From: Thermoplasmatota archaeon
GTDB taxonomy: Archaea > Thermoplasmatota > E2 > JACPAO01 > JAHFTW01
Direction of reading: 5' to 3'
Assembly (NCBI GenBank): GCA_041623215.1
Contig: JBFJXH010000004.1
Span: 1-36,696, forward strand
Length of the DNA stretch: 36,696 nucleotides
In this document: piece after piece, positions 1 to 36,696 of the stretch
Layout of the letters: every line of letters begins with the position of its first letter
Numbering within the stretch: the stretch's first letter is position 1
The notes under the pieces: model-generated
What the model was told of the DNA's origin: nothing
What the model saw: only the letters and a program-made list of their open reading frames with translations
Database searches by the model: none
Position numbers and translations under genes: made by a program

Positions 1-303
1 ACTGGCCGTTTCGCCGAAGTCGACACGCCATGGCGCCTCGCTCACGTGCAGCGGACAAAGCCAAGGGGCGCGGATGTTGATAATCCAGTTGCCAGGATTG
101 GCTTCCGTAACAGTGCCGACGCACAGGTCACCCATGCGCGGATTGTAGTGGCCTTCCAGCGGAACGACGTCCACGCGGTCGCCGCGTTCCTGGACAAGGC
201 CCATCGTGGTGGCGACGTTGCGACCCGCTACTCGGCGGGCATTGTCACCGGCTTTCTTGTCTGCCGGCAATTCGTCGCCTGGCAGAACGATAGTTCGATT
301 CAT
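1..303 (-). CDS. rrp4: Exosome complex RNA-binding protein Rrp4 (N-terminal part; runs off the window edge)
   Basis: Not in the ORF track. Manual translation from ATG at 303: MNRTIVLPGDELPADKKAGDNARRVAGRNVATTMGLVQERGDRVDVVPLEGHYNPRMGDLCVGTVTEANPGNWIINIRAPWLCPLHVSEAPWRVDFGETAS. Has the IVxPGD start and the VxPLxGxYxPxxGD S1-domain entry. AAGGAG SD upstream; canonical position after SBDS. Confidence 0.92.
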   Translation of the reverse strand, partial: MNRTIVLPGDELPADKKAGDNARRVAGRNVATTMGLVQERGDRVDVVPLEGHYNPRMGDLCVGTVTEANPGNWIINIRAPWLCPLHVSEAPWRVDFGETAS

Positions 304-342
304 GTTGTTCTCCTTGGAATGGAATGGTTGTTTTCGTTTGCT

Positions 343-1059
343 TTAGTCCAATAGCCGCGTTTCCACGCTGCCATGGGTGGTTTGATTGAGTCGGTCATAC
401 ACTTCGGTTTGCGCCCCCGCCGGAATGCGCAGGACGGCAATGAGAGAGCCGTCGCCCTGCCATTCTTCCTTGGTCAGGTCGCCAAGGCTGCGAATGACGC
501 CGTAGGCGGTGCCGGTGTGCTCCGCGGGCACTTTGATGGCTACGCGTACCTGGGCCATGGCGATGGGCAGCAGGGGCCGGAGAATCTTCATGGCTTCCTG
601 CACCTGGTCTTCGACGCGGCGCAGCGGATCAGCGCGCCACTTAGCCTCCTCAAGGGCTCGCTCCAAGCGATCTTTGGGATGGGGGGTTTTGGTTTGCGGG
701 TTCCAGGCGTGGCGCGTGATGTGGGCGAGAATGCGCTTGTGCTTCTGCTCCAGCATACGCTTTCGTTGCTCCGTGGTCAGCTGCACATCGCCTTCGTCGA
801 GGATGCGGCGAGCGATGGCCGCCACGTCCGTGGTCTCGAAGCCCTGCGTGAGTTGCTCCGTGCTGGCCCGGTCGCCTTCTGACCAGTCAACAAAGACGTC
901 GTCCACAGCCAACGCATCGAGGACATCTTCGTCCGGGACCTCAGCATCGCCGCGCAGCCGATCCATGATGAGCTCGGCTTCCTCCGGGTCGATGAGGATT
1001 TCAAACGTGGTCCCGAACCGGGCGAGGCGAGCGATGACGGCGTCGTCTAGGCTTACCAT
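343..1059 (-). CDS. Ribosome maturation protein SBDS/Sdo1 family
   Basis: MVSLDDAVIARL..GTTFEILIDP, ILDEGDVQLTTEQRKRM and NPQTKTPHPKDRLERALEEA are SBDS hallmarks. ATG at 1059 is preceded by AAGGAG (track start is GTG 1065). Confidence 0.95.
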   Translation of the reverse strand: MVSLDDAVIARLARFGTTFEILIDPEEAELIMDRLRGDAEVPDEDVLDALAVDDVFVDWSEGDRASTEQLTQGFETTDVAAIARRILDEGDVQLTTEQRKRMLEQKHKRILAHITRHAWNPQTKTPHPKDRLERALEEAKWRADPLRRVEDQVQEAMKILRPLLPIAMAQVRVAIKVPAEHTGTAYGVIRSLGDLTKEEWQGDGSLIAVLRIPAGAQTEVYDRLNQTTHGSVETRLLD

Positions 1060-1061
1060 GG

Positions 1062-1907
1062 TCACTCCTTCTTGCCGCGCCCAGGTGCCGCGCCCTTGCG
1101 CCTCTTGGCGGCCCCCGTGCCTGCGGCGCCACCTGCACCGTCATCCGACTTGTCGTCCGCTGGCGCTGCACCTTCGTCGTCCCGTTTGTCGCCAAGCGCA
1201 CGCTTGACGTGACCCGCCACTTCGTCCGTGCCCAGCTTGGCAAACGGCGCGCCGGGAGCCACGGTAGCAATCTCAAGCGCATCGGCGTTGAGGTTGCCAT
1301 CTGTGGCGTGATGCAACGCCTTGAGTCCTAGCGCGATTGCGCCTTTGAGGTCAAGGTCGTGAGCGTAATGTTTCTCCAGGAATTCCATCGCTGGCTGGCG
1401 ACCGCTGCCCACGGCACTTGCATGGTATTCAATGAGCGCGCCAGAAGGGTCTGTTTCAAACAGGCGAGGCCCAGAATCGTCAACTCCTGCCATGAGAAGC
1501 GCGGTGCCAAAGGGACGACCGCCGCCAAATTGCGTGTGGACTTGCTTGTAGTCACAGACGCGCTTTACCAGGGTCTCGACCGGGATGGCCTCATCGTACG
1601 TGATGCGGTTCATCTGAGCCTCGACACGGGCCCGGTCCACAAGCGCGCGGGCATCCGCCACTAAACCACTGGTGGCGCAGCCCACATGCTCGTCCAGCGT
1701 GAACACCTTCTCGATGCTGCGGGGAACCACAAGACGCGAATTGACGCGTTTGTCCACGAGGAGCACAACGCCGGCATCGCAGCGAATGCCGAGGGCCGTG
1801 GTGCCGCGCTTGACTGCTTCGCGCGCGTATTCTACTTGGAACAATCGTCCATCGGGCGAAAAAACCGTGATTGCACGGTCGTAGGCCATGTTGCCTTGGG
1901 GTTGCAT
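1062..1907 (-). CDS. psmA: 20S proteasome alpha subunit
   Basis: YDRAITVFSPDGRLFQVEYAREAVKRG, GGGRPFG and LFETDPSG motifs. Probable start ATG 1907 (MQPQG) with GGAG SD. Confidence 0.98.
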   Translation of the reverse strand: MQPQGNMAYDRAITVFSPDGRLFQVEYAREAVKRGTTALGIRCDAGVVLLVDKRVNSRLVVPRSIEKVFTLDEHVGCATSGLVADARALVDRARVEAQMNRITYDEAIPVETLVKRVCDYKQVHTQFGGGRPFGTALLMAGVDDSGPRLFETDPSGALIEYHASAVGSGRQPAMEFLEKHYAHDLDLKGAIALGLKALHHATDGNLNADALEIATVAPGAPFAKLGTDEVAGHVKRALGDKRDDEGAAPADDKSDDGAGGAAGTGAAKRRKGAAPGRGKKE

Positions 1908-2033
1908 AATGTTCTCCACACACTGTGGAAGCGTGCCAACCAGCCGGCCCGAATGTGGTGGACCTGGGGGCGGGCACTACCCCGCCTGGCGGGGGTCACC
2001 TTCCGGTTTCAAGGCGCGCCAGCCAAGCCCTCG

Positions 2034-2040
2034 TTATAAA
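2034..2040 (-). promoter_or_regulatory. Putative TATA box (TTTATAA) for psmA-SBDS-rrp4
   Basis: Strong AT-rich box in a GC-rich divergent intergenic region. It also reads as a TATA box on the plus strand. Confidence 0.6.
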
Positions 2041-2097
2041 GTCGGCCCCGGGGGCAGGCGCCATCTGGCGACCCCTCAAGGTCACGGCAAAGGCACG

Positions 2098-2104
2098 ATA
2101 TATG
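2098..2104 (+). promoter_or_regulatory. Putative TATA box (ATATATG) for polC
   Basis: AT-rich box about 50 nt upstream of the probable TTG start at 2152. Confidence 0.45.
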
Positions 2105-2151
2105 TTGCGCGCCCGGCACCCTCAAACGCCTGGCCCGCGTGGCCTGCCACC

Positions 2152-5100
2152 TTGCCGGAACTGGCTGCCCCCGCGACCGCGAAAGGCCCCGCTGCCAGCC
2201 CGGCTCAGAAAGCCTATTTTGACCTGCTGCTGGGCGATGCAAAACGTTGCATTGCCGTCGCCAAGCAAGCGCGCCGCAAAGGCCTGGACCCGGACCTCGA
2301 TGTCGAGATTCCCTTGGCCGAGGACTTGGCCGCCCGCGTCGAGGCACAAGTGGGCCCCCCAGGTGTGGCCGAGCGCATCCGAGCCGTTACGAAGGAACTT
2401 GGCAACCGCGAATTGGTCAGCCTGCGAGTCGCCAGTGACGTCGTCGCCGACTTGAAGAAGCAGGGCGAGGCCCGGGCCAAGTGCCTCGACAATGCGGTTC
2501 GGACCGGCTTGTCGATTCTTACCGAAGGCGTGTTGGTAGCGCCGCTGGAGGGCATCGCCGAGGTCAAAATTGGCGCCAACAGCGACGGCTCCGACTACGT
2601 GGACTTGTTCTTCGCCGGTCCAATTCGGGCCGCCGGCGGCACGGGGCAAGCCATGAGCGTCCTGTTAGCGGACGTCGTACGCCGCGAACTGGGTATCGGC
2701 ACCTACATCCCGACCGACAGTGAAGTCGAGCGCTACAAAGAGGAGATTCCGGCTTACAAGCAATTGGCCAATCTCCAATACACACCCAGTGGGGCTGAAA
2801 TTGAACTCATCGCACGCAATTGCCCGGTTTGTATCAACGGCGAAGGCACGGAGCGGGAGGAAGTCACGGGCAACCGCGACCTGCCCCGCGTCGAGACCAA
2901 TCAGATTCGGTCGGGCGCGTGCTTGGTCATGGCCGAAGGGCTTGTCCTGAAAGCGCCCAAGTTGATGAAACACGTTGACAAGCTGGGCCTGGAGGGATGG
3001 GAATTTCTGGGCGAATTCATGAAGAAGGGCGCCAAGGACGATGCCGGCGACGGCGTTGCGGCGGACCCAGATGCCCTGCCGGAGATTCCTCCGATTGACA
3101 AGTGCGTCAAGGACATCATCGCCGGGCGGCCTGTCTTCAGCCACCCGAGCCAACGGGGGGGCTTTCGCCTTCGCTATGGCCGCAGCCGGACCGCGGGTCT
3201 AGCAGCCAATGCGTTTAGCCCGGCGACGATGGCTTTGGTGGACGATTTTCTGGCGGTGGGCACGCAACTCAAAATCGAACGGCCTGGCAAGGGGACCTTG
3301 GCGACGCCTTGCGATGAATTGGAGGGCCCAACGGTTCTGACCAAGCGCGGCGATTTGGTGCGCGTCGCGACAATGGCACAGGCGAAAGAGCTGCGCCATG
3401 CCATCGACGCCATCATGGACTTGGGCGAGATCCTGATTCCGTTTGGGGAGTTCGCGGAAAACAACGCTCTGCTGCCTCATGCCTCATGGGTGTGGGAGTG
3501 GTGGGTGCAGCTGCATCAGGACGACACAGGTGATCCGGATGACGTCCACCGACCCGGGACCTTGTCGGGCGAGGAAATGGTGAGCCTGGCAGAATCCACC
3601 AACGTTCCACTCCATCCCGACGGCACTCTGCTCTGGCATGACCTCGAGCCGCTGGAGGTACGCTCCTTGTCGGAGGCAATCGCCAAGGACGGCCTTTGGC
3701 AAGATGGCGGGCTTGTGGTTCCCGCCACCGACGAAGTGCACGCCTCGTTGATGCGGCTTTTGTGCTTGTTCACACGCCACGATGAGCAATTGCGCATCGA
3801 AGAGCCTCTGGCCGTGCCGCTTCTTCGTTGCCTCGGCCTTGACCTGGACGCAGACGGCCATGCCAAGGACGCGGCAGTAGCGCGCGTCATTCGAACACCC
3901 CGCGCCAGCATCCTGGCGGACCCGTGCCAACCAGACCTGGACCGCCACCAACCCACGGTGGACTTAGTGGGGCGCCTGGCAGGCTTCAAGGTCATGCCCC
4001 GCGCACCATGCCGGGTCGGCGGCCGGATGGGGCGCCCCGAAAAAGCCGACGTTCGCAAAATGACGCCGCCGCCGCATGGCCTCTTCCCGATTGGCAAGTC
4101 AGGCGGCAATCAGCGACTGGTGGGCGACGCGGCGGCCAAGGGAATCTTGGACCTCGAATTGGGAGAGCGTCAATGCCAGCAATGCGGCAAGAAGCATTGG
4201 CGCACCGTATGCGATTGCGGCGGCCACACGGTCTATCGCGAACCTCCGCCCAACTCGAACGTTGGTTTTGACCGCCCCACGACGCAAGTTGATGTCAAGG
4301 CCGAAGTGAAACGGGCGCTCGAGGCGCTGGGTCTGCGGCGCCTCCCAGATCCCACCAAGGCCGTGGTTGGCGTCGTCAACCGCGAAAAAGTTCCCGAGAT
4401 TCTCGAGAAATGCATTCTGCGCGCTAAACACGGACTCTGGGTGTTCAAGGACGGGACCGTGCGCTACGACATGACCGACGTCCCCATCACGCATTTTCGC
4501 CCTCGCGAAGTGCGAGCCCCCGTCGAGCGCCTGCGCGAGATTGGCTACACAATCGATGTGGCCGGCAACCCGTTAGAGGACGGCGAACAATTGCTCGAAC
4601 TTCGCGTCCAAGACGTCGTTGTCAGCAACGGTTGTGGCGACTATTTCCTCAAGGTTACCCATTACGTGGACGAGCTCCTAGAGACCGTGTACGGCTTGCC
4701 ACGCTTCTACAATTGTACCACGCGGGAAGACCTCATCGGGCACCAAATGATTGGCCTTGCACCCCACACGAGCGGCGGAGTCCTGTGTCGAATCGTAGGC
4801 TTCACGCGAGCCCAAGTACACTTTGGCCACCCGTATTTCCACGCCGCCAAACGGCGCAACTGCGACGGCGACGAAGACGCTTGCATGATGCTGCTGGAAG
4901 GCCTGCTTGACTTCAGCCGGCACTTTGTGCCGGACCGCCGCGGCGGCCTGATGGATTTGCCATTGGTTCTCACCACGCGCCTCGACCCCAACGAAATCGA
5001 CAAAGAGGCACACAACGTGGACACCTTGCGTCGCTACCCCGTCGCCTTCTACGAGGCGACCCGTAAGCACGCTCACCCCAAGGATGTCGCCGCCATCATG

Positions 5101-5616
5101 GGCCTCGTCGAGCAGCGAGTCGGCACCCCCGAGCAATACGAAGGATTCGGCTTCACGCACGATACCCACGACATCTCGGAAGGCCCGGCCGTATCCGCCT
5201 ACAAGACGTTGGGCTCCATGATGGACAAGATGACGGCGCAAATGGAACTGGCCAGGAAAATCGACGCCGTGGACGAACGGGACGTCGGCGCCAAGGTCAT
5301 CGGCACTCACTTCCTGCCCGACCTAATGGGCAACCTGAAGGCGTTTAGCAAGCAGAAGGTCCGGTGCCCACTCTGCAATGCCAAGTACCGCCGCATGCCC
5401 CTCAAGGGCGTGTGCCTCCAATGCAGCAACCCCAAGTTGACCCTCACCGTCCACGAGGGTTCGGTGCGAAAATACTTGCAAATCAGCAAGACCGTCGCGG
5501 ACCGCTACAACATCGACCCGTACACCAAGCAACGTATTCTGTTACTGGAGGAATCGGTGGAATCGGTGTTCAACAATGACAAGGTCAAGAAGGCCAAATT
5601 GACCGACTTCATGTAA
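2152..5616 (+). CDS. polC: DNA polymerase D large subunit DP2, no intein
   Basis: ARRKGLDP..VEIPLAEDLAARVE, FAGPIRAAGGT, GFRLRYGRSRT, catalytic HAAKRRNCDGDED, two Zn-ribbon regions and a PIP-like C-terminus (KLTDFM). The track start at 1888 overlaps psmA; TTG 2152 is my best estimate. Confidence 0.97.
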   Translation: MPELAAPATAKGPAASPAQKAYFDLLLGDAKRCIAVAKQARRKGLDPDLDVEIPLAEDLAARVEAQVGPPGVAERIRAVTKELGNRELVSLRVASDVVADLKKQGEARAKCLDNAVRTGLSILTEGVLVAPLEGIAEVKIGANSDGSDYVDLFFAGPIRAAGGTGQAMSVLLADVVRRELGIGTYIPTDSEVERYKEEIPAYKQLANLQYTPSGAEIELIARNCPVCINGEGTEREEVTGNRDLPRVETNQIRSGACLVMAEGLVLKAPKLMKHVDKLGLEGWEFLGEFMKKGAKDDAGDGVAADPDALPEIPPIDKCVKDIIAGRPVFSHPSQRGGFRLRYGRSRTAGLAANAFSPATMALVDDFLAVGTQLKIERPGKGTLATPCDELEGPTVLTKRGDLVRVATMAQAKELRHAIDAIMDLGEILIPFGEFAENNALLPHASWVWEWWVQLHQDDTGDPDDVHRPGTLSGEEMVSLAESTNVPLHPDGTLLWHDLEPLEVRSLSEAIAKDGLWQDGGLVVPATDEVHASLMRLLCLFTRHDEQLRIEEPLAVPLLRCLGLDLDADGHAKDAAVARVIRTPRASILADPCQPDLDRHQPTVDLVGRLAGFKVMPRAPCRVGGRMGRPEKADVRKMTPPPHGLFPIGKSGGNQRLVGDAAAKGILDLELGERQCQQCGKKHWRTVCDCGGHTVYREPPPNSNVGFDRPTTQVDVKAEVKRALEALGLRRLPDPTKAVVGVVNREKVPEILEKCILRAKHGLWVFKDGTVRYDMTDVPITHFRPREVRAPVERLREIGYTIDVAGNPLEDGEQLLELRVQDVVVSNGCGDYFLKVTHYVDELLETVYGLPRFYNCTTREDLIGHQMIGLAPHTSGGVLCRIVGFTRAQVHFGHPYFHAAKRRNCDGDEDACMMLLEGLLDFSRHFVPDRRGGLMDLPLVLTTRLDPNEIDKEAHNVDTLRRYPVAFYEATRKHAHPKDVAAIMGLVEQRVGTPEQYEGFGFTHDTHDISEGPAVSAYKTLGSMMDKMTAQMELARKIDAVDERDVGAKVIGTHFLPDLMGNLKAFSKQKVRCPLCNAKYRRMPLKGVCLQCSNPKLTLTVHEGSVRKYLQISKTVADRYNIDPYTKQRILLLEESVESVFNNDKVKKAKLTDFM

Positions 5617-5714
5617 ACGGCGTGCGAGCGCCCGGGGGACACACCGCCGAGGAGCCGGGCTCCACCGTTCGCCCTAGCTTTCGCTAAGCGAAACGTGGGT
5701 TTGGATGACCGCAC

Positions 5715-5861
5715 CTATGCGGCGCGGCGTTCCTTGGCCTTGACGCGCAAGTTCTTGGTGCGGCACTTGCGGCAGCGCTCCGCCTTGCGGGCGTTGGTAG
5801 CACCGCAGTGCATGCAGATCTTCTTGTCGAGTCGGCGCTTGACAGCTTCAGCGAAGGCCAT
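5715..5861 (-). CDS. rpl40e: 50S ribosomal protein L40e
   Basis: Not in the ORF track (48 aa): MAFAEAVKRRLDKKICMHCGATNARKAERCRKCRTKNLRVKAKERRAA, with the KKICxxCxAxN...CRKC Zn finger. GGTGA SD and a CATATATG box at 5896-5903. Confidence 0.96.
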   Translation of the reverse strand: MAFAEAVKRRLDKKICMHCGATNARKAERCRKCRTKNLRVKAKERRAA

Positions 5862-5936
5862 GGTCGGTCACCGGATGGGCGGCCGACCCAGGGCCCATAT
5901 ATGAGTGTGTGGGGAGAAGGCCGACCTGGCGGTCGT

Positions 5937-7565
5937 TCATGCCGTAGCAGCCGCTTCCCGCAGCCGGGCCACGACCCAGTCCCTGTCTTGGCTGGCCAGG
6001 AAAAAGCCGGCGCGGGGCCCACGGTCTTGGCCAAGAATCGCTCGATACACCGCGCGGAACGCCTGGCCGGGTTTGCGCTCCGTTTCGTCCTTGGCAGCAT
6101 AGATGGCGTCATGCACCGTTTGCCCGTTCCATTCAGCGGGCTCTAGGACGGCCAGGCGGCTCGCTAGGTCTGTGGCGAACGCACGGTCGCCGTCGTCGTA
6201 GGCCAAGTCGTTTGGCAGGTTTGGTTGAATTTGGAAACGCACGTTTTCTGGGGCAAAACGCGTCAGCCACGCGCGTACGTTGTCCAGGCGGGCGGCCAAG
6301 CCGGCCAGGCCGCCGTCGTCAAGCGCCGCCGTCAATTCGCCGCTTCGTCGCAGGACGGCTTGGACGCCTGCGGGATCGTCGGCCATTTGCGCAACGGTCA
6401 CGAGGTGCTTGTAGGGCACCTTGACCGGCAGCTTCGGCGGCGGGCTTCCCGGACACGACAATTCGTAGGTTGCCGCCACTTCCGTGACGTCCCCGGGGTT
6501 TTCCTCGAGGCCAAAGTGAATGCGTTCATGGCGGTCAAAATCCTCCACGAGGCCCAAGAGTCCGAGGCCGGGGTCGAAGTCAATGTGCTTGCGGGGGGAT
6601 TGGCGCACGAGCAGATACCTGAGCACTTCTGCCGGCACGGTGGTAAGTAGGTCGGTGGCGGCCACGGCGTTGCCGGTGCTGCTGTGCATGGCGCCTTGGC
6701 CCTTGAGTTGAAGAAATTCGTACATGACGTGGTGTGGTTCCGTGGCGTCAAAGACGTCGCGCACCAGGCGCTTGCCGGTGTCCCACGAGCCGCCGGCCGC
6801 GCCGTGATCTTTTCCGAACGCTTCGAAGGTGACCCCCAGGAAGGTCCAGCGGGCGGGCCAGTCGAGGCGCCAGGGCAACTTCCCGATGCCGGGCTTGCTT
6901 GCATCCAGCTCGAAGGTGCCGGCGTCTGGGTCCTCGGTCCCGACTCCACAATGGGTGCAACGGCAATGGAGAATGGGGCGCACGTAATCCAGAACGTCCA
7001 CACCGGAGATGCGGCGGCAACTCGGGCATTGCGGGTTGAAAGGCGCCCAGCGCTTGGGCAGTTGGCGTTTCGAGACTTCCTCAATGATGGCGCGGCACGT
7101 GTCGGCTTGGTCCAGCGCCGTCAAGGTGGCGTCCGTGTACGAGCCGTCATGGTACAAGTCGTAGGCCGACAGGACGGTTGGCTCGACGCCCAGGTCCCTG
7201 AGCGCGGCCAGGAATGGTTCGAGGAAGTGTTCGGCATAATTGCCGTGCTTGCCGCAACCTTCCGGCTGGCCAGTTGCGTCCGGGCACGGGATTTCGCGTA
7301 GTGGACGACCCACGAATTGCTCGTACGCGTCGTCGAGAAACGGATACACCTTCCGCAGCGGATCATAATCATCGGCGATGTACAACAGCTCGCAGGTGCC
7401 GCCGGCAGCTACCGTGCGGCGGAAGATGGCCTCCGTCGTCAGAACCTCGCGCATGTTGCCGACGTGAATGGGGCCGCTCGGCGTGATGGCCGTGGCGAAG
7501 ACTTGCTTGTCTTGGCCATGGCGCTCCATCAGGGTGGCGGCCTCCACGTCTGCCCAGTGGGTCAC
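5937..7565 (-). CDS. lysS: Lysine--tRNA ligase, class I
   Basis: HWAD N-terminus, ITPSGPIHVGNMRE (HIGH-like), DDYDPLRKV, GKLPWRLDWPARW, FEAFGKDH and GPRAGFF. Confidence 0.97.
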   Translation of the reverse strand: MTHWADVEAATLMERHGQDKQVFATAITPSGPIHVGNMREVLTTEAIFRRTVAAGGTCELLYIADDYDPLRKVYPFLDDAYEQFVGRPLREIPCPDATGQPEGCGKHGNYAEHFLEPFLAALRDLGVEPTVLSAYDLYHDGSYTDATLTALDQADTCRAIIEEVSKRQLPKRWAPFNPQCPSCRRISGVDVLDYVRPILHCRCTHCGVGTEDPDAGTFELDASKPGIGKLPWRLDWPARWTFLGVTFEAFGKDHGAAGGSWDTGKRLVRDVFDATEPHHVMYEFLQLKGQGAMHSSTGNAVAATDLLTTVPAEVLRYLLVRQSPRKHIDFDPGLGLLGLVEDFDRHERIHFGLEENPGDVTEVAATYELSCPGSPPPKLPVKVPYKHLVTVAQMADDPAGVQAVLRRSGELTAALDDGGLAGLAARLDNVRAWLTRFAPENVRFQIQPNLPNDLAYDDGDRAFATDLASRLAVLEPAEWNGQTVHDAIYAAKDETERKPGQAFRAVYRAILGQDRGPRAGFFLASQDRDWVVARLREAAATA

Positions 7566-7649
7566 GAAGCGGCGACCTTGCCAGCGTTCTTAACGGCGGT
7601 GACGGGCAATGGTCAAATGGCCGACCCAGGTCGGCGCGCCCTACCCCAC

Positions 7650-7723
7650 GGACCTGTGGTGTAGCTTGGATATCACCGGGCCCTCCGGAGGCCCAGACGG
7701 GGGTTCGAATCCCCTCGGGTCCG
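7650..7723 (+). tRNA. tRNA-Arg (anticodon CCG), intronless, CCA not encoded
   Basis: Acceptor stem GGACCTG/CGGGTCC, anticodon arm GGGCC-CT-CCG-GA-GGCCC, T arm GGGGG-TTCGAAT-CCCCT. Confidence 0.96.
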
Positions 7724-7798
7724 TTCGTTGCTCCGCCCTCCCCGTTGGCATGGCTCCTGCGGCCATATCCAGGGGCTGCCGCGCGCGCCCTGGCAGGC

Positions 7799-8563
7799 CT
7801 ATTGGCGCACTTCGATGACGTGTTCGTGCGTCCAGTAGTCAAATTGGGTGCCATCATCGGTCACGACGCGCAGATGGCCACGAAGATACCAGGTGCCGCT
7901 GCTCGGATACTTGCAACTAACGGAGATACTGCTTGGCAGGCTAACGGCTGCAGGTTCGTGGCTGCACGCGTGCGCTGAGGCGAGGTTTTCCGACGGCGCG
8001 TCGTGGGAGCGGTCCCAGAAGTGACCCCCGACGTGTTCGGTGATGACGCCAGCCGGTCCATCGATGCGCAGGTCGAAGGCGGGCTCGTCGTCGGGATGAA
8101 TGTCATTGCGGATGTCGCTCGGCGTCAACAGGTAGCTTTCGCCGTCGAGGGCCACGATGCGATGAACGGGGCTCCAGTAATGGTACGTGGTGGTTGCATC
8201 GGGATCCAGCTTGGCGTGGCCGTGGACATAGTGGTCGCCCGATTGCGTGAACGTGCAGGTGGCCACGAAGGCGCCGGGCAGGTCAGTTTTGGCCGATTCG
8301 TGCTCGCAGCTGAGCGCCGCCCCAATGGCCAAGGTTGGGTCACTGGGCGCGTCGCTCCAATAGTGTGCACCAGCGTGGTCCGTGGTCGCGGCCGCCGAAC
8401 CACTCGCAATCACGCGCATGTCCACCGGCTTGCCAACAACTACGACTTCCGGTGCATCGGCAAGCGCCAGGCGGAACGAGCCGGGGCCCACATCGCCACC
8501 GCCCGTGCAGCCCGCCAGCGCCGTAGCGGCCAGAAGCGCGGTTGCCAACATCGTGACACGCAC
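7799..8563 (-). CDS. Putative lipoprotein with two tandem His/Cys-conserved ~110-aa domains
   Basis: Signal peptide with lipobox (MRVTMLATALLAATALAG-C) from GTG 8563. The internal duplication is visible in the translation. Confidence 0.8.
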   Translation of the reverse strand: MRVTMLATALLAATALAGCTGGGDVGPGSFRLALADAPEVVVVGKPVDMRVIASGSAAATTDHAGAHYWSDAPSDPTLAIGAALSCEHESAKTDLPGAFVATCTFTQSGDHYVHGHAKLDPDATTTYHYWSPVHRIVALDGESYLLTPSDIRNDIHPDDEPAFDLRIDGPAGVITEHVGGHFWDRSHDAPSENLASAHACSHEPAAVSLPSSISVSCKYPSSGTWYLRGHLRVVTDDGTQFDYWTHEHVIEVRQ

Positions 8564-8777
8564 CGATGACGGGATGCACAAGCTTCGTGCGGACGCGCTC
8601 CGGCGGTACAAGTCGAGCAGGTACACGGACGAAGATGTGGCCATTGGCTCAAAGAATGGTCGGCATGAAACGGCTCAACCGGCACCCCTTGCCCGGCCCG
8701 GCGGGCCAGCAGATAGAACCACAACCATCAAAGGCCGCCCTCCTGTGGTCCCTCCTGGAGCGGCGCAAGCCGTTAGG

Positions 8778-9524
8778 ATGCACATGGAAGGCGTATCGGC
8801 CAAGAGCGAAGCGGCCAAGGACCTCATCGTCGTTGCCAGGCAGCTCAAGAAGACGTATGCCAGCGGCAAGATTCGTGCCCCGGTCCTGAACAGTGTGGAC
8901 CTGTTCATTCTGCGCGGCGAATTCGTTGCCATCATGGGGCCCAGCGGCTGCGGCAAGACAACGCTTCTCAATTGCTTGTCTGGCATTGATGACTTTGACC
9001 ACGGATGGATTGTAGTCGATGGCAAGGAAATCAGCAAGATGGGCGACCAAGAGCGCACCCGTCACCGCGCCGAGCGGATGGGCTTCGTGTTCCAGAACTT
9101 CAACCTCATTCCCGTGCTCAATGCCGTGCAAAACGTCGAGATGCCGCTTCTCATGATGGGGTGGGAGCGGCGTGAAGCTCGCCGCCGCGCCTTGCAGGTC
9201 CTCGAAGTCGTTGGGCTCGGCGACCACGCCCGCCACAAGCCAGGGGAGCTATCGGGCGGGCAACAACAACGGGTTGCCATTGCACGGGCGCTTGTCAACA
9301 ATCCCGCCATCCTGTGGGCCGACGAACCCACGGGCAACCTGGATAGCCAATCCGGCGCCGTGGTTCTCAAGGTGCTTCGGTGGCTGAACCAGCGCCGCGA
9401 CGTCACGGTAGTGGTCGTTACGCACGACCCCATGGTGGCGCGGATGGCTGACCGCATCATCCACATGGACTCCGGCCGCATCACGGGCATTGAACGGCCC
9501 CCTCCCATGCGGGCGGTTGGATGA
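8778..9524 (+). CDS. ABC transporter ATP-binding protein, LolD/MacB family
   Basis: Walker A GPSGCGKTT, GFVFQNFNL, LSGGQQQRVAIARAL, ADEPTGNLD, VVVTHD. Start re-assigned to ATG 8778. Confidence 0.95.
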   Translation: MHMEGVSAKSEAAKDLIVVARQLKKTYASGKIRAPVLNSVDLFILRGEFVAIMGPSGCGKTTLLNCLSGIDDFDHGWIVVDGKEISKMGDQERTRHRAERMGFVFQNFNLIPVLNAVQNVEMPLLMMGWERREARRRALQVLEVVGLGDHARHKPGELSGGQQQRVAIARALVNNPAILWADEPTGNLDSQSGAVVLKVLRWLNQRRDVTVVVVTHDPMVARMADRIIHMDSGRITGIERPPPMRAVG

Positions 9525-12500
9525 ACTGGACGCCTGGCGTCATCGCGGGCCTCGTCGCGATCGCCGCGCTCTTCTTGCTGGCCCTACGCGCACCGCGCCT
9601 CGCCTTGATGGGCTACACGGAGGCCTTGCGCCGCCCCAAACAATTGCCCATCATTGCCGTGGGCCTCATGCTAGCAACCACCATCGCCGTGTTTGCCGGC
9701 GTCATGTCCGACACGACAGGAAACGCCATCGAAGACGAGGTCCTGGCGCGCCTCGGTGAAACCGATGTCTTGGTCCATGGGGTCGACGGCACTCCCTTTG
9801 AGGTTGCCTTGGCTGACGCTGCGCTTGCCCGCTCCGAAGTGGCATTCCAAGTCCAGGATTCCCTGACAACGCTGCGTTGGCCCCTGAGTATCCAAGACGA
9901 TGCAACCGGCCTTGGCAGCGGCAGTGCCTTCGTTTGGGGGGTTCCCGATACGGTCGGCGCGCGCGACTCAGGCTTGTTGCACCTAGTCCCGGTTTCTGGG
10001 GTCCTGCCTGGAAAGGGCGCGTGGAGCGACGGGTCCGTGGTCCTCAATCAGCCCTTGGCGGACGAGTTGGGAGCCCAGGTAGGGGATGCCGTCACCCTCT
10101 ATGTGCGCCCGGCCGCCCTGGCGCCCAGCACCGTGGATGAAGGCAGCTTCACGCACGACAATCCAATCCGCCTGTCCATCGAAGTTCCAGACGGGTCCTA
10201 TCGCCTGCGGGCTACCATTGTGACCGAAGACGTGGCCAATGTCACCTTAACTCTGGACGCACCGGAACCGGGCGCCTATCGCTTCGAACACGGTGAGACC
10301 CGGCCCCCGGCCCATGACCCGGACGCGCCACCGGGCGCCCAGATTACGTTGGAGCGCGGTGCCAGCTTGCCAGGCGGCACATGGGACGTGACGGCGCGGC
10401 TTCTAAACGAAAGCACAGGGCGCGTCATCGTTGAAGTCATCGGCCCCCCGGGTGTATCGCCGCCAGGCGTCACTTCGGCGACCGTTGTAGCCATCGTGCA
10501 GGGAACCGGCAGCGATGCCGTGGGCGCAGGGCCCCGAGCCTACATGGGACTCTCCCACCTGGGCCGCCTCGTCGGCAGTGGCGAGATTGCCAACGTGGTG
10601 CAGGTTGATGCGTTTCGCGACGAGACGTTGACCCGCCTGACATCGGACCTGCAAGCCGCCTTTGAAGCTGAAGCAGCAGGCGGCTACGATGAATTGCTCA
10701 GCAAGACGGCTCGCGTTTCCGTCGCCAATGTGCGCGGCATTATGAGCGTGGAAGCCGATGAGGCAGGCCGCGATTTCCGCGAGGACACGTTCTTCTACGG
10801 CTCCTTCAACCTCCTTGCCGGCTTCCTTCTCATTGTGGTGCTCATGGCGTTGTTGGTGGAGGAACGCCGCACGGGCCTGGCTGCCCTGCGTGCCACGGGG
10901 GCCGGACGGCGAGACTTGGTGCTCATGCACCTGCACGAAGGCTCAGTCTATGCACTCTTCAGTACACTGTTTGGTGTGGCAGGCGGCCTGGGCCTGTCGG
11001 CCTTGTACGCCACGCTTGACCCGCTTCGCCAAGGCGGTCGGGCCGCGGGCGGACTCAGTCTGGTGCTGGACCCCCAGACCGTGTTGGATGCGGCTGGCGC
11101 TGGCTTCTTCCTGACCATTGTGGGCATCACCTTGGCCACGGCGCGCCTGGTACGATTCAACGTTGCGCGCGGCTTGCGCGGTTTGGAGGACCGACGCCGA
11201 GGTCTTTCGTGGCCCGGCCGACTCGGGTATGTTGCCGCGATTCTGGTCGCCGGATGGTTGGTCTGGTGGACTCGGGCAGATGGCCAGGACGGCGCTCTGG
11301 CAATTCTTGCCGCGACGACGTTTATTCTGCTGCTAGCAGGTTTGTTGGGGCGCTGGCTGCCCCGCACCTTCGTTTACCCAAGCGCGGGCTTGGTACTCGT
11401 CGTGTACGTCATCGTGCAGTACGTCGGTTTGCAGCGAAGCGATGTCCTGGAGCGGGACCTCGCCCTTGTTCCCCTGCGCGCCCTCCTGCTCGTAATTGGC
11501 ACCACAATGGTCCTGGTTTGGTCCGACATCCCGGCCCGCTTGGCCGCGCTTTTAGCACGCCAATTCAGGTTCCTCGACCCCGTTGCAGACCCCAGCTTCG
11601 GCTACCCCCGCAGCGAGCGCACGCGTACCGCCCTCACGGTCGCCATGCTCGGCGTGGTGGTCGTGATGCTGATTACGCTCACCACCTTCACGGCCCTTGC
11701 CCGTCCCGATATCGAACTGGATGCGCTTGGCTTTGGTGTTGTAGCCGACGCGGATGGCGCCATCGCACTCCCCGCTTTCTTGGATGACCACCCCCCGAAA
11801 GACGGCCTCAACCCATTTCGAAACGCGCGCAGTCACCACGGCGTTCCCTTTGTGGCCGGCGGCAGCCACGGCGCACGCATTGACGGGTCATCCGTAGCCA
11901 CGGTGAGCGGCGACATGGTAGGTCTGACGCGCCCGCTTGTGGCAGACGCGGCGGTAACGGGACGGACCACTGATGCTCGGTACCTCGATGCCGCCGACGC
12001 TATGGCCGCCGTCACCAGCGACCCAACCTTGGCGGTTGCTGCGGGCCTTCGTGTTGGTGGAGGGGCAGACCCGCGACTGGCTGAAGCGGGCGACATTGTC
12101 ACGCTAGCAAACGGCCAATCGCTCCGCATCGTGGCGTCCATTGAGGGCGGCGACTTTGGAGATCTCTTGGTCCATCCTTCCGTGGTCGTAGCGCAGGAGC
12201 ATGCGCGAACCCGAATCTTCGTTCAGCCCCACACCGACACGGACGCGGCCCAAGTCGCACAAGAAGTTGAGGCGGGACTTCGTGCCGCACGCGTGGATGC
12301 GCACGCGTTGTCAGAGCTTGAGGCAGAGGCCGCCGCGGTGAGCGACTCGCAGGAGGCGTTCACGCGACTCTTCGTCGGCATGGGCTTGGTGGCTGGCATT
12401 GCCAGCATCGGCATCATCACGACTCGAAACGTGCTGGAGCGTCGCAACATCATCGGGGTGATGCGCGCTGTCGGAGCCAAGCGACGCCAAGTGGCGGCCA

Positions 12501-12748
12501 TCTTCACGCTCGAGACGCTGTTCATTGCGGCCTTGTCACTCATGGTGGGCATGATTTCAGGCCTGGCCGCCTCGTACATCACCTATTGGCACGCGGCGCC
12601 CGGCCGCTACTCGGCCTGGGCGGTGCCCTGGGGCACGCTGTTCTGGCTCGGTCTTCTTGTCTTCGGGACGGCGCTTCTCACCACCGTGTGGCCGGCATTG
12701 CGGGCTAGCAACACGCCGCCGGCACAAGCAACGCGCTACGCCGAGTAG
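9521..12748 (+). CDS. ABC transporter permease, FtsX/MacB family with two permease modules and large extracellular domains
   Basis: Two FtsX-type motifs (VEERRTGLAALRATGAGRR and VLERRNIIGVMRAVGAKRR), C-terminal PALRASNTPPAQATRY, ATGA overlap with the ATPase gene. Confidence 0.9.
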   Translation: MNWTPGVIAGLVAIAALFLLALRAPRLALMGYTEALRRPKQLPIIAVGLMLATTIAVFAGVMSDTTGNAIEDEVLARLGETDVLVHGVDGTPFEVALADAALARSEVAFQVQDSLTTLRWPLSIQDDATGLGSGSAFVWGVPDTVGARDSGLLHLVPVSGVLPGKGAWSDGSVVLNQPLADELGAQVGDAVTLYVRPAALAPSTVDEGSFTHDNPIRLSIEVPDGSYRLRATIVTEDVANVTLTLDAPEPGAYRFEHGETRPPAHDPDAPPGAQITLERGASLPGGTWDVTARLLNESTGRVIVEVIGPPGVSPPGVTSATVVAIVQGTGSDAVGAGPRAYMGLSHLGRLVGSGEIANVVQVDAFRDETLTRLTSDLQAAFEAEAAGGYDELLSKTARVSVANVRGIMSVEADEAGRDFREDTFFYGSFNLLAGFLLIVVLMALLVEERRTGLAALRATGAGRRDLVLMHLHEGSVYALFSTLFGVAGGLGLSALYATLDPLRQGGRAAGGLSLVLDPQTVLDAAGAGFFLTIVGITLATARLVRFNVARGLRGLEDRRRGLSWPGRLGYVAAILVAGWLVWWTRADGQDGALAILAATTFILLLAGLLGRWLPRTFVYPSAGLVLVVYVIVQYVGLQRSDVLERDLALVPLRALLLVIGTTMVLVWSDIPARLAALLARQFRFLDPVADPSFGYPRSERTRTALTVAMLGVVVVMLITLTTFTALARPDIELDALGFGVVADADGAIALPAFLDDHPPKDGLNPFRNARSHHGVPFVAGGSHGARIDGSSVATVSGDMVGLTRPLVADAAVTGRTTDARYLDAADAMAAVTSDPTLAVAAGLRVGGGADPRLAEAGDIVTLANGQSLRIVASIEGGDFGDLLVHPSVVVAQEHARTRIFVQPHTDTDAAQVAQEVEAGLRAARVDAHALSELEAEAAAVSDSQEAFTRLFVGMGLVAGIASIGIITTRNVLERRNIIGVMRAVGAKRRQVAAIFTLETLFIAALSLMVGMISGLAASYITYWHAAPGRYSAWAVPWGTLFWLGLLVFGTALLTTVWPALRASNTPPAQATRYAE

Positions 12749-12826
12749 GGACGCGGCGACGACCCTGGTACGACCGTGGATATCGGCTCACCCTGGCGCG
12801 TTACACCACCCGGTGGCGCGGCGCGT

Positions 12827-14341
12827 TTAGTTGCGCCACGTGTCCCGGCTCAACAGCAAAAGCACGGTGAAGACTTCCAGGCGCCCAATCCACATTTCCA
12901 GGGACAACAGCACCTTGCTGAAGTCCGACAACATGCCAAAATGTTTCGTGGGCCCGACCACGCCGAAGGCGGGGCCCATGTTGGAAAGGGCACTGACCGA
13001 GGCCCCGGCCGCGTCAACCGGGCCAAGAACGGGGTCAAATGCGGCCAGCAGTAACGTGCCCACAAGCCAAAGCGCGACGTACGTGAAGAAGAAAGCGACC
13101 ACCGCGTACGCGGTCTGAGGCCGGATGGACTGCCCTGCCAGCTTGAGCGGTAAGACCGCCTTGGGATGAATGAGCTGCCGGATTTCGTGCCGGACCAACT
13201 TGATGAGAAGCAGGATGCGGATATGTTTCATGCCGCCACTTGTCGAGCCGGCTGTCCCGCCGGTCATCATGACAATCAGCAGCAGAATCTTGGCCACATC
13301 CGGCCACTGGTCGTAGTCCACGGTCGTAAAACCGGTGCTCGTGATGAACGTGCCCACAGTGAACATGGCCCCCCGCATGGCGGTACCCGCGGCCTGGCCG
13401 GCCTGCCAGAGGATGCCCGTAATCGCCAGCGTGACCGTCACGTAGGTGCCAATGTAGAAGCGCCATTCTGGGTCCGTGAAGAGGGGACGGAAATTGCCCC
13501 GTGATGCGTAATAGATGAGTGAGAAGTTGGTGCCACAAAGCAGCATGAATCCCACGATGATGATCTCGATGAGCAAGCTGGCGTGATGGGAGATGCTGGA
13601 CGAGTGCTCACTGAAGCCGCCCGTGCTGACGGTCGTGAGGGTGTGCAGCATGGCGTCAAGAATGGCGTCGCTTGGCTCGAATCCTTTCGCCATTAAGACG
13701 ACCGAAAGAACCACGAACAACACGGCTGAAATGATGAGGTAAATGCCCCATAGCGTCTTGGCTGTCTGCTCCAGCCGTGGCCTCAGGCGCGTCATGGTTG
13801 GCCCTGGCGACTCCGCCTGTAGCATCTGGATGCCGCCGTGGGTGAGGCGTGACAACAATGCCACGCCAAGGACCACAATGCCCATGCCGCCGATGTACTG
13901 GAGGACCCCCCGCCATGCAAGGATGCTTGGAGCCACGTCGTTCAGATTGGTGCTGATGACCGTCGCCCCGGTCGTGGTCAGCCCACTCATCGCCTCAAAG
14001 AACGCATCAGCGGGGTGCGGCAGGACCGTTGTGGCCGAGAACGGCACGCTGGCCAAGACTGCCAAAACAATCCACCCTAGACCGACCGTCATGTACGCCT
14101 CCCGGTCTTGGAGGTCATCGTCGGCAACGTTCTTGGTGGCGAGAACCACCATGGTTCCGAGCGCAAAAACCAGGACAGCCCAAGCGCCAAACAGGAGTGC
14201 GTTGGGAGCAAACATGAAGCCCAAGACGCTCACGCTTCGTGGCTCGTAAATCATCGCCACGATGACCGGAACTAGGAGCGTAACGCTCCACACGCGGACG
14301 ATGTTGCCTAGGGCGGACACCACCCGGGCAAGCCGGAGCAC
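12827..14341 (-). CDS. trkH: Trk potassium uptake membrane protein TrkH
   Basis: Four pore loops (SGLTTTGAT, VSTGGFS, ITSTGFT, LSNMGPAFG), plus GGTAGSTSGGMK and MWIGRLE. Start uncertain (GTG 14341 or 14398). Confidence 0.95.
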   Translation of the reverse strand: MLRLARVVSALGNIVRVWSVTLLVPVIVAMIYEPRSVSVLGFMFAPNALLFGAWAVLVFALGTMVVLATKNVADDDLQDREAYMTVGLGWIVLAVLASVPFSATTVLPHPADAFFEAMSGLTTTGATVISTNLNDVAPSILAWRGVLQYIGGMGIVVLGVALLSRLTHGGIQMLQAESPGPTMTRLRPRLEQTAKTLWGIYLIISAVLFVVLSVVLMAKGFEPSDAILDAMLHTLTTVSTGGFSEHSSSISHHASLLIEIIIVGFMLLCGTNFSLIYYASRGNFRPLFTDPEWRFYIGTYVTVTLAITGILWQAGQAAGTAMRGAMFTVGTFITSTGFTTVDYDQWPDVAKILLLIVMMTGGTAGSTSGGMKHIRILLLIKLVRHEIRQLIHPKAVLPLKLAGQSIRPQTAYAVVAFFFTYVALWLVGTLLLAAFDPVLGPVDAAGASVSALSNMGPAFGVVGPTKHFGMLSDFSKVLLSLEMWIGRLEVFTVLLLLSRDTWRN

Positions 14342-14454
14342 GACTTGGTGGGGACCACGCGCTATTTCGGGCTTGCGCGTGGCGCCGGCGCAAATCACGC
14401 AGCGGGGCGTTGCCAAGACATTCTTATAGAAGCGCCAACACTGTTGGTGTTGGG

Positions 14455-15441
14455 ATGGACCGACTCCCATTGATTGACCACGTGCGGCAGCTGCTGGCCC
14501 AGGCGGGCTTCGCCGTCAGCGATCGCTGCGATCTGCGACCCGTGAGTTTCGACCTTGTGGCACGCCGCGACAGGGAATTGGTCGTGGTCAAAGTGCTTGG
14601 CAACGTCGATGCGATGGGCGAAGCAATCGCCGACGAAATCAAACTTCTCTGCCGCTTCCTCGAAGCGCGGCCACTCCTAGTGGGCCTCAGGTCCGGAACT
14701 GGCGAACTGGAGCCAGGAGTCGTGTACGCCCGCTACGAAATTCCCATCTTGCACCCTGACACGCTGACCGATTACTTGCTAGAAGGCCAACGCCCCATGG
14801 TCTTCGCGGCCCCAGGCGGCTTCTATGTGCGCCTCAATGGCAGTGAACTTCGCTCCTCCCGAGAAGCGCACGGCATCAGCCTGGGGACGCTCGCGCAAGT
14901 GGCCGGCGTAAGCCGACGGGCCATCCAAATGTACGAGCAAGGCATGAATGCGAGCATCGACGCCGCCATGCGCCTTGAAGAATTCCTTGGAGCCGAACTG
15001 ATTCGACCCATGGACCCTCTGCACATGGATCCCGGGCCGGACCACGCCCCCCACAAGGCACACCCGGCATCCAACGCGAAGGAGCCCAAGGTGGATCCCA
15101 TGGAAACCCTCGTTCGGCGAATCCTGGAGGGCATGGGCTACGATGTTCGCGCCACCCGCCGCAGTCCGTTCGACGCCATTTCATCGCAGGGCACGGACAC
15201 GCTCCTGACGGGGATTGGGCGCGATTCGCCGCAGCTGCGGCGCCGCGTCCGCATCGTCGCCGACGTCGGACGCGTCATTGAACGCCCGGCGTTCTTCGTC
15301 GTGGAGCGCACGCGCCACCAGCACATCGAAGGCGTGCCCATCGTCGACCGGCGGGAGCTTAGGCGACTCACCGACCCCGAGGCAATCCTGGAGCTAATCC
15401 TCGAACGCTCCCGGCCGTCCACGTCCACGCCTCCAGAGTAA
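14455..15441 (+). CDS. Conserved archaeal HTH (Cro/C1-type) transcriptional regulator, COG1395-like
   Basis: SFDLVARR, LEPGVVYARYEIP, FAAPGGFYV and the HTH SLGTLAQVAGVSRRAIQMYEQG. TTATAG about 27 nt upstream of ATG 14455 suggests a leaderless mRNA. Confidence 0.88.
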   Translation: MDRLPLIDHVRQLLAQAGFAVSDRCDLRPVSFDLVARRDRELVVVKVLGNVDAMGEAIADEIKLLCRFLEARPLLVGLRSGTGELEPGVVYARYEIPILHPDTLTDYLLEGQRPMVFAAPGGFYVRLNGSELRSSREAHGISLGTLAQVAGVSRRAIQMYEQGMNASIDAAMRLEEFLGAELIRPMDPLHMDPGPDHAPHKAHPASNAKEPKVDPMETLVRRILEGMGYDVRATRRSPFDAISSQGTDTLLTGIGRDSPQLRRRVRIVADVGRVIERPAFFVVERTRHQHIEGVPIVDRRELRRLTDPEAILELILERSRPSTSTPPE

Positions 15442-15501
15442 CGCGTGGGCCTAGCCATCGCCAGCTCCTGCGGGACCTGCGGCCCCCTCGACGCAACTTC
15501 G

Positions 15502-16347
15502 CTAGAGGTCGATTTGACCCTCAGCCGCGCGAGCCTGCATGTCCGTCATGGCCCAGGCAGCAAAGAAGGGGCTTGGCACGCCGCCTGCACCCATGAGCAA
15601 GAACCAGCCGGCCGCCTTGTGGGGGTACGGCTTGAAGCCCACGGTGTTGCTGGGCACCCAGGTAGATTGTAGGACATTGCCAACGGCAAAAATCACGGGC
15701 GCATAGAAGATGCCGAGCAGACTCGGCCACATCATCCAATTCATGGTCAGCGCGAGGTCGCCCTCCATCTCATCCTTGAGGTCGTAGGCAGCCAACGCTC
15801 GCTCGCGGTGCGCATCGTCCACGGCGGTCGAGCGCGAAATGAGCGCCTTGCCTGCCGCGTCATCGCGGGCAGTCAGCGTCGCATTGACTTGGAGGAACAA
15901 TTGGTGGTTCGGCGCGAGTGATTGGGCCGTGGACGCTTGGGCCATCATTTCAGCCTCCTGTTCGTCCATCGTAGCCTGCCACCGCTGCGCTCCATCGGAG
16001 TCCCCGGCGGCCTCGGCCTCGTCGCGCTTCTCCTGAGCGCCCAGGTAATTGGTTTGGGCAATTGTCGCCGCCTCGACCGCAGCCTGATAGTCGCCTTCGC
16101 CGGTTTGAGCCGCCAGTGTGGCCCCCAGCGCATCGTAGAAACCGTCTTGGGAGTCGGCCTCGAAGCCGGTGAGCCACAGGATGCCGCCGCCCGCCACCAA
16201 GATGCTGGCAACGATGCCGACGGCCACCTTGGCGACGGCCTTGGCATCGTCATCACGGTGTGCCTTAGCAAACCGCAAACTCTGCACCCACAGGAGCGGG
16301 AAGATGAGGACGGTGAACAAGTTGGCCAGGTAGGCCTTGCCTCGCAT
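15502..16347 (-). CDS. Hypothetical membrane protein with an acidic helical loop
   Basis: Long ORF with N- and C-terminal hydrophobic segments. ATG 16347 lies about 25 nt downstream of a TTTTCAAG box. Confidence 0.75.
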   Translation of the reverse strand: MRGKAYLANLFTVLIFPLLWVQSLRFAKAHRDDDAKAVAKVAVGIVASILVAGGGILWLTGFEADSQDGFYDALGATLAAQTGEGDYQAAVEAATIAQTNYLGAQEKRDEAEAAGDSDGAQRWQATMDEQEAEMMAQASTAQSLAPNHQLFLQVNATLTARDDAAGKALISRSTAVDDAHRERALAAYDLKDEMEGDLALTMNWMMWPSLLGIFYAPVIFAVGNVLQSTWVPSNTVGFKPYPHKAAGWFLLMGAGGVPSPFFAAWAMTDMQARAAEGQIDL

Positions 16348-16420
16348 GTCGCCGTCCACAGGGGAGTGCTTGAAAACCGCTTTGACCGGTTAGTGCGCCG
16401 GCGACGCTGCTGCCAACCGC

Positions 16421-16678
16421 CTAGGCGAAGTAAGCCGCGTTGGCTTCCACAGAGGCTTCTTCGCCGGCTGGGATTTCGTCGTCGGGGAAGATTGCCTCGA
16501 CGGGGCACGCTGGTTCACAGGCACCGCAGTCAATGCATTCGTCCGGGTTGATGTACAGTTGCGGAGCATCATCGTGGCCCTCATCGTCCTTGTGGGGGTG
16601 GATGCAGTCCACGGGGCACACGTCCACGCAGGCGGTGTCCTTGGTACCGACGCACTTGCTGGTGATGACACGGGTCAT
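16421..16678 (-). CDS. Dicluster 7Fe-type ferredoxin ([3Fe-4S]+[4Fe-4S])
   Basis: C-x7[11 protein letters not shown] and [31 protein letters not shown]. Confidence 0.95.
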
Positions 16679-16807
16679 GATTGAATCCTCCAGGGGTGCT
16701 CCAGATGCCGGAGGGCGTTACTTAACGGTTGGCGATTCGGGGAGCCGAAACCTGCCCGCGTGCAGAGACGCGACCAGGGGGCCTTTTCCATCGTCTAGCG
16801 ACGACCC

Positions 16808-17434
16808 TTATGGCGCACGGCGGAACGTGAGTTCCCCTTCAATCTCGAACTCTTGCATGGTGGACACGGCAACCGGATTCGTGGAGCCATCTGTCCACGC
16901 CCAAATGACGAAGTGGTTGCTGGTCCAGCCGGTTTCCCCTAGGTCAATGGTCAGGGGCGATGTGCCGCGAGCCACCTCGAACTCCTTGGCCTGGTTGCGT
17001 TCCGAGTCGGTTGTCCCAACGCCGATCAGAAGCGATTCCATCGTCGGGTTGCCCGCATCCCAGGTCATGGTGAGGGTCGCCCCTTCCAGCGTGCCAGCCT
17101 CATCAAGGGGGAACCAGCGGTCGCCACCAGGGCCCATCACGCCAACGGGAAGGCCCACGTTCGCAGTCACGCCTGTGTATAGCTCGCCCACGGTGGAGAA
17201 GCCCACCGTTTCAAGCGCCCCAGCAGTCTGCCCGGCACCCTCAGCGTCCGACCCGTCGGTCATGTCTTGGGCTTGGCCGGGTGAGCCAGCAGCTGCATCA
17301 GCGTTGCCTCCACCTTGGCCCTGCTGGTCGCCAGCTTCATCGCCGCCCACGCTGTCCGTGGGTGAACCATCAGAGTCAAGGCAACCGGAAAAGAGGACCA
17401 TGCCAGTCAACAGGAGTGCAACTAATGCTCGCAT
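16808..17434 (-). CDS. Putative lipoprotein with an acidic Gly-rich linker and a beta-rich domain
   Basis: MRALVALLLTGMVLFSG-C lipobox from ATG 17434, followed by a D/G-rich linker. Confidence 0.75.
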   Translation of the reverse strand: MRALVALLLTGMVLFSGCLDSDGSPTDSVGGDEAGDQQGQGGGNADAAAGSPGQAQDMTDGSDAEGAGQTAGALETVGFSTVGELYTGVTANVGLPVGVMGPGGDRWFPLDEAGTLEGATLTMTWDAGNPTMESLLIGVGTTDSERNQAKEFEVARGTSPLTIDLGETGWTSNHFVIWAWTDGSTNPVAVSTMQEFEIEGELTFRRAP

Positions 17435-17489
17435 GCGCCGGGGCCAGAACACGAACTTCATGAAGATATGGGTGGGGGCCCACGGCATC

Positions 17490-17954
17490 CTAAACGGGCG
17501 CACCAAAGGCCGGCTTGAGGACCATGAGGGCAACGATGGCAATCACCATCACCATGAGCATGCCACCCACTTTCTGCGCCTGCCGAATGGCAAGCGCGAA
17601 GCGCGCTGATTCGGGCCCGTCCTCCTCCAGGGCCCTTTGCTGGCGCCGCAGAATCGGCGAATACACAGCCAAGGCAACCACGACAACAAGGACATAGAGG
17701 CCGAGCGCCAGGTGAATCCATCGCTCACTCCACATGTCGGCCGCGGCCGCCATACCCAATCCAGTAAGAAGCAGCAGCACGTACGCCACGTTGGCGACCC
17801 GTTGCTCGATGAGGTAGATGGTTCGCGTCACATTCTGTGCCGCCTCTGGCGCCCGTTTTAGAGTGGCAAACCAGATGGCGTAGGTAGCATTCGCGCCGAC
17901 CGCGACGATGGCCGCAAGGACATGGGCAAGCTTGAGCCAGACAAAGAGCGCCAT
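17490..17954 (-). CDS. Four-TM membrane protein, DUF2269-like
   Basis: LKLAHVLAAIVAVG N-terminus, LLTGL and C-terminal LMVLKP pattern. Confidence 0.8.
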   Translation of the reverse strand: MALFVWLKLAHVLAAIVAVGANATYAIWFATLKRAPEAAQNVTRTIYLIEQRVANVAYVLLLLTGLGMAAAADMWSERWIHLALGLYVLVVVVALAVYSPILRRQQRALEEDGPESARFALAIRQAQKVGGMLMVMVIAIVALMVLKPAFGAPV

Positions 17955-18043
17955 GGACGAGATAGCGACGCACCGCGCGGACTTGGCTTTGCTGAATGCG
18001 TCCGCATGCAAGGCATCAAGTTCGGCCCTAGGCCTGCACCCTT

Positions 18044-19612
18044 GTGTTGGGCCTGCCGACGTGGCTTTGGTGGACGTTCATCGCGGGACTTGTGTGGCTG
18101 GGCTACGAAATGCTTCGTTACGGCGTGACCAAGGGCGTGCGGCGGCGCTACGAAGCCGCCGTTGACCGGTTCCTGCGCGCCAACAAGATTCCCACGGATT
18201 CGTTTCGGCACACCCATCGCGTGGTGGTCCGCGAGATGGTGCTGTCGGACGCCACCTTGGTGGCTGACATGGCCCAGCGTGCCAAAGCCGAGGGCACGGA
18301 CGTGGCCACGGTCCAAGACCGCGTGCGCCGATGGCTAGACGAAATCGTGCCCCAGTTCAACCTGCTAGCTTACTACCAAGTGGGCTACCGCTTGGGGCGC
18401 ATCTTGGCGTATTCGACGTACAACGTCCATCTCGATCGCGCTAGCCTGGAACGCGCGCAGGCAGCCATTCCGGAGAACGCGTCCGTGGTGTACGTGTCCA
18501 ACCACCGCAGCAACGCCGACTTTGTGGTGACCGGCTTCATGCTGAGCCGCAGCGTCCAGGTCAGCTATGCCGTTGGCGAATGGGCCCGCGTCTGGCCGCT
18601 GGAGGGCATCTTTCGGTCATTTGGTTCTTACTTCGTTCGACGGGGCGAAAAAGATCCCCTGTACCACCGGACCCTGGAAACCTACCTGCAACTCATCACC
18701 AAGCAAGGAGTCACGCAGGCCATGTTCCCCGAAGGGGGCTTGAGCCGCGACGGCAAGCTGCGGCCCGTCAAGCTGGGGCTGCTCGATTACATGGCGCGCG
18801 CCAAGCTCGATCCTGAATTCAACCGCCCCCTCGTGTTTGTCCCCGTCGGCATCAACTTTGACCGCGTGTTCGAAGATGAGAACCTTGTCGCCGAAGCCAA
18901 AGCGGGCGGCCTCGGGGCCATCGGGCGGCCGCGGCGCACTCTTGGGCAAAAGGTGGTTCGCCTCGGTGCGCTTGCTGGCAAGGTTGTGATTTTTGGCCCG
19001 GTAAACTTGGGCCGCTTCGCCACCAAACGCCTCAAGAAGCACGGCGTGGCCGCCATTCACTTTGGCGAACCCATTGTGTTCGATGATTGGTTGGCCAAGC
19101 AGCGCCGAAGTCGACGCAATCCCATTGACGTTGACGACCGTCACAAGCGGCACCACAGGCTTCTGCCCTTTGGCGAGTCGCTCATGCAAGCCATTGCCAA
19201 GAACATCCCGGCAACGCCCGTGACCCTGCTTAGTGCTGCGCTGGCGCAACTCGACCGCAAGTTTGCCAGCATTGATGGCCCGGGAGTGGACCGAGGGACC
19301 ATCCTCATGGCATTACGCAGTACGATTGAAGCGGCGCATGCAGCCGGCCGGCCCTTCGCCATCAATCCATACCGACACTCAGGCAGCGAGGCGGGCCGGT
19401 GGGCGCGAAGCGAACGACGGCAGGAACTGGCTGGCTTAGCGGCCGATGTGGCCGGTACCGACGACCTCGAACACTTGCTGACCCTCGCTATGGACGTTGC
19501 CGACGAACGACTGGTGAGTGTGGACGGCGACCCGCGTGAGGCGGGCTCCATGTGGCATGTCCTGCGTTGGGACCTGGTGGATTACTACGCTGCCAGCCTA
19601 CAGGCGCCTTGA
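18044..19612 (+). CDS. Glycerolipid acyltransferase, PlsB/GPAT-DHAPAT-like
   Basis: Blocks I-IV present: SNHRSNAD (HxxxxD), GSYFVRR, FPEGGLSRDGKL and FVPVGINFDRV. N-terminal TM segment. Confidence 0.9.
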   Translation: MLGLPTWLWWTFIAGLVWLGYEMLRYGVTKGVRRRYEAAVDRFLRANKIPTDSFRHTHRVVVREMVLSDATLVADMAQRAKAEGTDVATVQDRVRRWLDEIVPQFNLLAYYQVGYRLGRILAYSTYNVHLDRASLERAQAAIPENASVVYVSNHRSNADFVVTGFMLSRSVQVSYAVGEWARVWPLEGIFRSFGSYFVRRGEKDPLYHRTLETYLQLITKQGVTQAMFPEGGLSRDGKLRPVKLGLLDYMARAKLDPEFNRPLVFVPVGINFDRVFEDENLVAEAKAGGLGAIGRPRRTLGQKVVRLGALAGKVVIFGPVNLGRFATKRLKKHGVAAIHFGEPIVFDDWLAKQRRSRRNPIDVDDRHKRHHRLLPFGESLMQAIAKNIPATPVTLLSAALAQLDRKFASIDGPGVDRGTILMALRSTIEAAHAAGRPFAINPYRHSGSEAGRWARSERRQELAGLAADVAGTDDLEHLLTLAMDVADERLVSVDGDPREAGSMWHVLRWDLVDYYAASLQAP

Positions 19613-19695
19613 CGGCCAATCATGCACCGAGTGCCATCCCATGACACCGGGCCAGACACGGCAGCCAGCACGGCCGGATGGACCACGCCGCTGAC

Positions 19696-20442
19696 TCACT
19701 CGGCACGCGCGCGGCGCCGTTGGAACACGGCACCCAGGACCAGGGTGAGGATTAGCAAAAGCACGGCCGGTCCGGGCGTGTCACGGCTCCACGCCTCCTC
19801 GGCGCGAAGTGCCGCTTCATCCAGGTTTGCCAAAAGATAGAGCGCGGTCCAAGCCGCCCCCATGGAAAGCGCCAGCCCAATGGACAAGGTCGAAGCTGGA
19901 CCTGCCCGTCGACCCGACAGGGTGGCGGCCAGCACCCCCATGGTGATGAAGAACAGCAGCAGGGTCATGGTCACGGGCCCGGCACCACTGGCATCGGGCC
20001 CATAATCATCCAGCATGGAGATGAACCACAGGGCCAGCACGCCGCTTGCCGCCGTGCCGATTGGCAAGGCAATCCATCGGCTGGGCAGGAACAGCGCCCC
20101 AATCGGCGCTGCCAGGCCGAAGGTCAGGGCCACCAAATAGGATGTACGAGCCATGCCCTTGTCGGGGTTCAAGTCATCAATGGCAGCATGCCCTGCAAGC
20201 AGCATCATGATGGCCAGCAGGGGCGCAACGAAGGCGATGATGTGACTGGTTGCCACGCCAGGGATACGTTCCTGGGCAACCCCCTGTTGTTGCTGCTGTT
20301 GCACAACAATGACGGTTCGCCCGTCGCCGTCCACGTCAATCACATGTTCGGTTGGCTGGGCGCCGCCGTGGCCCGCCCCGGCCGGGTGCGCGCGTGTGAC
20401 CGGCTGACCAGCTGTCCGCCTTGGTCCACCTTGAGGGCTCAC
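19696..20442 (-). CDS. Hypothetical multi-pass membrane protein with a disordered N-terminus and a Q6 run
   Basis: About six hydrophobic segments ending in FQRRRARAE. GTTAAG box about 25 nt upstream of GTG 20442. Confidence 0.7.
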   Translation of the reverse strand: MSPQGGPRRTAGQPVTRAHPAGAGHGGAQPTEHVIDVDGDGRTVIVVQQQQQQGVAQERIPGVATSHIIAFVAPLLAIMMLLAGHAAIDDLNPDKGMARTSYLVALTFGLAAPIGALFLPSRWIALPIGTAASGVLALWFISMLDDYGPDASGAGPVTMTLLLFFITMGVLAATLSGRRAGPASTLSIGLALSMGAAWTALYLLANLDEAALRAEEAWSRDTPGPAVLLLILTLVLGAVFQRRRARAE

Positions 20443-20591
20443 GGGTAGCCATGGAGCAAGGCCGAACTTAACCGGCGCGCTGGAAAACCCGGCGTACGAC
20501 GATGCTGGGCGAGCCCTGCCTTCGGCGCGATGTCAAAACCTTGCCTGGCAGACCTCGGGGGCATCGCACCGCCCCTGGCCACGCCAGCCCG

Positions 20592-21281
20592 TCACGAGAA
20601 ATACTGGGCCAGAATTTTCCGCTCGGCCCCTTTGATGCGGTTATGGGCTGCCGCCTTGCTGATGCCAAACACATTGGCCAGCGTCTCTAGCGTGCAACGT
20701 CGGGGGTTGTCATAGTAGCCGAGCGCCAGTCCCATTTTGACGACCTCAACTTGTTTGGGAGTCAGCTTCTCCTCGTAGTCTCCTATGGGGTGGTCCTCGG
20801 GCCGATGCTCGCCCCAGCGGATGAGCTTCATGTTCATGTCGGCTTTCTTGAACGAATCACTAGCGGTTCGAATGACATCGCCGATGTCAATGCTGGCGGC
20901 GGTGATGATTCCGACCGTCATCCATCCGTCCTTGATGACAATGGGGCGCAAGATGCGGTCGGGCCCGAGTGCCCGTAGCGCCGCCGTGAACGGCGACTTG
21001 AGGAACTTCATGCTGCGGGGGTTGGCCTCCACGAGGATGCTGGTAACTTCCGGGTCTTGCCTCAGGACCACGACGTCGTTGTAGAGGCCTCGCAACGTGT
21101 CAACGAGCGGAGCCGCCCGGTCCTGCGGTGCCAGGACCGTGAAGATGTTCCGGGTGGGGAAGTGATCGTCATCGAATCTGACGTGGTTCATGATGACCCG
21201 ACTCCCGGCCAATTGCTGCGTGAAGGCGGCCACCGGCCACTGGGGCACCTCAACCTGGAAGATGATCTCTGTCATGCCCAT
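20592..21281 (-). CDS. Bat-type (HTH_10) archaeal transcriptional regulator
   Basis: C-terminal LTPKQVEVVKMGLALGYYDNPRRCTLETLANVFGISKAAAHNRIKGAERKI. Confidence 0.92.
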   Translation of the reverse strand: MGMTEIIFQVEVPQWPVAAFTQQLAGSRVIMNHVRFDDDHFPTRNIFTVLAPQDRAAPLVDTLRGLYNDVVVLRQDPEVTSILVEANPRSMKFLKSPFTAALRALGPDRILRPIVIKDGWMTVGIITAASIDIGDVIRTASDSFKKADMNMKLIRWGEHRPEDHPIGDYEEKLTPKQVEVVKMGLALGYYDNPRRCTLETLANVFGISKAAAHNRIKGAERKILAQYFS

Positions 21282-21472
21282 ACGCGTATCAGTTGACCCT
21301 GAACATGTTCGAGTTCTTAGCCCTCATGGTAGCAGGCGCGCCTTAGCCCACCCACGTGGACCAAGGCCCCCCGCCGCCGAACGCCGCCGCACCCGGCAAT
21401 CGCGTCCGGCGTTCGTTCGTCACCCCTCGCGGCGAGCACCGCCTTCTTGAAGCACCTCGGCCTCGCCGCCAC

Positions 21473-21817
21473 ATGGACGGACCCTCCCCCGAACTGCAAG
21501 CCAAGATTCAGCACCTGCAAGCCCTCAGCCAGCAGCTGCAAAGCATCGGCCAGCAACGCGCGCAGTTTGAAGCCATGAAGGCCGAGGCGGAACAAGCGCT
21601 GGAAGCACTGGGCGAAGTGGCTGACGACGCGCAGGTATTCCGAAGCGTCGGCGGCCTGCTACTGCAAGATGACAAGGCCGCCGCAACCACGCGCCTTGGC
21701 GACGACGTAGAAACCATGGAAGTACGCGTCAAGCGCCTTCGCGGCCAAGAAGAGGAAGTCACCAAGACGTTGCAATCGCTGCAAGACGAGCTGCAGCAGG
21801 CTCTCGGCCCAGCCTGA
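21473..21817 (+). CDS. pfdB: Prefoldin beta subunit
   Basis: Coiled coil - VFRSVGGLLLQ hairpin - coiled coil, 114 aa from ATG 21473. Confidence 0.9.
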   Translation: MDGPSPELQAKIQHLQALSQQLQSIGQQRAQFEAMKAEAEQALEALGEVADDAQVFRSVGGLLLQDDKAAATTRLGDDVETMEVRVKRLRGQEEEVTKTLQSLQDELQQALGPA

Positions 21818-22680
21818 TGACGGCGACGGCAGCGAATTCCAGCACCACCATCATGCCGGGTGACCGCGTGGTGGCGCTGGACCCCGAGGACGGGCGACGG
21901 TACCTGCTGCACCTAGACGGCGCCGGCGCGCGTAAAGTCCCCGGCCTCGGCGTCTTAGACCCAGGTCGCTTTGAACATGAGCCCTGGGGCAGCCGCCACA
22001 CGGTGGGCCAAAAGGAAGTGGTCCTCCTGTCCGCAACGCTCCCCGACCTGGCCGCCACGCTCCGCCGCAAGGCGCAGATCATCACGCCCAAGGACGCAAG
22101 CCGCTTGGTTTGGGAGCTCGGCTTGGGTCCAGGCGACCGTGTCCTCGAGTCGGGCATTGGCAGTGGCGCCATGACACTAACGCTGGCGCATGCCGTCCAA
22201 GATGAGGGGCATGTTTTCGTGCAGGAATTGCGCGAGGATTTTGCCGACTGGGCCACCGCCAACTTGCACGCCGCGGGCATGTCGCACCGGGTGACCGTAT
22301 GCTTGGGCGACCTGACGGAGAAGCCAGCCGCTGACATCGCGGCAGCCGCCGACCCTGCAACGGGAGGTCGGCCATTTGACGCCGTTTTGTTGGACCAACC
22401 GGAACCCTGGGCTGCGCTACCCAATGTCCTTCCCATGCTGATTCCCGGCGCGCGCATTGCTTGCTACGTGCCCCAAGTGTCGCAGATGGAGAAAACGGCC
22501 GTCACCTTGGCCAACGCCGGGTGCTTGGACGTGCGATGCATGGAACTCATTCAACGGGAGTGGAAAGTGGGCGAACGAGGCAGCCGCCCGGCCAACGGCG
22601 ACCTCGGCTTCACGGCCTTTCTAGTGTTTGCCCGCACGGGCGGCAACGCAACCGCGACGGGCAGAGGGGGCTCCGGTTGA
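21817..22680 (+). CDS. trmI: tRNA (adenine57/58-N1)-methyltransferase TrmI (GCD14 family)
   Basis: RRKAQIITPKD, VLESGIGSGAMT, ELREDFA, DAVLLDQPEPW, YVPQVSQ. TGATG overlap with pfdB. Confidence 0.93.
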   Translation: MTATAANSSTTIMPGDRVVALDPEDGRRYLLHLDGAGARKVPGLGVLDPGRFEHEPWGSRHTVGQKEVVLLSATLPDLAATLRRKAQIITPKDASRLVWELGLGPGDRVLESGIGSGAMTLTLAHAVQDEGHVFVQELREDFADWATANLHAAGMSHRVTVCLGDLTEKPAADIAAAADPATGGRPFDAVLLDQPEPWAALPNVLPMLIPGARIACYVPQVSQMEKTAVTLANAGCLDVRCMELIQREWKVGERGSRPANGDLGFTAFLVFARTGGNATATGRGGSG

Positions 22681-22946
22681 CGGCTGCGACCCCGGAAGGC
22701 GAACGGTTCGGCGAGGACGCCGACTTGGGGGACCTCCTTCGTGAGATGAAACGCCAAGGCGCGGACCTCGTGCAAGACGTGGGCGACGTGGCGCGTGAGT
22801 GGTTTGACAAGGCGGAGTATGAAGTGGACAAGGTGCTGGCTCGCCAGCTCGCTAAGCACCCCGATTTGTATGCCGACCTGAAGCGCATGGCCAAGAAAGC
22901 CAAGCGGTCGTGGGAGCGATTCGAACGGGATCTGCGCCGTTCGTAG
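22677..22946 (+). CDS. Small amphipathic alpha-helical hypothetical protein
   Basis: TTG start overlapping the trmI stop (TTGA); 89 aa of protein-like helical sequence. Confidence 0.6.
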   Translation: MTAATPEGERFGEDADLGDLLREMKRQGADLVQDVGDVAREWFDKAEYEVDKVLARQLAKHPDLYADLKRMAKKAKRSWERFERDLRRS

Positions 22947-22980
22947 GCTGGAGCCCATCTCCCTTCGTCAGCAACCGACG

Positions 22981-23217
22981 CTATTGCTTCGCGTCAGCGT
23001 CGTCCGCGCGGCCGACGGAGGCGCGCATGGCCTGGGCGCGACTCTTGAGGTAAAACGCTACTTGAACGAGGCCAAAGGCCAGCAGGGGCGCCAACAACAT
23101 GGCTAGGCCAAGCCAACGCCGACCGGGGGACGCACTGGTAATGAGGGCCGCCGCCACGAATACAAACGCTAGCAGCAGCCCCCAAATGATGCCGTAGCGA
23201 AGGCGATGTTCAGCCAC
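22981..23217 (-). CDS. Small two-TM membrane protein
   Basis: Two hydrophobic helices; lies directly downstream of the TRASH regulator on the same strand. Confidence 0.6.
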   Translation of the reverse strand: MAEHRLRYGIIWGLLLAFVFVAAALITSASPGRRWLGLAMLLAPLLAFGLVQVAFYLKSRAQAMRASVGRADDADAKQ

Positions 23218-23240
23218 GCGCGGTCCAGTCGGGGCCGATT

Positions 23241-23612
23241 CTAAGTCCTTGGGCCGGCAGATGCCGCGGCGTCAAGGAGCTCTTCGTGACGAGCCACAAA
23301 GGCCGCCTTGCAGGTCGAGCAGCAAAAGGGATGGTGCCGACCGTCGCCACGCCACCACTCGGGATCCCCGGTTCGTCGGCCACAATGGTGACAAGAAACG
23401 TCCAGCGTCGCGGGTAGCGCTTCACCGACAGCGACCAGGCCATCGTCCAAGATGACTGTATAGCCACGGATGACGCCCGCATCCTCCATCCGCCGCACGC
23501 GCGCGGCAGCGGTCGGTGTGGTGGTTTGGGTTGCTCGCGCCAGGGCCCGGAAGCTTAAGCGGGCATCCGCCCGCAGCGCCTGGAGAATCGCACGATCTAA
23601 CGCATCCATCAT
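23241..23612 (-). CDS. Lrp/AsnC-type HTH plus TRASH metal-binding domain regulator (CopT-like)
   Basis: MDALDRAILQALRADARLSFRALA...RVRRMEDAGVIRGYTVILD, followed by CHHCG...FCCSTC. Confidence 0.88.
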   Translation of the reverse strand: MMDALDRAILQALRADARLSFRALARATQTTTPTAAARVRRMEDAGVIRGYTVILDDGLVAVGEALPATLDVSCHHCGRRTGDPEWWRGDGRHHPFCCSTCKAAFVARHEELLDAAASAGPRT

Positions 23613-23665
23613 ACTTGCCAATTGGAAAGCGAAGCAGAAAAGGATGTGGGCCGCGTACACGCTTT

Positions 23666-23905
23666 ATGGGCTTGCTGAAGCGCCTGGAGACAGTCGAACT
23701 CATGGTTGACGGCATGACCTGCGGTGGATGCGCAGGACGGGTGGAAAAGGCCCTCTTGGAGGTACCCGGAGTGAAGCAGGCCGCGGTGGACCTGGACGCC
23801 CGTCGTGCCGTGGTCAACCACAAGGGGGCCGACATCCCACGCTTGCTTGCAGCTGTGCAGCAGGCCGGGTACGAAGCCCAACTGCAAGGCAATCCAGCTG
23901 CCTAG
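23666..23905 (+). CDS. Heavy-metal-associated (HMA) metallochaperone, CopZ-like
   Basis: VDGMTCGGC..VEKAL..VPGV...AVQQAGY. Confidence 0.93.
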   Translation: MGLLKRLETVELMVDGMTCGGCAGRVEKALLEVPGVKQAAVDLDARRAVVNHKGADIPRLLAAVQQAGYEAQLQGNPAA

Positions 23906-23979
23906 CACGGGCCGCCTCTCGATGCCGCAGCCAGTCGGCCGGACGGCGTCCTTTTCAAAGACCGCTAGGTCGCGCGCGC

Positions 23980-25365
23980 ATGGCACTTCGGACCTTGGGC
24001 TGCGGCGATGTTACGCCCGACCACTACGGCACCGAGCAAACCTTTGCGGGCTGGATTCACAACCTCCGCGCCAAGGGGAACATCGCGTTCTTGGACCTGC
24101 GGGACCGAACGGGCAACGTGCAGTTTGTCCTGCTCAAAAAGAAACTGGCCGAGGACGCGCCGGGCCTGTTCGAGGAACTGACCAGCCTGTCGGATGAGTC
24201 CTGCGTGTCCATTACGGGCATGGTGCAGGCATCGGAGAAGGCCAAGGCCGGATTCGAGGTATTGCCAACGGCGGCCGAGGTTCTCAACCGAGCCGCAACG
24301 CCCCTTCCCATGGCACTCTGGGATGACGCGGTTGAAACGGGGCTTGACACCCGACTTGACAATCGGTTCCTGGATGTTCGAACGCCTCGGACGGCGGCCA
24401 TTTTCCAAATTCGCTCCGAGGTGCTGCGGGCGGGTCGCGAATACTTCCACGGCGAAGGATTCCAAGAAATTACCACCAGCAATATCATCGCAGCCAGCAG
24501 CGAAGGCGGCACCGACACCTACACCGTTGACTGGTTCGGACGCGACTGCTTCCTCAGCCAATCGCCTCAACTCTACAAGCAAATGATGATGGCCAGCGGC
24601 GTGGACCGCGTGTACGAGATTGCGCGTTACTTCCGGGCCGAAAAACACGCCACGACTCGGCATCTCAACGAGTCCACGGCGTTCGACCTAGAGCTTGCGT
24701 GGATTGAGTCCGACGAAGACGTGATGGCGGTGATTGAAGGCCTATTGCACCACATTTGGAAAAGCGTGGTCGACAACTGCGGCGACGCCCTGGCGATTAT
24801 TGGCGCCGACGTACCTGTGCCTTCCCTGCCCTTCCGCCGCGTCAGCTACGAGGACGCCTTGGTTGTCATCAATGGCGCCGAGGGCGCGGCCGAACGGCTG
24901 ACCAAGGCGACCGGCAAAGCTAGCCTCGAATTTGGTGACGACATCGGCACCGAAGCTGAGAAGATTCTCGGCGAGACGATGAGGGCTCAGGGCCACGACT
25001 TCTACTTCATCACAAAGTGGCCATTGGCCCCCAAGCCCTTCTACGTAATGCCGGAGCCAAACGCCGACGGGTCGGTCACGCAAGACGCCCGCCTGTGTCG
25101 TGGCTTCGATCTAGACTACCGCGGTGTTGAGCTCATTAGCGGCGCCCAACGCATCCACGACCCCGAGCTCTTGGAGGCCGGCATCAAGCGCTGGGGCCTC
25201 GACCCCGCTGACTTCGGCGACTACCTCGATGCTTTCCGCTACGGGATGCCACCCCATGGTGGCTGCGGGATTGGGATTGAGCGCATCCTGATGCAAATGC
25301 TGGGCCTCAGCAATATCCGTGAGGCAATCCTGTTCCCAAGGGACATGACGCGCGTGACACCTTAG
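23980..25365 (+). CDS. aspS: Aspartate--tRNA ligase, archaeal type
   Basis: OB domain (AGWIH..FLDLRDRTG), LDTRLDNRFLD, LSQSPQLYKQ, FRAEKH.TTRHLNE, SGAQRIHD, GMPPHGG.GIGIER, LFPRD. Start ATG 23980. Confidence 0.95.
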   Translation: MALRTLGCGDVTPDHYGTEQTFAGWIHNLRAKGNIAFLDLRDRTGNVQFVLLKKKLAEDAPGLFEELTSLSDESCVSITGMVQASEKAKAGFEVLPTAAEVLNRAATPLPMALWDDAVETGLDTRLDNRFLDVRTPRTAAIFQIRSEVLRAGREYFHGEGFQEITTSNIIAASSEGGTDTYTVDWFGRDCFLSQSPQLYKQMMMASGVDRVYEIARYFRAEKHATTRHLNESTAFDLELAWIESDEDVMAVIEGLLHHIWKSVVDNCGDALAIIGADVPVPSLPFRRVSYEDALVVINGAEGAAERLTKATGKASLEFGDDIGTEAEKILGETMRAQGHDFYFITKWPLAPKPFYVMPEPNADGSVTQDARLCRGFDLDYRGVELISGAQRIHDPELLEAGIKRWGLDPADFGDYLDAFRYGMPPHGGCGIGIERILMQMLGLSNIREAILFPRDMTRVTP

Positions 25366-25444
25366 CGCACCACAGCAAAACATTGGAGGAAGGGGAGAAG
25401 GAGAGGACAACCCGGAGTGGATCGTCCACGCAGCTAGGCCGCCC

Positions 25445-26077
25445 CTATTTGTTCTTGAGAACGGGCAGCCCGTTGGGAGTGCGAACCACCTGCTTGCCCT
25501 TGGGCATGACGTAGACAGCGTTGCCCGTCACGTCCTTCTGGGCCTTCTTGCTGAAGAAGAAGCGGTTGCCGTTCTGGTAAAGCTTGTAGCCATACTTGGT
25601 AATCTGGGCTCGGCGTGCCTTGGGCTTGGTGTCCTTGGCCGCGTTGACGGTCGGCTTGGTATCATTGGCCTGAACGGCGGCCTTCTTCGCGGGCGGCTGG
25701 TAACCCTTGTGCAGGCCACAGTAGTCGCTGCGCGCGCGCGCTTGGCGGCTGCATTGGGCGCCGGCGGCCGTGATGGCACCGCATTGCTTGCCGTTCGTGG
25801 CTGCCTTGGCAGCGGTCCGCTTGGGTGCCGCTGTGGCTGCGCCGGCTGCAACCTTCTTGGTGCCTGCTGCTGCGGCCCGCTGGTGGATGCCACAAAGATT
25901 GCTGTTGTCGCCCGCACTGCGGCTGCAGCGGGCGCCGCTGGCCGTCATCGCACTGCACTTGGCCGCCGCGGCGGCGACGGGCGGTGCGACGGGCTTGGCC
26001 CCGGTTGCGGAGGCCTTGGCCGGCTTTGGCTTGGCAGGTGTCGTCTTCTTGCGTCGGAACCAGTCAAGGAGGCCCAT
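25445..26077 (-). CDS. Basic Lys/Ala-rich protein with two C-x9-C-x10-C-x2-H fingers (DUF5763/WRC-like spacing)
   Basis: MGLLDWFRRKK start at 26077; fingers at 25883-25957 and 25709-25783; compact basic C-terminal domain. Confidence 0.8.
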   Translation of the reverse strand: MGLLDWFRRKKTTPAKPKPAKASATGAKPVAPPVAAAAAKCSAMTASGARCSRSAGDNSNLCGIHQRAAAAGTKKVAAGAATAAPKRTAAKAATNGKQCGAITAAGAQCSRQARARSDYCGLHKGYQPPAKKAAVQANDTKPTVNAAKDTKPKARRAQITKYGYKLYQNGNRFFFSKKAQKDVTGNAVYVMPKGKQVVRTPNGLPVLKNK

Positions 26078-26138
26078 GACGGCGCATCCCAAGTCCTGGG
26101 TCTAAGCCCTTGCCATCAGGTTAGGCGTGCAAGATGGC

Positions 26139-26234
26139 CTAATCTAGTAGGTCGGCAGCTGTGAACTGCACGTGGAAGCCAGCCAGCGGATGGCAGCGGC
26201 CAAGGAGGCGGAGAGTCAGATTTTGAAGCGTCAT
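26139..26234 (-). CDS. Putative 31-aa micro-protein
   Basis: MTLQNLTLRLLGRCHPLAGFHVQFTAADLLD. Its ATG follows GAGGTG, which overlaps the stop codon of the upstream small ORF. Confidence 0.45.
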   Translation of the reverse strand: MTLQNLTLRLLGRCHPLAGFHVQFTAADLLD

Positions 26235-26242
26235 GTCACACC

Positions 26243-26413
26243 TCAGGACAGGGCGGCCATCCAGCCAAGGGCGGCCAGCAACCCAGTCGCAACGAGGGCG
26301 ACGAGGGGGACGGTGCGGGGCGGGACATCGTGGCCGGGGCGCGGCTGGACCAACAGGACCAGCAGGACCAAGGCGGAGAGCGCGGTTATGCCGATGATGA
26401 AGCTTGTAAACAT
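26243..26413 (-). CDS. Putative 56-aa two-TM micro-protein
   Basis: Not in the ORF track: MFTSFIIGITALSALVLLVLLVQPRPGHDVPPRTVPLVALVATGLLAALGWMAALS. Confidence 0.6.
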   Translation of the reverse strand: MFTSFIIGITALSALVLLVLLVQPRPGHDVPPRTVPLVALVATGLLAALGWMAALS

Positions 26414-26430
26414 TGGAATCAATCCAGGGT

Positions 26431-26558
26431 GGGCGGCCCAGCCGGTGGCCCTTGCGGGCCGGTAGGTGGTCGGTGGTGGTCGATGCGCTTGCGCGCCTCA
26501 AACGGCCAGGCCGCCCGGTTGTGGTTGAAAGTGCGTCGGTGTGTCCGTCACACTTCAA
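26431..26558 (-). ncRNA. Putative structured leader RNA (5' hairpin plus three-way junction with two GCAA tetraloops)
   Basis: Stems paired by hand. The G-U pairs and GNRA loops exist only on the minus strand. The element begins about 23 nt downstream of a TATA box. Confidence 0.5.
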
Positions 26559-26580
26559 TGGTGAATTGCGTTGCCGAGCC

Positions 26581-26614
26581 ATATATACTTAGCTTCTGTA
26601 TAGTTACGTAACTA
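26581..26614. promoter_or_regulatory. TATA box (ATATATA, 26581-26587) and perfect palindrome TAGTTACGTAACTA (26601-26614)
   Basis: Exact 14-bp inverted repeat in an AT-rich stretch between divergent units. Confidence 0.7.
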
Positions 26615-26700
26615 CGAGGCTATTACAGACTGTGGAGGGGGCAGCTTTCAGGAGCAACCAACAAGCTACAAATAACACAATTTGGCACGTAGTTGTTTCA

Positions 26701-27033
26701 ATGAGTCCCAAGATGCAAGCGCGTCTTGCCCAATTACCGCCTTCAGCCCAGGCCGTGGCCCAGCACCTAGCCACGGGCGAACCCATGACGGGCAAGGAAC
26801 TGCGCGAGGCAACCGGCTTGCCCCGGCGGACCATTTACAGCGCCCTTTGTCGCCTCCGAGAGCTGGGCTGGCTGAAAGAGAGAGCTAGCCTGCAGGACAC
26901 GAGGCAGCGCTACCTGTGGCTGGAGATGGACGAGACTCCCTCGCCGACCATGGCCCCGCCCGCACAGCAGCGCAGCCAACCCCCGTTTAGCGCTTCCACG
27001 CGACGCCATCTTGCCGGCGCCGGCGCTTCCTAG
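26701..27033 (+). CDS. Small winged-helix transcriptional regulator (MarR/TrmB-like, euryarchaeal LPPSA...D[AT]RQ type)
   Basis: LPPSAQAVAQHL..MTGKELREATGLPRRTIYSALCRLRELGWL..SLQDTRQRY; ATG 26701. Confidence 0.82.
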   Translation: MSPKMQARLAQLPPSAQAVAQHLATGEPMTGKELREATGLPRRTIYSALCRLRELGWLKERASLQDTRQRYLWLEMDETPSPTMAPPAQQRSQPPFSASTRRHLAGAGAS

Positions 27034-27100
27034 CCATCTCAAACCTTGCCCGGGAGCGACTCATCAATTCGTGCGACAGGCGGCACGGCTCCCTGGCCGG

Positions 27101-28279
27101 CTAGCCAATGACCATGGCTTCTTGGCGGAAGTCGCCTTCCTCAAACCGCTCGAGCCGGAACGGGCGCAAATCCATCTCCGGGCGCTGGCCGGCAATCAAC
27201 TGGGCACTGAGGCGACCCACCATCGGACTAATCATCATGCCATGACCACTGAAGCCATTGGCCTGCACCAAATTTTGGGGCCCATCGCGCGCCACCCCCA
27301 GGATGGGCTTGGCATCGGGTGTCTTGTCATAGCTGCCGGCCCATTGCCGCAGCACACGAACCGGCCCAAGGTGCGGTAACAAGCGCACAGTCTCCTTGGC
27401 AAAGGTTCGAAGGAAATCGAGGCTGCTGGACCAATCAAGCGATTCCCCGTGCGAAGTCGCTAGACCCCCGACCAATTCCCCGCGCATGTCTTGGTTCACA
27501 TAGTACCCCGACGAAAGATCCACCAACATCGGATTAAGGAACGGCTTCAGGGGTTCGGAGACAAGAATCTCGTGTCGCTCCGGCTTATTGGGCAGCGCGA
27601 CCCCCGCCCAACCAGCCACTTGCTTGGACCAAGCGCCAACAGCGTTCACAACCCAGTCGCAGCCAATGGTTCCTCGGTCGGTCTCGACGTGCGTGATACG
27701 GCTCGCGCCATCGGCCATCCGGACCCCGGTGGCCTTGGTGAACGTGGCCACCTCAACGCCGTGTTTGGTTGCGCCATCCTTGTAACCCCACACAATGGGC
27801 CAGGGGAACAGCACTGCGTCGTCGGGATTGTAGGTCGCCCCAACACAGCCGTCCGTCTGAAGGCCCGGGACGATGCGCTTGGCATCATCGAGGTCAATGA
27901 CGCGCGTTCGCACGCCGTGACGATTTTGGAACACGGCCGCATCCCGCAATTGCCCCAGCTGCGCCTCCGACCGTGTTAGGAAAAGGTAGCCTCCTTGCCG
28001 AAGGAACAAGTTGTGCCCCGTGTCGCCCGCAAACCGCTTGAAGGCGGCGATGGACCGATGGGCAAGAACAATGTTCTCCTCGGTAGTCCATTGGGCACGG
28101 ATTCCTCCGCCATTTCGGCCGGTGGCCCCCTTGACGAGCGAATCTCGGTCGAGGACCAGTACGTCCGTAATCCCAAGCTTTGCCAGATGGTAAGCGACCG
28201 ACAAACCAATGGCACCGCCACCTAGGATCACCACATGGTAGTGGGCCTTGCGTGGCCGGGCAGCCTGTTGCGCAAGCAT
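27101..28279 (-). CDS. FAD-dependent oxidoreductase, sarcosine oxidase beta / dye-linked L-proline dehydrogenase beta-like
   Basis: VVILGGGAIGLSVAYHL, GATGRNGGGIR, RQWAGSYDKTPD..PILG, GFSGHGMMISP. TGATG coupling with the upstream gene. Confidence 0.92.
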   Translation of the reverse strand: MLAQQAARPRKAHYHVVILGGGAIGLSVAYHLAKLGITDVLVLDRDSLVKGATGRNGGGIRAQWTTEENIVLAHRSIAAFKRFAGDTGHNLFLRQGGYLFLTRSEAQLGQLRDAAVFQNRHGVRTRVIDLDDAKRIVPGLQTDGCVGATYNPDDAVLFPWPIVWGYKDGATKHGVEVATFTKATGVRMADGASRITHVETDRGTIGCDWVVNAVGAWSKQVAGWAGVALPNKPERHEILVSEPLKPFLNPMLVDLSSGYYVNQDMRGELVGGLATSHGESLDWSSSLDFLRTFAKETVRLLPHLGPVRVLRQWAGSYDKTPDAKPILGVARDGPQNLVQANGFSGHGMMISPMVGRLSAQLIAGQRPEMDLRPFRLERFEEGDFRQEAMVIG

Positions 28280-28560
28280 CAGCAACTCCCCTCGTCGTCG
28301 GCCGCCAACAGATCAAACGGAATGGGCCGCACCGGGGGCCGAAACGTCATGACATCAATGTCGGCTGGGTCGATGGAGGCGCGGTCCGCGAGGAGCCGGG
28401 TACAGGTCGCAACACAGCTCTTGCCTTGGCAGGGCCCCGTGCCGACACCAAGGAAGCGCTTCAAATCCTCAAAGCAGTCGTAACCTTCCTCGATTGCCCC
28501 CTCAACGTCATGGAGCGTCAAATCTTCGCAGCGGCAAACCATGGTTTTGGGCGCCGTCAT
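28279..28560 (-). CDS. BFD-like [2Fe-2S] subunit (SoxA C-terminal-like)
   Basis: VCRCEDLT...LKRFLGVGTGPCQGKSC...FRPPVRPI. Confidence 0.9.
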   Translation of the reverse strand: MTAPKTMVCRCEDLTLHDVEGAIEEGYDCFEDLKRFLGVGTGPCQGKSCVATCTRLLADRASIDPADIDVMTFRPPVRPIPFDLLAADDEGSC

Positions 28561-29792
28561 GAGGCAATGCCCCCGGCCGGCGTAAAGGCAGCGTGCAGCC
28601 CACGGACCGTGGTCTGATGACCATCCACCAACAGCGGCATCAGGCCACCTTCCGGATCGTCAAAGCTGAGTTGAGCGCCCGCCTGTTGCAGTAGCTCGAT
28701 GCGTGGCTGCCCGACACCACCGCACACGATGGTGTCGCACGGGACGCGCTTGCCATCGACCGTGGCCGCCTCTACGGCGTTGCCACCATGTGCCCTCGTC
28801 ACCATTCCCGATGCCACGATGGTGCCGCCGTGGCGTTCAACGACGTGGACAAACGCCTCGGGCGCCTCGCCGTGAACCACAATGGCCCGGCCAGGAACAA
28901 CGCCATGCTCCCCCACAAGCCGCCAAGCGCCATCCAGACTGAGCACGCCGGGCAGGTCATTGTTGACAAACAGGGGCCATGCGTCATGACGCCCCGTCGC
29001 CACCGTCACCCGGCTCGCGTGGACCTCGACAAGGTCCGCTCCGTGGGCGACGCCAACAACGTCGCCATAGTGGCCGAAGGCCAAAGCATCCAGCCATAAC
29101 TCCACGTGTGGACTGGCCTGGACAGTTGCCAGGTCGGCATCGGTTTCCGGCTCAGTCCGCCAGCGTGCCGTGCCCCCTGGGGCCATTCGTTCGTCGATGA
29201 CGATGACCGAACGGCCCTTGGCCGCAGCCTCGGCCGCCCTTGCGAGGCCATTCGATCCGCTGCCAATCACCAGTTCGTCCACCGCGACACTCCGACGCTG
29301 CCCGCGCGGACTTTTGTCCAACACCTCGGTGGGTGCCCGACCCGATCCCGACATGAACCGCACGGACTTCATGAAGGCCGCATTGAGAAGTCTGGGCCGG
29401 GTGAAGGCACCGTGCGGGTCGAAGCCGCGGCGATACACCTTGTCCACGATGGCAAGGGCATCACGCTTGGCGCCCCCGAGCGTATTCTGGGACGTTGCCT
29501 GGGCCCCACTGTCAGCGAGCGTCATGCAAGCAGGCACGGAAGGAACGCCATCCACGTCAATGAAGCACCCCGCACATCCGCCCGAATTGCAATACAGGCC
29601 GCGTGGCCGATGATACTTGAAGGAACGCGAGAGCACGCGGTGTCCAGCCCGGTGCAGGGCGCTGGCGTAGGTGTCCCCGGGACGAATTGGGACCTCCTGG
29701 CCGTCGAAGTGGAAGGAGCCAGCTGCTGACAACGGGGGCGGCAGGGGCGCGCCGGTTGAAACCTTCGCCGCGCTACGCCCAGCCGCGCTCAC
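28557..29792 (-). CDS. Sarcosine oxidase/proline dehydrogenase alpha-like subunit (Fer2_4 plus Rossmann fold)
   Basis: GDTYASAL...SRSFKYHRPRGLYC..G.C..C..VDG...AC, VIGSGSNGL and F.NNDLPGV. Confidence 0.88.
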   Translation of the reverse strand: MSAAGRSAAKVSTGAPLPPPLSAAGSFHFDGQEVPIRPGDTYASALHRAGHRVLSRSFKYHRPRGLYCNSGGCAGCFIDVDGVPSVPACMTLADSGAQATSQNTLGGAKRDALAIVDKVYRRGFDPHGAFTRPRLLNAAFMKSVRFMSGSGRAPTEVLDKSPRGQRRSVAVDELVIGSGSNGLARAAEAAAKGRSVIVIDERMAPGGTARWRTEPETDADLATVQASPHVELWLDALAFGHYGDVVGVAHGADLVEVHASRVTVATGRHDAWPLFVNNDLPGVLSLDGAWRLVGEHGVVPGRAIVVHGEAPEAFVHVVERHGGTIVASGMVTRAHGGNAVEAATVDGKRVPCDTIVCGGVGQPRIELLQQAGAQLSFDDPEGGLMPLLVDGHQTTVRGLHAAFTPAGGIAS

Positions 29793-30120
29793 GAAGCTCA
29801 GGCCCGATTCGCCCCGTCAGCGTCCGCCACCATAGGACAAAATCACTGGCAAAGGAGCGCAAAGGATACTTGAACGTCGCCGGGCGATTCTTCTCGAAGA
29901 CAAAGTGCCCAATCCAGGCAAACAGGTAGCCGGTTGCCAAGCCCGCGAGCAGGAACCACGGCGAGACGAGGACCGCAGGCACCAGCCACAGGAGTGCCAG
30001 GGTCGTTCCCGTCACGTGCAGAGCACGATTACGCGGATTGCGGTGCTCGTACAGGTAGAACGGCCAGAATCCTGCCAGTCCCGGTTCGACGGCTGGCGGG
30101 GCGTCCAATGCATCCTTCAT
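29773..30120 (-). CDS. DUF962/Mpo1-like membrane protein
   Basis: FWPFYLYEHRNPRNRALHVTGT and GYLFAWIGHFVFEKNRPATFKYP. Confidence 0.88.
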   Translation of the reverse strand: MKDALDAPPAVEPGLAGFWPFYLYEHRNPRNRALHVTGTTLALLWLVPAVLVSPWFLLAGLATGYLFAWIGHFVFEKNRPATFKYPLRSFASDFVLWWRTLTGRIGPELRERGWA

Positions 30121-30161
30121 GCAAACGGGAGCGCCGGCACACCAATTGGACGTTCCGGGCG

Positions 30162-30524
30162 CTATTCCAGGTCCATTTCGGCGAGGCGCCGCTCGCGATA
30201 GACGACCTGGCGTGCGACGGCTAGGCTGATGGATTCATCGCGGTCAAGGACCCAGTCCGTGTACTTCTTGGCAGACCACAGGTCGCCGCTTCGCACGTGC
30301 TTGGCCAGCAATTCGCGAAGCGCTACGGTGCTGGGCCGTGGTTTGCGGCCGCGCTTGCCGCTGCCGGGGGCTGTCGGCGTTGAAGGTTTTCGGACGCCCT
30401 TGGGCAAGACAGGAACAAAGCTGATTCCCTTGCCGTAAGGGCCTGGTTGGACACGCATGGACGTACCGTCAGGAAGGTTTAGCAAGACTTTCCCGGTGAC
30501 CTCGATGGTCGTTTCGCTCGGCAT
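30162..30524 (-). CDS. Hypothetical basic protein with an AT-hook-like KRGRKPR motif
   Basis: ATG 30524 lies about 25 nt downstream of a TTTTTA box. Beta-rich N-terminus, Pro/Lys linker, helical C-terminus. Confidence 0.7.
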   Translation of the reverse strand: MPSETTIEVTGKVLLNLPDGTSMRVQPGPYGKGISFVPVLPKGVRKPSTPTAPGSGKRGRKPRPSTVALRELLAKHVRSGDLWSAKKYTDWVLDRDESISLAVARQVVYRERRLAEMDLE

Positions 30525-30959
30525 CGCGCGCTCGACCCAGGCACTCTCTAAAAACCATTCCTTCGCGGCCACTTCATTTGTATTTCAACAGATAAGAAAA
30601 GCAATTAATTCGGTTGCACACTCATGGGCTTCTGGTGAGCAAGTATGCCTTGCAGGCTGGCGGTCGCGACCCGTAGGGCCCCCCTCAGCACTCCTGCGAG
30701 CCATCCACGACGTGGTGCGACGAGCATGGACCTCTTACGCCCACACCAGCTTTCACTTGGCCAAGCCACCCGGTATGCGCTGACGCGCCGGCCCCGACCC
30801 GAAATCGGTGGTCTGGGCCTGCGCTCCATTGCGACAGAATCCATGCAAGAATTGGACGCCCCTCCACGGCCCTGTCAAGGCCCTACCGAGGCCTTTCCCG
30901 GGGCCAGATTTGATGCGAAGCAGCGCGACGTTAGGTGGCCCCAGGATGTTGGCGCAGGA

Positions 30960-31766
30960 TTACCGCTGGCAACCGGGGCAATAGAATGTGGAGCGGCCCG
31001 CCTGAACAATCCGCCGCACCTCGGCACTGCATCGGCTGCAAGCTTCTCCGGCCCGCTGGAACACACCCACATCAAACAGAAACGAACCCTGGCGGCCAAT
31101 CGAATCGACATAGTCATTGAAGGACGTGCCCCCAGCAGCCAGCGAATCGCGCAGAACTTCGACAATGGCGTTCCGCAGCGGTTTGACCTTGCCGGCCGGC
31201 GTATTCTTGGCCAAGCGGCGTGGACTAAGGCCGGCTCGCCACAGCGCTTCGCACGCGTAGATATTCCCCAAGCCCGCAACTTTGGTTTGGTCCAGCAGGA
31301 AGGCCTTCAGGGGTGCCTTGCTGCCCGTCAGGAGACCGGCAAGGTGCGCAGCCGTGAAGGCGGGGTCCAAGGCATCAATGCCATAATGGGCTGCGTCGGC
31401 CGGCGAATCGTCCGGCGCGTGCAAGGCCAACCACCCAAACCGACGTGGGTCTGAGTAGGATAACTTCACCCCGTCATCTAGCAGCAGAACCAGGTGTGTG
31501 TGGCTTGGTTCCGGATCGGCGTCAAAGAGCCATTTCCCCGTCATGCCCAGATGGCTCACTAGTACGGAGCCGCTAGCCAAGTCAATGAACATCACCTTCG
31601 CGTGCCGGCGCACGCCGACCACGCGCTCATCGGCCAGGTAGGCCAGGGGCATCGGCGATGGCTTTCGCAGTGGCCCGCCACGCCACTGCACGGCTCTGAT
31701 GGTGCGCCCTACCAGGCGATGTTCGAGACCGCGTCGAATGGTCTCAACCTCAGGAAGCTCGGGCAC
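30960..31766 (-). CDS. mutM: Formamidopyrimidine-DNA glycosylase Fpg/MutM
   Basis: Catalytic N-terminus (M)PELPEVETI from GTG 31766, HLGMTG, DPRRFG, LLDQTKVAGLGNIYACEAL and a C-terminal C4 Zn finger (..GRSTFYCPGCQ). Confidence 0.96.
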   Translation of the reverse strand: MPELPEVETIRRGLEHRLVGRTIRAVQWRGGPLRKPSPMPLAYLADERVVGVRRHAKVMFIDLASGSVLVSHLGMTGKWLFDADPEPSHTHLVLLLDDGVKLSYSDPRRFGWLALHAPDDSPADAAHYGIDALDPAFTAAHLAGLLTGSKAPLKAFLLDQTKVAGLGNIYACEALWRAGLSPRRLAKNTPAGKVKPLRNAIVEVLRDSLAAGGTSFNDYVDSIGRQGSFLFDVGVFQRAGEACSRCSAEVRRIVQAGRSTFYCPGCQR

Positions 31767-31999
31767 AACCGTGGCACGCCAGGGCAACGAAAAGCCGTTG
31801 CAGAAGTTCGGCCGGCATGGGCGCATTTGGCTGGCGACGGGTTGCCCAGCCCCCACCACCTTTCAAAACGTGCCCGCGCCGCCACCCGCGCGTCGACCCA
31901 GCGCAATCATGGGGCCTTGTCCTCTAGGGGGCCAGCCGGCCCACCGCCCCTCACCCCCCGCCGCGTGGCACCTTGTAGCGACGCATGTAATGCAGGGCC

Positions 32000-33241
32000 A
32001 TGAGTGTCAAGACTAGGTCCCCCAAAGCCGCCACGACCTTGAGCAGCGAAACGGCGGATATGGAGCTGGAGGATATTCTGGCGGTGGCCAGGCGGCTCGC
32101 CGACACCGTGGTGCGCGAAGAGACCCTGTCGAGCGACGCAGAGGCCCGCTGGCCAGCGCAATCCTTTGCCGCCATCCAGAAGCGCGGCCTGGCGGGCCTT
32201 GTTGTCCCCAAGGAACACGGGGGATTAGGTCAAGGATTGACCGGATTGATTCGCGTCTGCGAAGTGTTCGGCCGAGAGTCCGCGTCGTTTGCCATCTCCT
32301 ATGGCATGCATTGCGTGGGCAGCGCCGTCATCGCCGCCAAGGCGCGGCGCGGCATCCAAACCGACCTGTTGCAGAGCATCGCTGCCGGCGAACACATTAC
32401 CACGCTGGCCCTATCCGAGCCAGGCACCGGCGTCCACTTCTACTTCCCGGAATCCACCCTTTCGCCCGTGCTTGATGGCGGCGGTGGGGAGTGGCGGGTC
32501 AAGGGACAGAAGAGCTTCGTAACCAACGGCGGCGAGGCAGACAGCTACGTGGTTTCGACCATGATTGCGCCGCAATCGGGCAACCACGTGACGGGCGGCG
32601 AGCCGGGCCTGTTCTCCATGGTTCTCGTGCCGTCGGAGGCAGACGGCCTGCGATGGGGCGAACCCTACAACGGCATGGGCATGCGCGGCAACTCCGCGCG
32701 GTCAGCACACCTCAACGACGTTCGTCTCGCCGACGACCTCGTTCTGGGTGAGCACGGCGACCAGATTTGGTACGTTTTCAATGTCGTTGCCCCGTTCTTT
32801 CTGGCCGCCATGGCAGGCACCTATCTCGGCATTGCCGGCCGGGCGCTCGACGAGGGCACCCAGCACGTTCAGGCGCGAACCTACGCCCACAATGGTGCCG
32901 GGCTCTCGGACTCCGCCGTCGTTCAGCATCGCATTGGTAGCTTGTGGGCCATGGTGGAACGCACGCGCCGACTCGTGTACTGGGCGGCCGACGAGGGCGA
33001 TATCGGCGGGCCGGACGCCCTGCCAGGTCTTTGTTCCGCCAAGGCCGAAGTGGGAGATTGCGCCGTGCAAGTGGTCAACGAAGTGATGACCCTCATGGGC
33101 GGGGTAGCCTACCGCGACAACGCTCTGCTGCCCAGGCTGCTGCGAGACGCACGGGCTGTTCACGTCATGGCGCCGACCACGGATTTGCTTCGCACCTGGA
33201 CCGGACGCGCTCTGCTGGGCGTCCCCATTTTGGGGGAATAG
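32000..33241 (+). CDS. Acyl-CoA dehydrogenase-fold flavoprotein with an atypical active site
   Basis: LVVPKEHGGLG, TLALSEPGTG, VKGQKSFVTNG, GMRGN, VMTLMGGVAY, RLLRDARA. Alternative start ATG 32060. Confidence 0.9.
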   Translation: MSVKTRSPKAATTLSSETADMELEDILAVARRLADTVVREETLSSDAEARWPAQSFAAIQKRGLAGLVVPKEHGGLGQGLTGLIRVCEVFGRESASFAISYGMHCVGSAVIAAKARRGIQTDLLQSIAAGEHITTLALSEPGTGVHFYFPESTLSPVLDGGGGEWRVKGQKSFVTNGGEADSYVVSTMIAPQSGNHVTGGEPGLFSMVLVPSEADGLRWGEPYNGMGMRGNSARSAHLNDVRLADDLVLGEHGDQIWYVFNVVAPFFLAAMAGTYLGIAGRALDEGTQHVQARTYAHNGAGLSDSAVVQHRIGSLWAMVERTRRLVYWAADEGDIGGPDALPGLCSAKAEVGDCAVQVVNEVMTLMGGVAYRDNALLPRLLRDARAVHVMAPTTDLLRTWTGRALLGVPILGE

Positions 33242-33245
33242 CACG

Positions 33246-34820
33246 ATGCACGTGTGCACCCTTGATTTGCCACCAGCCCTCGAGGCTCAAATCAACGACG
33301 CACTCAATCACGTGGTCGTAGGCGCCAAGCGAGTACACGACCCGCGGAAGGCGGACGTCATCATCACCGCCGCCAATCGTCGCACGCCGGAGGGCCTTGG
33401 CCGCATGCTGATTGGCAGCCAAACCAAGCCCCATATCCTCTTCATTTGCCCACGCGACGGCGTCCGGGCGCACCAGCAAGCTGCACTCACGGCGCCGGCG
33501 CTCCCTTCGACCGTTTACTTTGTTGCCGAAGGTCCTGGCGCACTCGATGCGGCAAGCAACCTAGTCCGGCGGGCGGCGCGCCGCGATCGTCTCCGCATGG
33601 CCGCTGGCTCAGACTTGCACGGGCCTGTCCCACGCAGACCCATGAATCGCCCCCCCGGCGGACGCTTATCGCACATGGCCGCCTCGCCACGCCACACGCG
33701 CCTGGCCGCCATGCATGCGGAATTGGAACACGCCCAGGCGCAAGCAAAGCTCGGCAGCTGGACATTTCACTTGGAGGACGGCACATGGGAGTGTTCAACG
33801 CAGACCCGTCGCATCCTCGGCCTCGACATTGACGCCCCGCTGACGGAAAGCGCCTACCTGTCCGCCACGCACCCGGACGACCGCGAGCGCGTTGGCACCA
33901 CCCTGAAGGCTGTCATCGCAGGGCGTCGAACACGATGGACGCATCGGCTGCATCCCAACCGGGGTGCCACGCCCGTGGTCGCCTTGCACGCGCGACCCGT
34001 TCTGGGACCTGACGGCGCAACCTTGCATGTCAAAGGAACAATTCAGGATGTGACTGAACTCATCGCGCAGAAGCAGCGAATCCAGGAAGTAGCGCGACAA
34101 TCCAAAGAAAAAGAGCGCTTCATTCAAACAATGGCTCACGAGCTTAACACGCCCCTGACCGCCATTCGCATGCAACTGGCGGTCGCGCAAAAGGTGGCCG
34201 CCATCGAGGGAGGGCCAAGAATTGACCGCTCCCTCACGGTCGTTGACCGAAACTTCCAGCGCCTGGAGGCACTCATGCAGGACCTGCTTGACGGCATGCG
34301 CCTGGAGGAAGGTCGCCTGCCCATTGTCCTTGGCCCAGTCCGGCTCGACCGCCTAGTTCGGCAGTGCGCCGAGGATATGGCCGAGGTTGCAGCCGGAGCC
34401 AAAGTTGCCCTTGACGTCAGGGCAAGCCCCGGCGACTACTGCATGAAGGGAGACGCACGCCGCCTCATGCAAGTATTGCACAATCTGCTTGGCAACGCCG
34501 TCAAATACGGCCGCGAGGGCGGGCACGTGACGGTAGTCTTGCAGCGCGAAGGCGGACGCATCAAAATGGAAGTGCGGGACGACGGGATTGGCATCCAACC
34601 AGAGGCTCACGAGCGCCTGTTCCAACCGTTTAGTCGCGTTCACGACGAGTCTACTCATTGCGCCGACGGATCTGGCCTCGGCCTCTTCATTTGCAAGGGC
34701 ATCATTGAAGGCCACAAAGGAACCCTCACCGCTCGAAGCGACGGTGTCGGCTGCGGCTCCACATTCGAAGTGCTGCTACCCGTAACCGACGATGGGCGGC
34801 CTCCCACCTGCCCCACGTGA
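33246..34820 (+). CDS. Soluble PAS-domain sensor histidine kinase with a degenerate N-terminal alpha/beta (receiver-like) domain
   Basis: PAS_3-type GSW...HPDDRERV...GTIQDVTE; H-box AHELNTPL; N-box NLLGNAVKY; G1 DDGIGI; F-box LFQPF; G2 GSGLGL. Confidence 0.93.
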   Translation: MHVCTLDLPPALEAQINDALNHVVVGAKRVHDPRKADVIITAANRRTPEGLGRMLIGSQTKPHILFICPRDGVRAHQQAALTAPALPSTVYFVAEGPGALDAASNLVRRAARRDRLRMAAGSDLHGPVPRRPMNRPPGGRLSHMAASPRHTRLAAMHAELEHAQAQAKLGSWTFHLEDGTWECSTQTRRILGLDIDAPLTESAYLSATHPDDRERVGTTLKAVIAGRRTRWTHRLHPNRGATPVVALHARPVLGPDGATLHVKGTIQDVTELIAQKQRIQEVARQSKEKERFIQTMAHELNTPLTAIRMQLAVAQKVAAIEGGPRIDRSLTVVDRNFQRLEALMQDLLDGMRLEEGRLPIVLGPVRLDRLVRQCAEDMAEVAAGAKVALDVRASPGDYCMKGDARRLMQVLHNLLGNAVKYGREGGHVTVVLQREGGRIKMEVRDDGIGIQPEAHERLFQPFSRVHDESTHCADGSGLGLFICKGIIEGHKGTLTARSDGVGCGSTFEVLLPVTDDGRPPTCPT

Positions 34821-34874
34821 CCAAGTGCCCCCTGCGGCCCCGTTGCTTTTGAATCCCGCTTCGGTGCGCGCACC

Positions 34875-36431
34875 GTGTCCGTCCAGGAACGCATCGACGA
34901 CCTCCGCGAACGCAAGGCCGCCAGTCTGGAAGGCGGGGGGCCAGCACGGATCGAGAAACAGCACGCGCGCGGCAAATACACGGCGCGCGAGCGCATTGAC
35001 CTCTTGATGGATGCCGGCTCATTTGTGGAGCTTGATTCACTTCGTGAGCACGAATGTTCCGACTTCGGCATGGACCGCAAAGCCATCCCCGGCGACGGTG
35101 TGGTGACGGGATGGGGGACCGTCGATGGGCGACTGACCTACGTCTTCGCGCAGGACTTCACAGTTTTCGGCGGCAGCCTTGGCATGGTCTTTGCGCAGAA
35201 GATTTGCAAAGTCATGGATTTGGCCGTGCAAAATGGCGCGCCCGTTATTGGCCTCAACGATTCCGGCGGCGCCCGCATCCAAGAAGGCGTCGTAAGTCTC
35301 GCCGGCTACGCCGACATCTTTCATCGCAACGTTCAGGCCAGTGGCGTCGTGCCACAAATTAGTGCCATTCTTGGACCCTGCGCAGGTGGCGCCGTCTATT
35401 CTCCGGCCATCACGGATTTTATCCTGATGGTCGAGGATACGAGCCACATGTTCATCACTGGACCAGAGGTCGTGAAGACGGTCACGGGTGAGGAGGTAAG
35501 CATGGACGACCTGGGTGGCGCCCACGCGCACGCGGGGACCTCTGGGGTGGCCCACTTCGCCTACCCCGACGAGGAGGCTTGCATCGAGGGCATCAAGCAG
35601 CTGCTGGCTTACCTGCCTAGCAACAACCTGATTGATGCGCCGCTCATCGAGCCAACCGATGACGCAAACCGGCGCGATCACGAATTAGTGGACTTGGTCC
35701 CGGACGACCCCGACAAGCCGTACGACATGCTAGACGTCATCCGCCGCATCGTCGACGCAAATAGCTGGCTCGAGGTGCACGCCGAGCATGCCCGCAACAT
35801 CGTGTGCGGCTTTGCTCGCCTCAACGGTCGAAGCGTCGGAATCGTCGGCAACCAACCGGCGATTCTAGCCGGAGTCCTGGACATTGATGCGAGCGTCAAG
35901 GCGGCCCGGTTTGTCCGTACCTGCGACGCCTTCAACATTCCCCTCGTGACGTTCGTGGATGTCCCCGGATTCTTGCCAGGTGTCGACCAAGAGCACCGGG
36001 GGATTATTCGCCACGGCGCCAAGTTGCTCTACGCCTACTCGGAAGCTACGGTACCCAAGCTGACCGTCATTACACGGAAGGCCTACGGCGGCGCCTACGA
36101 CGTCATGTGCTCCAAGCATGTCGGCGCCGACTACAATGTCGCGTGGCCGTCGGCGGAGATTGCGGTCATGGGACCCGACGGTGCGGTCAACATCGTGTTT
36201 CGCCATGAATTAGCGGGCCTGGACGGTGCTGCATTCGACGCCCGTAAAGCGGAGCTCGTCCAAGATTACAAGGACAAATTCGCCAACCCCTACGTGGCTG
36301 CCCGGAAGGGCTACGTGGATGATGTCATTGAGCCCCAGGAGTCCCGGCCATCTTTGATTCGCGCACTTGAATCAATGGTCAACAAGCGGGTGGAAGGCCC
36401 GAAGCGGAAGCACGGCAACATCCCGCTATAG
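34875..36431 (+). CDS. pccB: Acyl-CoA carboxylase carboxyltransferase beta subunit (propionyl-CoA carboxylase beta / methylmalonyl-CoA decarboxylase alpha family)
   Basis: [77 protein letters not shown]. Confidence 0.93.
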
Positions 36432-36488
36432 TCGGCTGAATGCACCGCCCGTACAGGCCCCAACCCCGTGGCTTGCAAGGGGTGTGCG

Positions 36489-36695
36489 TCAACGTGAATC
36501 GTCGCGTCGGCGCGCCGCCATTACCATGGCCAAAGCAGCCCCCGCGCCCAGTAGCGTTACCAGCGCTGAGGGCCCGGGCGCGCCGGCATCTTCCTCCACC
36601 GTGAACGTCCAGCGAGCAACGCCTTCTCCGCCCGCTTCGTTGGTGACCTCTACGGCGACGGCATGGAGTCCCGGCTTCAAGCCGCCGAAGGCCGC
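36489..36695 (-). CDS. C-terminal fragment of a surface protein: Ig-like strands plus a PGF-CTERM-like sorting signal
   Basis: ...GLHAVAVEVTNEAGGEGVARWTFTV, then APGP, a hydrophobic helix and RRR. The ORF is open to the window end. Confidence 0.75.
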   Translation of the reverse strand, partial: AAFGGLKPGLHAVAVEVTNEAGGEGVARWTFTVEEDAGAPGPSALVTLLGAGAALAMVMAARRRDDSR

Positions 36696-36696
36696 C

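Follow-up and report, generated by a model that had tools for sequence, protein, structure and literature searches.

A structured RNA and two microprotein genes form a conserved, previously unannotated cassette in one family of Thermoplasmatota

Introduction

In the genome of a Thermoplasmatota archaeon a promoter with a perfect palindrome is followed by a long leader and two micro-ORFs, with a small wHTH gene facing the other way, and the arrangement raises the question of what the leader and the peptides do and which protein controls them. A first-pass annotation of the locus proposed that the wHTH protein binds the palindrome and controls a micro-protein operon that is also regulated post-transcriptionally, and likened the whole to type I toxin or small membrane-peptide loci. 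Here the locus is analysed in its own genome (labelled G000, 1.94 Mb) and in related genomes; the window, that is the whole stretch of DNA considered, comprises 36,696 nt of the forward strand of contig JBFJXH010000004.1 (GCA_041623215.1). The reading that we prefer, to which as a whole we give roughly even chances, is a two-microprotein operon with a 143-nt structured RNA that likely acts alone, an AbrB/PhoU-like regulator encoded elsewhere in the genome being the likely activator. Structured regulatory and dual-function RNAs of archaea are known from very few species.

Results

Layout of the locus

The features of the cassette and its flanks are listed in Table 1. The palindrome, the TATA box, ORF1, ORF2, the GAGGTG motif over the ORF1 stop and the divergent wHTH gene all lie where the first-pass annotation had described them, and the leader, put at about 145 nt, measures 143 nt from G26556, a start site inferred from TATA spacing and the 5' hairpin, to the ATG. 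The accompanying remark that many neighbouring genes look leaderless can be carried only as far as the two flanking genes examined, both of which have TATA-like elements ~25-32 nt before the ATG. A 147-aa ORF (26582-26139) was rejected as a gene because its start falls inside the TATA box. The downstream Lys/Ala-rich gene is probably a separate unit, as indicated by a TATA-like element of its own at 26100-26106. The basic protein that it encodes is found family-wide (L021-L036), retaining an amphipathic N-terminus (M.L..LFRRK) and the Lys/Ala tail; its CCCH motifs are lost in one genus, and tandem paralogs follow in G007 and G015. Elsewhere in the window are the gene for the DNA polymerase D large subunit (1888-5616) and, beside the wHTH gene, a sarcosine-oxidase-like three-gene cluster (27101-29792), an ordinary context that is not conserved next to the cassette.

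Table 1. Features of the cassette and flanking genes, by position in the window
Feature	Position	Strand	Remarks
Candidate operator palindrome TAGTTACGTAACTA	26601..26614	none	core TACGTA at 26605-26610
Operator consensus ~AAnyTACGTArnT	starts 25 nt upstream of TATA		likely activator position
Degenerate second box	26624..26629	-	19 bp upstream of the first; tandem box
BRE-like GCTAAG and TATA box TATATAT	26581..26593	-	column conservation across 20 loci
TATATAT itself	26587-26581	-	
P1 hairpin	26528..26556	-	begins at inferred transcription start G26556
P2 5' strand (long closing helix)	26503..26516	-	
P3 hairpin inside junction	26482..26499	-	varies among relatives
Unpaired C/A-rich loop, ACCACCN repeats	26463..26481	-	conserved
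P4 hairpin	26447..26460	-	varies among relatives
P2 3' strand	26431..26444	-	
ORF1, 56-aa microprotein, two hydrophobic helices	26243..26413	-	
GAGGTG ribosome-binding site overlapping ORF1 stop	26239..26244	-	likely translational coupling
ORF2, 31-aa peptide	26139..26234	-	C-terminal family motif PL.G.RF.FG.DDLLD
Small wHTH gene, 110 aa	26701..27033	+	divergent; TrmB/MarR-like, below Pfam cut-offs
Lys/Ala-rich protein with CCCH (DUF5763-like) motifs	25445..26077	-	downstream, usual neighbour

The cassette is confined to one family

The cassette proves to be a genuine unit, not annotated before, that is conserved within one Thermoplasmatota family: the RNA part, the micro-ORFs or both are present in 25 of the 32 genomes of the family, its own included, as a single copy at a fixed chromosomal site in a core-gene context. 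G005 and G014 have the syntenic site without the cassette, and in five genomes (65-86% complete) the locus was not found. Six genomes from two other families of the order gave no match to ORF1, ORF2 or the RNA model. The locus carries a box in 23 of the 32 family genomes, TACGTA in 22 and TACATG in G006, and G018 and G023 have the RNA part without it. Two metagenome contigs add one complete copy and one ORF-less copy (L106). Among the sequencing runs listed for the locus there was no RNA run; DNA contigs from one study also cover it, with one synonymous change in ORF1, and are not counted as independent support. Conservation in relatives, on which the first-pass annotation had staked its proposal, thus extends to the peptides and not to the perfect 14-mer palindrome, of which only the TACGTA core with A/T flanks is kept.

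Two micro-ORFs under purifying selection

ORF1 occurs in 19 genomes, comprising 18 of the 38 genomes of the order that were matched by a profile built from 17 of these sequences, and G009, which the profile missed and which was located through the box. The profile matches are divided between 17 of the 31 family relatives and the genome itself, with none in the six genomes of other families. The predicted product has two uncharged hydrophobic stretches flanking a short P/R/D loop, and a second, tandem two-helix ORF is present in four genomes. ORF2 is complete in 17 genomes (15 of 38 by profile, plus G008 and G009 read by eye), is cut by the contig end in G006 and persists as a remnant in G047. 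Its conserved part is the C-terminal motif given in Table 1; the peptide ends in DxLLD, and no other G000 protein has an ORF2-like tail. Values of dN/dS ranged from 0.21 to 0.80 for ORF1, below 1 in all eight pairs, and from 0.08 to 0.41 for ORF2, below 1 in all six computable pairs, a seventh being saturated. By this measure ORF1 and ORF2 are genes under purifying selection, and the notion of a micro-protein operon is borne out, as both frames are conserved family-wide with dN/dS below 1.

The start codons of ORF2 (ATG, GTG or TTG) overlap or abut the ORF1 stop, an arrangement that suggests translational coupling. ORF1 may form a helical hairpin in the membrane and modulate a partner there, and ORF2, made through such coupling, may be an amphipathic peptide whose acidic C-terminal tail would dock on a protein. 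Pfam, NCBIfam and PADLOC held no family for either peptide, the best Pfam match of ORF1 having an E of 0.13. The ORF1 profile retrieved 33 matches from a large protein collection, all unnamed or hypothetical except one with a truncated automatic label. Top scores in the ESM Atlas, 0.88 and 0.78, belonged to unnamed clusters and are leads only, and prediction of an ORF1+ORF2 complex gave no verdict, at a score of 0.00.

A conserved RNA structure in the leader, with a likely function of its own

The 143-nt leader folds at z = -5.5, none of 200 shuffles being equally stable, into the P1 hairpin followed by the long P2 helix, which closes a junction containing two variable hairpins and an unpaired C/A loop. 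In an alignment of nine related sequences, from which the structure was itself predicted, two-sided changes are seen in 12 of 20 pairs and 91% of cells are paired, compared with 35-42% when the partners are slid; on four of five measures the shuffle test gave 0 of 500. A model made from those nine sequences scores held-out copies at up to 98 bits, with weaker scores for the g11 genus and for ORF-less copies. Judged from this covariation, the leader is a conserved RNA structure. No Rfam family corresponds to it (best 15.9 bits against a gathering score of 45), and the loci of two relatives had no Rfam match at E up to 1. A scan for sigma-70 promoters and terminators, which uses a bacterial model inapplicable to archaea, found nothing, and two loop-pattern matches in viral contigs lacked the structure and were taken as chance.

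The junction and loop are found without ORF1 and ORF2 in G024, G022, G041, G018 and G023 and on metagenome contig L106; absence of the ORFs was checked at the locus and by genome-wide profile, and four of the five genomes are 89-91% complete. G008 retains both ORFs with P1 only, the junction core being deleted and ORF1 intact. Because the RNA core and the ORFs have been lost separately in different relatives, the RNA part likely acts on its own, as a dual-function RNA. It could be argued that the structure is instead a cis-acting leader, riboswitch-like or a stability element, that serves the micro-ORFs or the downstream basic protein, the ORF-less copies being relics or serving the next gene. 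Indeed, in most loci the ORF transcript would begin with the structure, the copy in G046 is decayed, and a Lys/Ala-rich gene follows in most ORF-less loci. The start of ORF1, however, is outside the conserved P1/P2 helices and follows a variable spacer, leader length among relatives ranging from 56 to 277 nt; the ORF-less copies retain full helices with altered sequence; G024 has no visible same-strand gene after the RNA, and elsewhere the next gene has a TATA-like element of its own; and the absence of an Rfam match also speaks against a leader of this kind, which we regard as quite improbable. Of the structured leader as first described, the structure is therefore upheld, whereas a cis switch for the ORFs is not supported, as the leader survives without them.

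Type I toxin loci of the tisB/istR type combine an operator, a long structured leader and a small hydrophobic ORF. The cassette shares all three, and ORF1 could on that likeness be a membrane toxin silenced by its leader. It should be emphasized, however, that ORF1 has two uncharged helices, not a single charged amphipathic one, and that its start codon is unpaired or outside the conserved helices and so not sequestered. No conserved opposite-strand promoter or gene was noticed in the alignments; PADLOC gave no match; and the single copy, fixed site and core-gene context, together with the survival of ORF1 without the leader core in G008 and of the RNA without the ORF elsewhere, also argue against it. 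A type I toxin locus is thus unlikely, and a leader-silenced ORF1 toxin has a very slender chance of being the correct reading.

The ACCACCN loop and its possible partners

The loop is strongly conserved and carries one to five ACCAC/ACCAA units. It is unpaired (probability at least 0.67) in 22 of the 24 loci that were anchored by script, out of 27 tried, and in G000 itself. The family loop CAUCACACCACCGACC has a complement laid out as a GGUGG site plus AUG, which raises the possibility that the loop is a base-pairing seed, and that the transcript works in trans as a C-rich sRNA in the manner of FsrA and RoxS from Bacillus, pairing with G-rich ribosome-binding sites while also encoding small proteins. 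The unpaired state and strong conservation of the loop fit such a role, and FsrA and RoxS offer a precedent for seeds in single-stranded C-rich stretches (PMC8464778). Among 7273 crude start windows of G000, however, there was no standout duplex at a real start, and a complement-plus-ATG search of 32 genomes showed no recurring gene start among the matches listed (102 more are unlisted), most of those listed looking like antisense coding sequence; variation in repeat number likewise counts against a seed. Short seeds would escape searches of this kind, and the target search was made without rRNA, which was not found in the G000 assembly. We consider the seed reading somewhat unlikely.

An HhH gene supplied the strongest duplex, antisense to its 3' region; an ACCACC(T)ACCACC repeat there, confined to the G000 clade, precedes a hairpin. 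Among 20 loose matches in G000, ACCACC-type repeats occupy four non-coding sites, namely the cassette, the HhH 3' region, C55 and C168. Since repeat number varies and the repeat is reused elsewhere, a protein-binding site is favoured: protein docking is, in our estimate, the somewhat likelier role of the loop, base-pairing with other RNAs a possible but lesser one, and control in cis a doubtful one. The P2 helix would keep the 1-5 ACCACCN-type repeats of the loop exposed as a single strand on which a partner, most likely an RNA-binding protein, could dock. A bolder proposal, which we hold to be rather unlikely, is that the cassette represents a new class of archaeal non-coding RNA, in which a three-way junction presents tunable ACCACCN repeats as a protein sponge and which, with the two microproteins, is the main output of a dedicated AbrB/PhoU-like sensor. 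If true, this would be a Csr/Rsm-like logic not described in archaea, and the repeats before hairpins at the three other non-coding sites would mark further RNA targets of the protein.

Two of those sites, G000 C55:2030-2150 (L130 ~1130-1250) and C168 ~2930-3080 on the minus strand (L218), are intergenic hairpin-rich elements sharing GGATTAC(T)ACCACCTACCAC, and are possibly further small RNAs; the C55 element had no Rfam match and, in five relatives, no conservation beyond 23-41-nt pieces. The HhH gene (G000 C33:10550-11218, minus strand; L131:1054-1719; L163-L189) encodes an HhH-repeat, Lys/Ala-tailed protein. In most of 26 relatives its leader has a conserved short 5' hairpin-like element, TGTGG..ACACAA..CCACA, which resembles the cassette P1. 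The G000 gene also has a strong TACGTA box upstream of it, and the ACCACC repeat and hairpin after its stop. The gene was rejected as a member of the regulon described below, as only the G000 copy (1/26) has the box.

A candidate operator at the cassette promoter

The palindrome TAGTTACGTAACTA is unique in the 1.94-Mb genome at up to two mismatches, so that the genome-wide scan for similar sites suggested earlier yielded no second match. A perfect 14-mer alone is weak evidence, because the genome holds 128 perfect 14-bp palindromes, only three of them as AT-rich. The TACGTA core, however, has a fixed place, ~51 nt upstream of the inferred start site. In 20 aligned promoters it starts 25 nt before TATA, between an A-rich and a T-rich flank; a second, weaker copy 19 bp upstream is a full TACGTA or TATGTA in several relatives. 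Since these 20 loci were chosen for having the TACGTA core together with a TATA-like word, conservation of the core is partly circular. The genome contains 63 copies of TACGTA. A scan for the box combined with TATA yielded 17 matches, 11 of them at cassettes, with no other recurring site. The claim of a real operator is strengthened by this conserved box at fixed TATA spacing, and TACGTA is the probable candidate for the operator of the cassette promoter. As the box sits just upstream of BRE, CopR's activating position in Pyrococcus, a regulator bound to the tandem boxes (19-bp spacing) would activate the promoter.

Perfect AAGTTACGTAACTT and AACTTACGTAAGTT boxes also occur in G001 on two short contigs whose ORFs resemble those of mobile elements (C286 and C298; L125, L129), so that the operator might also be used or carried by such an element. 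In ORF-less loci (L022, L030, L033, L106) a conserved CCAACAGGAGGAGT element lies between the wHTH gene and the box; it is found upstream of the G047 HhH gene too (L177).

The box binder is probably not the neighbouring wHTH

Control of the operon by the neighbouring wHTH protein through binding to the palindrome, as first proposed, would fit the divergent adjacency of its gene in 14 of the 25 cassette loci, and a paralog could stand in elsewhere, as all 32 genomes have wHTH paralogs. The gene, however, is not adjacent in 10 boxed genomes (one further locus is unresolved), where the best matches examined are mostly HxlR-linked paralogs (71-column tree, poorly resolved); it is still in place in all four boxless genomes; and the box keeps a constant distance from the micro-ORF TATA but not from the wHTH start. 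Because of its non-adjacency in the former genomes and its retention in the latter, the wHTH protein is a poorer candidate than the unlinked AbrB/PhoU-like regulator, which tracks the box, and is probably not the binder; we give control by the wHTH little chance. At paralog loci of several relatives (L034, L040, L043-L046) inverted AATGGTATA...TATACCATT repeats lie in the short spacer that separates the wHTH paralog from the HxlR-type gene opposite it.

An unlinked AbrB/PhoU-like regulator tracks the box

A strict-pattern search placed the box before the gene for an AbrB/PhoU-like regulator in two relatives. TACGTA lies within ~35 nt of the start at 17 of 25 regulator loci, compared with 1 of 26 control upstream regions, and often has a second copy 19-20 bp away. 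The other eight promoters have no exact TACGTA, including those of four genomes that retain the cassette box, and G006 has TACATG at both the cassette and the regulator promoter. Among 2344 crude ORFs of G000 no plausible real start other than that of the regulator has TACGTA 12-45 nt upstream, which argues that the motif is not a common TATA variant; at the many regulator promoters where the box occupies the TATA position it may in part take over the TATA function. A search for the regulator located it in 27 of the 32 family genomes, in some as contig-edge fragments, and not in the boxless G005, G014, G018 and G023 (89-94% complete) or the boxed G008 (83% complete). It should be stressed that the four boxless genomes form two separate pairs on the HhH-protein tree and amount to only two independent box losses. 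Distant homologs in four genomes of other families had no TACGTA within 260 nt upstream. Three genomes, drawn from two other Thermoplasmatota families (L223-L225), carry such homologs in tandem pairs, two of which lie next to a tRNA-like gene end.

In G000 the regulator gene occupies C61:7194-8318. The predicted model of the regulator (pLDDT 87) has a C-terminal PhoU fold. Its best structure match has Z 19.4, rmsd 3.4 and 206 aligned residues, the top six matches are PhoU proteins (Z 16-19) and Foldseek gave E 2.5e-4; Pfam PhoU was detected, below cut-off, in 4 of 22 members. The N-terminus has no Pfam AbrB/MazE match of its own and aligns with the genome's canonical MazE/AbrB-PhoU paralog (95% probability, E 3.4e-8). 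We infer from these comparisons a PhoU-like protein whose DNA binding is predicted through the paralog; PhoU-like and AbrB-fold proteins are counted among archaeal DNA binders (PMC6316755, PMC5222340). This regulator is the predicted binder of the TACGTA box and likely switches the cassette on. At its own promoter it would bind over the TATA/start, repressing itself and a co-transcribed metallo-beta-lactamase-fold hydrolase, whose gene it precedes in most loci. The regulon is probably small and not the phosphate regulon, since the box scan found no other recurring site, the regulator retains only one PhoU-like acidic motif, and in G000 the pair formed by the canonical MazE/AbrB-PhoU gene and the PitA-like transporter opposite it has no TACGTA before it. 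Free phosphate is a doubtful signal.

Discussion

The cassette is limited to one uncultured family. Its RNA motif and both of its microprotein families are new, and its box is a candidate operator for a PhoU-like regulator of non-canonical type. It offers covariation support and natural module-deletion variants, with RNA lacking ORFs, ORFs lacking the RNA core and RNA lacking the operator, and it opens two questions to in vitro tests: which sites are bound by divergent PhoU paralogs of archaea, and whether sponge RNAs that present repeats are in use in archaea. In the literature searched there was no description of the RNA element, the box or the peptides; subscription papers fall mostly outside that literature, and motif tables in supplements could hold one.

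Dual-function RNAs include SgrS/SgrT, SR1/SR1P and RNAIII, with M. mazei sRNA154 as an archaeal example, and the cassette resembles them in joining a conserved structured RNA part and small-ORF coding capacity in one transcript, whose regulation here is predicted (PMC12612679, PMC11456600). In contrast to them, it has two coupled ORFs downstream of the RNA module, the modules are lost separately, and its RNA has no Rfam likeness and, in the searches made, no standout or recurring base-pairing target. The likeness to FsrA and RoxS lies in a single-stranded C-rich stretch, a small RNA under a regulator, as predicted here, and small proteins in the regulon, which for FsrA of Bacillus subtilis are FbpA-C (PMC8464778). 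The cassette loop, however, sits within a three-way junction and consists of ACCACCN repeats in varying number; no ribosome-binding-site target was found for it, and the peptides are on the same predicted transcript, one of them a predicted membrane hairpin.

With respect to control, Pyrococcus CopR activates from a palindromic box just upstream of BRE and represses its own promoter (PMC7830388). A palindromic box in that position at the target and repression of its own promoter would be shared by the regulator proposed here, which differs in protein family and motif and whose activation of the cassette is deduced from position only. In H. salinarum a PhoU-type transcription factor acts through promoter boxes, and Haloferax has an RNA, sRNA132, described as non-coding and found in Haloferax only (PMC6560208). 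The cassette is similar in its predicted PhoU-type factor with promoter boxes and its archaeal RNA of roughly 140 nt; its regulator, however, is a divergent paralog. The canonical MazE/AbrB-PhoU gene of G000 also departs from the cassette, as a different palindrome, TCTATATAGA, with no TACGTA seen, lies between it and the divergent PitA-like transporter gene (C9; L134:920-2000) and is a candidate for the true pho-box.
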